Shown here: in pieces, positions 1-56,031 of the stretch
How positions within the stretch are numbered: position 1 is the first letter of the stretch
Layout: every line of letters starts with the position of its first letter
Source of the DNA: Candidatus Magasanikiibacteriota bacterium
GTDB lineage: Bacteria > Patescibacteriota > Patescibacteriia > Magasanikbacterales > UBA922
Length of the DNA: 56,031 nt
Assembly: GCA_018650085.1 (NCBI GenBank)
Contig: JABIGQ010000039.1
Location: 1 to 56,031, forward strand
Reading direction: 5' to 3'
Translations under genes and position numbers: made by a program
Notes under the pieces: model-generated
The model's database searches: none
The model's input: only the letters and a program-made list of their open reading frames with translations
What the model was told of the DNA's origin: nothing

Positions 1-384
1 AGTGATTTCATGCCCCGCTCTGTCTGTGGCAATGACTTTTATATCTTTATGTCGTTTTACTTTTCCATATGTCTTTGGTACAGAGAGACAGCCTTCTGTA
101 TCCCATGCTTTTTTTCTACTAATAGGCTCCCAACGTGGATTTATAAGCGCTATATTTTCTTGTGGGAGTTTATGTTTTTTAAAAGCGTCTTTCCCCATGA
201 CAAATAAACGTATGTTTTCTCCAACTTGAGGTGCTGCTAGCCCAATCCCGTCATCGGAGTACATAGTGTCTATCATATTATCTATGAGTTTTTGTGTTTT
301 TTCTTTTAATAATTCAATAGAAGGGATCTTTTCTGATACTTCTATAAGAATATTGTTTGGATGTGTAATAATAGGTAAAATCAT
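1..384 (-). CDS. def: peptide deformylase, first 128 codons (3' end runs off the window)
   Basis: Absent from the ORF track because it is truncated. My translation of the minus strand from ATG at 384..382 gives MILPIITHPNNILIEVSEK...DDGIGLAAPQVGENIRLFVM...TEGCLSVPKTYGKV. These are the GIGLAAPQ and EGCLSxP deformylase motifs. Track ORFs 2..229 and 10..207 (+) are antisense shadows. Confidence 0.85.
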   Translation of the reverse strand, partial: MILPIITHPNNILIEVSEKIPSIELLKEKTQKLIDNMIDTMYSDDGIGLAAPQVGENIRLFVMGKDAFKKHKLPQENIALINPRWEPISRKKAWDTEGCLSVPKTYGKVKRHKDIKVIATDRAGHEIT

Positions 385-509
385 ATAAGCATATTATAGC
401 AGAGTGTAGGTAATTTTTCAAGAGAATCTTGCTTGTTTTTATGCAGTGAATGGTGTATGCTAATTTATAGATATAAGATGTAACTTTATTCAATGTAAAC
501 AATAGATTT

Positions 510-1373
510 ATGTTATTTAATTTTAAAAGTTCAACAAAACTTGGCGTTGAAAAATTCTTTTTACATTCAATTGTATTTTATTTAGGAATATTATCTCCTG
601 GGATAGCTTTTTTGTTTATGGGATTGGGGGTTCCTGCATATCAGGAAGATGCTATTTTTGGTGTATATTCTTTTTTAATAAGGACTTATTATGTTTTTGC
701 CCCTATAATTTTTATGGCGACATTAAGTTTTTTTATTATATTTGTATTAAATAAAACTAAAAGGATTTATAAGTGGCAAGTAATAAGTCTTTGGGCTGGT
801 TTTTTTGCAGCTATATTTGGGTTAATATCTGGTTTTTTGTGGCAAGGTACAGGAATGATATCTTATTTAATATTTTTTTGGACTCCAGTGGGGGCTCCTT
901 GGATAACCCCAGTTATTTATTGGCTCGCTGCAAGAAAGGCTCAAAAAATGTATGCTAATAAAAATGATAAATCTGTAATTTATGGTGCTTTGATAAATAT
1001 TCCTTTTGTATACGCTGCTATGATCTGGGCACATAAAATACAAGAGAACACGCCACATTTAGCAGGAGACAGATGTTTTGTAGTAACAGCTACACAAGAT
1101 GTGCCTTCTATATTTGCAGATAAGATAATGTTAAATGGTAATTATGTAACCAAACAATTATTAATAATAAAAGGTGGAGAATTTTTTATAGAAAGAAATT
1201 TTCCTTATGTGCATGTTTTATTTAGAAAAGTATATAATAAGATTGGGCCAACTATAGCTAATGCTATTGAAAAATCAACAGTTTTGGTTATTATAGTATA
1301 TTTTTTATTAAAACCAATAGAATACTTATTTTATTTTTTGTTAAAGCAAAGTAAAAAAACTGAAAACTCGTGA
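510..1373 (+). CDS. multi-pass membrane protein of unknown function
   Basis: 287-aa ORF. The N-terminal ~170 aa hold several hydrophobic helices, followed by a soluble C-terminal part. No family recognised. Confidence 0.5.
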   Translation: MLFNFKSSTKLGVEKFFLHSIVFYLGILSPGIAFLFMGLGVPAYQEDAIFGVYSFLIRTYYVFAPIIFMATLSFFIIFVLNKTKRIYKWQVISLWAGFFAAIFGLISGFLWQGTGMISYLIFFWTPVGAPWITPVIYWLAARKAQKMYANKNDKSVIYGALINIPFVYAAMIWAHKIQENTPHLAGDRCFVVTATQDVPSIFADKIMLNGNYVTKQLLIIKGGEFFIERNFPYVHVLFRKVYNKIGPTIANAIEKSTVLVIIVYFLLKPIEYLFYFLLKQSKKTENS

Positions 1374-1507
1374 TATTTTGTATAAGCACTATAAATGCTT
1401 TAGGTAGTGTATATACGTTTAATAAATAAAAGATCTATGGGGCGTGATAAGGATAAAAAGGATATAGAATTAATAGAGGAGTATTTAAAAGGATAATTAA
1501 TATTACT

Positions 1508-1828
1508 ATGACATTAGAATTTCTTAGACAATTTCGTTTGTATAACTATGCTATTTTTGATTTTGTAGTATCTTTTTTAGGAATATATTTACTATCTCCT
1601 TTTTTATCAAAAATGTTTTTGAAAATCAGAATTGATATACCAAAGAAAAATTGGCTATTTTTAACATTACCACTGTCTATTATTATTCATATACTTGTAG
1701 GGAATATAACCCCAATGACAAGAGACTTTTTAGATATCCATGGACATTATGTGTTAAAAGTAGTATTATTTGTCTTATTGATTTTAGGGTTAAAGGGTAT
1801 AAAAATAGTAAATAAAAAACTAATATGA
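1508..1828 (+). CDS. small membrane protein, unknown function
   Basis: 106-aa ORF with about 3 hydrophobic segments. Its stop overlaps the next start (ATGA at 1825), which suggests translational coupling. Confidence 0.4.
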   Translation: MTLEFLRQFRLYNYAIFDFVVSFLGIYLLSPFLSKMFLKIRIDIPKKNWLFLTLPLSIIIHILVGNITPMTRDFLDIHGHYVLKVVLFVLLILGLKGIKIVNKKLI

Positions 1829-2184
1829 TAAAACAAATAGGTTTAGTGAAAGAATTTCATAAAAAATTTAATACTCCAGTGTTGGAAAGTCTATCTTTAA
1901 TTCCAGAAGACAGATCTTTAAATAGATATAAATTGATGAAAGATGAGGTTGAAGAATATAAAAAGGGGACGGAAGAAAAAAATATTGAAAATATTGCAAA
2001 AGAATTAGCAGATGTTTTATATACGGTTTATGGAACTATATTAGAACACGGACTTCAAGATAAAATGGAAGCAGTATTTAAAGAAGTGCATGATTCAAAC
2101 ATGAGTAAAGATTATCATGAATACAAGATGATAAAAGGAGATAATTATTTTAAAGCAAATATCAGTAAAACTTTAAAAAACTAA
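1825..2184 (+). CDS. MazG-like all-alpha nucleotide pyrophosphohydrolase
   Basis: 119 aa. It has the pattern ...LMKDEVEEY...IAKELADVLYTVYGT... (E-x2-E ... ELADVLY) typical of small MazG/HisE-like NTP-PPases. Confidence 0.6.
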   Translation: MIKQIGLVKEFHKKFNTPVLESLSLIPEDRSLNRYKLMKDEVEEYKKGTEEKNIENIAKELADVLYTVYGTILEHGLQDKMEAVFKEVHDSNMSKDYHEYKMIKGDNYFKANISKTLKN

Positions 2185-2185
2185 T

Positions 2186-3799
2186 ATGATTTCAATCCAA
2201 CAAATACAACTACCAATTACTCACATTACTGCTGATTTAGAAAAAAAGATGGCAGATATTTTAGGAGTGCATGTAAACAGAACAAAAGATTATACTATCA
2301 CAAAGCGTGCAATAGACTCTAGAAAAAAACGAGAGATGATATATTTGGTTTATTCTGTGGATGTAGAGATAGATGATGAAGAAGCAGTATTAAAAAATAG
2401 AGCAGTGATGAAGAATAAAAAACATCATAGGATAGAGATAAAAGAAACGTATGAGTATGAGATTCCAGATATTGATTTGTCACAAGTAGATAAACGACCA
2501 ATAATTATAGGTACGGGGCCAAGTGGACTTTTTACAGCATTATTACTCTCAAAGGCAGGAATGAAGCCACTTGTTATAGAACGAGGAGGAAATGTAGATG
2601 CACGAGTAAAAGACGTGGAAGATTTTCTAGGAGAAGGAGAATTAAATACATCTTCAAACATCCAATTTGGTGAGGGAGGGGCAGGGACGTTTTCCGATGG
2701 AAAATTAAATACACTTATTACCAATCCACGGATTAAATATATTTTTGATGAATTTGTACATGCAGGAGCACCGACAAGTATTTTATGGGATGCAAAGCCT
2801 CATATAGGAACAGATAAAATACGAAAAGTAGCAAAAAACATGAGAAAACAAATTATTGAATTAGGAGGAGAATTTCGTTTCAATACTACACTTACAGATA
2901 TAAAAATCACTGACAATGTAATAACAAGTATTGTGCTTGATGAAGCAGAAGAAATAGAAACAGATACACTTGTTTTAGCTATAGGGTATTCTGCACGTGA
3001 TACCTATAGAATGCTGTATGAAAAAAAGGTAGATCTAGAACAAAAACAATTTTCAATAGGTGTGCGAATAGAACACAAGGCAGAGATGATAAATAAAGCA
3101 CAGTATGCGAAGTTTTATGATAATAAGAAATTAGGAAGTGCGAAATATAAGCTGGTAAGTCATAGTAAGGAGAATAGAAGTGTCTATTCATTTTGTATGT
3201 GCCCTGGAGGCTATGTCATGCCTTCTACAGCGCAGGATGGGTGCTTGGTTACGAACGGTATGAGTGAATACGCACAAGATGGAGAGAACTCAAATGCGGC
3301 ACTCTTGGTCAACGTAGGGAAAGAAGATTTCAAATCAGATCATCCACTAGCGGGTATGCAGTTTCAAGAAAAATGGGAGAAAAAAGCATTTGAATTGGGT
3401 GGATCAAATTATCATGCGCCAGTTCAGCTGGTAGGAGATTTTCTAGAAAATAAAAAAACTGTTAAAATGAAAAGTATTACTCCTACATATAAACCGGGAG
3501 TAACTCCTACGTCATTATCTGAGTGTTTACCAAATTTTGTTGTGGCAAGTATAAAAGAAGCTTTACCACATTTAAATAATAAGATAAAAGGTTTTTCTCA
3601 TCCAGATGCAGTACTTACTGCTATAGAAAGTAGATCATCATCCCCGCTACGTATTACTCGAGATAAAGAAAGCATGCAATCAACAAATATTGCAGGAATC
3701 TATCCAGCGGGTGAAGGGGCAGGCTATGCAGGAGGAATAGTTTCTTCTGCAGTAGATGGATTAAAAGTAGGGGAAGCAATTATTAAAAATTATGTATAA
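2186..3799 (+). CDS. FAD-dependent oxidoreductase (COG2509-type NAD(FAD)-utilising dehydrogenase)
   Basis: 537 aa. Dinucleotide fold IIIGTGPSGLFTALLLSKAG, then FGEGGAGTFSDGKL, and C-terminal YPAGEGAGYAGGI. This is the pattern I associate with COG2509 proteins. Confidence 0.75.
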   Translation: MISIQQIQLPITHITADLEKKMADILGVHVNRTKDYTITKRAIDSRKKREMIYLVYSVDVEIDDEEAVLKNRAVMKNKKHHRIEIKETYEYEIPDIDLSQVDKRPIIIGTGPSGLFTALLLSKAGMKPLVIERGGNVDARVKDVEDFLGEGELNTSSNIQFGEGGAGTFSDGKLNTLITNPRIKYIFDEFVHAGAPTSILWDAKPHIGTDKIRKVAKNMRKQIIELGGEFRFNTTLTDIKITDNVITSIVLDEAEEIETDTLVLAIGYSARDTYRMLYEKKVDLEQKQFSIGVRIEHKAEMINKAQYAKFYDNKKLGSAKYKLVSHSKENRSVYSFCMCPGGYVMPSTAQDGCLVTNGMSEYAQDGENSNAALLVNVGKEDFKSDHPLAGMQFQEKWEKKAFELGGSNYHAPVQLVGDFLENKKTVKMKSITPTYKPGVTPTSLSECLPNFVVASIKEALPHLNNKIKGFSHPDAVLTAIESRSSSPLRITRDKESMQSTNIAGIYPAGEGAGYAGGIVSSAVDGLKVGEAIIKNYV

Positions 3800-3811
3800 T
3801 ATAAAAATCAT

Positions 3812-4069
3812 ATGATGTGGCAAGACATGGTGTTAATGGTAGTAAGTATTGTTTTTTCTGTAGCATTATTTCCTCAAGTATATTATGGATTTAAAGAAAA
3901 AAAAGGAGAGATTAAATATTTTACATCTATTCCTACATTTATAGGATTATATGTTATTTGTGGAGTATATTTTTCGCTAGGTTTGTTTTTCTCAGCAGTA
4001 ATGGCAATAATGACTGGAACACTTTGGTTTATCTTATTTATACAAAGATGGAGATATAATAAATCCTAA
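3812..4069 (+). CDS. 3-TM PQ-loop / SemiSWEET-like membrane protein
   Basis: 85 aa with three hydrophobic helices and an FPQ motif at the end of helix 1 (SVALFPQVYYGFKEKKG). Size and topology match SemiSWEETs. Assignment is tentative. Confidence 0.4.
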   Translation: MMWQDMVLMVVSIVFSVALFPQVYYGFKEKKGEIKYFTSIPTFIGLYVICGVYFSLGLFFSAVMAIMTGTLWFILFIQRWRYNKS

Positions 4070-4073
4070 TTTT

Positions 4074-5012
4074 ATGAAAAAAATAATTGCAATTTACTTT
4101 TCAGATTCGGAGCCAATGGGTTATCCATTTCAAAAATCACAATATCTAGAACGGTATCAGGAAATAATGATAGATTTAGAAGATAATGATATAGATGTAT
4201 ATATTGTGCGTGGAGATAGCTATATCTTAGATGGGAAATTTAAAAAAGGGTGGAGATTTGTAAATGGAATATTAGAAGAATCAGATGGAGAAATTCAAGC
4301 AGATTTAATTTTTAATCGTGATCATTTAAATACAATTCCACGTATTACAGATTGTCAAATTATTAATCAAGTAGAATTTGATGAATTGTGTATTGATAAG
4401 ATAAAAACACATGAAGCATTCCCAGATATTTCTCCTAAAACAGGATACATCCATTCATACCAAGCATTTATAGAGCAAATACAAGAGTGGGGGATGGAAG
4501 CAGATGATATAATAGTGTTAAAAAAGAATTTTTTATTAGAAGGACGAGGTGTATTTATTCTTCCAATTAAAGAAGTTACAAAAGATTTATATAAAGATTG
4601 GGATGATATATTAATTCAAGAATTTTTAGATAGTTCTGCTGGAATTCCTGGAATTGTAGAAGGAATTCACGATTTACGTGTGACAGTTGTAAATGGTAAA
4701 GCAATAAACTCATTTGTGCGTACACCAAAAGAGGGGAGCTATGTAGCAAATATTGCTAGGGGCGGAAGTGGTATGGCGCTTGAGATTGAAAAAGTCCCAA
4801 GTGAAGTTATTGCATTAATTTCTAAAATAGATAAAAAAATAAATACATATTTCCCAGCTATATATTCTGCAGATTTTATATATTCAGGGAAAGAATATAA
4901 ATTGTTGGAATTAAATTCACGTCCAGGTGTTCAGCATCGTGATTGGTCTAAAACATATAAAAAGTTTCATGATGCATTGATTGATATGCTTGTGGAAGCA
5001 GTAAAAAAATAA
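4074..5012 (+). CDS. ATP-grasp family ligase (RimK-like)
   Basis: 312 aa. ATP-grasp hallmarks VLKKNFLLEGRGVFI, IQEFLDS, and the C-terminal KLLELNSRPG motif. Confidence 0.65.
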   Translation: MKKIIAIYFSDSEPMGYPFQKSQYLERYQEIMIDLEDNDIDVYIVRGDSYILDGKFKKGWRFVNGILEESDGEIQADLIFNRDHLNTIPRITDCQIINQVEFDELCIDKIKTHEAFPDISPKTGYIHSYQAFIEQIQEWGMEADDIIVLKKNFLLEGRGVFILPIKEVTKDLYKDWDDILIQEFLDSSAGIPGIVEGIHDLRVTVVNGKAINSFVRTPKEGSYVANIARGGSGMALEIEKVPSEVIALISKIDKKINTYFPAIYSADFIYSGKEYKLLELNSRPGVQHRDWSKTYKKFHDALIDMLVEAVKK

Positions 5013-6863
5013 TTAAGCTCGCAGTATATTACTAGGAGAAGGATCTATGAGCCAGTCACTGGGTACATACGGGTGAAACCAAGCAGAAAGTTGTTCCCAA
5101 TGTTCTTGTGGCATATGAGCAATAATCGCATACCAATATTGTTTTCTATAATATACAGGATGCAAAGAAAAAGGGCCTTGTAATTTTATAGGCTTTTTTT
5201 GTTTTTCAATAATATCAGAAAGAGTATCATATATACGCTTTGCTTCTTTTTTTGCTACGTCTTCATTTATATGACGATACATGTATCGCACCACATATCC
5301 ATATGGAGGATAGCCAAATTGCTTTCTTGTTTTTAATTCAATATCATAAAAATCTTTTGGGTTTCCAAGTGAAGTAAAGAGAATATGATCTGGATGACGT
5401 GTCTGGATAATATAGTTTGCTGTTTTTTCTTTTAGAAAAATAATATCATGAATAAAATGCCAAATACTTTCTTGTGCTCTATATTCTGGTAAAGCAAGTT
5501 GTCGATCTATGTCTAAACAAACAATAGTACCTGTTTTCTCCCAGTCCACATAGGACATAGCACGTTTTGTTCCAACTATAACATGTGGTGTATCATAATC
5601 AATCTCTGGTGTTTCCTCACCATCTATACGATATACAGGTGTATGTGGTAATAATTTTTTCACAGCTTCTTCTACCAACTGAGTCCCAATTCCACCACGT
5701 AATTTAACCATATTTGAATGACAAGAAGGGCATGTATTTTTTATAGGAGCTTTTGTATGACAATAATGACAATGGAGTGCATTGGTAGTTTGATGATAGA
5801 CCATTGGCAAGCTACACTCTGCACAGGTATGAACAAATCCACAATCTTGGCAGCGAAGAGATGACGCATAACCACGACGATTTAGGAAAAGAAATATATT
5901 CTTTTTTTCATCTATTAATCGTTCTTCTACAGATGGTGCAAATGGTCCATAATTCCCAGTAGCATGTGCTCCTCTCATATCTATAATAGTTGGCAAATCA
6001 GGTACTATGGGTAGTGTAGTGTCTGTATGATGAGCTACCATATCTATACTAGGGGAGTAAGTCATGAGTGTGAGTGTACATTTTTTTTCACGTGCTATAT
6101 ATGTAGCTATGTCTCTGGCATCAAATCGTGGATTTTGATCCCAATGTTTGTGATCTCCACTATGTACTTTATCGATTATTATTGATGTCATATTATAAAA
6201 AGGGAGGAAAATTGCTCCACGAGTTCCTATAATAATATCTACTTCTCCATTTCGTATTTGTATCCAGCGACTAAATTGTTCTTTTGTGGATAATCCACTG
6301 TAATAGGTGATTGTTTTTTCTTGTTGTTTTTTATCTAGAAGATTATATACAATATCAAGTGAAGAAACATCTGGAACTAAAATAAGTGTTTGCCCTTTTT
6401 CTCCAATGGCTTGTTTTACAGCTATTCCACGCTGTTTTTTATCTCCATAAATAGTTTGTTTTTCATGGTGCTTTGTCTTTATTTTCTTATTACATATTTC
6501 AAGTTCCATTTTTCCTAGCTTTCTTTTTTGCATTGGAAGTAATGCCATCTTTGCAATAACACCTATAGAAACACCATACCATGTGCTCCATGTTTGCCAT
6601 GCTTGCATATCTGTAGAAGACACAAGTGGAGTGTCATGTATGATATCTATAATCATTTTTGTATTATGCTGTGGAAGAACCTTTGGGGTATAAGAAGATA
6701 AAACAATCCCAAATATTTGGGATGAACGAAGAGGGATACTTACCAGTTGCCCTGGGGCTATGCGTGATTCTAATTCTTCTGGAACGGTGTAAGTAAGTGA
6801 AGAAATATGTTTTGGGAATCGTTTTATGGGGATAATATCTACAAACATATTAGGGGAGTTCAC
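5013..6863 (-). CDS. priA: primosomal protein N' (PriA-like), ATPase motifs degenerate
   Basis: 616 aa. PriA-specific Cys-rich insertion CQDCGFVHTCAECSLPMVYH...LHCHYCH...CPSCHS. The overall order matches PriA, but Walker A, DExH and motif VI positions are not conserved (see finding). Confidence 0.8.
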   Translation of the reverse strand: MNSPNMFVDIIPIKRFPKHISSLTYTVPEELESRIAPGQLVSIPLRSSQIFGIVLSSYTPKVLPQHNTKMIIDIIHDTPLVSSTDMQAWQTWSTWYGVSIGVIAKMALLPMQKRKLGKMELEICNKKIKTKHHEKQTIYGDKKQRGIAVKQAIGEKGQTLILVPDVSSLDIVYNLLDKKQQEKTITYYSGLSTKEQFSRWIQIRNGEVDIIIGTRGAIFLPFYNMTSIIIDKVHSGDHKHWDQNPRFDARDIATYIAREKKCTLTLMTYSPSIDMVAHHTDTTLPIVPDLPTIIDMRGAHATGNYGPFAPSVEERLIDEKKNIFLFLNRRGYASSLRCQDCGFVHTCAECSLPMVYHQTTNALHCHYCHTKAPIKNTCPSCHSNMVKLRGGIGTQLVEEAVKKLLPHTPVYRIDGEETPEIDYDTPHVIVGTKRAMSYVDWEKTGTIVCLDIDRQLALPEYRAQESIWHFIHDIIFLKEKTANYIIQTRHPDHILFTSLGNPKDFYDIELKTRKQFGYPPYGYVVRYMYRHINEDVAKKEAKRIYDTLSDIIEKQKKPIKLQGPFSLHPVYYRKQYWYAIIAHMPQEHWEQLSAWFHPYVPSDWLIDPSPSNILRA

Positions 6864-7647
6864 AATTACCTACTAAATATCCCACCCCAAAAGGATATTC
6901 ATAAGAGTATCGTTTAAATTGATAATTTATTTCAGATAATATACCAAGTAAAATTAATATAGAACGATATCCACATTCTTGTGCAGCCTCTATCATTTTT
7001 TCATCCATAGTGAGTACCCCTACAGTGTTTTTTGTTTCAAGCATTTGCATAAGTCTTTTATCAAAAAATGCACCTTCTTTATCATGTGGAGCAGGGGAGT
7101 TTTTTGTTAGGCAATGAGATAAATCTCCAGAAGCAATAACTGCAATACGTTCTGGTCTTTCTTGAATAAATGATTGGAGAAATTGCCCAAACTGTAGGTG
7201 AGCTTTTGTGCTTAATTGAGAAAAACCAATAGGAACAATGCGGGTATCTTTCATATGTTCTGTCATGAAAAATAATGGAACACTGCTACCATGATCAAGT
7301 GTTTCATTGGCAATAAAACGAGTAGGAAGCTTTGCTTTGTGGCAGTTTGTAGAAAGTGCTTCTACAAACATAGGTGCTCCGTGCCAATGATGTGTTGTAG
7401 ATAAATCACCAAATTGTTCATATGTGGCAGTATATTTAGACGCAGCATTTATGCTAAATGTATCTTCAAATACTCCTTGGTGAGGAGAAATCATGATAAT
7501 AATATCTGGTTTTGCAATATAAAGATCACGTGCTAATTGTTCTAGCCCATCTAGTGTTTTTTCCAATGAGTCTTCTGCTTTTTCTTTTCCTATAGAAGGT
7601 AATAATATAGGAGCATGTGGAGTAATTCCTGCAAATACTAATGGCAT
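6850..7647 (-). CDS. class III extradiol dioxygenase-like (LigB/DODA family) protein
   Basis: 265 aa. N-terminus FAGITPHAPILLP, then ISPHQG, DHGSSVPLFF and IASGDLSH. This pattern is characteristic of LigB-fold proteins. It overlaps priA by 14 nt. Confidence 0.55.
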   Translation of the reverse strand: MPLVFAGITPHAPILLPSIGKEKAEDSLEKTLDGLEQLARDLYIAKPDIIIMISPHQGVFEDTFSINAASKYTATYEQFGDLSTTHHWHGAPMFVEALSTNCHKAKLPTRFIANETLDHGSSVPLFFMTEHMKDTRIVPIGFSQLSTKAHLQFGQFLQSFIQERPERIAVIASGDLSHCLTKNSPAPHDKEGAFFDKRLMQMLETKNTVGVLTMDEKMIEAAQECGYRSILILLGILSEINYQFKRYSYEYPFGVGYLVGNCELP

Positions 7648-7650
7648 ATA

Positions 7651-9918
7651 TTAAAATGTTTTTATAGCCCAGCGAGTCAATGTATCTGGGTGTTCAAATC
7701 GTGTCCGGATATCTGGATTTCCAAGTGTAATAATAATAAATTCTTTTCCATCACTTTTTCGTTTTACTTTCATTGCTAGATTTGCTCCAGATTCTGGCAG
7801 ATATCCAGTTTTGCTTCCTATTATTTCATATGGGAGATTTTTTTCTTCCAGAAGTTCATTTGAATGATAATCATAATGTTGTGGTTTTCCATCTAGATCA
7901 TGTGCTTCTGTATACTTATAATATTTTTTCCCTAAGTATGATTTGATAGTCATTTGTTTCATAGCAATATCAAAAAGAGCAACATAATCTCTTGCAGTTC
8001 CTACAGTATGTTCTGATTCACCAGTGACATCTTTAAATGTTGTTTTATTCATTCCCAGTGTTTCTGCACGGGTATTCATAGAGGTGATAAATATAGATTC
8101 ATCTTTTTCTACCGCATCTACAATAATACGAATAGGAGTATTGAGTGAAGAAACTAATCCTGCATCTAGAAGATCTCTATACATTATTTTTTCTCCCTTT
8201 ACTATACGAAAATAATGATATGTTGCTTTATGATTAGCCGGATCATATGTTCCTGCTGTATTTACGCGAAGTCCTGAATACACTGCTTCATATGTGCTCA
8301 TTACTTTTGTCAGAGATGCCAATGGACGAATAACATCTGCATTTTTACTTGCAAGCATTTTCTTTGCTTTCACGTCATATATTGCATATGCATCTACAGG
8401 AGTATCAAAGGTTGGGCCTGTTGTGATTGTTTTTTCTTTTGGGGTGACTTGCATCTCTGTATCTTCTTCAATGATGGTTTCTGTGGTAGATTTATGTACA
8501 TCTCCTACAATGATTGGTTCTTTTTCTATTGTTATGGGACGTTGGAGATAAAGTGCTTGTCCTGTTTGATGAATTGAACCAGTAAAAAAATCAGTCTTTA
8601 CAATTTGATCCCAACTATACCCAAGTCCGTTGAATACTTCTTCTGTTGCAATATGGCGTTTTTTCCCATGTTCTATAACATATACGGAATTATATCCGTT
8701 TATCAAGATAAGCGTTCCATCTTTAAATGGAAGAGGATTTTTTACAGTTACAGAGCCAAGTGAAGATAGCGTATCAGTATCTATAGTTAAATGTGGAAAA
8801 TTAATTTTTGCTATCTGTTCATCAGTGAGTGGAAAAAGATTCTTTTCTTTTTGATAATAAATAACACCGTCTTCTTTTGCGCGAAAGAGTCTGCCCATAG
8901 GGGATGCACTGTCTGCTTTTATCGTATCTCCAATAGTATATTTTTTTAATTCAGTACTAGTAATTTCTACTGTCTCATCTGGATGATAGCCAAGTTGTTT
9001 TACTGTTTGGGAATTCGCAAATGGACGAAGAGTATCATAATCTAATAGATAATATTTTGTTCCTTGTTTTACAATAGAATAATTTGGGAGTGTTATATCT
9101 TTTTCTGCATCATAACGAGAAAGTTCTGAAGATGGGACAGTAAGTATTTTCTTTGGGTCAAATCTAGTGACAAGTGCAGTAAATGAAGTAAATGCTCGTT
9201 TTTTTCCATTATCAATAAGATATATTATATCATCTCCAACTGCCTGGAGAAGAGATCCATCTGGATATGCATGATTTGCAAACCAATCTTGCCAGAGTAA
9301 CCAGAAATTTTTATTTCCATGTAAATGTGGTGTATACGTATAGAGGAATGCAGTAGCATTGTTTTCTGGAGTAATATTTTCTCCATCTATATTATATGTA
9401 TGATTTGCTTGTTTGATCCAAGATTCTTTTTTTACATTATCATAATACCAGCGAATGACTCCTGCTGCTTTATCTACTTGTTTCCCAAATCCTTTATTAT
9501 TTAAATACATATCACAACTCCAACCACATCCATCTGTAATACCATATCCAGCAGCTCCGTTTAATTGATTATCTGAAGGAGTTTTATCTGTGATAAGGCT
9601 TTGTTCTTTTTGGAGTTTTACGAGTAAATATTTTGGATTAATAGTATGTTCTTGGCTTGCGCGATAAATAATATCTGAGGCAAAACGACGAGTTCCTTCC
9701 CAGTCAGCTGTTTTATAAGTAGAAAGATAACTGTTGTAATTATTTAAAAATGCATCAATATCTGCACGATTCATGCTGGTAGATTCCTGTATTTCAGCAT
9801 CTGAGATAATATGGTTAGGATTAAAATCATCAGAAGATACTGCAAATACTGTTGGAGAAATCAACAGTGAAAGGAGAAGAAACATTATGGTTGAGACGTG
9901 TAATTTTTTTATATTCAT
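7651..9918 (-). CDS. secreted protein with C-terminal D-alanyl-D-alanine carboxypeptidase (S11, PBP5-like) domain
   Basis: 755 aa with a signal peptide MNIKKLHVSTIMFLLLSLLISPTVFA. The C-terminal third carries SxxK (ASLTKVMS), SxN (HSNEL) and KTG (SKTGYL). The large N-terminal region is unassigned. Confidence 0.7.
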   Translation of the reverse strand: MNIKKLHVSTIMFLLLSLLISPTVFAVSSDDFNPNHIISDAEIQESTSMNRADIDAFLNNYNSYLSTYKTADWEGTRRFASDIIYRASQEHTINPKYLLVKLQKEQSLITDKTPSDNQLNGAAGYGITDGCGWSCDMYLNNKGFGKQVDKAAGVIRWYYDNVKKESWIKQANHTYNIDGENITPENNATAFLYTYTPHLHGNKNFWLLWQDWFANHAYPDGSLLQAVGDDIIYLIDNGKKRAFTSFTALVTRFDPKKILTVPSSELSRYDAEKDITLPNYSIVKQGTKYYLLDYDTLRPFANSQTVKQLGYHPDETVEITSTELKKYTIGDTIKADSASPMGRLFRAKEDGVIYYQKEKNLFPLTDEQIAKINFPHLTIDTDTLSSLGSVTVKNPLPFKDGTLILINGYNSVYVIEHGKKRHIATEEVFNGLGYSWDQIVKTDFFTGSIHQTGQALYLQRPITIEKEPIIVGDVHKSTTETIIEEDTEMQVTPKEKTITTGPTFDTPVDAYAIYDVKAKKMLASKNADVIRPLASLTKVMSTYEAVYSGLRVNTAGTYDPANHKATYHYFRIVKGEKIMYRDLLDAGLVSSLNTPIRIIVDAVEKDESIFITSMNTRAETLGMNKTTFKDVTGESEHTVGTARDYVALFDIAMKQMTIKSYLGKKYYKYTEAHDLDGKPQHYDYHSNELLEEKNLPYEIIGSKTGYLPESGANLAMKVKRKSDGKEFIIITLGNPDIRTRFEHPDTLTRWAIKTF

Positions 9919-10013
9919 AGTACCTAACAGTATAGCATAATATCATGGTGTAAGCAATTGCGTTTTTAGTATAATTTTGGTATACTTTTAATGTTATTTT
10001 TATCTATATTTAT

Positions 10014-10289
10014 ATGAAAAAAGAGTCGAGGCCAACAGGAGCGCCTAAAGCGCACAGAAATATTGGGAAAGAAGGTTTTGAAGGGATGTTTGATGATATA
10101 GGTGGAGATAATGAAAGTCTTTTTGGTGAAGAACCGGCTATGGTACCTATTGAAGGGGATATTCAACTAGATGAAAATTTAAGTCCAGAAAATTCAGGAA
10201 AGTTAGATGATGCATTAGAAAATTTGGAAAATATAACAGAAGAACCTCCAGCAGAAAAACCTGTAGAAGATAGTGAAGAAAAAGAATAA
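10014..10289 (+). CDS. small acidic protein, unknown function
   Basis: 91-aa ORF, very Asp/Glu rich. It lies in an otherwise empty interval and abuts rsmI. Confidence 0.35.
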   Translation: MKKESRPTGAPKAHRNIGKEGFEGMFDDIGGDNESLFGEEPAMVPIEGDIQLDENLSPENSGKLDDALENLENITEEPPAEKPVEDSEEKE

Positions 10290-10291
10290 TT

Positions 10292-10960
10292 ATGCAAACA
10301 GGATTACTATCTATAGTCGCTACTCCCATAGGGAATTTAAGCGATATCACAAAAAGAGCATTAGATACATTATCTAATGCTGATATTGTATTATGTGAAG
10401 ATACGCGTGTAACAAAAAAGTTACTTACTCATTATGATATAGATACTCCTACCAGAAGCTATCACCAGCATTCACAGGAAAAAGATATAAAAGAAATTAT
10501 AGCCTTACTAGATAGTGGAAAACATTTGGCATTGGTTACAGATGCAGGAACTCCCGGTATTTCTGATCCAGGAAATCAACTTATCGCCACAGTAGTAAAA
10601 AGAACAGATGCAAGCATTTCTCCAGTTCCGGGAGCTTCAGCAATTGTCGCTGCATTGAGCATATCTGGATTTCCTACAGATAAATTTTTGTTTTTGGGTT
10701 TTCCTCCACATAAAAATAAACGAAAGAAATTTTTCAAAGAAGTTGCAGCGGCTTCATATACAGTGGCATTTTATGAATCGTCTCATAGAATAGAAAAAGC
10801 ATTGCTGGAGTTAAAAGAAGTACTAGATATAAAAAAACAAGTATGTGTATGCAGAGAGCTTACAAAAAAGTTTGAAAGCATGTATCGTGGAACTATAGAA
10901 GAAATAATAGAAATGAATATCTCCACAAAAGGGGAGTTTGTGGTAATAATCAGTTCGTAA
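10292..10960 (+). CDS. rsmI: 16S rRNA (cytidine1402-2'-O)-methyltransferase
   Basis: 222 aa. LSIVATPIGNLSDITKRALDTLSNADIVLCEDTR and DAGTPGISDPG are classic RsmI (tetrapyrrole-methylase fold) motifs. Confidence 0.85.
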   Translation: MQTGLLSIVATPIGNLSDITKRALDTLSNADIVLCEDTRVTKKLLTHYDIDTPTRSYHQHSQEKDIKEIIALLDSGKHLALVTDAGTPGISDPGNQLIATVVKRTDASISPVPGASAIVAALSISGFPTDKFLFLGFPPHKNKRKKFFKEVAAASYTVAFYESSHRIEKALLELKEVLDIKKQVCVCRELTKKFESMYRGTIEEIIEMNISTKGEFVVIISS

Positions 10961-10970
10961 ATATATAATT

Positions 10971-12461
10971 ATGCTCACTGAATATCAAAAATATAGAATG
11001 TATGAAATACTTCCAGGTGTTACTGTATGGGGGACACTTATTGCTGCAGTAGTATTATCTTTTACTCAGCCACTTTGGATGATTTACGCAGTTATTTTAT
11101 TTGATATTTATTGGGTTATTCGTGTTATTAATTTTTCTTTTTATCTCACCATTGCATGGTTACGATTTTATCGGGTGCGTCAAATTGATTGGAAAGATAC
11201 CATGCGTCATGAGTTAACAAATTGGCAAGAAAAACATCATGTCGTATTTTTGACATTATATAAAGAAGAGTGGCCAGTAGTAAAAACGTCATTAGAGAGT
11301 CTTGTAGATGCAGTATATGATAAAGAGAAATTTGTCATTGTCATAGCAGGAGAAGAACGCGCAAAAGAACAATATGAAGGTATATTAGCTCAAGCAAAAG
11401 AAGAATTTGGAGATAAATTTTTTGATATAGTTGGGACACTTCATCCAAAAGATTTAACAGGAGAGATTCCAGGAAAAGGATCAAACCTTCATTATGCGGA
11501 AAGGCAAATGAAAAAGTATATTGATAAAAAACAATGGAAACATGAAAAAGTTATTGCAACTATTTTTGACATAGATACTATCTGTCATATCCAATATTTT
11601 GCATATTTAACGTATCTATATTGTACGCACCCTACACCTACCAGAACTTCATTTCAACCAATTGCACTGTATAATAATAATATTTGGGATTCTCCAGCCC
11701 CATTACGTATTATGTCATTTGGAACTACTTTTTGGACATTTACTAGTTTAGCAAGGCAAGATGCATTAGTGACTTTTTCATCTCATTCTATGAGTTGGAA
11801 AGCTATAGTAGATGTAGGGTTTCATGAAAAAAGAATTGTAAGTGAAGATTCTCGTATTTTTTATCAATGTTTTCTTCATTATAATGGAGACTATAGAGTG
11901 ACTCCTATGTATTTGCCCGTATCTATGGATACAGTCCGAGATGATAGCTGGTGGGTAAGTATAAAAAATTTATATAAACAACAACGACGTTGGGCGTGGG
12001 GGACGGAGCACATCCCATATCTTATTACTGAATTTAAAAAGAAGGGGAAACTTATTCCTCTGTGGAAAAAGGCAAAATGGGTGTTTTTTGAATGGGAAGG
12101 GAAATGGTCTTGGGCTTGTGTGGCGTTACTTATTACCGTATTAGGACAACTTCCTATGCGTATTGCCCCTGCATCTGTCCGCCAAAGTGCATTGTTTTTT
12201 AACACCCCTCATCTATTACAAATTTTAATGACCATGGCATTACTTGGTATGGTCACCTCTGCTATTTTTAGTTTTCCTCTTCTCCCAAAACGTCCAGAAT
12301 CACATCCACGACATAAATATATTATTATGTTATTACAGTGGTTATTACTTCCTATAACCATGATTTTAGTCAGTGCTATTCCTGCTATAGATGCGGTAAC
12401 TCATCTTATGTTTGGGAAATATTTGGGATTCAATGTCTCTCAGAAAAAAAGAAAATTATAA
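10971..12461 (+). CDS. membrane-embedded family 2 glycosyltransferase (processive type)
   Basis: 496 aa. N- and C-terminal TM helices flank a cytoplasmic domain with IFDIDT (DxD), SEDSRI and the QxxRW motif (QQRRWAWG). Confidence 0.65.
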   Translation: MLTEYQKYRMYEILPGVTVWGTLIAAVVLSFTQPLWMIYAVILFDIYWVIRVINFSFYLTIAWLRFYRVRQIDWKDTMRHELTNWQEKHHVVFLTLYKEEWPVVKTSLESLVDAVYDKEKFVIVIAGEERAKEQYEGILAQAKEEFGDKFFDIVGTLHPKDLTGEIPGKGSNLHYAERQMKKYIDKKQWKHEKVIATIFDIDTICHIQYFAYLTYLYCTHPTPTRTSFQPIALYNNNIWDSPAPLRIMSFGTTFWTFTSLARQDALVTFSSHSMSWKAIVDVGFHEKRIVSEDSRIFYQCFLHYNGDYRVTPMYLPVSMDTVRDDSWWVSIKNLYKQQRRWAWGTEHIPYLITEFKKKGKLIPLWKKAKWVFFEWEGKWSWACVALLITVLGQLPMRIAPASVRQSALFFNTPHLLQILMTMALLGMVTSAIFSFPLLPKRPESHPRHKYIIMLLQWLLLPITMILVSAIPAIDAVTHLMFGKYLGFNVSQKKRKL

Positions 12462-12473
12462 TATAATTATAAT

Positions 12474-13958
12474 GTGTATATGGGCTTATTTAAAAAAAAG
12501 AAAAAAATGCGAAAATGGCCATTTATATTATTATTCATAGTTATACTATTTGGTGGAATATCCTATCTTGGATTTCAATATATAAAAAAAGAAGGGATAC
12601 TTGAAAATACGTTTGTACAAAAACAATTAAAAGATTTGGCAGGAGATGAACATGCAGATGTGGTGGACGCATTGCCGACATTGCTTGGATTTGAAGAACA
12701 AAAAACATATCTTTTATTATTTTTAAATAATACAGAACTGCGGCCAGGGGGAGGATTTATAGGTTCATATGCTACCGTGAGAGTAGATAAGGGAGTTCCA
12801 GAAATTTTAATAATGGAAGGAACAGAAGGTATAGACGGACGTGCGGATAAAGATTGGCGTGTAGAACCACCAGTAATTTTGACAAAAGAATTGTATGTAG
12901 ATAAATGGTATTTTAGAGATAGTAATTGGTCGCCAGATTTTCAAATAAGTACAAAACGTTCTCTAGATTTTTATAAAAAAGAAAATGGAGTAGCTGCAGA
13001 AGAAATAGATGGAGTGATAGCAGTAACCACTCAAGTATTGGAACATATTCTTGAAAAAACAGGAGATATAGAAGTGCAAGGAATAACATTTACTAAAGAT
13101 AATGTTATTGAGATGCTGGAGCGGGAAGTAGAATATGATTTTGCAAAAAAAGGTATTGATTTTAAAGAGAGAAAACAAATCATGCGCCCATTCTTTGAAG
13201 CGATTTTAAAGAAAGTGGGATATGAAATGGTATTTGGAGGAAGTGAATATATTGAACTATTTAAAAAGATGATAGAAGAAAAACATATACTTGTCTATGC
13301 AGTTGATTTGGATATTAGTACATTGGTAAAGACTCATGATTGGGGTGGAGAAATGGTAAAAAATGATGATGACTATTTTCTATGGGTAGATGCAAATTTA
13401 GCAGCATTAAAAACAGATCATGTATTAGAAAGAAGTCTTGATTATCAGATTAAACTTTCAGAAGATGCATATATTGCAGAGGTAGACATGACCTATACTC
13501 ATGATGGAATATTTGATTGGAGAACCACGAGGTATAGAAGTTATGCACGTGTATATGTTCCAGAAGGCTCTCTATTAAAAGAAACAAAAATGATTGATCC
13601 TGCTGGGAATACACAGATTATCGACCCAAATATGGTAGATAGTGGCATAGAAAATGGGAGACAATGGTTTGGGGTATTTATAGTTATAGAACCCGGCACA
13701 GAAGAACATCTTATTTTTACATACCAAGTAGCCCCATCTGTAGTAAAACAAATGAGCTCAGGAATATACAATCTATATGCCCAAAAACAACTTGGTACAA
13801 AAGCACATAGTTTGACCATTGCGCATGAATTTGGTACAACTATAGAAGCGGCAACGCCCGCAGAAGAAAAAGAGAACTGGGGAAATACACAATATACAAT
13901 AGACACGGATTTACGTGTAGACAGAACTTTTTCTGTCCAATTGAAGAAAAGAAAATAA
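12474..13958 (+). CDS. DUF4012 domain protein (membrane-anchored, extracytoplasmic)
   Basis: 494 aa. N-terminal TM anchor, then LLGFEEQKTYLLLFLNNTELRPGGGFIGSYATV, the signature stretch I associate with DUF4012. This family is commonly found next to glycosyltransferases. Confidence 0.65.
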   Translation: MYMGLFKKKKKMRKWPFILLFIVILFGGISYLGFQYIKKEGILENTFVQKQLKDLAGDEHADVVDALPTLLGFEEQKTYLLLFLNNTELRPGGGFIGSYATVRVDKGVPEILIMEGTEGIDGRADKDWRVEPPVILTKELYVDKWYFRDSNWSPDFQISTKRSLDFYKKENGVAAEEIDGVIAVTTQVLEHILEKTGDIEVQGITFTKDNVIEMLEREVEYDFAKKGIDFKERKQIMRPFFEAILKKVGYEMVFGGSEYIELFKKMIEEKHILVYAVDLDISTLVKTHDWGGEMVKNDDDYFLWVDANLAALKTDHVLERSLDYQIKLSEDAYIAEVDMTYTHDGIFDWRTTRYRSYARVYVPEGSLLKETKMIDPAGNTQIIDPNMVDSGIENGRQWFGVFIVIEPGTEEHLIFTYQVAPSVVKQMSSGIYNLYAQKQLGTKAHSLTIAHEFGTTIEAATPAEEKENWGNTQYTIDTDLRVDRTFSVQLKKRK

Positions 13959-13970
13959 TATATAAGACAT

Positions 13971-14978
13971 ATGTGGATAAAAAAGATTGGAATTGATCTG
14001 GGTACTACAAATATTTTAGTATTTCAACCAAAGCATGGGATTGTGGTAAATGAGCCATCTGTGGTCGCTATTTCTAAAGATGATAATCGTGTTTTGGCAG
14101 TAGGGATTGAAGCAAAAGATATGATAGGGAGAACGCCAGATAGTATAATTGCGGAGCGCCCGCTAAAAGATGGAGTGATAGCAAATTATAGAACTACAGA
14201 GGCTATGCTTCGTTATTTTATTAATAAAGCACTTGGTGGAATTCGTTTATTTCGTCCAGAAGTGATGATAGCAGTGCCAGCTGGGATTACTTCTACGGAG
14301 CGTAGAGCGGTGATAGATGCGGCCATGGCAGCAGGGGCAAGAGCAGCATATATTATAAAAGAACCAATTGTAGCAGCCATAGGGGCAGATATTCCTATTG
14401 GGACAGCTTCTGGTCATATGATTATAGATATTGGTGGTGGAACCAGTGAGATTGCTGTTATTTCTCTTGGTGGAATTGTGTCTTGTGGGTCAGTTCGTAT
14501 AGGCGGAACAAAATTCGATGCCTCTATTGCTGAGTTTATTAGAAAAAAATACGGATTAGCTATAGGGGATAGATCTTCAGAAGAAGTAAAAATTCATGTG
14601 GGTTCTGCTATGTATATGGAAACGCCATTGGAAATGGAAGTAAAAGGACGTGACATGATTACAGGACTTCCACGTACTATTACTGTAACTTCAAATGATA
14701 CAACAGAAGCACTCCAGCATGATTTGGAAGGGCTTATAGAAGCAGTAAAACAAGTACTTCATGATACACCACCAGAATTATCTGCAGATGTTATGGATAA
14801 GGGGATTATCATGTCTGGTGGGTCTAGTCTTTTACGTAATTTACATGAACTTATTGCTCAGGCTACAGGAGTGGCATGTTATGTAGCAGATGATGCACTG
14901 CTTTGTGTAGCAAAAGGGACAGGGATTGCATTGGAGAATTTAGATAATTATAAGAGAAGTATTGCAGCGACGAAGTAG
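13971..14978 (+). CDS. mreB: rod shape-determining actin homolog MreB
   Basis: 335 aa. IGIDLGTTN, the EPxxAAIGA-like PIVAAIGADIP, DIGGGTSEIAVISLGG and GIIMSGGSSLL. Confidence 0.9.
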   Translation: MWIKKIGIDLGTTNILVFQPKHGIVVNEPSVVAISKDDNRVLAVGIEAKDMIGRTPDSIIAERPLKDGVIANYRTTEAMLRYFINKALGGIRLFRPEVMIAVPAGITSTERRAVIDAAMAAGARAAYIIKEPIVAAIGADIPIGTASGHMIIDIGGGTSEIAVISLGGIVSCGSVRIGGTKFDASIAEFIRKKYGLAIGDRSSEEVKIHVGSAMYMETPLEMEVKGRDMITGLPRTITVTSNDTTEALQHDLEGLIEAVKQVLHDTPPELSADVMDKGIIMSGGSSLLRNLHELIAQATGVACYVADDALLCVAKGTGIALENLDNYKRSIAATK

Positions 14979-15013
14979 AGGAGTGAATTTTTTAATTAAG
15001 TGAAACATATTAT

Positions 15014-15229
15014 ATGGATTACATGAATATACTGTTTACGTGTATAGGAGTATTTGTAGTATTTGCTTCATACAAAAATTATGATTGGTTTATGAATCAT
15101 AGAAAAGCATTATTTCTTTCCAAATTAATCGGTGGAAGAGAACGCACGCGTATTTTTTATATTGGTCTGGGTATGGTGATTGTGGGTGTTGGATTATTTC
15201 ATATTATGACTGGAACAAGTATTTCGTAG
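15014..15229 (+). CDS. small 2-TM membrane protein
   Basis: 71-aa ORF with two hydrophobic helices. It is followed by a hairpin plus T-run. Confidence 0.35.
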   Translation: MDYMNILFTCIGVFVVFASYKNYDWFMNHRKALFLSKLIGGRERTRIFYIGLGMVIVGVGLFHIMTGTSIS

Positions 15230-15246
15230 GTGGATACATAGATCAG

Positions 15247-15274
15247 AAAAAACTATCATCACGATAGTTTTTTT
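15247..15274 (+). terminator. putative intrinsic terminator
   Basis: AAAAAACTATC-atcac-GATAGTTTTTT is an 11-bp inverted repeat that runs into a T tract. The stem is AT-rich, so stability is modest. Confidence 0.4.
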
Positions 15275-15379
15275 AATATCATTTTTTTTCCTCCTTCCCG
15301 CATGGCGGGAGGTTGTTGTGTATATTTATATTTACAAAAATATACACATTTGTCAATGGGTATGTTATACTTATATCAT

Positions 15380-16516
15380 ATGATTATTGGTATAGACGCA
15401 TCACGATTATCAGAAAATAAACGCACCGGAGTAGAATGGTATGCTTTTTTTGTTATAGAAAAATTAAAAAAACTTCTTGTAAATAAAGATATAACTGTTC
15501 GACTATATTGTCGTGAACCATTAAAAAAAGATGTCTTGGATGTTATGCCAGATAACTGGGAAGTTATTCAATTAGATTGGCCACCAAAAAGATTGTGGAC
15601 ACAAATTCGTTTCAGTTGGGAAATGTGGAGACAAGCTCCAGATGTTCTTTTTATACCAGCACATGTGCCACCACTGATCCACCCAAAGAAAACAGTCGTC
15701 ATGATTCACGACATAGCTGCAAAAACATATCCAGAAAGTTATAACTTTTTTGAACGCTGGTATTCTCTTTGGTCAGCAAAATATACATTAGAAAAAATGT
15801 CCGATGTTTTATCCCCAAGTAATTTTACAAAAAAACAACTAGAGAAATTACTCCCAGCAAATGATATATTTGCACAAATACATGTAATACCTCATGGATA
15901 TGATACTAAGTTTGGAGATGTTATTGAAGAGAAAAAACAAGAAACTATTTTAGATACATATCATATTAAAAAACCATACATACTCTCTGTAAGTCGCTTA
16001 GAAGAAAAGAAAAACACCTTATCAATTATTAGTGCATTTGAACGATATAAAGAAAGAACAGGGGATAAAGATTTGTCATTGGTGCTGGTAGGAAAAGCTG
16101 GGTATGGATATGAAAAAGTAAAAGAAGCAATGGATACAAGCACATATAAAAAAGATATATATGAATTAGGATGGATAGAACAGGGAGATTTACCTGCAAT
16201 TATGCAAGGAGCACAAGTATTTTTATTTCCAAGTTTATATGAAGGATTTGGGCTTCCTGTATTAGAAGCTATGGCTGCGGGTGTTCCGGTTATTTGTTCT
16301 CGTGGGTTGAGCTTTGAAGATATTGCAGGACATGCGGCATTTTATGTAGATCCTACAGATGTAGGGCAGATGGTAGATAATCTTTATATATTGTTAAGAA
16401 ATAGAGAAGAAAGAAAAAGAGTCATTACAGAAGGAAAGATGCAAGCAATGAAATTTTCTTGGGAATCTACTGCAAAAAAGACAGCAGAAGTACTTCTGGA
16501 TAATCCTTTGCCCTAG
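15380..16516 (+). CDS. family 4 (GT-B) glycosyltransferase
   Basis: The track ORF starts at 15302, but homologs typically begin MIIGIDA. I therefore place the start at ATG 15380. C-terminal EGFGLPVLEAMAAGVPVI is the GT4 E-x7-E region. Confidence 0.8.
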   Translation: MIIGIDASRLSENKRTGVEWYAFFVIEKLKKLLVNKDITVRLYCREPLKKDVLDVMPDNWEVIQLDWPPKRLWTQIRFSWEMWRQAPDVLFIPAHVPPLIHPKKTVVMIHDIAAKTYPESYNFFERWYSLWSAKYTLEKMSDVLSPSNFTKKQLEKLLPANDIFAQIHVIPHGYDTKFGDVIEEKKQETILDTYHIKKPYILSVSRLEEKKNTLSIISAFERYKERTGDKDLSLVLVGKAGYGYEKVKEAMDTSTYKKDIYELGWIEQGDLPAIMQGAQVFLFPSLYEGFGLPVLEAMAAGVPVICSRGLSFEDIAGHAAFYVDPTDVGQMVDNLYILLRNREERKRVITEGKMQAMKFSWESTAKKTAEVLLDNPLP

Positions 16517-16538
16517 AGGGAAAATTGTGATACACTAG

Positions 16539-17495
16539 ATGTATATGAATGATATTATAGGACATAAAGATATACGTGAATTGTTTGATACTCTTATAAA
16601 AAAAGATGCACTCCATCATGCATATTGTCTGGTAGGAAATGAATATGTAGGGAAAAGAACGCTTGCAGAAATATTAGCAGCTTCATTATTACATATAAAA
16701 ACAGAAACAATACATACACATCCAGATGTATATATTGTCAAACAAGAAAAAAACAAGAAAACAGGAAAAACAAAAAAAAATATTGATATAGAACAAATTC
16801 GTACCATGCGTCATGTTACTTCACAGTATGCTGCAATGAAAGGATATACGGTCGTTATTATAGATGGCGCAGAAAAAATGAGTATAGGAGCAAGCAATGC
16901 TCTATTAAAAACATTAGAAGAACCTACAGGAAAAACAATCTTTTTTTTACTCACACATGATGAATCGCGATTACTTGCAACCATAAGATCTCGTTGTCAT
17001 ATGATATATCTCCATCCTGTTTTAGATAAAGAAATAGAAGGAGCATTGGAAGAACGTGGATATAAAGAAGCATTATCTCACGATATTGCACGATTGTCTC
17101 GTGGATGTCCTGGTAGAGCTATACAATGGGCAAAAGATCCGGATGAATTTGATGCATATAAGCAAGAAGTTCGAAGATTTTTATCACTTATAAATACACC
17201 ATTATATAAAAAAATAGCATTGACCGATGATTTGTTTGGAGATAAAACTGATCATATACAAACCAGAGAAACGTTGATACGTGTATTAGATATATGGCTC
17301 CTAATTATTCGAGACATGGCCATGATTAGTCAGGGTGGAAAGCCAAGTATGCAAATTCATAAATTACCAGAGAGTATAGCACTCCCAAAAAAACAATTAT
17401 TAACTATAGAAAAAAGAATTTATAAAACAAAAGAACAACTACGTAGAAACATTCATCCACGCTTATCTGTGGAACATATTTTATTAGCATTTTAA
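16539..17495 (+). CDS. holB: DNA polymerase III delta' subunit
   Basis: 318 aa. HAYCLVGNEYVGKRTLA, HPDVYIV, NALLKTLEEP and the SRC motif (TIRSRCHM). Confidence 0.8.
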   Translation: MYMNDIIGHKDIRELFDTLIKKDALHHAYCLVGNEYVGKRTLAEILAASLLHIKTETIHTHPDVYIVKQEKNKKTGKTKKNIDIEQIRTMRHVTSQYAAMKGYTVVIIDGAEKMSIGASNALLKTLEEPTGKTIFFLLTHDESRLLATIRSRCHMIYLHPVLDKEIEGALEERGYKEALSHDIARLSRGCPGRAIQWAKDPDEFDAYKQEVRRFLSLINTPLYKKIALTDDLFGDKTDHIQTRETLIRVLDIWLLIIRDMAMISQGGKPSMQIHKLPESIALPKKQLLTIEKRIYKTKEQLRRNIHPRLSVEHILLAF

Positions 17496-17504
17496 TCATA
17501 CACT

Positions 17505-18590
17505 ATGAAATCATCATATTTTCGTTTGCTTGGTCTGTGCGCTGTGTGTCTCTTGTTTGTAGGACAGGGATGTGTCTCTCTTTCTGGGGATAAAGGGGCT
17601 ACCAGTGGTCCTGCAGGTATGTTTGCCTCTACAAATAGAGGAGAATCTTGGCAGCCTGTTTCTTCATTACCAAAGGTAGATGGTGTAAAAAGTATGTCTG
17701 GTGTAAGTGTGTATCGTATGTTTGGTGATCCACAAGACCCAAAAGCAATGTATTGGGCTTCTCGTGGACATGGACTTTTTTTTACATATGACAATGGATT
17801 GACATGGCAACAACCATGGTCTGAATCATTAAAACAAGGATTTATTTACAGTGTAGCTGTTCATCCTAAAGATAAGTGTACTATTTATGTTACCACTGGT
17901 AAATTGGTCTACAAGAGTACTGATTGTAATAGAACATGGGCAGAAATACATAGAGAAGCTACAGATGATCAAGTAGTCTCTGTATTAATTAGCCCAACAG
18001 CACCATATGATGTGTATATGGCTACGACAAAAGGAAGATTTCTTGTCAGTAAAGATACAGGAGTAAGTTGGGAAGCTATATTTCAGTTTCGATTTAAAAT
18101 TGCAGAAGCATTTATAGATCCATTTATAAAAGATAGAGTATATGTGGCCACAAAAGACAATGGGATCTATAGATCATTGGATGGCGGACAAACATGGTTA
18201 ACTGGAAGTGAAGATGTCGCAGAACTTTCAAAAGCATTAGAATTTAGACGATTTTTAGCATATCCGGGTAGAGAAGGAGTATTATATTATGTATCAACAT
18301 ATGGAATACATAAATCAGAAGATGCTGGAGAAAGTTGGGAAACATTAGAATTAATTCATCCAGCAGGAAGTGCAAAAATATATGGTTTTGCTGTAAATCC
18401 AAATAATGAAAATGAAATGTATTACACGGCAACGATCAATGATAGATCTACATTTTATAAAAGTATTGATGGTGGAAAAAACTGGATTACAAAAAAACTT
18501 CCATCAAAACAATTACCAACATCTTTACGAGTGCATCCTGTAGTTGACAACCAGCTGTATTTAGGGTTTACTATACCTCCAAAGAAGTAA
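17505..18590 (+). CDS. lipoprotein with BNR/Asp-box beta-propeller repeats
   Basis: Lipobox-like FVGQGC after a signal peptide. Seven SxDxGxTW-type boxes are present: STNRGESW, TYDNGLTW, STDCNRTW, SKDTGVSW, SLDGGQTW, SEDAGESW, SIDGGKNW. Confidence 0.7.
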   Translation: MKSSYFRLLGLCAVCLLFVGQGCVSLSGDKGATSGPAGMFASTNRGESWQPVSSLPKVDGVKSMSGVSVYRMFGDPQDPKAMYWASRGHGLFFTYDNGLTWQQPWSESLKQGFIYSVAVHPKDKCTIYVTTGKLVYKSTDCNRTWAEIHREATDDQVVSVLISPTAPYDVYMATTKGRFLVSKDTGVSWEAIFQFRFKIAEAFIDPFIKDRVYVATKDNGIYRSLDGGQTWLTGSEDVAELSKALEFRRFLAYPGREGVLYYVSTYGIHKSEDAGESWETLELIHPAGSAKIYGFAVNPNNENEMYYTATINDRSTFYKSIDGGKNWITKKLPSKQLPTSLRVHPVVDNQLYLGFTIPPKK

Positions 18591-18611
18591 TTTAATTTTG
18601 TATTTAATGTT

Positions 18612-19160
18612 ATGAATATTGACGCATATAAAGAACAATTTAATAAAACGATAGATCATCTAAAACAAGAAATTTCAGCATTGCGTACTGGACGAGCTAC
18701 TCCAGCATTGGTAGAAGATGTGATGGTAGAAGCGTATGGTACAAAACAAGGGCTAAAAGCAGTGGCAAGTATTAGTGTAGCGGACGCAAAGACATTGACA
18801 GTAGAACCATGGGATAAAACACTTATGCAAGTAATAGAACTTGCTATTCGTAATTCAGATGTAGGGATTAATCCAGTAAATGATGGCAAGCTTATTCGAC
18901 TGCCATTGCCAGAACTTACTGCAGAAAGACGTGCGGATTTAATAAAAGTATTACATAAAAAATTAGAAGATGCTCGTATTGCTGTTCGTAAAATTCGAGA
19001 AGAAGTAAGAAATGATATTGATAAGGCAGAAAAAGAAAAAGTGATTTCTGAAGATGAAAAGTTTGCTTCTCAAGATGAGTTAGAAGAATTGGTAAAAGAA
19101 TATAATGAGTTAGTAAAAAAAGTTGGTCAAGATAAAGAAAAGGAAATTACAACCATTTAA
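18612..19160 (+). CDS. frr: ribosome recycling factor
   Basis: 182 aa. LRTGRATPALVEDVMVEAYG, PWDK, NPVNDGKLIRLPLPELTAERR. Confidence 0.9.
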   Translation: MNIDAYKEQFNKTIDHLKQEISALRTGRATPALVEDVMVEAYGTKQGLKAVASISVADAKTLTVEPWDKTLMQVIELAIRNSDVGINPVNDGKLIRLPLPELTAERRADLIKVLHKKLEDARIAVRKIREEVRNDIDKAEKEKVISEDEKFASQDELEELVKEYNELVKKVGQDKEKEITTI

Positions 19161-19169
19161 TATAGATCT

Positions 19170-19613
19170 ATGCGTATAGTGCTCCAAAAAGTAAAAAGAG
19201 GAATGGTAGATATAGACGGACAGACTATTGCGCAAATTGCAGATGGATATGTATTATTACTTGCAATTCATAAAAATGACACGACAGTAGATGCAGATAA
19301 ACTGGTAGAAAAAGTATTGAAACTGCGTTTATTTGCACCGGTAGGGAGTGATTCATTTATGGAGCAAAATATTATAGAATGGGGAGGAAGTCTGATTATA
19401 GTAAGCCAATTTACACTCTATGGAGATTGTAAAAAAGGAACACGACCAAGTTTTACCGATTCTGCACGTCCAGAAAAAGCAAAAGAATTGTATAAGTATG
19501 TCGTAGATTCTTTTATAGAAAAAGGAATTCACGTAGAAGTGGGAGCCTTTGGGGAGCATATGGAAGTAGAACTTATCAATGATGGACCTATAACACTTAT
19601 CTTAGATTCGTAA
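19170..19613 (+). CDS. dtd: D-aminoacyl-tRNA deacylase
   Basis: 147 aa. MRIVLQKV N-terminus, SQFTLYGD, KGTRPSF and C-terminal NDGPITLILD. Confidence 0.9.
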   Translation: MRIVLQKVKRGMVDIDGQTIAQIADGYVLLLAIHKNDTTVDADKLVEKVLKLRLFAPVGSDSFMEQNIIEWGGSLIIVSQFTLYGDCKKGTRPSFTDSARPEKAKELYKYVVDSFIEKGIHVEVGAFGEHMEVELINDGPITLILDS

Positions 19614-19687
19614 TATTGTACAACTTTAGCTATAATAATTGGGTGGAACCTTTTTAGCTAAAAGACAATAAAATAAAAGTAAAACAA

Positions 19688-19779
19688 CGGGTGGAACCGT
19701 CATACAAATGAATATATTGTATGACCCCGGTATATTGTGTATAAATAGATTTATTTATAGACAGTATATCGGGTTTTTT
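19688..19779 (+). promoter_or_regulatory. T-box-like antiterminator / intrinsic terminator leader of glyQS
   Basis: CGGG-[UGGAACC bulge]-GUCAUACAA-loop-UUGUAUGAC-CCCGG (19688..19730) competes with the long hairpin CCCGGUAUAU...GUAUAUCGGG plus U6 (19726..19779). This lies 17 nt before the glyQS ATG. GGGTGGAACC resembles the T-box core GGGUGGNACC. Confidence 0.45.
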
Positions 19780-19795
19780 AATAATAATTACATAT

Positions 19796-21169
19796 ATGCA
19801 AGATACAATGCAAAAGCTAGTAGCGCTTTGTAAACGACGTGGATTTGTATTTCCATCTAGTGAAATATATGGTGGATTTGCCAATTCATATACCTATGGA
19901 CCATATGGATCACAGTTGAAGAAAAATATAAAAGATTTGTGGTGGAAAACATTTGTTCAAAACAGAGCAGATATGGTAGGAATTGACGGGCCTATTATTC
20001 TTCATCCCAAGCTTTGGGAAGCCTCTGGACATGTGGGTGGATTTAATGATGCCATGGTAGATTGTAAGCAATGTAAAAAGCGTTTTCGTGCAGATCATGT
20101 GATAGAAGAGGCGACAGGAAAAGATCTAGAAGGAGAAATAGAAAAAATGCAAGAAACATTAGTAACAGAAAAAATCAAATGTAAAGCTTGTGGTTCTTCC
20201 AATTGGTCTGAAGTGCGTTTATTTAACCAAATGTTTAAAACAGAGATGAATACAACGGGAGATGGGGGAGAAGACGTTGCGTATTTACGACCAGAAACAG
20301 CAGGAGCAATTTTTATTGAATTTAAAAATGTAATAGACTCTTCACGAGTAAAAGTTCCTTTTGGAATCGCTCAAATTGGTAAAGCATTTAGAAATGAGAT
20401 TGTTGCTGGAAATTTTATATTTCGACTTCGAGAATTTGAACAAATGGAGATTGAATATTTCATTGATCCAGAATTGGAATGGGAAGAAACTTTTGACAAT
20501 TGGCTAGACATGCAAGAAGAATTTGCTATAGCATTGGGAGCGAAAAAGGAAGATTTACGACGATACGAGCATGCACCAGAAAAATTATCTCATTATTCTA
20601 AAAAGACCATAGATATAGAGTATAAATTTCCATTTGGGGGATTTAAAGAATTATTTGGTCTGGCACACAGAAGTGATTTTGATTTAGGAGTTCATGCTAA
20701 AGCAAGCGGACAAAAATTAGAATATTTTGATGCAAAAAATAATCGTCGGTTTGTCCCACATGTAATAGAACCTACATTTGGGCTAGATAGAAGTATACTT
20801 GTCTCACTTCTTGCAGCATATACAGAAGAAGAAATAGAAGGTGGCTCAAGAATTGTTATGAAATTCCCAAAAAACATGGCGCCTGTACAAATAGCCGTTT
20901 TTCCACTTTTGAAAAATAAACCAGACTTAGTTGGAAAAGCAAAAGAAGTGTTTGATATGCTAAAAAATACATTTACTTGTGAATTTGATGACAATGGAAA
21001 TGTAGGGAAACGCTACAGAAGACAAGATGAAATAGGAACACCGTATTGTATTACTATCGATTTTGATACACTGGAAGATGAAACAGTCACTGTAAGAGAT
21101 AGAGATACTATGGAACAAGTAAGAGTAAAAGTGGGGGAATTAAAAAGTTATTTACAAAAGGAATTTTAA
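19796..21169 (+). CDS. glyQS: glycine--tRNA ligase (homodimeric class II type)
   Basis: 457 aa. KRRGFVFPSSEIYGG, YLRPETAGAIF, FRNEI, FEQMEIEYF and the C-terminal anticodon-binding region GKRYRRQDEIGTPYCITID. Confidence 0.9.
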   Translation: MQDTMQKLVALCKRRGFVFPSSEIYGGFANSYTYGPYGSQLKKNIKDLWWKTFVQNRADMVGIDGPIILHPKLWEASGHVGGFNDAMVDCKQCKKRFRADHVIEEATGKDLEGEIEKMQETLVTEKIKCKACGSSNWSEVRLFNQMFKTEMNTTGDGGEDVAYLRPETAGAIFIEFKNVIDSSRVKVPFGIAQIGKAFRNEIVAGNFIFRLREFEQMEIEYFIDPELEWEETFDNWLDMQEEFAIALGAKKEDLRRYEHAPEKLSHYSKKTIDIEYKFPFGGFKELFGLAHRSDFDLGVHAKASGQKLEYFDAKNNRRFVPHVIEPTFGLDRSILVSLLAAYTEEEIEGGSRIVMKFPKNMAPVQIAVFPLLKNKPDLVGKAKEVFDMLKNTFTCEFDDNGNVGKRYRRQDEIGTPYCITIDFDTLEDETVTVRDRDTMEQVRVKVGELKSYLQKEF

Positions 21170-21175
21170 TATAAT

Positions 21176-22435
21176 ATGTACGAAAAATATAAACTAAAAA
21201 ATAATTTAACCGTTATTTTAGCACCACAACAAGATACAAAGGCCATGACTGCTATGGTTATGTTTCCTGTGGGATCACGTTATGAACCAGAATATTTGGC
21301 TGGGTCTTCTCACTATATTGAACACATGATGTTTAAGGGAACGAAAAAAAGAAAAAATACACTCGCATTAACTCGTGAAATAGATAGATTAGGAGCACGA
21401 TATAACGCATTTACTGGAAAAGAATATACAGGATATTATATAAAAGCATCTGCAAGCTATGCAAAGACAAGTTTAGATATTTTATCAGATATGATCTTTA
21501 ACTCTACATTTGATAAAAAAGAAATGGAACGAGAAAAAGGACCTATCATTGAAGAAATCCGCATGTACAATGATAACCCAATGATGAATATTGATAATAT
21601 CTTTGAAGATGTATTATATGCAGGATGCCCACTAGGAAGAGATATAGCAGGTACAGTGGAGCATGTGAAAGGGTATAAACGAGATGATGTGCTCGCATAT
21701 AAAGAAAAACATTATCAACCAAGTAATACTATACTTGTACTATCAGGAAAGATTGATGAAAAAACAAAAGTATTAGTTGAACAATATTTTGGACAAGAAA
21801 AAGATTCTAAAAAACCAGTAAAAACATTTAAACCAGCAGCCTTTGGGCCTGCAACAAAAAAAGATCGTTTTTTCGTAGAAAAAAAACAAACAGATCAAGC
21901 GCAACTTATGTTAGGATTTCCTGCATTTGAATATGGGGCAAAAGAAAACCCAGCAGTATCTCTTATGAATTCTATTTTTGGTGGTTCTATGAGTTCACGA
22001 TTATTTATCCAAATTCGTGAGAGGAGAGGACTGGCATATATGATTCGTAGTGGACGTGATACATTTCATGATTCTGGATATGTATATGTTCGTGCCGGAT
22101 TAGAAGCAAAAAATATTAAAAAAGCAATGGAAGTGATCCAAAGTGAAATAGATAAATTGATAGAAAAAGGAGTATCAAAAAGAGAATTACTTGATGCAAA
22201 AACTCATGTACGAGGTTCATTAACCCTGGCACAGGAAGATTCTAGTTTTTGGGCAAATTGGTATGCAAAAGAAGCTTTATTTGCAAAGAAAATTCAAACA
22301 CCAGAAGAATATATCCAAAAATTAGAAGCCGTCACACAAGAAGATATTGTAAAAGTTGCAAAACAAATATTTAAACCAAAACAGATGCGAGTAGCGATTA
22401 TTGGAGATGTAGACAAAAAAGATATTATCATTTAA
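21176..22435 (+). CDS. M16 family zinc peptidase (pitrilysin-like)
   Basis: 419 aa. Inverted zinc motif HxxEH (SHYIEHMMFKGT) and the downstream EREKGPIIEEI glutamate region. Confidence 0.8.
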   Translation: MYEKYKLKNNLTVILAPQQDTKAMTAMVMFPVGSRYEPEYLAGSSHYIEHMMFKGTKKRKNTLALTREIDRLGARYNAFTGKEYTGYYIKASASYAKTSLDILSDMIFNSTFDKKEMEREKGPIIEEIRMYNDNPMMNIDNIFEDVLYAGCPLGRDIAGTVEHVKGYKRDDVLAYKEKHYQPSNTILVLSGKIDEKTKVLVEQYFGQEKDSKKPVKTFKPAAFGPATKKDRFFVEKKQTDQAQLMLGFPAFEYGAKENPAVSLMNSIFGGSMSSRLFIQIRERRGLAYMIRSGRDTFHDSGYVYVRAGLEAKNIKKAMEVIQSEIDKLIEKGVSKRELLDAKTHVRGSLTLAQEDSSFWANWYAKEALFAKKIQTPEEYIQKLEAVTQEDIVKVAKQIFKPKQMRVAIIGDVDKKDIII

Positions 22436-22473
22436 GTACATGTTATTATTCATTAGATTTTTCACCTATTTCT

Positions 22474-23211
22474 ATGACACATATATTTGCAAATTGGAAA
22501 ATGTATCTTACTCATAAAGAAACTATTATTTTAGCAAAAGAGTTAAAAGAAAATCTGCCAGATTCTTCTACTTCTCTTGCGGTATTTCCTAGTATGTTAA
22601 GTGCAGTAGGTGTATTGGATGAATTAAAAGATACAGAAATATCTGTAGGGGCTCAAAATGTGGCATGGACACCGTCTGGAGCATATACAGGAGCTGTATC
22701 AGCAGTATTATGTAAAGAAGTAGGAACGAACTATGCACTTGTGGGGCATTCAGAAAGACGACATGTTTTTGGGGAAAGTAATGAAGTAGTGAGAAAAAAA
22801 TTAGAAGCATGTTTAGATGCAGGTATTATTCCTGTGCTTTGTATAGGAGAAACAAAAGAAGATTTAGATGCAGGGAAAAAAGAATATAGAATAAAAAAAC
22901 AGCTCATGAAAGCATTGGATGGCCTAAAGATACCAGAGAGTGGCTTTTTTATTGCATATGAGCCTGTGTGGGCTATTGGAACAGGGGAGCACTGTATGCC
23001 AGAAGATGTTCATGAAATACATACTTTCATAAAAGAGGAATTGAAACAATACACAGATAAACAGATACCATTACTGTATGGTGGTAGTGTTACAGATGAA
23101 AATGTGGTATCATATACTATGTTAGGATCTGTTGATGGAGTATTAGTTGGGGGGGCATCAACGACCTATGATTCATTTATATCTCTTATTCGTGCAGTAG
23201 ACGAGTCATAA
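22474..23211 (+). CDS. tpiA: triosephosphate isomerase
   Basis: 245 aa. ANWKM, VGHSERR, IAYEPVWAIGTG, LYGGSV. Confidence 0.9.
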   Translation: MTHIFANWKMYLTHKETIILAKELKENLPDSSTSLAVFPSMLSAVGVLDELKDTEISVGAQNVAWTPSGAYTGAVSAVLCKEVGTNYALVGHSERRHVFGESNEVVRKKLEACLDAGIIPVLCIGETKEDLDAGKKEYRIKKQLMKALDGLKIPESGFFIAYEPVWAIGTGEHCMPEDVHEIHTFIKEELKQYTDKQIPLLYGGSVTDENVVSYTMLGSVDGVLVGGASTTYDSFISLIRAVDES

Positions 23212-23216
23212 TATCT

Positions 23217-24146
23217 ATGTATACTATTCTTCCATTCATTATTATCGTTTTGGCGCTTGCAATTGTTTTAGTTATTATTATTAGAAAATTTCCACAATTA
23301 ACGTTACTCGATGTGGAGAATTTACCAGATGTAAAAGAAAAACAAAAAAAGCATGTTTATATAAAAAAACGTGCTGCAAAAAAAGCAGAAGAAATAAAAA
23401 AGAAACATGCTGTCGGTGCATCAGCAATGATGAATAAATTTAAAAAAGTACAAAAAAACTTCCGTGGATATGTCTGGAAAGTAGAAGAAAAAATTCATGA
23501 ACAAAAACAAGAAAAATTTGTAGAAGAAAAACGAGAAAAAATACAAGCACCTATTTTGGATAAAGAAGAAAAAAAAGGACAAGAAGACACTATTACAAAA
23601 CTTCTTCGAGATGCAGATCATGCAATGACACAAGAAAAATGGAATGTTGCAGAAGAAGCATATATTTCTGCTATTCGAGTAGATAATAAAAATGTACGTG
23701 CATACAAAGGACTTGCAGAAGTGTATATTGCCCAAGGACAACTCCAAGAAGCAAAAGAAACAGCATCCTTTTTATTGCAGCTCGATGGTGATGATGATAG
23801 TGTACATATACTTATTGCAGATATATTAGTAGAGCAAGGAGATAGGGTAGGGGCTATTGAGCATTATCAAAAAGCAGTACTTATTGCCCCAAATAAGGCA
23901 CAATGGTTTGTGCGTCTTTCAGAGTTACTCGCAGAGGAGAAACAGTATGATGCAGCATTGGAATCTATGGAGCAAGCAGTAGACTTAGAACCAGAGAATC
24001 CACGTTTCCTTGACAATTCTGTAGAACTTGCTATAATAGTACCTATAAAAAAGAAGGCTGTGGATTACTTTGAACGATTGAGAAAAGCAAATCCAGAAAA
24101 TAAAAAGTTAGATACATTACAACAAAAGATAGATGAAATTTCATAG
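23217..24146 (+). CDS. membrane-anchored TPR-repeat protein
   Basis: 309 aa. N-terminal TM helix, a Lys/Glu-rich linker, then TPR-like repeats (AEEAYISAIRVDNKNVRAYKGLAEVY, AIEHYQKAVLIAPN, ALESMEQAVDLEPENP). Confidence 0.6.
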   Translation: MYTILPFIIIVLALAIVLVIIIRKFPQLTLLDVENLPDVKEKQKKHVYIKKRAAKKAEEIKKKHAVGASAMMNKFKKVQKNFRGYVWKVEEKIHEQKQEKFVEEKREKIQAPILDKEEKKGQEDTITKLLRDADHAMTQEKWNVAEEAYISAIRVDNKNVRAYKGLAEVYIAQGQLQEAKETASFLLQLDGDDDSVHILIADILVEQGDRVGAIEHYQKAVLIAPNKAQWFVRLSELLAEEKQYDAALESMEQAVDLEPENPRFLDNSVELAIIVPIKKKAVDYFERLRKANPENKKLDTLQQKIDEIS

Positions 24147-24173
24147 CTTACATGACGTAATGCAGTGAAATAT

Positions 24174-24249
24174 GCCAACTTAGCTCAGCTGGTAGAGCTA
24201 CGGTTTTGTAAACCGTCGGTCCGGGGTTCGAGTCCCCGAGTTGGCTCCA
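24174..24249 (+). tRNA. tRNA-Thr (anticodon UGU), CCA encoded
   Basis: GCCAACT/AGTTGGC acceptor, AGCTCAGCTGGTAGAGC D-arm, ACGGT-TTTGTAA-ACCGT anticodon arm, GGTTCGAGTCC T-arm, then TCCA. Confidence 0.9.
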
Positions 24250-24291
24250 AAGAAATAATAGTTGACCTCTGTGTCAACTGTTCATCTTTAT

Positions 24292-24373
24292 GGGCAGGTT
24301 CCCGAGCGGTCAAAGGGGACAGACTGTAAATCTGTTGGCTCCGCCTTCGAAGGTTCGAATCCTTCTCTGCCCA
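24292..24373 (+). tRNA. tRNA-Tyr (anticodon GUA), long variable arm, CCA not encoded
   Basis: GGGCAGG...TCTGCCC acceptor, CCCGAGCGGTCAAAGGGG D-arm, ACAGA-CTGTAAA-TCTGT anticodon arm, 13-nt variable arm, GAAGGTTCGAATCCTTC T-arm. It is nearly colinear with E. coli tRNA-Tyr as I remember it. Confidence 0.85.
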
Positions 24374-24407
24374 CACATATACATCATCAACAATTAGACG
24401 AATTAAG

Positions 24408-24467
24408 ATCCAGAACAAGGGTGAATTATTTTTAAAATAAAACATTTTCTTCGTTCTGGATTTTTTA
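24408..24467 (+). terminator. putative terminator after the tRNA pair
   Basis: ATCCAGAAC (24408..24416) pairs with GTTCTGGAT (24453..24461) and is followed by TTTTT. The loop is long (about 36 nt), so confidence is moderate. Confidence 0.4.
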
Positions 24468-24485
24468 ATCCTAATCCTTTGTCCT

Positions 24486-26315
24486 ATGGATCAAGTACAC
24501 AAAGATACATTTTTTAAAAGAGCTTGTGCATCTCTGGAAAAAAATATACAAGATATAAAAGACGTAAGCAAAAAAATAATTCAAAGAAATAATATAATAC
24601 GAAAAGAGCTACACCAAATAAATGAAGATGACAAACTTGTACAACAGCGTATATTAGAATATGGAGTAGAGCGGGTAGATGAATTAGAAGTACTGGAATT
24701 CTCACCATATTTTGTTCGTTGTGTTGTTGATTTTAAAGATGATGAAAAAGAAATTATATACTTTGGAAAGTTTTCCTTTATTGAAAATAATATTTATTCA
24801 TGGATAACTCCTGCATCTTCTATCCGATTTGAAAAACCAGGTGAGATTTCATATATTCGACCAGATGGAAGAGAAAGAACAGGTATACTAGTAGAAAAAG
24901 ATCAATACATGATTGTTGATGGGAAAATAGTGTATCTTTCTACTGAATCATTGGGTAATCCACGAGAATTAATTTATCAGGAATATTTTTCTAAACAAAA
25001 AAAAGGATTTATTCTTCCAGAAATTATTGCACAGATGGAGAAAGCGCAAGATACTGTTATCCGTGCGCATCATAAAGACGCTATGCTTATCTCTGGACCT
25101 GCTGGATCTGGGAAAACGACTCTTGCTTTACATCGTGTAGCATATTTAGCGCAGTCTCCTGATGTTTCAGATGAGTTCAAGCCTACATCTATTATTATAT
25201 TTGTAGAAGATACGGGAACCATGGATTATTTTTCTCATTTATTACCTGAACTTGGGATAAAAGGAGTACATATTACCACATTTGCACTGTGGGCTATGAA
25301 AGCTTTGGATCTTGCCGATATAACATATGTATATAGATTTGGTGAAAATGAGCAAGAAAAAGATCTTTATGAATTCAAGAAGAAAAAAGCATTGGAAACA
25401 GTATTGCAATATACATATAGTGTGAATATATTTCGTGTATTAAAAGAGGTGTATGCATCTTATTTTTCACAAGAAGAAAAGAGACTTTTTGAAAAACAAA
25501 AAAAGCAAAAAGTATTAGATAGATTTGATCTTACCGTGTTGTTAATGTTATTTAAAAAGAAGTATGGGAAGTTATCCTTTATGCAAGGATATTATCAAAT
25601 GAATAAAAGCAGGGCTGCGAAAAAGAAGACAGGACGTTTCCCTATAGAGTATTCTCTTATGATATTTGATGAATTTCAAAATTATATCCCAGAACAAATT
25701 TTATTGGCTAAAAGTACTGTGAATAAAAAGCATAATGCAATCATGTATGTAGGGGATTTGGCACAACAAACAAAATTGGGGACTCTTCAATCGTGGACAG
25801 AAGTGGATGAAATATTAAAAGAGGATAGATGCGTGATATTACAAAAAGTATATAGAAATACAAAAAATATTTTAGAATATATACAAGCAGTAGGGTATGA
25901 AATTGATATATCAGAAAAGTTAAGAGAAGGGGAGGCAGTTATAGAAAAAATGACAAATACAAAACAAGAAGAGATCACATACATTACTTCACTACATGAA
26001 AATTTTCCAGAAAAAAGTATTGGTGTAATTACAAAAGATAAAGAGTATTTAGATGTGTTTAAGGAGTGGCAATCTATTGATAAAGTTCATCTTATGAGTA
26101 TACATGAAGCGCAGGGGGTTGAATTTGATATTGTGTGTATAGTGGGCGTGCAGGCGGATACATTTTCTGTACATTATGATAATGTGGACGATACATTGAT
26201 TAAGGCAAAAAATCATGTAAATAGAGACTTGCTCTATGTAGCATTAACACGTGCAATTGATTCATTGCATGTGTTGGGAAGAGTTTCTTTGAAGGGGATG
26301 ATGGAGAGGGAGTAA
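24486..26315 (+). CDS. UvrD/Rep-family SF1 helicase (HelD-like)
   Basis: 609 aa. Walker A ISGPAGSGKTTLALHR, MIFDEFQN (motif II), YVGDLAQ, SIHEAQGVEFD, LYVALTRA. The N-terminal ~190 aa extension is as in HelD-type proteins. Confidence 0.7.
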   Translation: MDQVHKDTFFKRACASLEKNIQDIKDVSKKIIQRNNIIRKELHQINEDDKLVQQRILEYGVERVDELEVLEFSPYFVRCVVDFKDDEKEIIYFGKFSFIENNIYSWITPASSIRFEKPGEISYIRPDGRERTGILVEKDQYMIVDGKIVYLSTESLGNPRELIYQEYFSKQKKGFILPEIIAQMEKAQDTVIRAHHKDAMLISGPAGSGKTTLALHRVAYLAQSPDVSDEFKPTSIIIFVEDTGTMDYFSHLLPELGIKGVHITTFALWAMKALDLADITYVYRFGENEQEKDLYEFKKKKALETVLQYTYSVNIFRVLKEVYASYFSQEEKRLFEKQKKQKVLDRFDLTVLLMLFKKKYGKLSFMQGYYQMNKSRAAKKKTGRFPIEYSLMIFDEFQNYIPEQILLAKSTVNKKHNAIMYVGDLAQQTKLGTLQSWTEVDEILKEDRCVILQKVYRNTKNILEYIQAVGYEIDISEKLREGEAVIEKMTNTKQEEITYITSLHENFPEKSIGVITKDKEYLDVFKEWQSIDKVHLMSIHEAQGVEFDIVCIVGVQADTFSVHYDNVDDTLIKAKNHVNRDLLYVALTRAIDSLHVLGRVSLKGMMERE

Positions 26316-26365
26316 TTAGCTAAAGTATGGACAAAACTGCAAATCTGCGGTAGGGTATATTTAAT

Positions 26366-27367
26366 ATGCAGTTACTTTATAAAAAAGAAATAGAAAAAGA
26401 ACTACAGAGTTTTTTTGAAAAGAAGAAGAATGATAAAGATATTCTTTCTCTAGAAATAACTGAAGCTGTGGAACTGTTGGAGGATTTTTCTATACGTGGA
26501 GGGAAAAGAATAAGAGCTATGTTAATGATCATTGCTTATTTAGGGTATGGTGGAAAAAATAAAACTGAAATAATAAAAGCATCAATTTCTATTGAACTTT
26601 TACAATCATTTTTATTGATACACGATGATATTATAGATAATGATGATATGAGAAGAGGGGGGCCTACGGTTCATGCGTATTATAAGAAAAAACATCCAAA
26701 AAAGTATTCAGAAAGCCTTGCATTGGTTATTGGAGATTTTGCTTTTACTTATTCTCTTGAACCTCTATTACATTCAGATTTCCCAAATAAAATACAATTG
26801 CGAGCAATAAAAGAATTTACATCGGTTACAAAAGTAACCTGTTATGGACAAATTCTTGATTTGTTTTCTTCTATTCATGAAATTGATGAAGATTTTACTA
26901 CGCAAATACATATCAATAAAACAGCAGTTTATACAATCCTAGGCCCTTTACGTCTAGGGGCTATTTTTGCGGGTGTTTCTGAAGAAAAGATGAAACCTCT
27001 CAATGCTTTTGCTTTAAATTTAGGAAGAGCTTTTCAAATAAAAGATGATATCTTAGGTATATTTGGAGATGAAAAAAAACTTGGGAAATCTATGGCTTCA
27101 GATTTGATAGAAGGGAAAAAGACCTTGTTAGTTTTAAAAGCAAATAGTTCTTATATAAATAAAAAAATAGGTAATAATCTTACAAAAAAGGAAATAGAAA
27201 AAATTAAGGAAATAATGATAAAAAGTGGTTCTTTAGAATATTCGGAGAATCTATTGAATGATTTATTGGACAAGGCAAAAATAAATTTGAAAAACTTAGA
27301 TATACGTGAAGAGGAGAAAGAATTTTTATATAATTTACTTGAGTATATTGGGGATAGGAAAGTTTAA
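26366..27367 (+). CDS. polyprenyl diphosphate synthase (trans-IPPS, GGPP/FPP synthase-like)
   Basis: 333 aa. First Asp-rich motif LIHDDIIDNDDMRRG and second FQIKDDILG, plus KTLLVL. Confidence 0.8.
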   Translation: MQLLYKKEIEKELQSFFEKKKNDKDILSLEITEAVELLEDFSIRGGKRIRAMLMIIAYLGYGGKNKTEIIKASISIELLQSFLLIHDDIIDNDDMRRGGPTVHAYYKKKHPKKYSESLALVIGDFAFTYSLEPLLHSDFPNKIQLRAIKEFTSVTKVTCYGQILDLFSSIHEIDEDFTTQIHINKTAVYTILGPLRLGAIFAGVSEEKMKPLNAFALNLGRAFQIKDDILGIFGDEKKLGKSMASDLIEGKKTLLVLKANSSYINKKIGNNLTKKEIEKIKEIMIKSGSLEYSENLLNDLLDKAKINLKNLDIREEEKEFLYNLLEYIGDRKV

Positions 27368-27368
27368 T
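27327..27368. repeat. 42-bp direct repeat, copy A (3' end of the polyprenyl synthase CDS including its stop)
   Basis: tatataatttacttGagtatattggGGataggaaagtttaat matches 28079..28120 at 39/42 positions. Confidence 0.85.
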
Positions 27369-27392
27369 CCTTGTAGCTATTTTATTGTTAAA

Positions 27393-28022
27393 TTAATATA
27401 ATCCATAATTATACTCCTTTTCCCAAATAATATTATTCTCTGTAAAATATTTTTTAAGTATTTTTTTTTGTTGAGTGTGCCAAGGCATAAGAGCTGGAAA
27501 TTTTTGTATAGCTTTATCTGCATAAGTTGGTAATACTTTTGGATCTTTCAATTTTTCTAGGCCACAGGTAAATATATTGGAAATAGTTTCTAATCTATCT
27601 AATGCTTTTATATAATTTGATTCTACAGTTTCTTGAAGTTCAAATTCATCAAAAAGGTTTATTATTTTTTTCTTTATTTGTTCAGGGAGTTTGGCCGTTA
27701 ATTGTATAATAGCTTCTTTTTCATTTTCTTTTTTAGTTTTTACTGTTATTGTATTATTGTGCACAAGGTAATAATCGATATCCCCTGTAATTACTTCTAC
27801 TAAATCATGTATAAGAGCAAGCTCAAGGGCACGCTCTTTATTTATTTGTATTGGTAATGTATCAGTAATAGTTATAACTATCATAGCGAGATTCCAACTA
27901 TGTGCTGCCGATGATTCATTGGATAATTCTGGTGATTCGCTAAAACGGTAGGTGAATTTAAGATTATTTATACAAGCATGAAAATCAATAAGGGATTGTA
28001 ATTCTGGTAACATAAGAAACAA
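27393..28022 (-). CDS. HD-domain phosphohydrolase (YfbR-like 5'-deoxynucleotidase family)
   Basis: 209 aa. SAAHSWNLAMI ... LIHDLVEVITGDI gives the H...HD...D metal-binding pattern of YfbR-type HD proteins. Confidence 0.7.
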   Translation of the reverse strand: MFLMLPELQSLIDFHACINNLKFTYRFSESPELSNESSAAHSWNLAMIVITITDTLPIQINKERALELALIHDLVEVITGDIDYYLVHNNTITVKTKKENEKEAIIQLTAKLPEQIKKKIINLFDEFELQETVESNYIKALDRLETISNIFTCGLEKLKDPKVLPTYADKAIQKFPALMPWHTQQKKILKKYFTENNIIWEKEYNYGLY

Positions 28023-28078
28023 ATTAATAATTATCTATAAATTGAGTCTATCATAGAAATTATAAAAAAAGAAATATG

Positions 28079-28120
28079 TATATAATTTACTTAAGTATAT
28101 TGGAAATAGGAAAGTTTAAT
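28079..28120. repeat. 42-bp direct repeat, copy B (intergenic relic of the polyprenyl synthase 3' end)
   Basis: tatataatttacttAagtatattggAAataggaaagtttaat. In the same frame it would read YNLLKYIGNRKV* versus YNLLEYIGDRKV* in copy A. Confidence 0.85.
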
Positions 28121-28218
28121 TAAACATCCTGTCTTATACCATAAACTAGGCATAATATATGTCTTTTTTTTATAATATGTTATACTACCTGTAGTTAATA
28201 ATCAGGTAATAGCATACT

Positions 28219-29289
28219 ATGGAAGAAATCATTTCGGTACTCAGTTCATATACATACCTAAATAACACTTTATGGCAGTATACCCTTGCTATAGGATATT
28301 TTTTTGGGGTATTGATTGCTCTAAAAATATTTAAAAGTTTCATCCTTGTAAAATTAAATAAAATAGCAGAAAAAACAGAAAATACTATAGATGACGCTGT
28401 AATAAATACACTCCAAAAAATAAGAGCGCCATTTTATTTTTTCATTTCATTTTTCATTGCCATTAGACATGTAAATATAAATGAAGTTGCCCTAAAAGCT
28501 ATTAGTGTATTTCTTATATTTGGGATTGCATATGAAATGATAAAAAGTCTAGGAGATCTTATAGACTATATTATTGATTTATATATAGAAAAAACAGTAA
28601 AGAAAGAAAAAGAAAAAAAACAAATGCGCTCCATGATGCGAATACTTCGTATATTTATTATGATTGTCCTCTGGTCAATTACATTATTATTTATTCTTTC
28701 CAACCTGGGGATCAATGTTACATCTGTGGTTGCCAGCTTAGGAATAGGTGGGTTAGCCATAGCTCTGGCAGTACAAAGTGTGTTAAGTGATATATTTAGT
28801 GCATTTAGCATTTACCTAGATAAACCATTTGAAGTAGGGGATTTTATTATCATAGGGTCAGATTCTGGTAGTGTAGAACATATAGGATTAAAAACAACGC
28901 GACTTAGGACTATACGTGGGGAAGTATTAATTATTTCAAACAAAGAACTTACTTCTACCCGGGTAAAAAATTTACGCCAATTAAAAAAGCGTAGGGATAG
29001 TTTTATGGTAAATGTGCAATATGAGACTCCTATTGTAAAACGAGAAAAAATTCCTCAAATTATAGAAAAAATCATAGAAAACATAGAAGGAGCTGAGTAT
29101 TTACGATGTAATTTATTTGAATTTGGAGAATCTAGTATTAATTATGAGCTTGCATATACCATAGATTCTGCTGATTACAATGTGTTTATGGCTGTACGGG
29201 AACAGATTAATTTAGCTATTATGAAAGCATTTGAAAAAGAAGATATTCAATTTGCTTATCCAACACAAGTAGTCTATGTTAAAAAATAA
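28219..29289 (+). CDS. MscS-family mechanosensitive channel
   Basis: 356 aa. N-terminal TM helices, then the pore/beta-domain signature ...ALAVQSVLSDIFSAFSIYLDKPFEVGDFIIIGSDSGSVEHIGLKTTRLRT. Confidence 0.8.
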   Translation: MEEIISVLSSYTYLNNTLWQYTLAIGYFFGVLIALKIFKSFILVKLNKIAEKTENTIDDAVINTLQKIRAPFYFFISFFIAIRHVNINEVALKAISVFLIFGIAYEMIKSLGDLIDYIIDLYIEKTVKKEKEKKQMRSMMRILRIFIMIVLWSITLLFILSNLGINVTSVVASLGIGGLAIALAVQSVLSDIFSAFSIYLDKPFEVGDFIIIGSDSGSVEHIGLKTTRLRTIRGEVLIISNKELTSTRVKNLRQLKKRRDSFMVNVQYETPIVKREKIPQIIEKIIENIEGAEYLRCNLFEFGESSINYELAYTIDSADYNVFMAVREQINLAIMKAFEKEDIQFAYPTQVVYVKK

Positions 29290-30547
29290 AAAATATATAT
29301 TTATTATTGGTGTACTATGTAGTATTTTACTCATAACACCAGTATTTGTTTTTGCTCATCATACATATGATGGACAGTTAGGAGTAGGGGGGAATCAAGA
29401 TGAAATAAATATCTTAAATAAAAAAATTGCAGATAAACAAGCAAAAGTAAAAGAAATAGAAAAAAGTATATCCGCATATAAAACAAAGATCAATCAAAAA
29501 CGGCTAGAAGCAGTATCATTATCAAATCAAATGAGTATTTTGGATAATCGTATTGTTCAAGTAGAGTTAGATATAGAGGCGACAGAATATAAAATGGATA
29601 CATTACAATTAGAAATTGAAGCACTTGATCTGCAAGTAGGAAAAAAAGAGACAGTCATGTTTAGACAAAAAAAGATTATAGGTGATCTTTTACGAACAAT
29701 CCAACAAAATGATGAAAAAAAGTATATTGAAATTGCTGCATCATATGAAAACTTTTCTGAATTTTATAATCAAGTCCAATATATAGAAACGCTAGAGGAA
29801 GGTTTAGGGGATAGTATACGAACACTTCGCTTGGTAAAAGAAGAATTAGAAGAAGCACAAGAACAAAAACAAGAGAGAAAAGACACATATGAAGATATGC
29901 ATAATGACCTTGTGTATAAAAGAGAAGAATTAGATCAACAAATTTTTGTAAAAGAAGATTTACTTGTACAAACACATGCCTCAGAGTTAACATTTAAAAC
30001 ATTGCTTGGAAGTTTGAAAAAAGAATATCAACAAGTAGAGAATGAAATATCTGGAATAGAAAATGAAGTTAGGCGTAAATTAGAAGCACAAAATAAATTT
30101 AAAAATGTAGAAAGTGTTGAACAATCTAAACTATCCTGGCCTTCAGATTGTAGATATGTCACTGCATATTTTCATGATAAAGATTACCCATTTAGACATA
30201 TCTTTGAACACAATGCTATTGATCTTGCTATAGCACACGGAACACCCTTGAAAGCCGCAGCCTCTGGTTATGTCGCAAGAGCGCGTCACTGTAGTACAGC
30301 TAAATGTTATAGTTATGTCATGGTGGTACACAGTGGTGGGATATCCACAGTATATGGCCATATGAGCAATATCATAGTAACAGAAGATCAATACGTTACT
30401 CGTGGTGACGTTATAGGCTACTCTGGTGGACGTCCTGGGACAAATGGAGCAGGTCCGTTTACAACTGGTGCTCATCTACATATGGAAGTACGAAAAAATG
30501 GAATACCAGTAAACCCATTAAACTACTTAGTAAAAGACTGGGACTAA
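29276..30547 (+). CDS. M23 peptidase with N-terminal coiled coil (EnvC-like murein hydrolase activator/endopeptidase)
   Basis: 423 aa. Signal peptide, about 250 aa of heptad-rich sequence, then HNAIDLA...VYGHMS...GAHLHMEVRKNGIPVNP (HxxxD / HxH LytM motifs). Confidence 0.8.
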   Translation: MLKNKKYIFIIGVLCSILLITPVFVFAHHTYDGQLGVGGNQDEINILNKKIADKQAKVKEIEKSISAYKTKINQKRLEAVSLSNQMSILDNRIVQVELDIEATEYKMDTLQLEIEALDLQVGKKETVMFRQKKIIGDLLRTIQQNDEKKYIEIAASYENFSEFYNQVQYIETLEEGLGDSIRTLRLVKEELEEAQEQKQERKDTYEDMHNDLVYKREELDQQIFVKEDLLVQTHASELTFKTLLGSLKKEYQQVENEISGIENEVRRKLEAQNKFKNVESVEQSKLSWPSDCRYVTAYFHDKDYPFRHIFEHNAIDLAIAHGTPLKAAASGYVARARHCSTAKCYSYVMVVHSGGISTVYGHMSNIIVTEDQYVTRGDVIGYSGGRPGTNGAGPFTTGAHLHMEVRKNGIPVNPLNYLVKDWD

Positions 30548-30668
30548 ACTATTGCCCCCAAATTAGGAATATGGTATGATGTATAGACAATAGACCTGTT
30601 ACGTAATAAACCTCTGCGCTTATTACTCAACAAGTCTAAGATTATTTAATTATTATAGATATAATATT

Positions 30669-31406
30669 ATGGAAGAAAAAAAAGGATTTAACCAAATGCT
30701 CAACCAACTAACACCTGTACAAACATTTGCTCTTGGACTAACTCAAGGATTGCTTGTCCTGTGTACTATTGGTTTTTTCATGTTATTGGTAGGAGGAATT
30801 TCTATAAATAGTGAAACTGTAATGGCCGAAGGAACGCCTACTATTGTAAATCCAACTCCTACAGCAGCAGCTGGACAAGTAGCCCCAAGAGTAGTAGATG
30901 CAAAAGTGGACCATATTCTTGGAAATAAAGATGCAAAAGTAACTATTATAGAATATACAGATATTGATTGTCCATATTGTAAACGTTTTCAAACCACAAT
31001 GAATGAAGTTGTAGAGAAATATGGTGATAAAGTGCGTGTGGTACTTCGTCAATTCCCATTGGATGGTTTACACCCAAATGCACGAACAAAAGCACTTGCA
31101 ACAGAATGTGCAGGAGCACAAGGAAAATTCTGGGAATTCATAGATATATTATTTGATAGAGGAACAGATGTTTCTAGGCTTGCTGCAGTAGCAGGGGAGT
31201 TACGTTTAAATGTAAATACATTTAATAGTTGTCTAGCAGATAAAAGCTTTGCCTCAAAGGTACAAGCAGATGAAAGTGACGCCCAAAAAACGGGTGGTCA
31301 AGGGACTCCACATAGTTTGATTGTAGGGCCAAATGGGGAAGTGCAAGTAATAAAAGGAGCACAGCCATTGGAACAAATTGAACAAATGCTACTTCCATTG
31401 CTCTAA
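30669..31406 (+). CDS. membrane-anchored DsbA-like thiol:disulfide oxidoreductase
   Basis: 245 aa. A TM anchor, then a thioredoxin fold with the CxxC motif (DIDCPYCKRF) and GTPHSLIV (cis-Pro region). Confidence 0.75.
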   Translation: MEEKKGFNQMLNQLTPVQTFALGLTQGLLVLCTIGFFMLLVGGISINSETVMAEGTPTIVNPTPTAAAGQVAPRVVDAKVDHILGNKDAKVTIIEYTDIDCPYCKRFQTTMNEVVEKYGDKVRVVLRQFPLDGLHPNARTKALATECAGAQGKFWEFIDILFDRGTDVSRLAAVAGELRLNVNTFNSCLADKSFASKVQADESDAQKTGGQGTPHSLIVGPNGEVQVIKGAQPLEQIEQMLLPLL

Positions 31407-31430
31407 GAGTAATAACAAGATAAATCAAAA

Positions 31431-31458
31431 ATCCTACGACATGTCGTAGGATTTTTTT
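31431..31458 (+). terminator. intrinsic terminator of the dsbA-like gene
   Basis: Perfect palindrome ATCCTACGACATGTCGTAGGAT followed by TTTTTT, 25 nt after the stop codon. Confidence 0.75.
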
Positions 31459-32003
31459 ATATAACATATAAATAAGAAAAGCTTAGTGTCGCACAATGTA
31501 GAAAAGGGGAGCCTATTTATATAGCAGGGAAGTAGTGGTAGTGTTTTCTTATCTATTTTAATAACTTGCTACACTTGAACTTTTAATTAAATGAGCTGCT
31601 CCCAAACATAGCATGAAATATAATCTAAGAAAATATTTTTTATTAATTATTACTATTTATAAATGTAGATTTAATTTTTTTATATAAAAGATGAACCCTA
31701 GTACCTCTAGTTTTGAAGCGCTATTTCGTGGTGTCGCAAAACATAGTTTTCTTTGCTAAAACTAGCGAAATTTAGGACATGAGGTATGTGGCAAATAACA
31801 TGATTTAATCTATGGAAAATAAGATTATTTTTACTTATAAAACATAGTTTAAATATATAGATCTATTGCCTCATAGAACTGCACAGTAGCCCTTTACAGG
31901 CTGTATTGTAGGTTTGCTTGATTGTAATAACAACTATATTATTAGGGGTTATGTCGCATAAGATACATTGTGCGACATATGTATATTCTTATAAAAATCC
32001 TTT

Positions 32004-32048
32004 GGAGGTATGATAGATGAAACAACGTGTCTTATCTATCATACCTCC
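32004..32048. other. perfect 15-bp stem / 15-nt loop hairpin
   Basis: GGAGGTATGATAGAT-gaaacaacgtgtctt-ATCTATCATACCTCC. U-rich sequence follows on both strands. The left arm contains GGAGG and the ATG of the small + strand ORF. Confidence 0.8.
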
Positions 32049-32175
32049 TCTCCTCTTTAGTGTTTGTGTTACCTTAGTATATGCAGAGAGTGTATACCCG
32101 ACATGCGGCATATATACTCAGGAGGAAACAACTTGTCAAGAATATCTTCATCGAAGTTTCCATTTACCCTCCTAA
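32017..32175 (+). CDS. candidate small secreted peptide (52 aa) - uncertain
   Basis: My own reading, below the track size cutoff. GGAGG lies 8 nt before the ATG. The product is MKQRVLSIIPPLLFSVCVTLVYA|ESVYPTCGIYTQEETTCQEYLHRSFHLPS: a textbook n/h/c signal peptide and a 29-aa two-Cys tail. Against it: the RBS and start sit inside a perfect 15-bp hairpin, and the ORF overlaps an antisense small ORF. Confidence 0.3.
   Translation: MKQRVLSIIPPLLFSVCVTLVYAESVYPTCGIYTQEETTCQEYLHRSFHLPS
32074..32163 (-). CDS. candidate 29-aa hydrophobic Cys-rich peptide - speculative
   Basis: METSMKIFLTSCFLLSIYAACRVYTLCIY. The ATG lies 4 nt after the AGGAGG that ends repeat copy 1 when read on the minus strand. 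The 15-bp hairpin follows 26 nt after the stop. Confidence 0.2.
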   Translation of the reverse strand: METSMKIFLTSCFLLSIYAACRVYTLCIY

Positions 32176-32227
32176 GACAAAGGTAATGGGGCAAGCAAGT
32201 CTACTTGCCCAGTTTTAGGTTAATCCC
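32168..32227. repeat. structured direct repeat, copy 1 (60 nt)
   Basis: cctcctaagacaaaggtaatggggcaagcaagtctacttgcccagttttaggttaatccc. It has an outer helix CCTAAGAC/GTTTTAGG and an inner helix GGGCAAG/CTTGCCC. Confidence 0.85.
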
Positions 32228-32269
32228 CCTCCAGCACGCCGGCTCTTACGAGTGGCTGTAACTGGAGGG
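32227..32269. other. GC-rich hairpin
   Basis: CCCTCCAG-N27-CTGGAGGG, with an inner imperfect GCCGGCTC-ttac-GAGTGGC helix. Confidence 0.7.
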
Positions 32270-32281
32270 AGGAAAGAAATT

Positions 32282-32536
32282 CTATTCTAAGATTTTTACC
32301 AACACTTTGGCTAATCCAATTGCTAACCCTATACAGATCAGCCCTAATGCAATACACAAACCACAACCCGAAGAATCACAAGTAGTGTATGTAGCCTTAG
32401 GCGGAGGAGACTGGCAGCCCCCCCATTTTTGTACTTGTTGGATAGGAATTGGAGGAAGAGCTCCCATTTTGGCGGCAGCCTCCCTTTTTAAATTTTTTTC
32501 TCTTCCACGCTTTCTTCTCGTCTGCCTTGTGGCCAC
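32282..32536 (-). CDS. candidate 84-aa tail-anchored Cys-rich membrane protein - uncertain
   Basis: This is track ORF 32282..32569 trimmed to the GTG at 32536, which lies 6 nt after AGGAGG. Product: (M)ATRQTRRKRGREKNLKREAAAKMGALPPIPIQQ...CDSSGCGLCIALGLICIGLAIGLAKVLVKILE. It has a basic N-terminus and one C-terminal TM helix. An equally long antisense ORF exists, so coding status is unproven. Confidence 0.3.
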   Translation of the reverse strand: MATRQTRRKRGREKNLKREAAAKMGALPPIPIQQVQKWGGCQSPPPKATYTTCDSSGCGLCIALGLICIGLAIGLAKVLVKILE

Positions 32537-32542
32537 GTCCTT

Positions 32543-32598
32543 CCTCCTAAGACAAAAGTAATGGGGCAAGTCTACTTACCCAGTTTTAGGTTAATCCC
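32543..32598. repeat. structured direct repeat, copy 2 (56 nt)
   Basis: cctcctaagacaaaagtaatggggcaagtctacttacccagttttaggttaatccc. It differs from copy 1 by two substitutions and a 4-nt deletion in the hairpin loop. Confidence 0.85.
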
Positions 32599-32636
32599 TA
32601 TTAAGATTAACAGCAAAAAAGTCCTTTTTTTTGTCT

Positions 32637-32664
32637 AAAAAAATAATAGCATAAATATGCTATT
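32637..32664 (-). terminator. intrinsic terminator of ftsQ-like gene (possibly bidirectional)
   Basis: On the minus strand: AATAGCAT-attt-ATGCTATT followed by A-TTTTTTT, about 25 nt after the ftsQ stop. Confidence 0.55.
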
Positions 32665-32689
32665 TTGTCTAGGGAAGTGCTAAATTCTC

Positions 32690-33622
32690 CTACTTCCAAT
32701 AAACTCTATCTCCAAACCGCAAATCAATATACCCCACACTTGAACGATCTATTTTTTCTTCCAATAAATACTGCAGTGTATCAAACTGTCTCGTAATATC
32801 TTTTGTTAGATATATATCAATATGCCATCCCTCACGAGTATAGATACGCCCCTCCCCTATCTCACCATCAATTTCAATATACCTAAACGGTATATCTGTT
32901 CTTTCTTTTATTTGAGTAAACCAAGTAATTGCACCAAAAACTATCTCTGTTTGTAAGATTTCTGTATGCTCCTTGTGCTCCTCATTTCGTGTATCATAAA
33001 TAATAGGATAATCTCCCATTTCTGCTACAATTGCTTGTGTTTTTATAATATGTTTTTTTTCAATAATTCTTTCTTCTTCTACTTCTTTTTCCTCTCCATC
33101 TTCTGTCATGATAGTACTTGTCACTATTTCTTTTTTTATATCCCATTCATCATCACCAACAGTTCTTACCACCTCTACCAAATATCCAGATACATCTAAA
33201 TACCCATATTGATGACCATCATCATAAATAACAGTAGACAATTTTTCTGTAACCTCTACATGAATGGTATCTGGGAATTCTTTTTCTACACGAATACCAT
33301 CTATAGCCAAGCGTTCTAGTAAAATATCTTTTATTTCATCTACATTTACCAGAAAATAACTTTTCTTTGGGAATACAAATAATGTTTTATAATCAATAAT
33401 ACCATCCACCATATTTGCTACCTCTGTGGCATTTAATCTTTCTGTCCCAGAAACAGTAATATCTGAAACATGAAAAAAAGGATGATACAATCCCATCCCA
33501 GTCATAGTAAGAACACAAAGAGTCCCTAAAGTAATATAGAGTTGATTTTTCCAGCTTTTTATTTCTAACTTATATGGATTGCGCTGGTGTCTTTGTTTTG
33601 CAAGATCTCGTTTATTGCGCAT
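32690..33622 (-). CDS. ftsQ: cell division protein FtsQ/DivIB (POTRA domain)
   Basis: 310 aa. Basic N-terminus, one TM helix, then FHVSDITVSGTERLNATEVANMV... (POTRA). It lies at the end of a wall-synthesis gene string. Confidence 0.7.
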   Translation of the reverse strand: MRNKRDLAKQRHQRNPYKLEIKSWKNQLYITLGTLCVLTMTGMGLYHPFFHVSDITVSGTERLNATEVANMVDGIIDYKTLFVFPKKSYFLVNVDEIKDILLERLAIDGIRVEKEFPDTIHVEVTEKLSTVIYDDGHQYGYLDVSGYLVEVVRTVGDDEWDIKKEIVTSTIMTEDGEEKEVEEERIIEKKHIIKTQAIVAEMGDYPIIYDTRNEEHKEHTEILQTEIVFGAITWFTQIKERTDIPFRYIEIDGEIGEGRIYTREGWHIDIYLTKDITRQFDTLQYLLEEKIDRSSVGYIDLRFGDRVYWK

Positions 33623-33630
33623 GAAATTAA

Positions 33631-34647
33631 TTAAAAACCACGTTTAATACGACGAATTGTTTCTATAGCCCAAGTAATCCAGTATCTACATGATATAGGT
33701 AAATCCTGACAAGGAGTAAGTTCTTTTTCCTCTCCACCAAATCCTTTTTTAAAATGAGTAATCCCAAAGAATGGATGCTTTTTATCTGCGCCCTTTGGTG
33801 CTATACCCCAGAAATTATAATAACGAACCCCACGTTTTTTCCCCTCATTTAACGCTGCCCATTGCAAGGCATATGATGACGGATGCTTCTTGTCTAGCAT
33901 CAATGACGCTCCATGTCTATAAGAAGCCATATGCTTATAATAATACACCACAGCCGCCGCATCTAGCCGTCCATCTGGAAGATAGGCATGAAATACTACA
34001 GCTTGTTTCTCTTTTGAAAATGCTTCAAATTCTTTTTCTACATAACTATCAGAAAATCGCACAAAATGATGCCGTTTTGCAGTTTCATCATGTAAAACAT
34101 TAAACTGTTCCAATGCTTTTTTATCTGTAAATGATTTTATAATCACACCATCACGCTCACATCTTCTAATCAAATTTCTATGATTTTTATTCATAGCCTT
34201 TAGCAAATCTTCTGCTTGTGGACTAAGATCTAGTAGCCATGTGGTTTCTGCAAGCATATGAATAGGTGCATGTCTAAACCCATATTTCTCATATGTTTTT
34301 TCTACAGACTCATCTTCAAATGGACTAACACGAATAAAATGATATCCTTCTTTTTTTCCTTTTTTCTTTAAGTAATCAAATAATACACTATGCGCTTCGT
34401 CCGGCATTTCTCCTATAGGCCCATATGGCAAGAACAAAAAATTCCCACGCTTTGCATGAACACTCACCAGCATAGCCCCACCAATAAGTGTATCTTTATC
34501 ATATACCCCCAGCACCCACGCTTCTTCCCCTTGTGATTTATAAAAATCACCATATTCCCACGCCTGAGTCATAAGTGTATATGTTTGGGTTTCCAAAAAA
34601 TCATCCCAAGTTTCTTTTTTTGTTATTAATTTTACTTCAAAAGACAT
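33631..34647 (-). CDS. FemAB-family peptidoglycan interpeptide aminoacyltransferase
   Basis: 338 aa. QAWEYGDF..., ...ASYRHGAS..., YYNFWGIAP, and FKKGFGGEE at the C-terminus are typical FemX/FemAB features. Confidence 0.8.
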   Translation of the reverse strand: MSFEVKLITKKETWDDFLETQTYTLMTQAWEYGDFYKSQGEEAWVLGVYDKDTLIGGAMLVSVHAKRGNFLFLPYGPIGEMPDEAHSVLFDYLKKKGKKEGYHFIRVSPFEDESVEKTYEKYGFRHAPIHMLAETTWLLDLSPQAEDLLKAMNKNHRNLIRRCERDGVIIKSFTDKKALEQFNVLHDETAKRHHFVRFSDSYVEKEFEAFSKEKQAVVFHAYLPDGRLDAAAVVYYYKHMASYRHGASLMLDKKHPSSYALQWAALNEGKKRGVRYYNFWGIAPKGADKKHPFFGITHFKKGFGGEEKELTPCQDLPISCRYWITWAIETIRRIKRGF

Positions 34648-34656
34648 AATATAAAT

Positions 34657-35637
34657 TTACTGCCCAGCAATGCGCACACCACGCATGCGTTGATATATAG
34701 AAAATAATGTGTAATATGTTTTATCAAATATAATGTCCACTGCATCTGGATGTGAATATAGATGCCCACCAAATCCCGCTTTAAACCGTGCCACCCCAGA
34801 TAATGGATGAGTCCTATCCCAGCAATACTCATGATGGCATAGTGTATTCTCCTTTCCCTTCTCTCCTGTGGGAGCTGTCCCCCAGAGATCATAGGTCTCT
34901 AAGCCTCTTTCCATTGCCCAGGCGATAATATGTTCATGTAGGGCATATGGAGCCATGACAGAGCGTTTCTCGTCAGATGAAGCCCCTATAAGGTAATACA
35001 GCGTATCTTTATATTCTAATGTTATAGCAGTAGCGAGTATATCATTGTCATGTATAGCGTTAAATTGATACACATGTGGCAACTCTAATACTTCTTTTAG
35101 ATATGTATCAGAAATACTCGTATATTGTTGGCGTTTTGTGGTCAATGCATTTAATGTTGCAAATGTTTGATAATCATTTTTTTGTTCTATCTCTACTCTT
35201 TTTTTCTTTGCGAGACGAATATTATATCTTGTTTTTCTGTGCATGTTTGCATATAAATCATCCATTGAACCCTCCAAAGGAAGTATCCACGTATACTGCG
35301 GCTGTCGGTTTATTGTCTTTCTGGTATTGTATGCAGATAAATCAAGATCTGCCAGTGATTCCAAACGAACAAATGCAAATCCTTCTTTTTTTAAATCATC
35401 TAACACCCCGTCAATATGTGATGCAGGAATATCTGCATGTGGAATATATGTCGTTTTTTTTCCCAATGGAAGTCCTGTATTAATTTGTTGTATATCTATG
35501 GTTTCATTATCAAGTGTGTAACTTTTTCGTTTTATATCTCTTCCAATAGATGCCAAAAAATCACCATACTCCCACGTTTGAAGAAAACTTTTTTTTTCTC
35601 CCCATTCAGATTGTGTCTTACCGAGAACGATTTTCAT
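34657..35637 (-). CDS. FemAB-family peptidoglycan interpeptide aminoacyltransferase (second paralog)
   Basis: 326 aa. FLQTWEYGDF, YYLIGASS, TYDLWGTAP, FKAGFGG. Confidence 0.8.
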   Translation of the reverse strand: MKIVLGKTQSEWGEKKSFLQTWEYGDFLASIGRDIKRKSYTLDNETIDIQQINTGLPLGKKTTYIPHADIPASHIDGVLDDLKKEGFAFVRLESLADLDLSAYNTRKTINRQPQYTWILPLEGSMDDLYANMHRKTRYNIRLAKKKRVEIEQKNDYQTFATLNALTTKRQQYTSISDTYLKEVLELPHVYQFNAIHDNDILATAITLEYKDTLYYLIGASSDEKRSVMAPYALHEHIIAWAMERGLETYDLWGTAPTGEKGKENTLCHHEYCWDRTHPLSGVARFKAGFGGHLYSHPDAVDIIFDKTYYTLFSIYQRMRGVRIAGQ

Positions 35638-36850
35638 AACTCTTTACACAATTGATAATAGTCTCCGCTTCTTTTTTCCCAATATTTCTATTTGTAGGTA
35701 AATTCATGGATCTAGCTGCATAAGATTCTGCATGAGGACACATGCCTTTTTCATATCCAGTAATTGGAGCTTCTTTATATGCAGGAGCAATGGGCGCATT
35801 ATACCAGTTCCCTAGTAAGATCCCATGTTTTTTTGCATACGCAAGTAAGCTCTTTGGGTCTGAAACAAAGAGTGTATAACGTAAAAAAATGTTTTCAGGA
35901 TGATTATGTGGAGTTTCTATATCTGGCAGTGCTTTTTTATATTGTTTTGCAATTGTTTGTCTGTGTACATTTCTTGCATCTAAATCATCTAATTGCCCAA
36001 GTAAAATATGTGCCAATGCATTTGGTAATGTAGCCGGATATGCAGAAATCTGTGCACCACATTTTTCTTGTTTGTAAATAATTTTCCCTGTAAGATGCAG
36101 TTTATTTGAGGCCACAAGTAATATCTTCCCAAAAGATGAATACCCACGTTTTCCTATTTGAAAAAGTGGAATATTATAAAGATATTGAGAAACTTTTAAT
36201 AAAGAAGTCTGTGGAAGCTCCCCGTGTAATGCTTTTATTTTTTTTGCAATTTCTGCGTTATTTGTAATAAGCGCACCACCACGCACACAAGAAATTACTT
36301 TATCTGTCCCAAAACTAAACATGCCAATATCTGCAAAAGTTCCTAATTTTTTACCCTTATACTCCCCTCCTATAGCATGTGCAGTGTCTTCAATAGTACT
36401 AATATTTTTTTCTTTTGCCAAGGCAACAATTTCTTCCACTTTTGCGGGGTTCCCAAAGGTGTGTTGGATAATAATAGCTTTTGTATTTTTTGTAATCTTC
36501 TTTTTTAAATCCGCTGTATTCATGTTTAAATCCTCTAATACATCTACATATACAGGAGTTGCGCCAGTCCATCTAATAGCATTGGAGACAACCATACAGG
36601 TATATCCTTGTACTATTACTTCATCACCTTTTTTTATATCTAATACTTCAATCGCTTTTTGTAATGCAGTTCTTCCACTATCAAATGTAATAGCAGTGCT
36701 TACTTGAAAGTATGTTTGTAACTTTTCTTCTACTTCTGCAATATGTTTTCCTTTACGAATAGAAAACCACTTCCACGGAAGTAGTAAATATGACAATGCT
36801 ATACGCACGTCACTTGATCTTGTATTTGGTAAAAATCCAGTAAATATCAT
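35618..36850 (-). CDS. DegT/DnrJ/EryC1/StrS-family PLP-dependent sugar aminotransferase
   Basis: 410 aa. ...TFDSGRTALQ..., IIQHTFGNP, GMFSFGTDKVIS (the Lys of the PLP site), NLPT. Confidence 0.85.
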   Translation of the reverse strand: MIFTGFLPNTRSSDVRIALSYLLLPWKWFSIRKGKHIAEVEEKLQTYFQVSTAITFDSGRTALQKAIEVLDIKKGDEVIVQGYTCMVVSNAIRWTGATPVYVDVLEDLNMNTADLKKKITKNTKAIIIQHTFGNPAKVEEIVALAKEKNISTIEDTAHAIGGEYKGKKLGTFADIGMFSFGTDKVISCVRGGALITNNAEIAKKIKALHGELPQTSLLKVSQYLYNIPLFQIGKRGYSSFGKILLVASNKLHLTGKIIYKQEKCGAQISAYPATLPNALAHILLGQLDDLDARNVHRQTIAKQYKKALPDIETPHNHPENIFLRYTLFVSDPKSLLAYAKKHGILLGNWYNAPIAPAYKEAPITGYEKGMCPHAESYAARSMNLPTNRNIGKKEAETIINCVKSYENRSR

Positions 36851-36851
36851 A

Positions 36852-38474
36852 TTATGTGGTACTATTTTTTTTATGTTTATCTAGCTCTTGGTGAATTATT
36901 GCTGGGATACGATTTTCTAACAAAATAACAGAATTGGTATCTTTCTGATCTTTTATATACGCAAGCAATGCTTCTGGATCTGTTTTTTCTAACACAGTTG
37001 TCTTATATTTTTCTACGACTCCCTGTGTAAGAGATTCTATAAAATCATCTGTAATAATAACTAATTCATCTGTAACAAATGCAATCTCTCCACCAATTTG
37101 TGCATGAAGTTCATCACTCTTTGCCCCCAATTCTAACATTCCACGTGTCACCACTATACGCCTTTTTTTCGTAGGATAACTTGCTAAAACATCCAATGCG
37201 GCTCTAAATCCATGCGGGTTAGAATTATAACTATCATCAATAATCGTTGTCTTCCCATATGAATATGTATGAATTGCCGTCTTTGGGTCACGAAGATCAT
37301 TTGTAGCATCTACCATTTCTTTTTTTGTCATTCCCACACAATCTGCAGCTAAAAGACATGGAGCAATATTTAGCGCATTGTGTCTCCCAGTAATCTTTGG
37401 ATAAAAATCTATCAATTCTCTTTTCCCAGTTTTTAATTTTATATCCACAGATAAAATCTCATGTTCTCTGTGTTTTATATCTCTTATAACACATGTAGGA
37501 TTATGTGTAGTTTCTATACCAAATGTCATTACTTTTGCTTCTAGCTCATCTATATATTCCATACAATATGGGTTGTCTGCATTTGTGATCGCTACTCCTG
37601 ATTTTGGAATTGCGCGCAGTAATTCATATTTTGCATCTTGGATATTTTTCATAGAACCAAATAAACTAAGATGCTGTTCATTTATAGCAGTAAGTATTCC
37701 AATAGTTGGGTGAACAATATCACAAATTAACTGTACATCCCCCTTATTATATGCCCCAATTTCTACAATAAATATATCTGCTTCTGAAAAATCAGTCTCT
37801 AAAATAAAACGAGAAATACCAATATCACTATTAATATTTCTTGGTGTTTTTATGACACGAAATTTTTTACTCACTATATGTGATAAAAATTCTTTTACAG
37901 TCGTTTTTCCATAACTTCCAGTAATACCAATAACTGTAAGATTTTTATATTTTTTTAATTTCTTTTCTGCACGGATGAAATACCATTTTTTTAATGTGTC
38001 TGTCATTTTATTTATTCCAATCACAAAAATACTTACTACGATTGGACGTAACACTAAAGCAAATAAAAGAATTGCCCAATAACGGGTATATATTAATAAT
38101 AATGCCTCTACAGATAAACTAAGTAGTACAATAAGCATTGCCTTTATGCTAGATTGTGGTCTTCGCAAGCGTTTATGCAAATACAAATATCCTATCCGAA
38201 CTATATCTGCAAGAAATAAAAAAACTATAATTTCTTTTAATAATTTTATATTATGTATAGGGAAAAATGATATTAATAGTACCAGAAGTGTACGCCAAAA
38301 AATAGGATAAGAAAATATATATTGCTTCCCCTGTATGGTAGATAAAAAATCTTTAAATCTATCTATGCGATACCATTTTAATTGCCAGTAGTATGTATGC
38401 CCCCCTATATCAATACTTGCGGTAATAAACCACAAAAGTGCGATGATAATATTAAATAGAGAAGGATAATACAT
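36852..38474 (-). CDS. murF: Mur ligase, MurF-like (UDP-MurNAc-tripeptide--D-Ala-D-Ala ligase) with N-terminal membrane domain
   Basis: 540 aa. From about aa 180: VIGITGSYGKTTVKEFL, IVEIGAYNKGD, NALNIAP, IDDSYNSNP. The first ~170 aa are 4-5 hydrophobic helices instead of the usual soluble domain 1. Confidence 0.75.
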   Translation of the reverse strand: MYYPSLFNIIIALLWFITASIDIGGHTYYWQLKWYRIDRFKDFLSTIQGKQYIFSYPIFWRTLLVLLISFFPIHNIKLLKEIIVFLFLADIVRIGYLYLHKRLRRPQSSIKAMLIVLLSLSVEALLLIYTRYWAILLFALVLRPIVVSIFVIGINKMTDTLKKWYFIRAEKKLKKYKNLTVIGITGSYGKTTVKEFLSHIVSKKFRVIKTPRNINSDIGISRFILETDFSEADIFIVEIGAYNKGDVQLICDIVHPTIGILTAINEQHLSLFGSMKNIQDAKYELLRAIPKSGVAITNADNPYCMEYIDELEAKVMTFGIETTHNPTCVIRDIKHREHEILSVDIKLKTGKRELIDFYPKITGRHNALNIAPCLLAADCVGMTKKEMVDATNDLRDPKTAIHTYSYGKTTIIDDSYNSNPHGFRAALDVLASYPTKKRRIVVTRGMLELGAKSDELHAQIGGEIAFVTDELVIITDDFIESLTQGVVEKYKTTVLEKTDPEALLAYIKDQKDTNSVILLENRIPAIIHQELDKHKKNSTT

Positions 38475-38480
38475 AGAATT

Positions 38481-39206
38481 TTATGATAGAAAAAGAGAAA
38501 GTTGTTTAATCATTTCATTTATAGAAGTGCGGTGAAGGCCGTGTGTGCCATTTGGAATAATAACAAGAGAACTATTTGGAAGTGCTTCATTAATTTTTTT
38601 CCCATATTTCAACGGGACATATCCATCTTTTTCTCCCCAAAGTACCAGTGTTTTATTATCTATATTTGGTAAAAAATCTGAAACATCTGTAGCAAGCACT
38701 TTTCTAAAAATATCTCGTTGCACCCCAGATGTTTTACTATAGTCTGGTGATTGCGCAGCTTTATATAATATCTTTTTTGCCAATGGCTCTAATGTATTTA
38801 AGATAGGTAATTTCATACAAACTTTCCCTACTTTTGCGAGCGTCCCAAATATTATTTTTTTCACTGGGCGTTTTATACGAAATACTGCAGCACCACTTAA
38901 TACTAGTTTATCACAAATTGTACTATCTTTTCCAATCATAACAGTAGCAACTTGTCCCCCAAAGCTATGGCCCAAGATAATACGAGGATGTTTTTTTTCT
39001 AGTGTTTCTATTTTTTTTCTAGCAAACTCTGCATATTCCTCTACTCCCCACACATCACTTGGGCATGGTTCATTACCAAAACAAGGCAAATCTATAACAA
39101 GAACATCTGCAAAAGATTGTCCTGCTTTTTCTATAAATTTTCCCCACGTTTTATGAGAACCACCCCACCCAGGTAAAATAATTAATTGTATAGGAAGTTT
39201 TTTCAT
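38481..39206 (-). CDS. alpha/beta-fold hydrolase
   Basis: 241 aa. ILPGWGGS, nucleophile elbow GHSFGG, C-terminal NGTHGLH. Confidence 0.7.
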   Translation of the reverse strand: MKKLPIQLIILPGWGGSHKTWGKFIEKAGQSFADVLVIDLPCFGNEPCPSDVWGVEEYAEFARKKIETLEKKHPRIILGHSFGGQVATVMIGKDSTICDKLVLSGAAVFRIKRPVKKIIFGTLAKVGKVCMKLPILNTLEPLAKKILYKAAQSPDYSKTSGVQRDIFRKVLATDVSDFLPNIDNKTLVLWGEKDGYVPLKYGKKINEALPNSSLVIIPNGTHGLHRTSINEMIKQLSLFLS

Positions 39207-39208
39207 AT

Positions 39209-40465
39209 TTAAAGTGTTGTTTTTCCCCCCATATATGATTGTAATACTTTTGGAATAGTAATGCTTCCATCTTCATTTTGATTATTTTCCACTATTGCCA
39301 GAGGAAAACGAGAAAGTACTATTGCCGTACCATTGAGCGTATGCACAAATGCATTTTTCCCATTCTCATCTTTATATTTAATATTCATTCTTCTCGCTTG
39401 ATAATCTAGACAATGACTTGCACTTGTTATCTCTCCAAATTCTCCCTGCTTCTCATCGTCCCCCTTCATAGTCATATACGCTTCTATATCATATTTACGG
39501 TACGCAGGAGCGCCCAAATCGCCCGTAGGAATGTCTATAACACGATATGGGATATCTAGTCCATAACAGATTTCTTTTTCAATAGAGAGCAATTCTTCAT
39601 GCAATGCATCACTTTCTCCGGGAGTACAAAAAATAAACATCTCAAGCTTTGCAAACTGATGAACACGATAAAGTCCTTTACTCGTTCTCCCATATGCACC
39701 TGCTTCTTTTCTAAAACAATGAGAAAGTGCTATATATTTTTTTGGCCCTTCTGACAAATCCATTACTTCATCTGCATGATACCCAAGTGTAGTAATTTCT
39801 GCTGTTCCTATGAGTGCCAGATCTGTATTTTCTACCGTGTAAATCTGATCTTCTTCCCCACGTGGATTAAACCCAGCCCCAACGAGTATTTCTTGCTTTG
39901 CGAGATCTGGAGTTTCTATCAGTTCAAACCCATATTTTTCCGCAACGTCAATTCCATAGCTTACCAAGGCTCTATTTAATTTCACTAGATTATTTTTTAA
40001 AAAATAAAATTTAGATCCAGCTACTTTTGCCCCACGTTTAAAATCAAGCATGCCTGCATCTGTAAGCAATTCTTCATGATCTTTTGGTGAAAACTCAAAT
40101 TGTTTTGGTTCTTTATTTGTATACACTACTTTGAAATCTTCTTCCCCACCAATTGGACTATCTTTATGTGTTTTATTTGGGATAGCAAGCAATAACTCTG
40201 TATATGTTTTTGTTACTTCTGCTAACTGTTCTTCTAATTCTTTTATTTCATCTCCTACTTTTCTCATGTTCAAAATTTCTTCTGCAGTAGGTTTTCCTTT
40301 TGACTTTTTATTTCTTGTAGCACGAAGAGCATCTATTTTCGTTCCTATTTCTCGTTTTTGTTTATCTAAATCTAAAAGTAAATCAACATCTACTTTCATA
40401 AATCGATTTTTGATATTTGCCTTTACTTCTTCTACGTTTTCACGTATGTATTTTATGTCTAACAT
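39209..40465 (-). CDS. serS: serine--tRNA ligase
   Basis: 418 aa. MLDIKYIREN coiled-coil arm, FRKEAGAYG, RVHQFAKLEMF, GTAIVLSRFPLAIVENNQ. Confidence 0.9.
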   Translation of the reverse strand: MLDIKYIRENVEEVKANIKNRFMKVDVDLLLDLDKQKREIGTKIDALRATRNKKSKGKPTAEEILNMRKVGDEIKELEEQLAEVTKTYTELLLAIPNKTHKDSPIGGEEDFKVVYTNKEPKQFEFSPKDHEELLTDAGMLDFKRGAKVAGSKFYFLKNNLVKLNRALVSYGIDVAEKYGFELIETPDLAKQEILVGAGFNPRGEEDQIYTVENTDLALIGTAEITTLGYHADEVMDLSEGPKKYIALSHCFRKEAGAYGRTSKGLYRVHQFAKLEMFIFCTPGESDALHEELLSIEKEICYGLDIPYRVIDIPTGDLGAPAYRKYDIEAYMTMKGDDEKQGEFGEITSASHCLDYQARRMNIKYKDENGKNAFVHTLNGTAIVLSRFPLAIVENNQNEDGSITIPKVLQSYMGGKTTL

Positions 40466-40511
40466 ATTTTATAATTATAAATTGTAAATGATAAATTATT
40501 ATCAGCTAACT

Positions 40512-41555
40512 TTACATCCCCCCAATATATTCAAGCACTTCTGGAAGAATCTTCTCATACATTCCTGCATTATTTCCTACTAACTCATAATCAAGCACTT
40601 TTTCTGGAAGTACCCAATTTGTTTCCAATACTTCTTCATCATTAACAACTCCATCTCCACCAGTAACACGGCAAATATGTGGAAGTATAAATATTTGTAC
40701 ACGCCACAAATCACCTTTCCCAGTACGATGCTGAAGATCTATGAGAGAACATCGTTTTATTACTTTTACTTCATATCCACTCTCTTCTCTCACTTCACGT
40801 ACTACATTTTCTTCGATTGATTCTCCCCAGTCTACTCCACCACCTGGAAATTCCCATTTTTCATGAAATTCTGGATTATATGGATCATTTCTTTTATTCA
40901 ATAAAATTTCACCCTTATCATTTACAAGTACGCCTATTGGCACTATCCATTGTCTTGGTGAATATTGCTTTATTAGATAATATTTTGCTTGTGAGAGTGC
41001 TTTTCCTCTATGACTACAGGCGTTTTTTTCTGCTTTTTTCATTTCCGAAAATCGTCTTCCACTTTTTAATTCAGTAAAAATTGGATCATACCCAAATCCT
41101 CCTTTAATTTCCTTATGGATTTCTTCTTCGATTCGTCCTTCTGTATTACCAAAAGAAATAAAAGTATTCCCCGTCTCTGGATGATATATTGCTATAGCTG
41201 CCCGGAAACATGCTTGTCTCTCATTTCCTTCCAGTTCTTTCATTTTTTTTAATAAATAATCATTTCTTTCTTCCACAGTATTGCCACTCCTAGCACTATG
41301 TATTCCGGGAAATCCATCTAGTGCATGTACAAAAAGTCCACTATCGTCTGCCAGTGAAAGCATGCCTGTTTGCTTTGCGTAATATTTTGCTTTTAACACA
41401 GCATTTTCTTCTATAGTGGCTCCCGACTCTTCTGGTGCTTTTATTTCTTTTTCTATATCATCCAATGATAAAAACTCAATAAATCCCAAATCACCAAAAT
41501 AACTTTTTATCTCAGCAAACTTTCCTTTATTTGTGGTAGCAATGAGTAATTTCAT
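40512..41555 (-). CDS. rdgB: RdgB/HAM1 non-canonical NTP pyrophosphatase fused to a Nudix hydrolase
   Basis: 347 aa. N-terminal half TNKGKFAEI...SLADDSGL...FPGIHSAR...GFGYDPIF...SHRGKAL. C-terminal half carries the Nudix box GGGVDWGESIEENVVREVREESGY. Confidence 0.8.
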   Translation of the reverse strand: MKLLIATTNKGKFAEIKSYFGDLGFIEFLSLDDIEKEIKAPEESGATIEENAVLKAKYYAKQTGMLSLADDSGLFVHALDGFPGIHSARSGNTVEERNDYLLKKMKELEGNERQACFRAAIAIYHPETGNTFISFGNTEGRIEEEIHKEIKGGFGYDPIFTELKSGRRFSEMKKAEKNACSHRGKALSQAKYYLIKQYSPRQWIVPIGVLVNDKGEILLNKRNDPYNPEFHEKWEFPGGGVDWGESIEENVVREVREESGYEVKVIKRCSLIDLQHRTGKGDLWRVQIFILPHICRVTGGDGVVNDEEVLETNWVLPEKVLDYELVGNNAGMYEKILPEVLEYIGGM

Positions 41556-41558
41556 ATA

Positions 41559-41987
41559 TTATATAAAACGCTCTAAATATTTTTTTATTTTTCTTCCTTT
41601 AAACTTATCCGATTTATAGGAAACTAATCGCACTATTTGAATAGATAAGCCCATATCGGTAATCGCATCTGCCAGTTTATCTACATATACCTTCTGATCA
41701 TATCCCAATGCTATAATATTTGGTTTTATTTCTCCTATGATTTTATACGGATCATGCAGATATCCCATTCTCACCTCATCAATAACAGATATATAAGTAA
41801 GAAATTTCACACGTTCCTGCTCTGTATGTAATGGATCATTTCCTTTTATTTTTTCAACATTGCTATCTCTTCCTACACAAACAGTAAGATGATGCGCATA
41901 TTCTTTTGCTTGTTCAAACATATGAATATGTCCAGCATGCACAATATCAAATGTCCCAAATACCAATACCTTAGCTTTCTTTTTCAT
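41559..41987 (-). CDS. cytidylyltransferase-fold nucleotidyltransferase (RibL/TagD-like)
   Basis: 142 aa. VLVFGTFDIVHAGHIHMF (the (T/H)xGH motif). Size and layout resemble archaeal-type FAD synthase RibL. The substrate cannot be assigned. Confidence 0.6.
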   Translation of the reverse strand: MKKKAKVLVFGTFDIVHAGHIHMFEQAKEYAHHLTVCVGRDSNVEKIKGNDPLHTEQERVKFLTYISVIDEVRMGYLHDPYKIIGEIKPNIIALGYDQKVYVDKLADAITDMGLSIQIVRLVSYKSDKFKGRKIKKYLERFI

Positions 41988-43464
41988 CTTGTTTATCTTT
42001 ATCTTCTATAATCTCTGGTTTCATGAGTGGAAATAAAGTTGCTTCTCGAATTGGTTTATTCACGAGAAATGCAAATAACCTTTCACCAAATCCAAACCCA
42101 CATGTAGGAGGCATGCCATGTTCTAGCATTTCTACAAATTCCATGTCAGGCATCATTGCCTCATCATCCCCACGTTCTATGAGTTCTTGTTGTAACTCAA
42201 ATCTTTTTCTCTGATCAATTGGATCATTTAACTCTGAATATCCATTTCCTACTTCAGAACCCGCAATAATTGGTTGGAAACGTTCTGTTAATTCTGGATT
42301 ATCTACTCTCGCCTTTGATAACGGAGAAATTAATTTTGGATGATTGATAAGAAATACTGGACCTGCTATATTTTTTCTACAATATTTCCAAAGCGTATCT
42401 GTAAGCCGTTCTTTATTTTCTCCCTCATATTTTACAGAAAGTTCTTTTAATTTATTCTTCATTTCTTCTTCTGAAGCAGATAATACATTTATACCTGTCT
42501 GACGTTCCACTTCTTCTACATAGTCAATAGTTCCCCAATCTCCAGAAAGATCAAATTCAAGTCCTTTATGAGTAAATTTCGTGGTACCAAATACTTCTGT
42601 AGCAATGCGTTGATATAATTCTTGTGTAAGTTTCATACCGTCTTCATAATTTGCATATGCCCAATAAAATTCCATATTGGTAAATTCCTGCAAATGATCT
42701 GGACTCGATCCCTCATTTCTAAATACTTTTCCAATTTCAAATGTTTTTTCATACCCAGCAGCCATTAATCTTTTCTGCCAAAGCTCTCCTACAGAAATAC
42801 GAAGATACACATCTAGATCAAAATCATTGTGATGTGTAGCAAACGGGCTAGCTTCTGCGCCACCTGTAGTAGTTTCCAAATATGGTGTTTCTACTTCAAA
42901 AAATCCTTTATCTTTCATGAAGTTTCTCGTCACGTCCCAGAACTTTGCTTTTTTTCTAAACAATTCCCGCGTATCTTCATTCATGAGAATATCAAGATAA
43001 CGTTTCCTCATTCTTAATTCTTCATTTTGAAGTCCATGAAATTTATCTGGAAGTGGTAGAAGTGATTTTGTAAGCAACTGCCACTCTGAAACCAATACTG
43101 ATTCTTCTCCTTTATGCGTGATAAATTTTTCACCACTCACTACAATAATATCTCCTATATCTAATTTTTTTGTAAAAAGTTTATAATTGTCTTTTCCTAA
43201 ATCATCTTGTTTTAGCGCAATTTGCATACGTCCAGAAGCATCTTGAAGATGAGCAAATGTTAATTTCCCCATATCTCGTTTCATCATTATTCGCCCAGCA
43301 ATTCTAAATTTCTCTCCTTCTTTCCCGTCTAATACTGCTTGAATAGCTTGTTTTTCCCCTGTTTTAGCAGGATAAAGCACTACTCCAGCTTCTTTTAGGT
43401 CAGCGAGTTTACTTATACGAACTTCTCGTTCATCATTGATATTTATCTCAGGTATATTTGTCAT
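41971..43464 (-). CDS. lysS: lysine--tRNA ligase (class II)
   Basis: 497 aa. OB-fold N-domain, FFEVETPYL, FRNEGSSPDHLQEFTNMEFY, GMPPTCGFGFGERL. Confidence 0.9.
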   Translation of the reverse strand: MTNIPEININDEREVRISKLADLKEAGVVLYPAKTGEKQAIQAVLDGKEGEKFRIAGRIMMKRDMGKLTFAHLQDASGRMQIALKQDDLGKDNYKLFTKKLDIGDIIVVSGEKFITHKGEESVLVSEWQLLTKSLLPLPDKFHGLQNEELRMRKRYLDILMNEDTRELFRKKAKFWDVTRNFMKDKGFFEVETPYLETTTGGAEASPFATHHNDFDLDVYLRISVGELWQKRLMAAGYEKTFEIGKVFRNEGSSPDHLQEFTNMEFYWAYANYEDGMKLTQELYQRIATEVFGTTKFTHKGLEFDLSGDWGTIDYVEEVERQTGINVLSASEEEMKNKLKELSVKYEGENKERLTDTLWKYCRKNIAGPVFLINHPKLISPLSKARVDNPELTERFQPIIAGSEVGNGYSELNDPIDQRKRFELQQELIERGDDEAMMPDMEFVEMLEHGMPPTCGFGFGERLFAFLVNKPIREATLFPLMKPEIIEDKDKQDEKES

Positions 43465-43564
43465 ATTTTTAGCTTATTTTACGCAATGTATGGTACCAAA
43501 AATATGATGAAAATGCAAATACCCCCAATAGATATTGAGGGTATTTCATTTGATTAAATATGAT

Positions 43565-44026
43565 CTATTTAATCTCTAAAATAGTATAAGACATCACTCC
43601 AGCAGGGACTTCTACATCTACGCTATCTCCTTTTTTCTTTCCTAAAAATGCTTCCCCTAGTGGAGACTCATTTGAAATCTTTCCAGCAAGCGGATCCGCC
43701 TCTTGCGCCCCTACTATACTATATTCTTTTTCTTTTTCGTTTACTTCTACTAAAATAGTATTCCCTATCTGCACAGTATCTGTATCTACTTGAGATGCAT
43801 CTATGATTTCTGCGTTTTCTAATATATGGTCTATTTCAATTAAACGACTTTTTGCCCAAGACATTTCATCTCTCGCTGCATGATATTCTGCATTTTCAGA
43901 CAAATCTCCCATTTCTCGTGCCTCATCTATACGAGTCGCAATATCTGGCATTTTTTCTTTTTTTATTTTTGTATATTCTTTTTTTAATAATTCTAATTTT
44001 TCTGGTGTAATGTATTGTGTTGTCAT
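43565..44026 (-). CDS. greA: transcription elongation factor GreA
   Basis: 153 aa. EAREMGDLSENAEYHAARDE and the C-terminal SNESPLGEAFLGKKKGD. Confidence 0.9.
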   Translation of the reverse strand: MTTQYITPEKLELLKKEYTKIKKEKMPDIATRIDEAREMGDLSENAEYHAARDEMSWAKSRLIEIDHILENAEIIDASQVDTDTVQIGNTILVEVNEKEKEYSIVGAQEADPLAGKISNESPLGEAFLGKKKGDSVDVEVPAGVMSYTILEIK

Positions 44027-44152
44027 ATGTGTGTGTTATAAAACAAAAGATATCGACTATGAGCCGAATAAAATATATCCGCTTCACACGGATATATTTA
44101 TAGTATAACAGGTTTTGAAATTGTGTCAAATATTAATTAATATTTTTATATA

Positions 44153-44181
44153 TTGACAGTCCACCACATATTTAGTATTAT
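44153..44181 (+). promoter_or_regulatory. sigma70-type promoter for the 44224..46076 operon
   Basis: TTGACA (44153..44158), a 17-nt spacer, then TATTAT (44176..44181). AGGAGG at 44211..44216 lies 7 nt before the TTG start. Confidence 0.5.
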
Positions 44182-44223
44182 ATCTACTTGCACAAAACGT
44201 TCTTTACAACAGGAGGATAAACG

Positions 44224-45141
44224 TTGTCATACGAAGATACTCGAGAGTTTTTAATCAATCATCAAGAAAAGATACTTGATGATTTTCTAGATGGACAGTG
44301 GTGTAAAATGACCACAGGCTTTAGCCAATCTGCTTATACAGATTCACTACGTCAGGCTGACTATTTATTGCGTTACTATGGAATGTATTTTACATCTTAT
44401 TATGCAACATATAGAAGATTCTTAAGAAAGTATGAAGCAATATTTTCTCAGAAACGCCTGCATATCCTATCTATTGGGACAGGATCTGGTATTGATTTTT
44501 TTGCACTTAACCGTGCTATTGAAGATCTTCTCTTAGAAAATAAAATTAAAAGAAGACAACAATATCATTATACAGGAATTGATCCTGTAGCGTGGAATTA
44601 CCAGCCTATATCTACAAAATTTCATTTCAAACAAATAGATATTAAGAAACTTACTCCACAAGATATTGAAAATGTAGATCTCTTTATATTTCCTAGATCT
44701 TTATCCGATATAGAAAGAACAGATCCTTTATCTTTAACTCGTTTAGCACGTTTAGTTTCTAATCACACTAATCGAGATAGACTATTCTTTATAAACTCAT
44801 ATGTTGTACAGAACAGTCTTGATAAAGGGAAAAAAGTATTCGGAGTAAATGCTTTTTGTTCTCTTATAAAATCTTTTACTCAACATGGATGGAGAAATGT
44901 GAATTGCAAACCACAGGATCATTGTGGAATTATTCCAAAATATTCTACTCTTTCAGATCTACCGTTCTATGGTATACCTGATCGACTCACTGATATCCTT
45001 GGAATAAACTTAAAAGATGAATGTAAACACAAAAAACAAGGGGCTTTCTCTTGTAATTTTTGTAAAGAACAACTTTATATTATGAGAAAACTAAACAACA
45101 TAGCTTTCCATATTCATGAACTACAGCGAGATGAAGAATGA
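44224..45141 (+). CDS. SAM-dependent methyltransferase-like protein (class I fold), Cys-rich C-terminus
   Basis: 305 aa, TTG start with a strong SD. LHILSIGTGSGIDFFAL resembles methyltransferase motif I, and YTGIDPV the acidic end of strand 2. The C-terminus has CKPQDHC...ECKHK...CNFC. No DPPY/NPPY motif. Confidence 0.45.
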   Translation: MSYEDTREFLINHQEKILDDFLDGQWCKMTTGFSQSAYTDSLRQADYLLRYYGMYFTSYYATYRRFLRKYEAIFSQKRLHILSIGTGSGIDFFALNRAIEDLLLENKIKRRQQYHYTGIDPVAWNYQPISTKFHFKQIDIKKLTPQDIENVDLFIFPRSLSDIERTDPLSLTRLARLVSNHTNRDRLFFINSYVVQNSLDKGKKVFGVNAFCSLIKSFTQHGWRNVNCKPQDHCGIIPKYSTLSDLPFYGIPDRLTDILGINLKDECKHKKQGAFSCNFCKEQLYIMRKLNNIAFHIHELQRDEE

Positions 45142-46076
45142 TCATCAGCGCTAGCCGACGAACTGATATCCCTGCATTTTATGCTCCATGGTTTATAAAC
45201 CGAGTTCGTGCGGGATGTTTACTAACTCGAAACCCACGAAATGCAAATCAAGTACGACGAGTTTCTTTATATCCAGAAGACGTAGATGTTATTGTTTTCT
45301 GGACAAGAAATCCTCGCCCGCTCTTTCCTTTTTTGGCAGAGTTGGATTCGTTAGGATATAAGTACTACTTTCAGTACACCTTAACAGGATATCCTAGGAT
45401 ACTTGAACCACATGTACCCCAAACCAATAATGCTATTGAAGCCTTTTGTGATCTCAGTGATTACATTGGGCCTGATCGTATTATCTGGCGTTATGACCCT
45501 ATTCTCCTGTCAAACTATACAGGTCTAGACTATCATATCTCTACATTTCTAAAGCTTGCTACACAACTTGCTGGAAAAACTAGAAAAGTAGTGATTAGTT
45601 TTGCAGACCTTTATGGAAAGACAATTAGAAATCTAGACAAAGTTTCTGGTATCCAATATATGGATATACGTAAAACTCCAGGTCTTTTACATCTACTGTC
45701 AAACATAATCAGAATTGCAAAGTCGTTTGGTATGACCGTGGAAACATGTGCAGAAACATCTGTTTCCTCAAGCCTATCAATGACTAGAGGAAAGTGCATT
45801 GATGATGCACTTATCCAACGCGTATTTGGAATAAACCTCACAGTAAAAAAAGACCGAAGTCAAAGAAAAGCTTGTGGCTGTGTAGAAAGTGTTGATATTG
45901 GGCAATATAATACCTGCCTTCATGGATGCACATACTGCTATGCAACAACAAGCCTAGATGCTGTCCAAAAAAAAAGACAACAGCACAACCCAGATAGTCC
46001 CTTTCTTATTGGGGACTTACGGGAAGGAGAAGAAATGTTTTTATTAACTAAAAAGAAGCAAATGCCTCTCTTATAG
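45138..46076 (+). CDS. DUF1848 family protein (C-terminal Cys cluster, putative Fe-S)
   Basis: 312 aa. MIISASRRTDIPAFYAPWF N-terminus and C-terminal QRKACGCVESVDIGQYNTCLHGCTYCYA, as I recall for DUF1848. Its start overlaps the upstream stop (ATGA). Confidence 0.65.
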   Translation: MIISASRRTDIPAFYAPWFINRVRAGCLLTRNPRNANQVRRVSLYPEDVDVIVFWTRNPRPLFPFLAELDSLGYKYYFQYTLTGYPRILEPHVPQTNNAIEAFCDLSDYIGPDRIIWRYDPILLSNYTGLDYHISTFLKLATQLAGKTRKVVISFADLYGKTIRNLDKVSGIQYMDIRKTPGLLHLLSNIIRIAKSFGMTVETCAETSVSSSLSMTRGKCIDDALIQRVFGINLTVKKDRSQRKACGCVESVDIGQYNTCLHGCTYCYATTSLDAVQKKRQQHNPDSPFLIGDLREGEEMFLLTKKKQMPLL

Positions 46077-46102
46077 TTGATGAGAACCCACTGTTCATTT
46101 TA

Positions 46103-46125
46103 AGATAGGGGTTCATCCCCTATCT
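46103..46125 (+). other. hairpin downstream of the DUF1848 gene
   Basis: AGATAGGGG-ttcat-CCCCTATCT. Confidence 0.6.
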
Positions 46126-46137
46126 TACCGCCACGTC

Positions 46138-46167
46138 ATCCCTAGCGCAGTTGCCTAGGGATTTTTT
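46138..46167 (+). terminator. intrinsic terminator of the 44224..46076 operon
   Basis: ATCCCTAG-cgcagttgc-CTAGGGAT running into TTTTTT. Confidence 0.7.
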
Positions 46168-46294
46168 ATTATAAAGCACAATACTAATTGGGATCATCCA
46201 AATAATGTATATAGCTATTCCTATGTATAACTGCATAAAATAATATTAATAAAACATATTAAAGCACTATGGAGCCAGCTGGCAAATCCTATTT

Positions 46295-46852
46295 CTAAAT
46301 CTTATAATCCTTAACAAACTGAGGTTTCGCCATTATCTTTTTACATTTAGGACATTCTGTCATTTCGTTTATGGTCTTATCTTCCCAAGCATCAAAACAA
46401 AGTGGACATTCATACCAAGTTTTTTCTTCATCTAATACTTTTGTTACGTCTTTAAAGATTGGATTATAGTATTCTATGTCCATTAAGTGTTTGTATTTTA
46501 GGAAGATTTTTTGATACTTTTTACTTAATTCTTCGTCTTCTCCATCTGTCATGTTCCAAAGAAAAAAATCATCTGTGAAGTATTCTTGGAAACAGTACTC
46601 TGCTATTTTTTTCACACACCCATCATCATCAATATGTTTTTGCAAATTAAATACAAAATGTCTAGAAATACGATTATCTAAAATATTATATCTATTCATA
46701 TCTACACTCAAAGCACTAGTAGGTGCAATATCAGAAATAAGTAAACGCACTTGATCAATATCAATACTATGATCAACATAAAGATAATTTTCTATACCGT
46801 ACACAACAAAAAACTCCTTTAGGTTTTTATCTGTTTTTCTCCCAATAAACAT
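46295..46852 (-). CDS. hypothetical protein with C-terminal zinc ribbon (CPLC...CPKC)
   Basis: 185-aa ORF, the last gene of the minus-strand string that begins with the RHS toxin. No family recognised. Confidence 0.45.
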   Translation of the reverse strand: MFIGRKTDKNLKEFFVVYGIENYLYVDHSIDIDQVRLLISDIAPTSALSVDMNRYNILDNRISRHFVFNLQKHIDDDGCVKKIAEYCFQEYFTDDFFLWNMTDGEDEELSKKYQKIFLKYKHLMDIEYYNPIFKDVTKVLDEEKTWYECPLCFDAWEDKTINEMTECPKCKKIMAKPQFVKDYKI

Positions 46853-47028
46853 ATAATTAAAATTTAAAACCTGTCTTTCCTAATAAAATGATCTCATTTG
46901 TAATCTTATCTATTACCAAAGACTTTCCACTATTTGGATCAATAATTCTCAATATTTCATTACCTAGATTTAAATAATTAATCCCTTTATGTATCAAGCG
47001 TATACCATTATTAATGGTATTATTTTTT

Positions 47029-47379
47029 TCATTCTTTAAAAGCTTCTACAACAATATTGAATGCATCTAAAGATTTACCTACTAAATATTTTTGTGCAAT
47101 ACTAATTCCATCCTCAGAATCACTAAGTAACTCAAATGTACCTGTCATAACCAGATCATAAGCAGAACTATCACCACTATTTATTAAAGAATCTAACAAG
47201 TCAAAGCAAGACTTCAAAAGTATTTCATCTTTTTTATCAGCTAATTCTTTTATATACGTAGCTAATGCCCCAAAAACCATATATGGCAAATCTATATCCT
47301 CATCGGTATTCCGTGCATACATTTCAAATTCCGGGATAATTTTAAATAATTTTTTAACTATATTTTGATTAGTCATCAT
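47029..47379 (-). CDS. candidate cognate immunity protein of the RHS toxin
   Basis: 116 aa, acidic, predicted helical. Its ATG lies 4 nt after the RHS stop codon, which is the canonical toxin-immunity placement. Confidence 0.55.
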   Translation of the reverse strand: MMTNQNIVKKLFKIIPEFEMYARNTDEDIDLPYMVFGALATYIKELADKKDEILLKSCFDLLDSLINSGDSSAYDLVMTGTFELLSDSEDGISIAQKYLVGKSLDAFNIVVEAFKE

Positions 47380-47383
47380 ACTA

Positions 47384-50300
47384 TTAATTTAATGCATTTA
47401 ATAAATCATTCAATAATTCTTGAGCTATAGATCTATCTGAAACAGATATATTCTCCCTCCCTAAAAATTTTCTCAATGCATTCACTGAATCTTGTCCTTT
47501 TTGTATATGATTACTACCACCTATTAATTCTCCTGTTATTTTCGTATGACGTATTGCATCAGCAGTTCCTCCGTCTCCATACTTTGCAGAACTCCTATAA
47601 TTCCTTTCAATTATACTTCGCAACTTTTGGTGCTGTACTTTTGATAAAAGATTCCCTCTTCTCGTATTCAATAATTTAATATTTGGGTCAACCCTTCTAA
47701 AATCATTAATATCTACATCTAACCCTCTTACTACACTGCCACGAAGAGATCTAGTAGGAACAAAAGGTAATTCACCTCCCATTAAAAATAACATTGCATC
47801 TAATTCCGTAAACTCATCCCCAGAAAACAAATATCTTCCTGTAATAGCTCCATATGCTTCAGATATATCACCTGTTATTGGAAAAGAATCTAATAATACA
47901 TCATAACCTGAATCATACATATCTGAATTTATATACCTAGGTGTAGAATTCATAGATGTAGAATCTGAACCATATCCATAATCAAATCCATAAGAATAAT
48001 TTGCTAGATTAAAATCCTCCCCAATCATCCCCGTAGGATCCACATACTTCAAAGGATTATTCTTCACATACACATACCTATTTCTCGACAAGACATCTCC
48101 ATCTCTACCCATATAAGAGTCTCGTGAAATAAATCTTCCAGTCTTTGGATTGTAATACCTAGCATTATAATAATACAATTCACTCTCAAAATCCTGCTCT
48201 TGGTTAGTGAAAAGATAGTTTGTTGTTTGTGTCCCTTCATACCCTATTGTACCACCAAATGCGTCATATTCATACATTCCTACTATTTCTGAAGATTCAT
48301 CTGTTAGTAGTACTGTACTTCCTAATACATCTGTATGTATATATGTTATTTCATCCTCTGCATCAATCTCTGCAATCATTTCTATGCCGTAAATATTTGT
48401 TTTACTCACAACACCCGCACTATCTAGTTCATTAAGAACTCGAAGTCCATCATTAATATAATAACTCGCTTCATTATTTACGGATTTTTTTATCCTATTT
48501 CCATAGTCATCATACGCAAAACTTACTGTATTTTGACTAGCACTTGGAAGAAAATTTGGTCTGCTATTGTCTGTGTAACTAATCTGAGAAAGCCTGTTTT
48601 CTGCATCCCAAACATAATCTACCGTTTTAAGTGGATCCCCACCTCTAGTATACACTTCTTGCGTAAGACTTCCATTTCCATCATAAACATTTGATACTGC
48701 AAGTGTATTATTTACCGTATAACTTGCTAGTTCATTTGTATTGAGAGCGTAAGTGTAATTTGTCGTGTCTGTATTGTTTACATAAGTTGTCCTATTCCCC
48801 CACTTATCATACGTATACGTCTGATCCACTCCTGCCCCAATAATTGTATAATCTACTGTTTTGAGCTGGTCGAGCGTATCGTATGTATAATCTATTATTC
48901 TAGTATTATTTTCTACTACACGTGTCCTATTATGCTCTGCATCATACGTGTAGTCATGACTCCACACTGTTTCTGCTTGTGGATTTACTATTGTTTGTGT
49001 TTCTAATCGTTGCAAGTCATCATATACATAATTAGTTGTATAATTATTTGCATATGTTAAACTTGCTGGTTTCCCAAAACTAGTATAACCATACGTTGCC
49101 AAAGGCTGCCCAAGATAATTTACTGTTTGGAGAAATCCTCTATTGTTATACGTATATGTTATTGTTTTTCCAGAAGCATCAGTCAAGCTTGCTGGACTTG
49201 AGTCTGTGTTATATGTTCTTGTAATTATTTTTGAATTCTCAGGCAAATCTGAAAATCTTTGTACTTCCTGTGTTTGTCTATTGAGATCATCATACGTATA
49301 GTTAGTTGTCAGCTCTAACGTAACACTTTGCGTATTGTTCCCCCAATTGTCATAAATATATGTTGACTGTGTTTCATCTGAAAATGTTTTTGATACAATT
49401 TGTCCAAGCACATCATACACATATGTAATTGTACTATTTTCTCCATCTACTTTTGTAATAATATTCCCTTCTGCATCATACGTATAATGTTCTGTTTTAT
49501 TTCCTAAACTAGTTACTTGCGTCACTCTATTTAAATCATCATACAGAAAACTAGTCACATGCCCATCTACATTTTCAGACAATCTATTTCCATTATTATC
49601 ATAGGTATATATTGTTTGGGTTCCTTGTACATTGGTTTCACTTGTAAGCTGATCTAATTTATTATACACAAAACTAGTGCTATTTCCTTTTTTATCTATT
49701 CTACTAGTAATATTTCCATGCCCATCATAAACAAGAGTACTCGTATTATTATACGCATCTATTGTATCTGTTTTTCTATGTCCTGTATCATAGATATAAT
49801 CTACGGTTGTATTATCTGCATAGGTAATTCCTGTTTGATTTCCTTGTGCATCATAGGTATATCTCGTAATATTTCCTCCATTATCTTCTTCTGAAATAAG
49901 TCTATTAAATTCATCATAGATATATGTAGTAACCCTGCTTTCTTTATCTGTAACTGTCAAAACATTACCCAGGGCATCATAAGTATAGCTAATACTATTA
50001 CCATAAGCATCTGTTTCTGTTAGCTTTCTTCCTAATTTGTCATAAGTATAACTCACTGTATGAGTATTGTTTAAACCATCTGCCGATTGACGGTCTATCA
50101 TATTTGTCAAATCACCACGTGCATTATATGTAAAAATACTTTCTGTATCATCTGCATAACGAATACGGATTCGTCGCCCTGCTTCATCATAGTCATATGT
50201 TATCGTATTTCCATCACTATTACATAATCCTACATCCATCAAACAACGATCTTGTTTTTCACCAACTCTATTCCCTATTGCGTCATACACATATTCTATA

Positions 50301-53300
50301 TGATGGCCCACTTCATTTTCTTCTTCAACTAATTGGTTATTTGCATTGTATTCAAATACAGTCCTATTCCCATTTGGATCTATTACTCGTATTTGATTTC
50401 CAAAACCATCATACACATATTGTATTGATACAAAATCAATAGCAGTAGAATATGCACGTTCTTCCATTATCTGATTTCGTGCATCATAGATATATACTTT
50501 TTTTCTTCCTTCTATATCTGTTTCTTCTTTGAGGTTTCCTTTTGCATCATAAATATAATCTATTGTCAAAACAGGTGTTATTTTTTGACTGATTCTTCCA
50601 TTATCATCATAGACATAACTTATTTCATTACCATTCGCATCTGTTTCGGTTACTAATCTTCCAAGGTTATCATAATCTTTACTTGTCACAATATCTGCTT
50701 GTGTAAGACCAATTTGTTTTGTCTCAAGCAAACTTGCAGATATATCTGTTGCATATACAAATTCTGTACGTTGATTATTTTCATTTACCCTTGCTGTTCT
50801 GTGTCCTTCTATATCATATTCATATGTTTTTATTCCTCCGAGTGGATTTGTTTCGGTAAGAATATTGTTTTGATTGTCATATGTGTAAGTATATACTTCT
50901 CCCATTGGGTCAGTATAAGTTTCTCTATTTCCAAAGACATCATAAGTATATGTTTTTGTTATAGTTTCTTGTTGATTATCTGCATCTGTTACTGTTTTAC
51001 TTTCTGTTAATCTATAATTTCCATTTACATCGTATGTGTAGGTTATAATGTTACTATTCTTATCTGTGTGAGTAAGTATATTCCCATATTGGTCATAAGT
51101 ATAGCTTTCTGTATTCCCCATTGGGTCAATTACAGATAAAATATTCCCATCTGTTGGGTCTATAGTATAGCTTGTTACTTTCTCATCATAAAGTTCTGCT
51201 TGGACTACCCCGTCTATGATTTCATATACTTGTTCTCGTTTTTCTTGGATTCTATTGAAAGCTCCATAAGTATATGTTATTTTTGTTCTCCAGTTTTCTG
51301 TATTTGGTAATATTGTGCTTACAACTCTTCTATCTGTATCATAAGTATATCCTGTTGTTTTATTGTTTTGGTCTGTTTTGGATATCACCATTCCTTCTGC
51401 ATTTCTTGTTTGGGTTATAGTATTTCCATCGGTATCAAATTGAGCAACTTTTAAATGTTTGTCACTATAACAATATTTCTCTAATGTAAAATTGACTTCA
51501 TCACTATAATTTTTTACAAGTGTACAATAACTATCTCCTGTAACAGCAGGATCTTCTCCTAGATACGCCAATGTCCAAACCAAGCGTTTTTCTCCTACTT
51601 GATCTTTATCTGAATTATATTCATGCTGAACTGTCGTACGCCCTTCTGCATCATATGTATTATATAAAATAGTTCCACGAGCATCAGTATATGTATATAA
51701 TCTATATACATCAGTATCTACATATTTTGCATAAGTAAAACTATCTGTTTTTATTGTTGTTACTCCATCTGTTATAATTGTTTTTCTTACTTCTTTGAGT
51801 ACTGGGATTTCTGAATCTAATGTTTCATAGATATAATCAATTGTTGCACTATTATTTGGGTCTCCTGAATTATATGTAACTTTTGTTACTTTATCCCAAC
51901 GTTTATCATCAGTAATTTCTCCATAGGTAAATGTTATTTCTCGCCCAGAAGAATCTACTACTTGGGTAAGCATATCTACATTTCTTTTTTCTGTATAATT
52001 GAATATTGTCGCATTAGCATTGGTATCTTCAATCCTCTCAAGCAAGCCCATATTGTCTGTGAGCTTTAGAGAATAATAATATTTCATTCCTGATAACTTT
52101 TCTAAAATAAGAAATGTTTCTGTTGCATCATTATATAATTTGTCTGTCTGTCCTGCTGATACATATTTTCCATCAACCATTTCAAATATATTTGCTACTG
52201 TTCCCCCTTTGTATACCACAACTTTTCCGCTTGTTGGGTCTTTATAATAATATTGATTATATGAATATTTCCATCCCAATCCAAAACGAGCATTTTTTAT
52301 AGTTTTACTATTATAATATCTGGTTAAATCTATTGATTCTCCACGACCTGACAATTGTAGGTCTGTCTGTGTTAGTTCAAATGATCCTGTTCTGGCATCT
52401 ACTGGATCTGCTACTGGAGTCATTTCTCCATTTGAATTCTCTTGACTTTGGCTATCGTCTGTTGGATTTACATCAACAATTCCCTCTGTAGTTCCTCCTA
52501 GTCCTTCTTCTAACTCTACTATTCCATCCCCATCATTATCTGCTGTGGTGTGTGTTGGATTAGAAGAACCTGAACCACTTTGAGGAGATTTAGTAGTAAA
52601 ATACCATTGGCTACTAGGAAAATATCCTTCTGCTCCATCATTATCCCGTGCTTTTACTCGCCAATAATACCGTGTTCCATATGATAAATTACTCACACCA
52701 AATACAGAGTTATTATTCCCAATCCATTCTGAATAAAAATCTGTACCAGAAAAATACTGATCTGTACTTATTTCTACAAAATAATCTACAATTGATCCAT
52801 CTGGATCTGAACATCCCCAGTCAAGATTTAATGATAAATTTTGATTTGATGCAGTAATATTAGGGGAAACAATGGTACAACGACTTGGGACTTGATTAAT
52901 GTCTACTTCTATGTATGCTGTATTATTATCTTCATTTAATTCTATAATATTTTCATTATCATCTATCTGAAATAAAATATAGTTACTCCCTAAATAATCC
53001 AGACTTTCTGGCAATGGTAGAGGATTCGATACATCTATATATTCACCAGAAGCTAAAGAACTAATATTTCTTGAATTAAGCGGAAAATCATTATCATCAA
53101 CAACCGTATCTGTAGACAAATAATATTGTAATGTAAATAAATTATTTATATCTCCCCCGCTATTTCTTATACGCACACTCGCTGTCGGCACATCTCCAAC
53201 AATTAATGATACATCCTCAACACTTTGGTCTTCTAAAATTAAATCTGGCAAATCTTGTAAATTAAAATTTACAATTCTTGAAAAAAGAATATCATCCTCA

Positions 53301-55903
53301 TTATAATCATCATTTTGGGCAATCTCTACTAAATCACTATCATATAAATGCATATATGTATCTGGCTCCCCATTTGTAGGACCCGATGTTTGAATCGTCA
53401 CAACACTGCCTGAACGAGAAAAAGATAAGTGATATGTTCCTATTTCTGTATCCCTATAACCTCGTACTTTAATATAATAATTTTTTCCATCATATATAAA
53501 ACGATACCAATCTTCATCTGCTTCTGTAAGATATGAATTATTACGTGTATAACTTGTACTAGAACCAAGATATTCAGCAGAGCCACTTGAATCATTTGGT
53601 TCATATGGATCTAAAATCGGTTCACTAATAGTAACCTCTTCATAGACAACATTATTTTCTTCATTTGACTCCCCTACAACCCCAGCTTTATCTGCACGAA
53701 ATAAAATATAATATGTTCCTGGCCCATTATATGTTGAATCTGCTGCTAAAAAATTTTCAGAAAATGTTATATTTGTATATTCATCATTATAACCTTGAGA
53801 AGACAAAGCATCTACACTATCTGATGCAATAAGATAATCCAATTGATCCCATTGAGTATCTCGAGATAAATAATAGCCCACAGAGGATGCACCACTATCA
53901 TCACTTCCTTGATTAAGAATACGTACATCCAATCGTACTGCGTCTCCTACAGTAATAGCATCATCACTCACATCTCTTGTACTTGGAATCAAATCAATAT
54001 TAGTTTCTGTAAGAAGTACTCTAATATATGGGGCATAATCACCAGCTTCCTCTTGAGCATTAAATACTAATAACCTATCTTTCCAACTTGCAGGAGGAGT
54101 ATTTCCTGATGACCATTCTTCACTAGGCTCTAACAGTACTCCCCAATTTATTTCTCCTCCCTTCCATTGTCTCACTGAATTTGTTATGTCAAAACTTACC
54201 CATCTTTGTGTCTCAGAACTATCGAATGTATCTATTGATTCATTTTCTTTTTCCAAGTGTTCACGAAAATATGGATAAGATAATGATGAAATATTATATG
54301 GCGGCCATGCTTTTGTAACCCGCTTTGCTTCTAAATTAACAACTTGATCACTCCCCTCACCAAAATTGTGATAATACATTTTTAATTGTGCATTATCCAC
54401 ATCTCCTGGAAGATTCATATAATCAGCAGCTGCAGCGACTATAAGATGCCGAGTATAATCATTTACTCCATTTACCAAGCGTCCAGTATATAATCTACCT
54501 TCAAACTCTTCTTCCGCAGAAGGATTTTGTGCCCCCCCATTTACCGCACGAAGATAAAAATCAAATTGATTACAATCCAAATAATATCTTCCACTATAAT
54601 TTTCTTTACATGGATAATATACAGGATCAATAATAACTGGATATACCCGTTCTTTTGCTGTTAAATATGAACCAGGAACTTCCAATCCAATTCTCATTTT
54701 TCTTAACTCATAATCTACTTCTACAATCTGATCCAATCCAATATGAGACAATTCACCATACATTGAAGTATCTTCTTGAGAATCAAACATAATTGCCCCA
54801 GTAATTCTTAACTCACTTTGATCTGGAAAAACAATTCTAACATTTTCATTATTCTGTAAAATTTGCGTACCCTTTATTCTATCTTCTCCTACCAAAACAT
54901 CACTCCCTTTGGGAAATTCATATTCTTCCCAAAACAAAAGTTTATCTTTTAAGGAAATATCTTCTGGCTCTGATTGTATTATTATTTTCCTTTCTCTACT
55001 AAACGCTTTATCATGAAATAACACATCTACATTCGGATACATATTTTTAATTGTAGAAATAGATGTGTTATTTTCTTTTGTATAAGAAACAGTCCCTGAT
55101 ACGGGTTTTTTTATGTAGGAATTTTCATCAACTGAATCAACTTTTTCTAAATTTCCTGCACTAATAGCCACCGAATATCCTTCTTCTGACGTTGGTGTAT
55201 CATACTGATACCCAACATATTTTTCTACAGACTGAAACCTTGACTTATCCGCATCTTGAAATAAACTCCAATCTTTTGAACGAAGAAAAGTTTCACCATT
55301 TTTTTCATCAATTTGCACTGGTCTAGGTGTCTGATAAATATGCCATATTTGATCTCCATTTTCTTTATACGCAACATCACGCACACTATCTACTACATGG
55401 AACTCTAGATCTTCATTCAATTTTTCAACCTTTTCTTCCTCCACAAACAAACTCTTCACTGGTTCAATAATTTCTTCTGTAACAAAATCCACAACTTTAT
55501 CAAAAAAACTTTCTTCTTTAGTTAATTCTTTTGCTTCTTCCTCTTCTACAATAAAGTCAAGCGAATTTGCACCGCTAACTTCTTCAAGTGGCATGAGAAT
55601 TGCTTGCTCTGGTTTAATATCAGATACAGTCGTTGTTGTAAATATAGAAGATTCTTCAGATTGTACAACAACGTCCTCTTCTACTTCTACATCTGTAATA
55701 ATGCTTGTTTCTGTACTTGTCGGCACAGGCTCTACTAAATTTTCTATAGCAATATGTTCAATATCTACACTTTCTTCTTCTACAACAATAATATTATCCA
55801 CAGAAGTACTCGTGGAAATACTCTGCGCAAAAACAGACACAGTAGGGAATAAAGCAAAGTATATACTAAACACTATAAATGTATATTGTTTTATTTTTTT
55901 CAT
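47384..55903 (-). CDS. Sec-signal RHS/YD-repeat polymorphic toxin (2839 aa)
   Basis: Signal peptide MKKIKQYTFIVFSIYFALFPTVSVFAQS. RHS onset ADPVDARTGSFELTQTDLQL...RYYNS. Dozens of YD repeats (YTYDxxGN). Core end YYNARYYNPKTGRFISRDSY...NPLKYVDPTGM at 48026..48040. A 213-aa C-terminal extension follows. Confidence 0.9.
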   Translation of the reverse strand: MKKIKQYTFIVFSIYFALFPTVSVFAQSISTSTSVDNIIVVEEESVDIEHIAIENLVEPVPTSTETSIITDVEVEEDVVVQSEESSIFTTTTVSDIKPEQAILMPLEEVSGANSLDFIVEEEEAKELTKEESFFDKVVDFVTEEIIEPVKSLFVEEEKVEKLNEDLEFHVVDSVRDVAYKENGDQIWHIYQTPRPVQIDEKNGETFLRSKDWSLFQDADKSRFQSVEKYVGYQYDTPTSEEGYSVAISAGNLEKVDSVDENSYIKKPVSGTVSYTKENNTSISTIKNMYPNVDVLFHDKAFSRERKIIIQSEPEDISLKDKLLFWEEYEFPKGSDVLVGEDRIKGTQILQNNENVRIVFPDQSELRITGAIMFDSQEDTSMYGELSHIGLDQIVEVDYELRKMRIGLEVPGSYLTAKERVYPVIIDPVYYPCKENYSGRYYLDCNQFDFYLRAVNGGAQNPSAEEEFEGRLYTGRLVNGVNDYTRHLIVAAAADYMNLPGDVDNAQLKMYYHNFGEGSDQVVNLEAKRVTKAWPPYNISSLSYPYFREHLEKENESIDTFDSSETQRWVSFDITNSVRQWKGGEINWGVLLEPSEEWSSGNTPPASWKDRLLVFNAQEEAGDYAPYIRVLLTETNIDLIPSTRDVSDDAITVGDAVRLDVRILNQGSDDSGASSVGYYLSRDTQWDQLDYLIASDSVDALSSQGYNDEYTNITFSENFLAADSTYNGPGTYYILFRADKAGVVGESNEENNVVYEEVTISEPILDPYEPNDSSGSAEYLGSSTSYTRNNSYLTEADEDWYRFIYDGKNYYIKVRGYRDTEIGTYHLSFSRSGSVVTIQTSGPTNGEPDTYMHLYDSDLVEIAQNDDYNEDDILFSRIVNFNLQDLPDLILEDQSVEDVSLIVGDVPTASVRIRNSGGDINNLFTLQYYLSTDTVVDDNDFPLNSRNISSLASGEYIDVSNPLPLPESLDYLGSNYILFQIDDNENIIELNEDNNTAYIEVDINQVPSRCTIVSPNITASNQNLSLNLDWGCSDPDGSIVDYFVEISTDQYFSGTDFYSEWIGNNNSVFGVSNLSYGTRYYWRVKARDNDGAEGYFPSSQWYFTTKSPQSGSGSSNPTHTTADNDGDGIVELEEGLGGTTEGIVDVNPTDDSQSQENSNGEMTPVADPVDARTGSFELTQTDLQLSGRGESIDLTRYYNSKTIKNARFGLGWKYSYNQYYYKDPTSGKVVVYKGGTVANIFEMVDGKYVSAGQTDKLYNDATETFLILEKLSGMKYYYSLKLTDNMGLLERIEDTNANATIFNYTEKRNVDMLTQVVDSSGREITFTYGEITDDKRWDKVTKVTYNSGDPNNSATIDYIYETLDSEIPVLKEVRKTIITDGVTTIKTDSFTYAKYVDTDVYRLYTYTDARGTILYNTYDAEGRTTVQHEYNSDKDQVGEKRLVWTLAYLGEDPAVTGDSYCTLVKNYSDEVNFTLEKYCYSDKHLKVAQFDTDGNTITQTRNAEGMVISKTDQNNKTTGYTYDTDRRVVSTILPNTENWRTKITYTYGAFNRIQEKREQVYEIIDGVVQAELYDEKVTSYTIDPTDGNILSVIDPMGNTESYTYDQYGNILTHTDKNSNIITYTYDVNGNYRLTESKTVTDADNQQETITKTYTYDVFGNRETYTDPMGEVYTYTYDNQNNILTETNPLGGIKTYEYDIEGHRTARVNENNQRTEFVYATDISASLLETKQIGLTQADIVTSKDYDNLGRLVTETDANGNEISYVYDDNGRISQKITPVLTIDYIYDAKGNLKEETDIEGRKKVYIYDARNQIMEERAYSTAIDFVSIQYVYDGFGNQIRVIDPNGNRTVFEYNANNQLVEEENEVGHHIEYVYDAIGNRVGEKQDRCLMDVGLCNSDGNTITYDYDEAGRRIRIRYADDTESIFTYNARGDLTNMIDRQSADGLNNTHTVSYTYDKLGRKLTETDAYGNSISYTYDALGNVLTVTDKESRVTTYIYDEFNRLISEEDNGGNITRYTYDAQGNQTGITYADNTTVDYIYDTGHRKTDTIDAYNNTSTLVYDGHGNITSRIDKKGNSTSFVYNKLDQLTSETNVQGTQTIYTYDNNGNRLSENVDGHVTSFLYDDLNRVTQVTSLGNKTEHYTYDAEGNIITKVDGENSTITYVYDVLGQIVSKTFSDETQSTYIYDNWGNNTQSVTLELTTNYTYDDLNRQTQEVQRFSDLPENSKIITRTYNTDSSPASLTDASGKTITYTYNNRGFLQTVNYLGQPLATYGYTSFGKPASLTYANNYTTNYVYDDLQRLETQTIVNPQAETVWSHDYTYDAEHNRTRVVENNTRIIDYTYDTLDQLKTVDYTIIGAGVDQTYTYDKWGNRTTYVNNTDTTNYTYALNTNELASYTVNNTLAVSNVYDGNGSLTQEVYTRGGDPLKTVDYVWDAENRLSQISYTDNSRPNFLPSASQNTVSFAYDDYGNRIKKSVNNEASYYINDGLRVLNELDSAGVVSKTNIYGIEMIAEIDAEDEITYIHTDVLGSTVLLTDESSEIVGMYEYDAFGGTIGYEGTQTTNYLFTNQEQDFESELYYYNARYYNPKTGRFISRDSYMGRDGDVLSRNRYVYVKNNPLKYVDPTGMIGEDFNLANYSYGFDYGYGSDSTSMNSTPRYINSDMYDSGYDVLLDSFPITGDISEAYGAITGRYLFSGDEFTELDAMLFLMGGELPFVPTRSLRGSVVRGLDVDINDFRRVDPNIKLLNTRRGNLLSKVQHQKLRSIIERNYRSSAKYGDGGTADAIRHTKITGELIGGSNHIQKGQDSVNALRKFLGRENISVSDRSIAQELLNDLLNALN

Positions 55904-55925
55904 AATAATTTTTTAATATATAAAC

Positions 55926-56031
55926 TTATTCAACTACTGATTCTATAAAGACATTATCCACCCACAGCTCACCATTTCCTACAAACTCATGATGAGGGGC
56001 TTCATATATTTGTCCTTCATATTCAATTTCC
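55926..56031 (-). CDS. 3' end of an upstream ORF (5' part outside the window)
   Basis: My translation gives ...EIEYEGQIYEAPHHEFVGNGELWVDNVFIESVVE*. The stop TAA at 55926..55928 lies 22 nt before the RHS start. Confidence 0.4.
   Translation of the reverse strand, partial: EIEYEGQIYEAPHHEFVGNGELWVDNVFIESVVE

Follow-up and report, generated by a model that had tools for sequence, protein, structure and literature searches.

A repeated hairpin in a Magasanikbacteria genome and its possible relationship to an insertion-prone archaeal element

The stretch of DNA analysed here (the window, 56,031 nt) comes from Candidatus Magasanikbacteria, a lineage of the CPR, as the FtsQ homologues indicate, and carries behind ftsQ a block of about 0.6 kb with two nearly identical copies of a short repeat. 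The explanation to which we give slightly better than even chances, on the basis of sequence comparison, is that these repeats are diverged CPR copies of an uncatalogued hairpin-forming and insertion-prone module of ~65-80 nt, and that they would act on the minus strand as leader hairpins partly covering the Shine-Dalgarno (SD) sequence. The features of the region are as follows:

32643..32671, minus strand: promoter-like site TAGACA-17-TGnTATTAT, just past the ftsQ stop (a consensus match only)
32049..32663, minus strand: lineage-specific block of ~0.6 kb (GC 0.42 vs 0.33), bounded by the conserved CTAGACAAA behind ftsQ and by the terminator-like hairpin
32543..32598, minus strand: repeat copy 2, the upstream copy on this strand (GGGAUUAACCUAAAACUGGG, hairpin, CAUUACUUUUGUCUUAGGAGG)
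32579-32597, minus strand: core of copy 2, same letters as the archaeal core
32564..32581, minus strand: copy-2 inner hairpin (GGGUAAG-UAGA-CUUGCCC); its G-U pair exists on this strand alone
32282-32536, minus strand: ORF84, 84 codons from a GTG start, with a C-terminal hydrophobic stretch; a doubtful gene
32227..32269, minus strand: GC-rich hairpin between ORF84 and copy 1, without U-tract, whose 3' arm gives the G-run before copy 1
32168..32227, minus strand: repeat copy 1, the downstream copy on this strand, with a hairpin loop 4 nt longer than that of copy 2
32208-32226, minus strand: core of copy 1, the exact 19-mer
32189..32210, minus strand: inner hairpin of copy 1, GGGCAAGUA-GACU-UGCUUGCCC
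32074-32163, minus strand: ORF29, 29 codons from an ATG start, hydrophobic; probably spurious
32004..32048, minus strand: terminator-like hairpin with 21-nt arms, then AAAGGAUUUUUAU
32017-32175, plus strand: ORF52, 52 codons, with a GGAGG SD at -9 and a signal-peptide-like N-terminus; it ends inside copy 1

The repeat pair and its surroundings

An earlier note on this DNA had described a duplicated element of 56-60 nt, and the duplication is borne out by a repeat search, in which 2 substitutions and an indel of 4 nt in the loop separate 32168-32227 from 32543-32598. The two halves of the repeat (32168-32195/32543-32570 and 32195-32227/32566-32598) are 96% and 97% identical, respectively, and each of them occurs twice in the 56-kb window with up to 3 mismatches (expected 0.00-0.02), the window being otherwise devoid of copies. 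A search for the core allowing up to 4 mismatches found no extra copy across ~76 kb of this genome. Both copies end on the minus strand in CUUAGGAGG, and the boundaries of the repeat match exactly the 5' core of the motif described below and the 3' strand of the outer helix plus the SD. Besides the loop indel, the copies differ by a change that still allows wobble pairing and by another in an internal loop, which is the pattern expected if the hairpin is kept. Copy 1 is preceded by the G-run GGAGGGGG, whose source is the 3' arm of the GC-rich hairpin. Beyond the repeat, the two units show no mutual similarity.

All of the 0.6-kb block is specific to this lineage and represents an insertion. 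The two nearest relatives (FtsQ identity 59% and 45%) lack the block holding both copies, with 88 nt between the shared anchors versus 687 nt in the window, and the motif was sought in both of them and not found. The block is identical across independent assemblies, and the hairpin at 32048-32004 occupies the position where locus L007 carries a comparable hairpin and AGGATTTTTT after ftsQ. The GC-rich lines and the GC hairpin reported previously are present (0.55 at 32221-32280 and 0.53 at 32401-32460, vs 0.333 for the window; hairpin at 32227-32269). Of the element GGCAGCCyCCCwTTTTT, said to occur twice, the GGCAGCC does appear at 32413 and at 32474, each time with a run of C and then one of T behind it; the pattern holds exactly at the second position only.

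When the block was compared with every fetched locus, plasmid, and phage, only the core was found to be similar. Pfam annotation of the window and of 20 kb of flanks revealed no transposase, integrase, or reverse transcriptase. The sole candidate for a target duplication is a direct repeat of 6 nt (AAGGAC) around copy 2, which is not convincing, and copy 1 has none. A match to U6atac at 32616-32706 on the minus strand (32.2 bits, with a gathering score of 33) was judged to be due to chance. The copies would have arrived by horizontal transfer or insertion, and not by evolution in place.

An archaeal family with the same core

The minus-strand core of the repeat, GGATTAACCTAAAACTGGG (19 nt), is exact in both window copies and identical in 18 archaeal genome loci and ~39 metagenome loci. 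All the genome matches (18/18) are archaeal and stand in one conserved context, which is shared by 39 of the 40 metagenome matches. This element, defined in this analysis as the archaeal GGAUUAACCUAAAACUGGG-hairpin element, is multi-copy (dozens of copies) in Altiarchaeota and DPANN archaea, and spans ~65 nt: a purine tract comes first, UCA and the core follow, and a long, imperfect hairpin leads to CGCGGUUUGG. It is absent from Rfam: no family of Rfam 15, riboswitches, leaders, ribozymes, and sRNAs included, matches the repeats or the archaeal copies at the gathering score or at E <= 10, and the remark in the earlier note that the repeats resemble no riboswitch, RNase P, tmRNA, or SRP consensus stands after a covariance-model check. 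Searches of the literature by organism, concept, and sequence string found no description of the element, none of the collections scanned gave a second bacterial example, and the motif was not found in viral contigs with three patterns.

The hairpin of the family covaries strongly. It holds 16 pairs, in which 98.9% of the cells are paired (86.9% in shuffles; at most 62% in slid controls) and 96 cells show double changes, compared to 28 in shuffles. The hairpin starts at the GGG of the core, and its 3' strand pairs back to CCUAAAAC(UG), the partner strand being CGGUUUGG; it is imperfect and has bulged bases, and its terminal stem varies and sometimes holds large insertions. An invariant U-G and seven G-U pairs, together with a variable stem free of A-C, indicate that the fold forms on the sense strand, which corresponds to the minus strand of the window. 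In addition, the purine tract mirrors the 5' arm of the hairpin, and the G-run of the arm exceeds that of the flank by exactly 1 in 41/46 copies, a signature that, judged from sequence, looks triplex-like.

Several other roles for the motif were considered. The idea that the purine tract competes by Watson-Crick pairing for the hairpin's 3' arm was rejected, because a T stands opposite the A of the arm in 10/46 copies and the asymmetric cases fit the mirror register and not the direct one. A coding reading, with an upstream ORF running through the motif, was discarded by inspection, as the frames differ between loci. A mascRNA-like match in L019, which could have suggested tRNA-likeness, derives from a duplicated T-arm of tRNA-Pro and not from the motif. 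That the motif is a plain archaeal promoter is only a possibility; the spacing to the downstream starts fits, but the hairpin takes up insertions of 16-72 nt in four copies.

The motif constitutes the right end of small insertions, which at their 3' side run directly into a second copy of the target sequence. The inserts lie between direct repeats that match exactly over 16-103 nt, and shorter degenerate ones were seen by eye. The target duplication exceeds the 99th percentile of the null at 17 of 52 loci, and all these 17 duplications start between -2 and +6 nt from the end of the motif. Insertions are found at tRNA 3' ends, in CRISPR repeats (one copy lies inside a CRISPR array), and at the first bases of highly expressed genes, with 6/52 copies close to a gene start versus 1.45% at random positions (p = 1e-4). 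Their right junctions tend to adjoin GTT in the target, and the loci L019 and L017 provide a pair of empty and filled sites. The archaeal copies are solitary and sit in housekeeping loci; all-against-all clustering of ORFs found no enzyme gene recurring near them, only housekeeping families, and by inspection the ends of the family share no inverted repeat.

Besides the core, the window copies have in common with this family a hairpin that begins at the GGG of the core and an outer 3' strand that pairs back to CCUAAAAC, although the sequence of this 3' strand differs from that of the family. They lack the 5' purine tract with UCA that mirrors the 5' arm, as copy 1 shows GGAGGGGG with neither UCA nor mirror and copy 2 shows AUAG, and they also lack the tail CGCGGUUUGG or C(C)GCGGUUUGG. 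R1, the covariance model of the archaeal form, aligns the G-run and the core of copy 1, but its scores for the two copies of the window are at noise level, 12.0 bits (E = 0.24) and 8.8 bits (E = 1.4), while the archaeal copies reach 40-87 bits. Homology is therefore based on the 19-mer, the position of the hairpin, and the logic of the outer helix.

Strand, reading frames, and competing explanations

The fold claimed in the earlier note, with an outer helix CCUAAGAC/GUUUUAGG and an inner hairpin GGGCAAG/CUUGCCC, is indeed the MFE structure of the plus strand, but the isolated copies fold no better than shuffles on either strand (z-scores: plus, -0.7 and -0.2; minus, -1.6 and -1.3). On the minus strand, the outer helix reads CCUAAAAC/GUCUUAGG, encloses a 10-nt internal loop, and extends with its 3' strand into the SD. 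The argument on strand drawn from G-U and A-C pairs holds only in part: the outer helix, where plus has G-U and minus A-C, favours plus, whereas the substitution in the inner hairpin of copy 2, which makes a G-U pair on minus but C-A on plus, favours minus. The 0.6-kb block as a whole is more stable on the minus strand (-218.6 vs -189.5 kcal/mol). That the minus strand is the functional one is supported by the wobble of copy 2 and by the orientation and wobble bias of the archaeal copies. A terminator scan flags the inner hairpin of copy 1 on both strands and that of copy 2 on the minus strand only; the hairpins flagged have weak tails (CAUUACCUUU and AGUUUUAGGU), the actual terminator-like site being the hairpin at 32048-32004.

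In the module reading, minus-strand transcription of the block would come from ftsQ by read-through or start at the promoter-like site (32671-32643), in a region where 6 such sites were found and 5.6 are expected. Each copy would then form a leader hairpin, and since its 3' strand GUCUUAGG contains the first bases of AGGAGG, this structure would damp or gate the translation of what lies downstream.

Regarding the frames that follow the copies, the described layout is there, with CUUAGGAGG followed by GTG 6 nt on (ORF84) and by ATG 4 nt on (ORF29). A hairpin also stands behind each ORF, as had been noted, but a U-rich tail is present only on the second (32048-32004). No homologues of ORF84 were found in 5.8 billion proteins (word index) or in 1.84 billion representatives (exhaustive HMMER), and its only matches, in giant repeat proteins, which are sums of weak matches to a repeat unit, were not taken as homology. 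Pfam gave no match for four small ORFs, and gene callers run on long contigs called nothing in the gap. Real genes score 0.46 +/- 0.15 per codon for codon usage; ORF84 scores +0.10, which is 2.4 SD under real genes, yet above false frames (-0.24 +/- 0.36), and ORF29 scores -0.58, typical of false frames. The two ORFs are unrelated to each other, and the strand opposite ORF84 is open across all 255 nt. We infer that both are more likely to be by-products than conserved genes, although two perfect AGGAGG-plus-start arrangements and a frame of 84 codons could also mean real orphan peptides. In practice, the repeat can be taken as real and as foreign in appearance, and annotation of the two 'membrane peptide' genes should await expression evidence.

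These data bear directly on the proposal that a dedicated SD-occluding 5' leader was duplicated before two real small membrane peptides, as in a type I toxin-like or small-protein operon, which we consider unlikely. A start codon 4-6 nt after the AGGAGG that ends both copies, the basic N-terminus and C-terminal hydrophobic stretch of ORF84 and its codon score above that of false frames, the minus-strand MFE of copy 1, in which the SD and AUG are paired with CAUUACCUUU, and the terminator-like hairpin closing the unit are all what such an operon would show. However, the two very large protein searches, the codon scores of both ORFs, the open opposite strand, the silence of the gene callers, and the lack of relation between the two ORFs argue against this proposal, and a crude consensus scan found no promoter-like site for an antitoxin on the plus strand. 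That strand is even harder to defend as the source of a structured ncRNA, or of terminator-like 3' elements for plus-strand ORFs, and we regard this proposal as extremely improbable. The family wobble bias and the copy-2 substitution favour minus and contradict the ncRNA version put forward earlier; the plus-strand fold is weaker, and a crude consensus scan of 31300-32800 found no promoter-like site on the plus strand. On the side of this proposal are the wobble of the outer helix, the SD of ORF52 at -9, and the flagging of the copy-1 inner hairpin as a terminator on both strands, that of copy 2 being flagged on minus only; the SD and start of ORF52, however, fall within the hairpin with 21-nt arms, and its codon score is -0.08.

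The other two explanations concern the origin of the repeat. A functionless local duplication, with a single copying of a 60-nt piece inside a decaying fragment of horizontal origin and an archaeal match that means nothing functionally here, would agree with just two copies at one locus and with the loss of several canonical parts of the motif; nevertheless, the inter-copy changes spare the hairpin, and the ends of the repeat coincide with the 5' core and with the outer-helix 3' strand plus SD, so that we find it quite improbable. Folded attC-like recombination sites bracketing unrelated small cassettes, in an integron-like or cassette-like system, are very improbable. Near-identical 60-nt repeats do lie between unrelated short ORFs of the same orientation, the family hairpin is long, imperfect, and bulged, with a variable terminal stem, and the archaeal right junctions tend toward GTT in the target. 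Against this, only two copies exist, no tyrosine recombinase or attI was found in the window or in 20 kb of flanks, and in place of RYYYAAC/GTTRRRY the element has CCTAAAAC with GTCTTAGG or GTTTGGN. Furthermore, integron recombination yields no target duplications, whereas the archaeal copies, solitary and in housekeeping loci, are flanked by them.

A wider reading, which we hold tentatively and find rather doubtful, would place the window at the bacterial margin of a novel class of small mobile elements that are structured and cross domains (CPR, DPANN, and Altiarchaeota), with a triplex-clamped hairpin, spread with long target duplications, and a possible role as leader. The hairpin would be clamped by an antiparallel purine-motif triple helix, and spread would leave long and variable target duplications and one precisely joined end, with retroposition or template switching from an RNA or ssDNA with a defined end as candidate mechanisms. 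The element would land at tRNA 3' ends, in CRISPR repeats, and just upstream of the start codons of highly expressed genes, where it may serve as a self-processing or expression-insulating leader. 

The archaeal element itself precedes tRNAs, CRISPR arrays, and genes for ribosomal proteins and RNA polymerase, and so may affect the expression of core genes. If the link holds, the 19-nt core marks the exchange of a tiny non-coding element between a CPR bacterium and Altiarchaeota/DPANN, which would be set among episymbiont-rich communities in groundwater and sediments. Clear covariation of the hairpin, the rare covariation of a mirror repeat, and target duplications whose pattern fits no standard prokaryotic IS, MITE, REP, or attC mechanism make the archaeal family a well-defined candidate for a new class of structured RNA or ssDNA.

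Comparison with known systems

Like MITEs, REP/REPIN sequences, and IS200/IS605-derived PATEs, the element is short, non-coding, hairpin-forming, enzyme-free, and intergenic near gene ends, and the archaeal copies are multi-copy. Unlike MITEs, which depend on a DDE transposase, it has no terminal inverted repeats, and its duplications are long and variable (16-103 nt) instead of fixed and short. REPs and PATEs lack target duplications, which the archaeal copies have; moreover, REPs and PATEs reach high copy numbers and have an associated HUH transposase, whereas the bacterial genome holds two copies in ~76 kb, and no enzyme family recurs near the copies. Two further features separate the element from all three: conservation and precise joining are confined to its right end, and the mirrored purine tract covaries with the hairpin arm.

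The archaeal family resembles eukaryotic SINE/LINE retroposition at its 3' end, which is structured, conserved, precisely joined, and marked by microhomology at the junction. It also shares a variable 5' part, target duplications of variable length, and a bias toward tRNA genes and strongly transcribed loci. The resemblance is one of pattern only. No reverse transcriptase was linked to the family, and it has no poly(A) or simple-repeat tail. No bacterial or archaeal element of this kind is known to move by target-primed reverse transcription.

Integron attC sites share with the element an imperfect, bulged hairpin of ~60 nt, a variable terminal stem, and junctions near GTT, and with the window near-identical copies separating unrelated short ORFs; they differ in their consensus boxes, in their integrase and attI, and in forming arrays. 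Type I toxin-antitoxin systems and SD-sequestering leaders are likewise reminiscent of the window, with tandem short hydrophobic ORFs behind a leader that pairs with part of the SD. In contrast to type I systems, the ORFs of the window have no homologues and an atypical codon usage, a crude scan found no antisense promoter, and the family of the leader precedes tRNAs, CRISPR arrays, and housekeeping genes.

The last comparison is with triple helices. Known RNA triplexes have U-rich third strands that run parallel to the purine strand, whereas the archaeal signature is antiparallel and purine-rich, and the window copies carry no such tract. Even so, H-DNA mirror repeats and the triple helices of ENE/MALAT1, SAM-II, and telomerase RNA have a counterpart in the archaeal family, where a purine tract mirrors the purine-rich arm of a helix. 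The A of this arm faces A or T, in line with G.G-C, A.A-T, and T.A-T triples.

The repeat and the block behind ftsQ

The direct repeat pointed out in the earlier note is genuine: 32168-32227 (copy 1) and 32543-32598 (copy 2) match except at two substituted positions and for a hairpin-loop indel of 4 nt, and each half of the repeat occurs exactly twice in the 56-kb window at ≤3 mismatches, where 0.00-0.02 occurrences are expected. Allowing ≤4 mismatches, its 19-nt core has no additional copy in ~76 kb of the same genome (window and flanks). A search of Rfam 15 left the repeats unmatched at the gathering score and at E ≤ 10, which upholds their uncatalogued status. The GC content of the two GC-rich lines (0.55 and 0.53, against 0.333 for the window) and the GC hairpin at 32227-32269 were found as claimed. 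The reported twice-occurring motif is GGCAGCC at 32413 and 32474 with a C-run and a T-run behind it; the exact pattern fits the second site only. Likewise, the proposed outer helix and inner hairpin are indeed the plus-strand minimum-energy fold, but isolated copies fold no better than shuffles on either strand (z from -0.2 to -1.6). As described, the minus-strand end of each copy is CUUAGGAGG, after which comes GTG at +6 (84 codons, ORF84) or ATG at +4 (29 codons, ORF29). The sole stem substitution between the copies gives G-U on the minus strand and C-A on the plus strand, and a 641-nt stretch folds at -218.6 kcal/mol (z = -6.2) on the minus strand versus -189.5 (z = -4.3) on the plus strand.

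The repeats sit in a 1283-nt gap, identical in sequence across independent assemblies, with a DsbA-like gene on one side (30669-31406, plus) and an FtsQ-type gene on the other (32690-33622, minus), and in this gap gene callers run on long contigs placed no gene. By its FtsQ homologues, the organism belongs to Candidatus Magasanikbacteria (Patescibacteria/CPR). The nearest relatives by FtsQ are only 59% and 45% identical, and both retain a short stretch after ftsQ (CTAGACAAA in L007, a contig of one of them) and a strikingly conserved hairpin, GTCGCACAATGTATCTTATGCGAC. These two anchors lie 88 nt apart in L007 and 687 nt apart in the window, which therefore carries an extra block of ~0.6 kb (about 32049-32663, GC 0.42), placed between the ftsQ stop and a terminator-like hairpin (32048-32004). 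In L007, ftsQ is followed by a comparable hairpin and AGGATTTTTT.

Elements of the extra block, in minus-strand order
32671-32643, minus: promoter-like site
32543-32598, minus: repeat copy 2
minus: ORF84, 84 codons
32227-32269, minus: GC hairpin
32168-32227, minus: repeat copy 1
minus: ORF29, 29 codons

Outside the repeat, the two units show no similarity to each other. The rest of the window and 20-kb flanks hold housekeeping functions only, and encode no integrase, transposase or reverse transcriptase.

The four small ORFs of the gap had no match in Pfam, and a word-indexed search of 5.8 billion proteins returned no homologue of ORF84. Exhaustive HMMER searching of 1.84 billion representatives retrieved large repeat proteins only, which were rejected as homologues because their score sums many weak matches to a 27-residue unit. 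Scored with a codon model built on 37 long window ORFs, none of the four behaves like a native gene; ORF84 is ambiguous, and ORF29 looks spurious.

Codon scores (log-odds per codon)
Real genes: 0.46 +/- 0.15
Open false frames: -0.24 +/- 0.36
ORF84, minus: +0.10
ORF29, minus: -0.58
52-codon ORF, plus: -0.08
84-codon ORF, plus: -0.18

The plus-strand 52-codon ORF (32017-32175) is preceded by GGAGG at -9, and its N-terminus (MKQRVLSIIPPLLFSVCVTLVYA) is signal-peptide-like; its stop lies inside repeat copy 1, and its Shine-Dalgarno sequence and start inside the terminator-like hairpin, which has 21-nt arms.

Other features of the region were recorded alongside. The 24-mer GTCGCACAATGTATCTTATGCGAC (6-bp stem, 12-nt loop; no match in Rfam) recurs without change 3' of ftsQ in three Magasanikbacteria genomes with FtsQ proteins of only 45-59% identity (window 31950-31979; L007 9020-9045; 9088-9112 in L008, the contig of the other relative). 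A partial inverted copy (GTCGCACAAT...) follows at 31486-31500 in the window and about 9393-9405 in L008, 300-460 nt away across an AT-rich stretch; the L007 contig ends too soon. A U6atac covariance-model match at 32616-32706 (minus; 32.2 bits, gathering score 33), overlapping the ftsQ end and the promoter-like site, is probably due to chance in AT-rich sequence. Directly after the DsbA-like gene, a perfect 30-nt palindrome (AAAAATCCTACGACA/TGTCGTAGGATTTTT, 31427-31456) looks like a bidirectional terminator. Farther away, an RHS/YD-repeat protein of 2839 aa (47384-55903, minus; CARDB, DUF6531 and TEN_YD-shell in gene calls of the loci L070/L072) is followed by a 115-aa DUF7674 gene (47029-47376), a polymorphic-toxin-like layout in a CPR genome. 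A small Imm17-family ORF adjoins mreB (11044-11259 of the locus L069).

An archaeal motif with the same core

The plus-strand 19-mer CCCAGTTTTAGGTTAATCC was scanned against one genome per species of bacteria and archaea, yielding 18 loci, all 18 archaeal and several per genome, in Altiarchaeota/Altiarchaeales, Micrarchaeota, Iainarchaeum and unclassified archaea. JGI metagenomes added 40 loci, and viral contigs, plasmids and phages gave no match. In all loci except L057, the 19-mer is embedded in one motif of ~65 nt.

Parts of the archaeal motif, oriented like the window minus strand
Part 1: purine tract, e.g. GGGGGAGGG
Part 2: UCA
Part 3: GGAUUAACCUAAAACUGGG
Part 4: hairpin of variable sequence
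Part 5: C(C)GCGGUUUGG

RNAalifold predicts a single long imperfect hairpin, CC..AAACUG.GGAGGGGG-loop-CCCCCUCC.CGGUUUGG. Across 46 distinct copies, 98.9% of cells pair, versus 86.9% when shuffled (0/500 shuffles reach the observed value), with 96 double-change cells versus 28; slid controls pair in ≤62% of cells. There is an invariant U-G, and the variable stem holds seven G-U pairs and no A-C; these pairs show that the archaeal fold is selected on the strand corresponding to the window minus strand. The archaeal copies have no family in Rfam, and a literature search, including one by sequence string, found no description of the motif.

The purine tract 5' of UCA mirrors the 5' arm of the hairpin. 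Read outward from the core, its G-run equals the G-run at the arm base minus one in 41/46 copies, a relation that spans five classes, from (2,3) to (6,7), and that permutation reproduces in 16 copies on average and 26 at most. Facing the A of the arm, the tract has as its first non-G base an A (34 copies) or a T (10), and asymmetric tracts fit the mirror register and not the direct one. The pattern matches the needs of an antiparallel purine-motif triple helix (G.G-C, A.A-T, T.A-T). From established triplex rules, we infer that the mirror relation reflects such a helix, in RNA or single-stranded DNA. A competing Watson-Crick helix for the tract was set aside, as it would not call for this pattern.

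The window copies share with this motif the exact 19-nt core, a hairpin beginning at the same GGG, and a 3' strand pairing back to CCUAAAAC (GUCUUAGG in the window, CGGUUUGG in archaea); copy 1 also has the G-run (GGAGGGGG) in front. Neither has the UCA-linked mirrored tract or the CGCGGUUUGG tail, both contain a 10-nt internal loop, and because of this they score only 12.0 and 8.8 bits with the covariance model built from archaeal copies, which is noise level; the range for archaeal copies, among them three diverged ones that the model itself picked up, is 40-87 bits. The window copies are therefore best regarded as a diverged variant and not as members of the family as modelled. Identity of the 19-mer by chance is very unlikely, since all matches but L057 have a single conserved setting and the structure next to the core follows the same logic. 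The window and the family are linked by a limited set of common features. In L057 (1732-1837), a high-GC metagenome contig without clear genes, the exact 19-mer leads into a different hairpin, and farther on comes an AGUUUU that complements AAAACU; the locus may represent the element in a third variant, or a match by chance.

Two copies lie close together in L034 (700-2060, minus), L045 (3950-4160) and L059 (1040-1330, minus); those of L059 are nested upstream of one gene start, each with its own duplication of the 5' region of the gene. Older-looking copies in L034 and L059 have core variants GGAGAACCCTCAAAC or GGAGGAACCTCAAAC together with GGTTCGG, which hints at a second pairing, of (U/G)AACC with GGUU(U/C). 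An uncultured archaeon contig (L014 5496-5561, minus) carries a DUF3800-X RNA (Rfam RF02984, 52 bits) ~200 nt from a motif copy.

Insertion behaviour in archaea

No fewer than 17 loci have, immediately 3' of ...GGUUUGG, an exact direct repeat of 16-103 nt whose partner lies 96-236 nt upstream. By local alignment, 17/52 loci exceed the 99th percentile of the between-locus null, and in 17/17 of these the downstream duplicate begins -2 to +6 nt from the motif end; shorter or degenerate duplications are visible by eye at further loci. Most commonly the target is the 3' portion of a tRNA gene, beginning in the T-loop or anticodon arm and ending 0-2 nt beyond the discriminator; protein-gene 5' ends (L058 among others) and a CRISPR repeat also occur as targets, the latter in L036, where the motif comes after an internal copy of the array trailer and abuts the repeat that opens a second run. 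Two related Altiarchaeia contigs offer an empty and a filled site: the native sequence after tRNA-Ala in L019 is that beyond the right-hand duplicate in L017. The gain in L017 is thus an 18-nt duplication and a 144-nt unit that has the motif at its end. The inserts have a lineage-dependent left part; at the right they are conserved and join the target precisely, often beside a GTT in it.

An ORF of at least 100 codons whose first ATG lies ≤20 nt downstream on the same strand was found at 6/52 loci, versus 1.45% at random (p = 1e-4). Downstream genes, from translations read by eye, include ribosomal protein L18e, RNA polymerase subunits and riboflavin synthase, and whole tRNAs lie directly 3' of two motif copies. 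No enzyme family recurs near the archaeal copies.

The CRISPR array that fills L036 (minus strand), also present in L038 and L068, has the repeat GTTTGAGAAGTACTATGTAGTGTGGAAAC; its own trailer (CAAAACTGATAGAAG...AAAGTTGGG) is copied mid-array, followed by the motif and a repeat without its first GTT, which reads as if a second array had started behind the element. In Altiarchaeota-like contigs, a common module stands behind many tRNA genes and consists of a T-rich hairpin (CCCTTTTCTTTTT..AAAAAGAAAAG) with GTGGTTTCATYCCCAAAAGAAAAA (L017 1587-1650; L019 6642-6700; downstream of tRNAs in L030, L033 and L065), and L019 has an orphan tRNA-Pro 5' fragment before a similar T-rich module. Therefore, tRNA flanks in these genomes look heavily repeat-remodelled.

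Readings of the window repeat and known systems

On balance, we favour the reading that the window repeats are two copies of a mobile hairpin-forming module, acting on the minus strand, that reached the site downstream of ftsQ as part of a foreign 0.6-kb block or by insertion into it. Transcription of the block could come from ftsQ read-through or the promoter-like site, and in that case each copy would form a leader hairpin whose 3' strand would hold the first bases of AGGAGG; we infer every functional step of this explanation. A dedicated leader for two real small peptides, to which the Shine-Dalgarno and start geometry and the features of ORF84 lend themselves, has nothing else in its favour and appears unlikely. 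The earlier note had proposed either a leader of this kind or a plus-strand RNA; the uncatalogued structured repeat read on the minus strand survives from it, but the type I toxin layout is unsupported.

A duplication without function is less probable still, given that the changes between the copies preserve the hairpin. We see little room for attC-like cassettes, as no recombinase was found and the consensus boxes are unmet, and least of all for a plus-strand non-coding RNA or terminator, against which the strand evidence favours the minus strand.

The finding goes beyond a local leader in interest: the mobile-module reading, taken with the archaeal loci, points to a cross-domain family, so far undescribed, of small structured insertion elements that show triplex-type covariation. 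The archaeal inserts differ from DDE-type MITEs in having no terminal inverted repeats and no fixed duplication length, and for the same reasons they do not fit the patterns of REP or IS200/IS605 derivatives or of attC recombination. In pattern alone, the archaeal element would be reminiscent of retroposition, or of templated insertion from a molecule with one defined end.

Follow-up and report, generated by a model that had tools for sequence, protein, structure and literature searches.

The window analysed here, a stretch of 56,031 nucleotides from a Candidatus Magasanikiibacteriota bacterium (contig JABIGQ010000039.1, positions 1 to 56,031), carries on its reverse strand a gene for a large RHS/YD-repeat protein with a variable C-terminal tail and, directly downstream, a gene for a small acidic protein. 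The features of the pair are as follows.

47384..55903, minus strand: RHS/YD-repeat polymorphic toxin gene, 2839 aa (ORF, translation and Pfam)
48029..48040, minus strand: DPTG, end of the RHS-associated core (NNPLKYVDPTG, then M; sequence)
47912..48028, minus strand: Tyr/Gly/Ser/Asp-rich low-complexity linker, residues 2626–2664 (translation)
47798..47911, minus strand: PT-TG-like pre-toxin segment, residues 2665–2702, containing DSFPITGDISEAYGAITGRYLFSGDEF (Pfam PF14449, sub-threshold)
47387..47671, minus strand: toxin domain proper, about 95 aa, residues ~2745–2839, predicted to be mainly helical (profile search, conservation and AF2)
47029..47379, minus strand: immunity candidate, 116 aa, DUF7674 (Pfam PF24722, synteny and AF2)

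The 2839-aa protein begins with a hydrophobic N-terminus, MKKIKQYTFIVFSIYFALFPTVSVFAQS, of the Sec-type signal peptide kind (KD19 maximum 1.95). In Pfam it contains two CARDB domains, an fn3-like domain, DUF6531 and RHS repeats, the last as 22 RHS-repeat stretches with a PF05593 match of E 9.1e-85, and the RHS model PF03527 matches weakly at residues 2519–2551 (E 0.0026). The core terminates in NNPLKYVDPTGM (residues 2615–2626), which follows the PxxxxDPxG[LM] pattern and is succeeded by a variable tail of 214 aa beyond DPTG, or 213 aa (residues 2627..2839) beyond the Met, up to the stop codon TAA at 47386..47384. This agrees with an earlier note on the sequence, which had placed VDPTGM at 48026..48040 ahead of 213 aa: the D-P-T-G-M codons run from 48040 to 48026, and the Val codon (48043..48041) lies just beyond that range. 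By analogy with known Rhs and Tc proteins, DPTG is presumed to be an autoproteolytic boundary that frees the C-terminal tail. In the examined part of the window no PAAR, VgrG or T7SS elements were visible, and the signal peptide is the single feature from which Sec export of the protein was deduced.

The tail opens with the Tyr/Gly/Ser-rich linker that the earlier note had described (NLANYSYGFDYGYGSDSTSMNS in the translation), and the terminal stretch quoted there, KYGDGGTADAIRHTKITGELIGGSNHIQKGQDSVNALRKFL, is likewise present in it. The PT-TG-like module that it had proposed between them held in part: DSFPITGDISEAYGAITGRYLFSGDEFTELDA lies at approximately 47795..47890, within a proposed range (47786..47905) that was slightly wide, and TG motifs occur in the segment, but PF14449 matched only below threshold: its 15.9 bits (E 0.013), over 38 of 68 model positions, fall short of the gathering score of 23.5. 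Neither the linker nor the PT-TG-like region had phmmer relatives among the members of the family defined by the C-terminal domain, of which 4 out of 58 carry a significant PT-TG.

A word-indexed single-sequence search with the tail returned 3 matches, and the family became visible only by exhaustive profile search with the C-terminal ~95 aa, which retrieved 2129 representatives of 50%-identity clusters at E ≤ 1e-3, 1262 of them at E ≤ 1e-10. The domain was found exclusively in the extreme C-terminal position; among about 155 matches, 142 showed it ending 0–3 residues from the end of the protein. The modules N-terminal to this tip were RHS_repeat, Rhs_assc_core (21 of 58), DUF637, PT-VENN, PAAR, PT-HINT and PT-TG, and VENN or DPxG motifs were found upstream of it in genome loci. 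The family extends over more than 10 phyla and includes members from E. coli, Salmonella, Proteus, Bacteroides and Cupriavidus; in E. coli the same tip terminates a VgrG-linked 1501-aa Rhs protein, and VgrG-linked Rhs with the tip is present in 126 of 5426 complete genomes. The tip was also found as short orphan ORFs that retain the DUF7674 partner. Its occurrence on unrelated scaffolds and in such orphans is characteristic of a polymorphic toxin tip and not of part of a scaffold. The C-terminal ~95 aa form a real, widespread and unnamed domain family of polymorphic-toxin tips.

Neither the toxin domain of the window nor those of 55–58 relatives matched any entry in Pfam, NCBIfam, PADLOC, PHROGs or the PDB sequences. 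The named toxin families (Ntox*, Tox-*, HNH/AHH/WHH, EndoU, colicin/BECR RNases, deaminases and ARTs) gave no match to the window copy; in the 58 full-length relatives no named toxin-domain HMM of Pfam or NCBIfam fell over the tip, and among 55 tip domains no weak HMM match recurred at E ≤ 5. PDB sequence and profile searches with the toxin domain gave only noise (MOP23C, E 0.28; Mal d 1, E 0.046), and the empty PADLOC and PHROGs results offer no pointer to a phage-defence or phage protein. The AF2 model of the domain is confident, with six helices (pLDDT 89.8, pTM 0.78). Foldseek, a check that the earlier note had suggested, matched this model to no known fold; the best E values were 0.85 (PDB) and 0.33 (BFVD), and as the matches listed were all generic helical bundles with TM < 0.5, ideas of a Fic/Doc, HEPN, colicin D or helical CdiA-CT tRNase domain find no support. 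The reading in the earlier note of a toxin domain of unassigned family was borne out by all of these searches. We also found no paper on the tip family and no reported activity for any member.

Two specific candidates were considered and found no support. As a HEPN RNase the domain lacks the Rx4-6H spacing, R2785 and H2799 being 13 residues apart, and no HEPN structure was among the Foldseek matches listed. As a Fic/Doc protein it contains neither HxFx(D/E)GNGRxxR nor HxFx(D/N)(A/G)NKR, and it has no Fic/Doc match in Foldseek or Pfam.

An ATG at 47379, 4 nt (TAGT) past the toxin stop, opens the 116-aa ORF; a public gene call begins at the second ATG, giving 115 aa and a 7-nt gap. The ORF matched PF24722 (DUF7674) with E 2.9e-11 and 43.9 bits over model positions 2–96 of 111, above the gathering score of 27. 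As the earlier note had described, the product is acidic (pI 4.33) and helical, with seven helices in the AF2 model (pLDDT 91.6), and it has neither a signal peptide nor a TM segment. Taken over its whole length, the immunity profile matched designed armadillo repeats at E 4.8e-8, but no single stretch passed by itself, and the ARM, beta-catenin and 14-3-3 matches that Foldseek gave for the model were all non-significant (E ≥ 0.4). Searched with the untrimmed immunity alignment at E ≤ 1e-5, a cutoff too strict for its size, a database of 5.8 billion sequences yielded the window's own protein alone. We found no paper mentioning DUF7674 or PF24722, and judging from the family name and this absence from the literature, Pfam appears to assign the family no function. 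Further downstream, ORFs of 46 and 185 aa were inspected as a possible orphan module; they matched no family, promoter-like matches around them were no more frequent than expected by chance, and a terminator-like site was not found.

The pairing of the two genes recurs throughout the family, which, with the size of that family, makes it more than a chance arrangement. By Pfam, DUF7674 immediately followed the toxin domain in 73 of 80 loci (the window and 79 others), and our own HMM placed the immediate downstream ORF in the immunity family in 76 of 79 loci. DUF7674 was the next ORF in loci L001 and L002, and it directly follows the tip in E. coli, Proteus and Kitasatospora as well. The E. coli Rhs tip occupies the last ~110 aa of WP_106888458, and its cognate DUF7674 protein is WP_001077738. 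Intergenic gaps were mostly −4 to +5 nt. In the window the immunity candidate is adjacent and downstream, as in Rhs/YD toxins. The toxin domains are basic (median pI 9.44, above 8 in 54 of 70; 10.5 in the window) and the immunity proteins acidic (median pI 4.50, below 5.5 in 68 of 70), and a hydrophobic (TM) segment is absent from both partners. The window's pair was found identical on further contigs. The earlier proposal that the next ORF is the immunity partner is thus upheld by this synteny, together with the C-terminal position of the tip on RHS, CdiA-type, PAAR, HINT and PT-TG proteins, and the toxin-immunity call holds because the tip is almost always trailed by an acidic DUF7674 gene. 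The window pair is a previously uncharacterised member of the polymorphic toxin-immunity systems.

Conservation was tallied over 229 tip domains. The conserved positions in the toxin domain are Y2769, G2776, G2778, T2780, D2782, R2785, T2790, G2791, H2799 and K2802; Tyr, His and Lys are invariant, and conservation lies at 95–98% for D, R, E, T and G. A Gly-rich loop, GDGG, leads into the N-terminus of the helix bearing T-A-D-A-x-R-x-E, the invariant H-x-x-K stands at the N-terminus of the following long helix, and the invariant Tyr precedes the Gly-rich loop. The two motifs singled out in the earlier note, D-x-I-R-H and S-N-H-x-Q-K, survive through D2782 (98%), R2785 (97%), H2799 (100%) and K2802 (100%), but the His of IRH, the SN pair and the Gln are variable; the invariant Y2769 and two Gly residues conserved at 95% or above had been left out of them.

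Among known systems, the tips of WapA are tRNases, and those of Rhs proteins are often HNH, AHH, Ntox47, ART or similar domains. Rhs/YD toxins pair with RhsI immunity proteins, both in the Sec-dependent WapA/WapI of Bacillus subtilis and in the Rhs effectors of the T6SS. Reviews of these systems are available (PMC4436062, PMC6730261). The window shares with Rhs/YD toxins the YD/RHS repeats, the DPxG core end with a variable tail and the immunity gene immediately downstream, and with WapA the N-terminal signal peptide and the lack of PAAR; it differs in that its tip falls in none of the named toxin families and in its extra CARDB and fn3 modules. As in CdiA-CT/CdiI, members of the tip family have DUF637 and PT-VENN upstream and the immunity gene directly downstream, whereas the window tip sits on an RHS scaffold without the CdiB/CdiA architecture. 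A further likeness is to computationally discovered tips: PT1–PT9, small polymorphic-toxin tips of new folds with PIM immunities, of which PT1 and PT7 are DNases with new topologies (10.1101/2021.10.19.465003), and Tox1–Tox24, found behind W10XG/PT-TG (PMC13483458). The window tip is similarly short and unannotated, with a conserved polar cluster and an adjacent gene for a cytoplasmic acidic immunity protein. Its model did not match the deposited structures of PT1 and PT7 in the PDB by Foldseek, and its motif strings were not found in one supplement of the PT1–PT9 paper. It may coincide with PT2–6, PT8–9 or Tox1–24, to which it is likened by description and not by sequence.

The invariant Tyr, His and Lys together with the Gly-rich loop and TADAxRxE helix are suggestive of a phosphoryl-transfer enzyme that would act in the cytoplasm, most probably as an RNase, and be blocked by DUF7674; to this reading of the toxin-immunity module we would give an even chance. 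The 2839-aa protein would be exported via Sec by its N-terminal signal peptide and most likely be located on the surface, as are other Sec-dependent YD/RHS toxins; the YD shell would encapsulate the tail, and autoproteolysis at DPTG would free it. The final ~95 residues, a compact basic helical domain, would be the toxic payload. [quoted passage not shown] In the cytoplasm of the producer, DUF7674, probably co-translated, acidic and possibly armadillo-like in fold, would bind the basic toxin 1:1 and block it. We infer in this way the toxicity of the tip, its neutralisation by binding, its cytoplasmic target and its RNase chemistry. In support of a nuclease we count the analogy with PT1 and PT7, small tips of new folds with acidic immunity partners that are nucleases (10.1101/2021.10.19.465003); we count against it that the fold matches no known nuclease in Foldseek.

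The conserved residues would suit several phosphoryl-transfer chemistries equally well. A cytoplasmic enzyme other than a nuclease, whose Gly-rich loop and helix N-terminus bind a nucleotide that is then depleted or transferred, is unlikely and still deserves serious weight; examples would be an NAD(P)ase, a (p)ppApp-type pyrophosphokinase, or a Fic/Doc-like AMPylase or kinase with an essential protein, EF-Tu for instance, as its substrate. Anion-binding loop-to-helix elements of this kind occur in nucleotide-binding and Fic/Doc active sites, and the G-x-G-G-T-A-D-A-x-R loop-to-helix with the invariant H/K and Y, the all-helical domain (as in Fic/Doc) and the cytoplasmic immunity protein are all consistent with such an enzyme. 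Against this, the Fic motif HxFx(D/E)GNGRxxR is missing, the Foldseek matches include no Fic/Doc, ART, NADase or RelA/SpoT structure, Pfam gave not even weak consistent matches to the tip, and ~95 aa is very small for a nucleotide-using transferase.

A different question is whether the window allele is fully active. At residue 2787 it carries Thr (IRHTK instead of IRHEx), as do about 1% of the 229 domains at this position against 96% with Glu, and judged by this substitution the allele could be weakened or shifted in specificity. On one reading the family is a real toxin family, with an attenuated or inactive copy in the window and a module that persists mainly via the immunity gene. Loss of function does occur in the family: a common E. 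coli allele is interrupted by an in-frame stop immediately ahead of the domain while its immunity gene is retained, although strains of the 88-3493 type have an intact Rhs. We consider such a reading of the window copy distinctly improbable, since the remaining invariant residues are all intact, the ORF is uninterrupted, the identical gene pair occurs on further contigs, and P0002 and P0016, both independent relatives, have the T-K variant too, as would members of a subclade that is being maintained.

Still less probable, in our estimate very much so, is a non-enzymatic effector that blocks an essential target stoichiometrically or acts on the membrane or envelope. The tip is small and helical and has no recognisable catalytic fold, as such an effector might, but it contains no amphipathic or TM segment, the invariance of polar Y, H, K, D, R and E across more than 10 phyla points to catalysis, and the lack of both a signal peptide and a TM segment in the immunity protein speaks against a target in the periplasm or membrane. 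That the tail is no toxin at all, but a structural plug or a secretion or adhesion element of the RHS shell with DUF7674 as its chaperone, is scarcely credible: no toxicity has been reported for the tip family, but the same tip stands behind RHS, CdiA/VENN, PAAR, HINT and PT-TG modules and in orphan ORFs that keep DUF7674.

Returning to an enzymatic tip, we raise only tentatively, as somewhat unlikely, that the helical domain is an enzymatic toxin of new fold whose catalytic mechanism or cellular target has so far no precedent in polymorphic toxins. It could then be, for example, an RNase of a new class, specific for tRNA or rRNA, or an enzyme directed at nucleotides with a Gly-loop/helix-cap phosphate site; T6SS, CDI, HINT/PT-TG-type and Sec-RHS systems would all deploy it, across more than 10 phyla with E. 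coli and Salmonella among the hosts, and DUF7674 would be its dedicated armadillo-like inhibitor. New enzymes and new ways to kill have come time and again from polymorphic toxin tips, and the present tip is no rare oddity, with at least 2129 clusters at 50% identity, at least four delivery scaffolds and tractable hosts. DUF7674 gains a concrete context as the cognate immunity partner of the tip, the two together provide annotators with a two-gene signature, and the pair is small (95 and 116 aa).

The toxin gene was called as a single ORF whose upstream end lies at the window edge, and the features of its 3' part and of the adjacent genes are as follows:

47384..55903, minus strand: RHS toxin gene, single ORF of 2839 aa (ORF call and translation)
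48040..48026, minus strand: codons of DPTGM (sequence)
47386..47384, minus strand: stop codon of the toxin gene, then 4 nt to the 116-aa ORF
47029..47379, minus strand: 116-aa ORF, the immunity candidate
46857..46997, minus strand: 46-aa ORF (…GNEILRIIDPNSGKSLVIDKITNEIILLGKTGFKF), downstream of the immunity gene
46295..46852, minus strand: 185-aa ORF with a CPLC…CPKC zinc-ribbon-like motif at its end, downstream of the immunity gene

What the earlier note had observed holds to within a few bases, and the 4-nt spacing was confirmed. Pfam matched 22 RHS-repeat stretches in the 2839-aa protein (E 9e-85) along with two CARDB domains, DUF6531 and a weak fn3, and the N-terminus carries a typical Sec signal peptide (MKKIKQYTFIVFSIYFALFPTVSVFAQS, hydropathy maximum 1.95). 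The end of the RHS core reads ...RYYNPKTGRFISRDSYMG...NNPLKYVDPTGM, and the Met of DPTGM is followed by 213 residues, arranged as a Tyr/Gly/Ser-rich linker, a PT-TG-like stretch and a terminal domain (the tip) with KYGDGGTADAIRHTKITGELIGGSNHIQKG. The PT-TG module proposed for this tail does align in Pfam, but its score lies below the threshold (15.9 vs 23.5 bits, E 0.013).

As the earlier note had suspected, the window tip is outside the named families, with no match in Pfam, NCBIfam, PADLOC, PHROGs or PDB sequences. A word-indexed search gave three relatives sharing the pattern LYR...GDGGTADAIRHE..TGE....H..KG, and a profile built from them, searched exhaustively against 1.84 billion cluster representatives, yielded 2129 proteins at E<=1e-3 (1262 at E<=1e-10). 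In 142 of about 155 matches, 0–3 residues lay between the end of the domain and the C-terminus. The N-terminal parts of 58 longer members contained RHS repeats, DUF637, PT-VENN, PAAR, PT-HINT and PT-TG (Rhs_assc_core in 21), the tip being covered by no Pfam or NCBIfam model in any of them; no weak family recurred when 55 isolated domains were scanned at E<=5. In public records the members are named 'hypothetical protein' or bear generic Rhs names. When one genome per species was scanned, 115 relatives came up, in Bacteroides/Phocaeicola, Eubacteriales, Cupriavidus, Ralstonia, Xanthomonas, Erwinia, Vibrio and Gilliamella, and also in Acidobacteriota, Planctomycetota, Patescibacteria, Chloroflexota, Treponema and others. 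Judged by these searches, the terminal domain represents a genuine family that is large and has no name. Among 80 loci the tip-bearing ORF exceeded 500 aa in 32 and was 200 aa or shorter in 23, the latter looking like orphan modules. Examination of P0106-type and other members of the family alignment showed an Ntox10 match in one and, in others, a tip preceded by peptidoglycan-binding or SH3 domains; among the carriers there may be proteins with two toxins or with an envelope anchor.

The 116-aa ORF is a DUF7674 protein (Pfam, E 2.9e-11, over the gathering score), and the gene following the toxin ORF was DUF7674 in both metagenomic loci of the first relatives. With our own HMM, a DUF7674-like ORF was found next to the toxin stop in 76 of 79 genome loci, mostly starting −4 to +5 nt from it; by Pfam (E<=1e-3) the partner was DUF7674 in 73 of 80 loci, window included, and this order recurs in E. 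coli, Proteus and Kitasatospora. The two differ in charge, the toxin domains being basic with a median pI of 9.44 (10.46 in the window) and the partners acidic with a median of 4.50 (4.33 in the window); neither contains a TM-like segment. Synteny, opposite charge and the lack of TM segments together are the usual hallmark of a polymorphic toxin that acts in the cytoplasm and is paired with a stoichiometric immunity protein, roles predicted here for the tip and DUF7674; the toxin–immunity interpretation of the earlier note is supported. The immunity ORF opens with ATGATG (47374..47379), and a public gene call starts from the second ATG (P0161, 115 aa), 7 instead of 4 nt after the toxin stop. 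The 46-aa and 185-aa ORFs matched no family; they may be the remains of an orphan toxin–immunity module, or genes unrelated to it. The genes scanned downstream of the module (GreA, LysRS, SerRS, Mur ligase, DUF1848) are housekeeping or of unknown function. Between the module and greA, lysS and serS sit the DUF1848 gene (45138..46076, plus strand, E 6e-101) and an overlapping 305-aa ORF without family (44224..45141, plus strand), both convergent with the toxin locus.

The toxin was modelled confidently by AF2 with 55 homologues (pLDDT 89.8, pTM 0.78, six helices), with the GDGG motif in loop 36–45 of the modelled segment leading into helix 46–56, and the immunity protein likewise (pLDDT 91.6, pTM 0.85, seven helices). 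Foldseek found nothing significant for the toxin in PDB (best E 0.85, TM<0.5) or BFVD (best E 0.33), nor for the partner, whose likeness to armadillo, beta-catenin and 14-3-3 was weak. The immunity profile matched designed armadillo-repeat proteins over the whole sequence (E 4.8e-8), no single stretch passing alone; with moderate confidence, DUF7674 can be taken for a short armadillo-like helical repeat.

Conservation was counted over 229 domains in window numbering: Y2769, G2776, G2778, H2799 and K2802 are invariant, followed by D2782 (98%), R2785 (97%), G2791 (96%), T2790 (95%) and T2780 (84%). A Gly-rich loop that leads into the start of a helix and is accompanied by His, Lys, Arg, Tyr and an acidic residue is characteristic of phosphate sites, from which we infer that the tip would bind phosphate and catalyze phosphoryl transfer. 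Small size, basic charge, an acidic cytoplasmic partner and no obvious metal-binding cluster determined our ranking of activities, in which a metal-independent RNase comes first with nearly an even chance; a nucleotide-directed enzyme, ranked second, is possible though rather doubtful, and non-enzymatic action is unlikely. Where the window has T2787, 96% of domains have Glu and about 1% have Thr; the window (codon 47543..47545) reads ADAIRHTK vs ADAIRHEx in the family, and relatives P0002 and P0016 share the T-K. This Thr may be the sign of a subclade whose activity is altered or weakened.

The whole system is an ordinary Rhs polymorphic toxin, that of the window being of the Sec-signal, WapA-like type and not T6SS-linked. 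The window itself belongs to a public contig assembled from a metagenome. Among recently reported computationally found tips (10.1101/2021.10.19.465003; PMC13483458), neither of the solved toxins, PT1 and PT7, matched our model in the PDB Foldseek search; the tip could still be identical with one of the unsolved tips (PT2-6, PT8-9, Tox1-24). We found no paper on the tip family or on DUF7674, and only this family and a role for DUF7674 are new here. Its type holds no surprise, yet the system is widespread and lacks annotation, occurs in E. coli and can be tested directly.

In E. coli, the Rhs protein that carries the tip at its end is VgrG-linked and encoded at the yafV–ivy–fadE locus, and a common allele is interrupted by an in-frame stop (Q to *) immediately ahead of the toxin domain (L088:5788-6282, CP055055, compared with L091:6389-6883, 88-3493). 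The stop allele leaves a 92-aa ORF (P0235, indexed in 3242 blocks of the collection) and keeps the DUF7674-like gene, which looks like toxin loss with immunity retained. In Proteus mirabilis NZ_OL790811, listed as a 4-Mb 'plasmid' and evidently a chromosome, the unannotated tip stretch (L083:5869-6704) holds the tip as a 144-aa ORF with a 134-aa DUF7674 gene among short ORFs, a run that resembles an array of orphan toxin–immunity genes.

Follow-up and report, generated by a model that had tools for sequence, protein, structure and literature searches.

Evidence for a Sec-exported RHS polymorphic toxin system on an accessory island of a Magasanikbacteria-like CPR bacterium

WapA of B. subtilis is a Sec-exported, wall-associated RHS toxin with an immunity protein, WapI, and it shares its general layout with the product of an RHS polymorphic toxin gene (47384..55903) in the window, by which we mean the whole 56,031-nucleotide stretch of DNA analyzed here (this gene and the features listed below with their window coordinates lie on the minus strand). 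Specifically, both proteins have an N-terminal Sec signal and are without a T6SS or T7SS trafficking domain, both contain a YD-repeat shell and an Rhs core with a variable C-terminal toxin, with an immunity gene located immediately downstream, and both belong to monoderm-type producers, as indicated in the present case by the FemAB, Mur ligase, and PBP2 genes in the genomic context. The window protein differs from WapA in being much larger, at 2839 aa (~322 kDa, pI 4.4), in lacking CWB2 wall-binding repeats or another recognized wall anchor, and in its N-terminus, which consists of a module with no recognizable fold followed by DNRLRE, two CARDB, and FN3-like domains. Moreover, its toxin comes from an uncatalogued helical family and is not a known WapA tRNase C-terminus, and the locus has a conserved gene for a secreted CBM_4_9 partner.

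The top matches to the shell (E ~1e-40 to 1e-30) are T6SS Rhs effectors, namely RhsA (7Q97), RhsP (8H8A), Tse5 (8CP6), and Tre23 (7PQ5), in which the C-terminal motif for aspartyl autoproteolysis is the same as in the window protein and the shell fragment ends at an aligned position. However, the window lacks PAAR, prePAAR, the VgrG-binding region, a chaperone gene, and T6SS genes, and a Sec leader is found instead. The principle of encapsulating and then cleaving a cargo is also shared with the Tc toxins (YenC2, TcdB2-TccC3) and with bacterial teneurin-like proteins, and it is with YenC2 and TccC3 that the Rhs core of the window protein aligns best. The differences from the Tc toxins are that the window has no TcA translocator, TcB beta-propeller gate, or insect-type ADP-ribosyltransferase cargo (the TcA, TcB, SpvB, and MidN families gave no match, and DUF6531 precedes the shell instead), and that its cargo family is otherwise tied to antibacterial scaffolds (CdiA-like and MuF). 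Among Actinobacteria, the ‘DNRLRE domain-containing protein’ of Nocardiopsis suaedae (P0190) likewise carries DNRLRE/CBM96 upstream of DUF6531 and a shell, but its 25% identity is confined to the shell and it shares neither the aa 166-465 module nor the CARDB pair nor the toxin of the window protein. We conclude that the locus is a genuine Sec-exported RHS polymorphic toxin, for which wall anchoring, delivery route, and target are putative. This type of weapon is already known, and the findings added here are the accessory island, the unnamed and uncatalogued warhead family, its immunity gene, and the collinear CPR relatives with their partner gene. Overall, we assign a probability of roughly 0.72 to the reading developed below, in which a Magasanikbacteria-like CPR bacterium carries, on an accessory island of ~14.6 kb, an RHS polymorphic toxin system that is exported by Sec.

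As the earlier note had it, the RHS gene is a single intact ORF, open without a break over 8.5 kb, which amounts to 15% of the window, and Pfam and TIGR searches match both the YD repeats and the RHS core in its product. Two relatives from independent assemblies are collinear with it over its full length, those of Patescibacteria group bacterium KKG22_02440 (P0161, 68% identity) and Ca. Gracilibacteria KBD59_03330 (P0162, 41%), both of which are annotated as ‘hypothetical protein’, and a protein identical to that of the window is present in an ENA assembly. One public contig matching the window was found, ENA NODE_290, and it spans part of the window at a coverage of ~6.7x. The low coverage of this metagenomic contig, together with DNA made repetitive by the YD repeats, would suit an assembly artefact or a decaying pseudogene, but the uninterrupted frame, the two collinear relatives, and the identical protein leave that reading with almost no credence, and a frameshift in particular is unlikely because P0161 provides a collinear homolog at 68% identity.

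The N-terminus of the protein points to export by Sec. Residues 1-26 (55826..55903) were identified by inspection and hydropathy as a Sec-type signal peptide in which n-, h-, and c-regions are all present (MKKIK, a hydrophobic core, and a predicted cleavage site between VFA and QS), in agreement with the earlier reading. It is the sole hydrophobic window of the RHS protein, and inspection of the leader revealed no lipobox Cys. The protein has no PAAR, VgrG, LXG, or WXG domain, and a scan of ORFs covering the window and a further 10 kb outside it detected no T6SS or T7SS gene, such genes having already been reported as not visible. A related cassette (L088) lies directly downstream of PrgI, TraC-like, and VirB4 genes for type IV secretion, and the next-nearest RHS relatives (P0163, P0164) adjoin MobL/TraG or recombinase genes, so that one might suppose that Sec alone does not suffice and that export or delivery needs a dedicated machine, be it an unlinked T7SS or else a conjugative element or type IV secretion system. 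We consider this very unlikely. A Sec-type leader heads the RHS protein in the window, in L088, and in L092, as well as each of the three CBM partners, the called P0162 ORF being the exception, no dedicated machine was found within the window or the 10 kb beyond (one encoded elsewhere in the genome being conceivable), and nearness to conjugation genes is more simply explained by carriage on mobile DNA.

The leader is followed by an acidic low-complexity spacer (aa 27-165; 55409..55825) that is rich in E, V, S, I, and T, with a net charge of about -32, and is missing in P0161 and nearly unaligned in P0162. Next comes a conserved N-terminal module, predominantly beta-strand (aa 166-465; 54509..55408), which has no match in Pfam or NCBIfam or in a profile search against PDB sequences, and which is common only to P0161 (72%), P0162 (36%), and a partial ORF in L092. 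The latter, from groundwater, was the one partial relative found, along with one remote match, in a second metagenome scan with the module; a first scan with the whole module gave no match. A word-indexed homolog search with aa 165-640 also gave no match, but P0161 and P0162 do have this region in common with the window protein, and the result is a false negative. The AF2 model of the module, built from a 3-sequence alignment, has a pLDDT of 42 and is unusable. A mutarotase-like beta-supersandwich (GH38, GH92, GH63) came up in Foldseek and was rejected as unreliable (E ~0.04, TM 0.2).

The remainder of the N-terminal stack had been read from sequence as a series of adhesin-like segments, with mixed outcomes when domain searches were applied. 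The DNRLRE/CBM96-like domain (aa ~470-629; 54017..54496) matches NCBIfam NF033679 above its cutoff (E=3.9e-12, 46.5 bits versus 34), with a weak match of Pfam CBM96 at the same position (E=1.4e-4), and the two CARDB-like segments are likewise borne out by PF07705 (E=1.7e-16), which matches in two stretches, the first at aa ~638-757 (53633..53992; limits approximate) and the second and best at aa 886-995 (52919..53248). The two CARDB copies match each other, and the second is missing in P0161. The PPC-like assignment of aa 766-885 (53249..53608), on the other hand, is without HMM support. The segment, including its EPND...DEDWYRF motif, is conserved in P0161 at 68%, but beyond this motif it matched nothing in PDB sequences, Pfam, or NCBIfam at a threshold as lax as E<=10, and a sensitive phmmer search against the collected proteins, one of them annotated as PPC, gave none either. 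The FN3/Ig-like domain (aa 1016-1092; 52628..52858) is borderline, the fn3 profile matching with E=5.5e-5 but at 23.7 bits against a cutoff of 25. As for the proposed calcium-loop-like DNDGDG motif (aa 1122-1127; 52523..52540), the motif itself stands, and its DxDGDG form is kept in both P0161 and P0162. Taken together, domain searches and inspection of the leader support an RHS toxin with a Sec-type leader and an N-terminal stack of glycan-binding or adhesin type. The description of the protein as WapA-like and wall-associated fares less well. Pfam and NCBIfam searches of the whole protein and of its pieces gave no CWB2, SLH, LysM, LPXTG, or choline-binding match, and since no wall anchor was detected we can only infer surface retention and contact dependence; for the same reason the protein may be released instead of being held at the surface.

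The RHS shell itself (aa 1166-2626; 48026..52408) opens with DUF6531 (aa 1166-1225), continues through YD repeats for ~1400 aa, and closes with the Rhs-associated core (aa 2546-2626), which ends in DPTGM (aa 2622-2626). The repeats are matched by RHS_repeat PF05593 (E=9e-85, 18 stretches) and TIGR01643 (E=9e-67), and the core by Rhs_assc_core TIGR03696 (E=2e-19), upholding the initial interpretation of YD repeats leading into an RHS core and DPTGM. A search of PDB sequences returned 13 solved Rhs, Tc, or teneurin-like chains that match the RHS protein. The core aligns with YenC2, TccC3, Tse5, and RhsP with both Asp positions conserved, its RFISRD and VDPTGM motifs line up with their counterparts in YenC2, TccC3, and Tse5, and several of the solved shell fragments terminate exactly at the residue aligned with M2626. 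Homology would place the cut after M2626.

The cargo that cleavage is predicted to release (aa 2627-2839; 47387..48025) begins with a Y/G/S-rich linker and a weak PT-TG-like stretch (aa 2666-2703, E=0.013) and ends in the toxin domain (aa ~2745-2839; 47387..47671), which is basic (pI 10.1), ~95 aa long, and all-helical in the model, with the motif YR..A..GDGGTADAIR...TG...H..KG...DL..AL. This domain is carried by 2252 cluster representatives, in every case at the C-terminus, where it stands behind RHS, DUF637 (CdiA-like), PT-VENN, PT-HINT, PT-TG, and MuF modules. Across 160 aligned family members, H and K are conserved in 100% and Y, R, G-x-G, D, and R in 93-99%, and in the model these residues surround a glycine-rich loop at the N-terminus of a helix; at aa 2787 the window protein has Thr versus Glu in 84% of the family. 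The window domain has no match in Pfam, NCBIfam, or PDB sequences, and searching 93 other members against Pfam gave no match attributable to the shared domain, one member additionally carrying an Ntox10 domain. From its sequence distribution we take the domain to be a widespread uncatalogued polymorphic-toxin family. Foldseek comparison of the model (pLDDT 83) with PDB and BFVD returned generic helical bundles only (E>0.3), and because the fold has no relative in either database, a nuclease-like activity of the cargo, suggested by its charge and conserved residues, is only a guess.

Only 4 nt past the RHS stop codon begins a gene (47029..47379) for a DUF7674 protein of 116 aa (PF24722, 43.9 bits versus a cutoff of 27, E=2.9e-11) that has no signal peptide and a pI of 4.3, as against the pI of 10.1 of the toxin domain. 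Here and in 6/6 other independent loci, the toxin domain is followed directly by a DUF7674 gene, and the pair also occurs as free-standing cassettes in unrelated bacteria. Because it follows the toxin domain in all six of those loci, we regard DUF7674 as the cognate immunity protein; conserved synteny demonstrates the pairing, and by extension the protein would neutralize the toxin. No paper found in our literature search mentions DUF7674. A further ORF, orf185 (46295..46852), lies 176 nt downstream of the immunity gene and encodes a C-terminal CxxC...CxxC motif; it has no homolog in related loci, and its membership in the toxin system is uncertain. PADLOC gave no match for the toxin, the immunity protein, or orf185, no orphan toxin or immunity cassettes were found in the window, and a scan of 45900-47500 for promoters and terminators found none above shuffled expectation.

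Upstream of the RHS gene, with a 22-nt gap to its start codon, lies the partner gene, of which the 3’ end including the TAA stop is within the window (55926..56031) and the remainder beyond it (whole gene, L001 7144-9978). It encodes a secreted protein of 944 aa with an FG-GAP-like N-terminus, an Ig-like domain, and three CBM_4_9 domains, and it is homologous to proteins encoded beside the RHS genes in L088 (43%) and L089 (27-30% identity), so that a secreted 3xCBM_4_9 homolog is encoded at all three CPR loci. The RHS proteins P0161 and P0162 share with that of the window the N-terminal module, DNRLRE, CARDB, DxDGDG, DUF6531, and the RHS shell, while the three proteins vary in how many CARDB, PPC-like, and FN3 units they carry and the genes of P0161 and P0162 are at genomic locations different from that in the window. 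Shell identity is 60-85% for P0161 and 30-55% for P0162 and collapses right after DPTG, and the C-terminal toxins and downstream genes of both are unrelated to those of the window. Hence, in two collinear CPR relatives the N-terminal stack is kept whereas the C-terminus is swapped. The long, adhesin-like N-terminus, and the presence of teneurin-like proteins among the PDB search matches, could also be accommodated by a non-toxic surface adhesin or structural protein of teneurin-like type, the C-terminus of which has no killing function. That view is extremely unlikely in light of the intact Rhs core and DPTGM site, of a C-terminal domain that is always terminal behind known pre-toxin modules and is strictly paired with a small downstream gene, and of its replacement among collinear homologs.

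The CPR-like character of the genome that the earlier note had inferred is confirmed by its LysRS, which is 85% identical to that of a Patescibacteria MAG and 70-78% identical to those of Magasanikbacteria and Parcubacteria MAGs, and by the gene order MreB-MreC-MreD-PBP2-GreA-LysRS-...-SerRS, which is conserved with relatives. By these sequence criteria the host of the system is a Magasanikbacteria-like CPR/Patescibacteria bacterium. The RHS gene lies on the ~14.6-kb accessory island, which is missing from the conserved backbone of all syntenic relatives. A search for flanking repeats gave only an 18-nt AT-rich inverted repeat, probably due to chance, and there is no integrase or tRNA at the island borders.

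We now put forward a hypothetical mechanism for the system. The precursor, directed by its signal peptide, would be exported unfolded via Sec, and outside of the cell the YD-repeat region would fold and enclose the last 213 aa in an RHS cocoon. The next predicted step is a cut after M2626 by the conserved Asp pair (RFISRD...VDPTGM) of the Rhs core, while the N-terminal stack and the secreted 3xCBM_4_9 partner, judging from their domain types, may bind glycans of neighboring cells. The cargo would act in the cytoplasm of the target, where its substrate would be one that bears phosphate and is most likely RNA or DNA, and the acidic DUF7674 protein in the cytoplasm of the producer and its kin would neutralize the cargo. 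The role that we propose is short-range or contact-dependent antagonism of bacteria, either competitors or sibling CPR cells and possibly a host.

Episymbiosis is common among CPR bacteria, and the system may alternatively be aimed at the host of an episymbiont, with the toxin and its CBM partner recognizing wall glycans of the host and killing or disabling it for nutrients. The CPR affiliation of the organism would fit, as would the glycan-binding domains on both the toxin N-terminus and the conserved partner and the location of related cassettes, which adjoin genes for type IV secretion in L088 and for type IV pili in L089. Nevertheless, the presence of a cytoplasmic immunity gene implies that cells resembling the producer are vulnerable to the toxin, the occurrence of the toxin/DUF7674 pair on CdiA-like, RHS, and MuF scaffolds and in free-standing cassettes is typical of bacterial competition and conflict, and the island, being absent from the closest relatives, is not core to the lifestyle. 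We therefore regard a host-directed system as unlikely, albeit one that is compatible with the antagonism proposed above and does not exclude it.

A more far-reaching proposal, which we advance tentatively and think somewhat doubtful, has two separate parts. The first is that the basic helical C-terminal domain (YR..GDGGTADAIR..H..K) and DUF7674 constitute a widespread toxin-immunity family that has gone undescribed and is new in both fold and biochemical activity, and the second is that the RHS protein and its 3xCBM_4_9 partner form a CPR-specific two-component weapon that recognizes wall glycans of hosts or competitors. If correct, this would mark the first description of a system by which ultra-small episymbiotic bacteria deliver polymorphic toxins. 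The literature searched on Patescibacteria, which is incomplete such that an earlier description is possible, contains no description of CPR RHS toxins.

For toxin biology, the significance lies in an uncatalogued toxin domain that occurs in RHS, CdiA-like, MuF, and free-standing contexts, counts more than 2000 representative clusters, and at ~95 aa is small enough for direct testing, and in the putative link of the orphan Pfam family DUF7674 to an immunity function. Much of bacterial diversity belongs to the CPR, and to our knowledge almost nothing has been established about how they fight or exploit other cells. A putatively Sec-exported RHS toxin is now found in at least three CPR lineages, one Magasanikbacteria-like, another of the Patescibacteria, and Gracilibacteria, which share a lineage-specific N-terminal module and a conserved glycan-binding partner, and these proteins are therefore candidate molecules for the contact of CPR cells with other cells.

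The RHS gene is a single unbroken open reading frame of 2839 codons (47384..55903, minus strand) that takes up 15% of the window, and HMM searches bear out most of the segments that the earlier note had read in its product. The YD repeats and the Rhs core are matched by RHS_repeat (PF05593, E=9e-85, 18 stretches), YD_repeat (TIGR01643, E=9e-67) and Rhs_assc_core (TIGR03696, aa 2546-2626, E=2e-19), with DUF6531 at aa 1166-1225. Two CARDB segments (PF07705, E=1.7e-16, two stretches) are likewise found, as is a DNRLRE segment at aa ~470-629 that, when scanned alone, reaches 46.5 bits against NCBIfam NF033679 (cutoff 34, E=3.9e-12) and coincides with a weak Pfam CBM96 match. The DNDGDG and DPTGM motifs occupy aa 1122-1127 and aa 2622-2626, respectively. 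The FN3 segment is borderline (23.7 bits, cutoff 25), and the supposed PPC segment has its EPND...DEDWYRF motif, but Pfam, NCBIfam, PDB sequences and filter-free phmmer all failed to support it. On inspection, the leader passes from MKKIK through a hydrophobic core to VFA|QS, is the sole hydrophobic window of the protein and lacks a lipobox, and thus fits a Sec/SPase I-type signal, as had been claimed. The eight cysteines form four closely spaced pairs and these, together with a DsbA-like gene in the window, are compatible with an extracytoplasmic protein.

The protein matches 13 solved chain sequences, all Rhs, Tc or teneurin-like, headed by RhsA (7Q97), RhsP (8H8A), Tse5 and Tre23. Over its last 130 aa the Rhs core can be aligned with YenC2, TccC3, Tse5 and RhsP; this alignment shows conservation of the aspartates of RFISRD and VDPTGM, and the residue aligned with M2626 is the exact end of many crystallised shell fragments. 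From the alignment and these fragment ends, an autoproteolytic cut is predicted between M2626 and I2627. The cargo that follows DPTGM comprises 213 aa: first a linker rich in Y, G and S, then a stretch that weakly resembles PT-TG (E=0.013), and last a C-terminal domain of ~95 aa (aa ~2745-2839).

Neither Pfam nor NCBIfam has a model for this domain, and the PDB contains no sequence relative of it. A word-indexed search gave 11 homologs, and a profile run against 1.84 billion representatives gave 2252 matches at E<=1e-3, of which 1350 reach E<=1e-10. The 150 best matches are proteins of 80-2322 aa, and essentially all of them have the domain at their C-terminal end. Where the parts ahead of the domain can be recognised in its homologs, they are RHS repeats, DUF637 (a CdiA-like scaffold whose gene has one for a POTRA protein upstream), PT-VENN, PT-HINT, PT-TG and phage MuF. 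RHS, CdiA-like, PT-VENN, PT-HINT, PT-TG and MuF proteins make up the standard scaffold repertoire of polymorphic toxins. Four nt past the RHS stop codon begins a gene (47029..47379, minus strand) whose 116-aa product is acidic (pI 4.3), has no signal peptide and scores 43.9 bits against DUF7674 (cutoff 27). In every other locus inspected, too, the toxin domain is followed by a DUF7674 gene that either overlaps it or lies no further than about 100 nt away. These loci comprise two free-standing cassettes, a locus next to BREX, an RHS protein whose N-terminal part is a transglutaminase, and a CdiA-like protein. This pairing across unrelated scaffolds, in six loci out of six, is the strongest evidence for reading DUF7674 as the putative cognate immunity protein and the C-terminal domain as a predicted toxin.

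Among 160 aligned members of the domain, H2799 and K2802 are invariant and Y2769, R2770, G2776, G2778, D2782 and R2785 are 93-99% conserved. The AlphaFold2 model has six helices (pLDDT 83), and Foldseek comparison of it with PDB and BFVD gave no match better than E=0.3. With a pI of 10.1, the domain is basic. Because a conserved Gly-rich loop at a helix N-terminus comes with Arg, His and Lys, and because this basic charge is paired with an acidic immunity protein, we infer that the substrate bears phosphate and is probably nucleic acid in the target cytoplasm. The Glu that 84% of the 160 members have at the position of aa 2787 (47545-47547) is replaced by Thr in the window toxin (IRHTKITG, against IRHElxTG in the family).

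The domain also occurs free-standing, as an ORF of 139-148 aa in cassettes of overlapping genes ordered DUF4417, toxin, DUF7674 (retrieved loci L004 2331-3886, L005, L006 5336-6775 and L007), which look like a toxin-antitoxin-like or defence deployment of the same pair. At L002 / L003 (6001-6970), the toxin-domain ORF and DUF7674 adjoin BrxA, BrxB and BrxC of BREX and CTD6/MC2 conflict genes, so that this pair sits in a defence island. In L090 (11656-13075), an orphan Ntox24-like ORF and an Imm53 gene lie downstream of another RHS protein with the same toxin/DUF7674 pair; this is a classic array of spare toxin/immunity cassettes, of a kind absent from the window locus.

The survey of relatives that the earlier note had proposed showed conservation of the N-terminal stack and swapping of the C-terminus. 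Full-length searches found two homologs, P0161 (2465 aa, 68% identity, 'hypothetical protein, partial', Patescibacteria group bacterium GCA_018814165.1) and P0162 (2629 aa, 41% identity, Candidatus Gracilibacteria GCA_018061065.1), and among all collected proteins the module at aa 166-640 is common only to these (72-76% and 34-36%, respectively). A partial fourth member, L092, comes from a 0.2-um groundwater metagenome. The window protein, P0161 and P0162 share one collinear order of N-terminal module, DNRLRE, CARDB, DxDGDG, DUF6531 and shell, P0161 being without the acidic spacer and second CARDB and P0162 having extra CARDB units and neither PPC-like nor FN3 units, and their similarity to the window protein stops right after DPTG. 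All three loci encode a homologous protein of 800-944 aa with a signal peptide and three CBM_4_9 modules (full-length identities 43% and 27-30%). In the window locus and L088 its gene lies directly upstream of the RHS gene, whereas in L089 it follows 2.5 kb downstream. Immediately upstream of the cassette are type IV secretion genes (PrgI, TraC-like, VirB4-like) in L088 (2388-5438) and genes of a type IV pilus (T2SSE, T2SSF, N_methyl pilin) in L089 (11-3850). The three cassettes occupy different genomic places, and relaxase/coupling-protein or recombinase genes adjoin the RHS relatives that come next in similarity (27% identity), a pattern suggesting that mobile DNA carries the clade.

The claim of a CPR-like producer holds at the level of taxonomy. 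LysRS, encoded 4 kb from the RHS gene, has 474 relatives in GTDB genomes, the closest in a 'Patescibacteria group bacterium' MAG (85%) and then in Candidatus Magasanikbacteria and Parcubacteria MAGs (70-78%). The neighbourhood (aminoacyl-tRNA synthetases, GreA, Mur ligase, two FemAB, FtsQ, PBP2, MreBCD) is of housekeeping content with a monoderm-type wall. Two MreB genes lie ~45 kb apart (window 13971-14978, plus strand, and 717-1721 of L001, the locus that extends past the window end), one within a cluster of glycosyltransferase and DUF4012 genes, the other as part of a canonical mreBCD-PBP2 operon. The identical RHS protein is encoded on an ENA contig (NODE_290, 62.6 kb) that, judged by coordinates, would stop near window position ~23.2 kb and so leave 1-23232 uncovered; the window thus derives from a different, longer record of this organism. 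Cumulative GC skew peaks at ~31000-32300, where gene orientation switches from plus to minus strand, and this convergence point resembles a replication terminus.

Related MAGs keep the order MreB-MreC-MreD-PBP2-GreA-LysRS-cytidylyltransferase-Ham1/NUDIX-SerRS-hydrolase, and the gene ~200-320 bp from GreA is PBP2 or, in the closest relative (L008), a sulfatase that follows PBP2. Here, ~14.6 kb separates sulfatase and GreA, carrying the genes for the 944-aa secreted CBM_4_9 protein, the RHS protein, DUF7674 and orf185 and, on the other strand, orf305 and DUF1848. No part of the RHS gene, immunity gene or orf185 was found within 10 kb in any of 80 related loci. The G+C content of the island is unremarkable against its surroundings, and no integrase, tRNA or convincing terminal repeat was found at its borders. 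An 18-nt AT-rich inverted repeat (94% complementary) in both bounding intergenic regions (L001 6949-6966 and 21754-21771, the latter window ~44133-44150) may well be due to chance in AT-rich DNA. Orf185 (46295-46852, minus strand) follows the immunity gene in the same orientation after 176 nt; it ends in a zinc-ribbon-like CxxC...CxxC motif and has no family match and no homolog in related loci. The overlapping pair orf305 and DUF1848 (44224-46076, plus strand) may be a defence gene pair; the DUF1848 protein matches PADLOC RTasDUF1848 (DRT-associated, E=1.3e-53) and orf305 weakly matches RT_UG35 (E=0.0017) with no Pfam RT match.

The gene anatomy, family memberships, toxin/immunity synteny, CPR host, island and conserved partner are all demonstrated. 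Beside them, we propose a mechanism in which the RHS protein would be exported by Sec, the cocoon would fold outside the cell and self-cleavage would occur after M2626. The DNRLRE/CARDB stack and the CBM_4_9 partner would direct binding to glycans, and the cargo would enter a neighbouring cell and probably attack nucleic acid; DUF7674 would neutralise it. The likeness to WapA drawn earlier extends to leader, shell, toxin/immunity logic and the lack of T6SS or T7SS genes among the ORFs scanned. It does not extend to wall association, since a wall-binding module, one of the defining features of WapA, was looked for and not found, so that the protein may be set free instead of staying on the wall. 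As victim, a competitor, a sibling CPR cell and the host are all candidates, and the cytoplasmic immunity gene together with the occurrence of the same pair in many free-living bacteria lead us to favour general antibacterial antagonism.

RHS polymorphic toxins are well known, Sec-dependent kinds included, and their N-terminal domains are diverse. A literature search of incomplete coverage found no description of the CPR module with its CBM_4_9 partner, of CPR RHS toxins or of the toxin-DUF7674 pair. What appears to be new is an N-terminal module restricted to CPR and accompanied by a conserved CBM_4_9 partner, evidence of RHS toxins in at least three CPR lineages, and a widespread predicted toxin domain, missing from Pfam, NCBIfam and PDB, for which DUF7674 is identified as the probable immunity partner.
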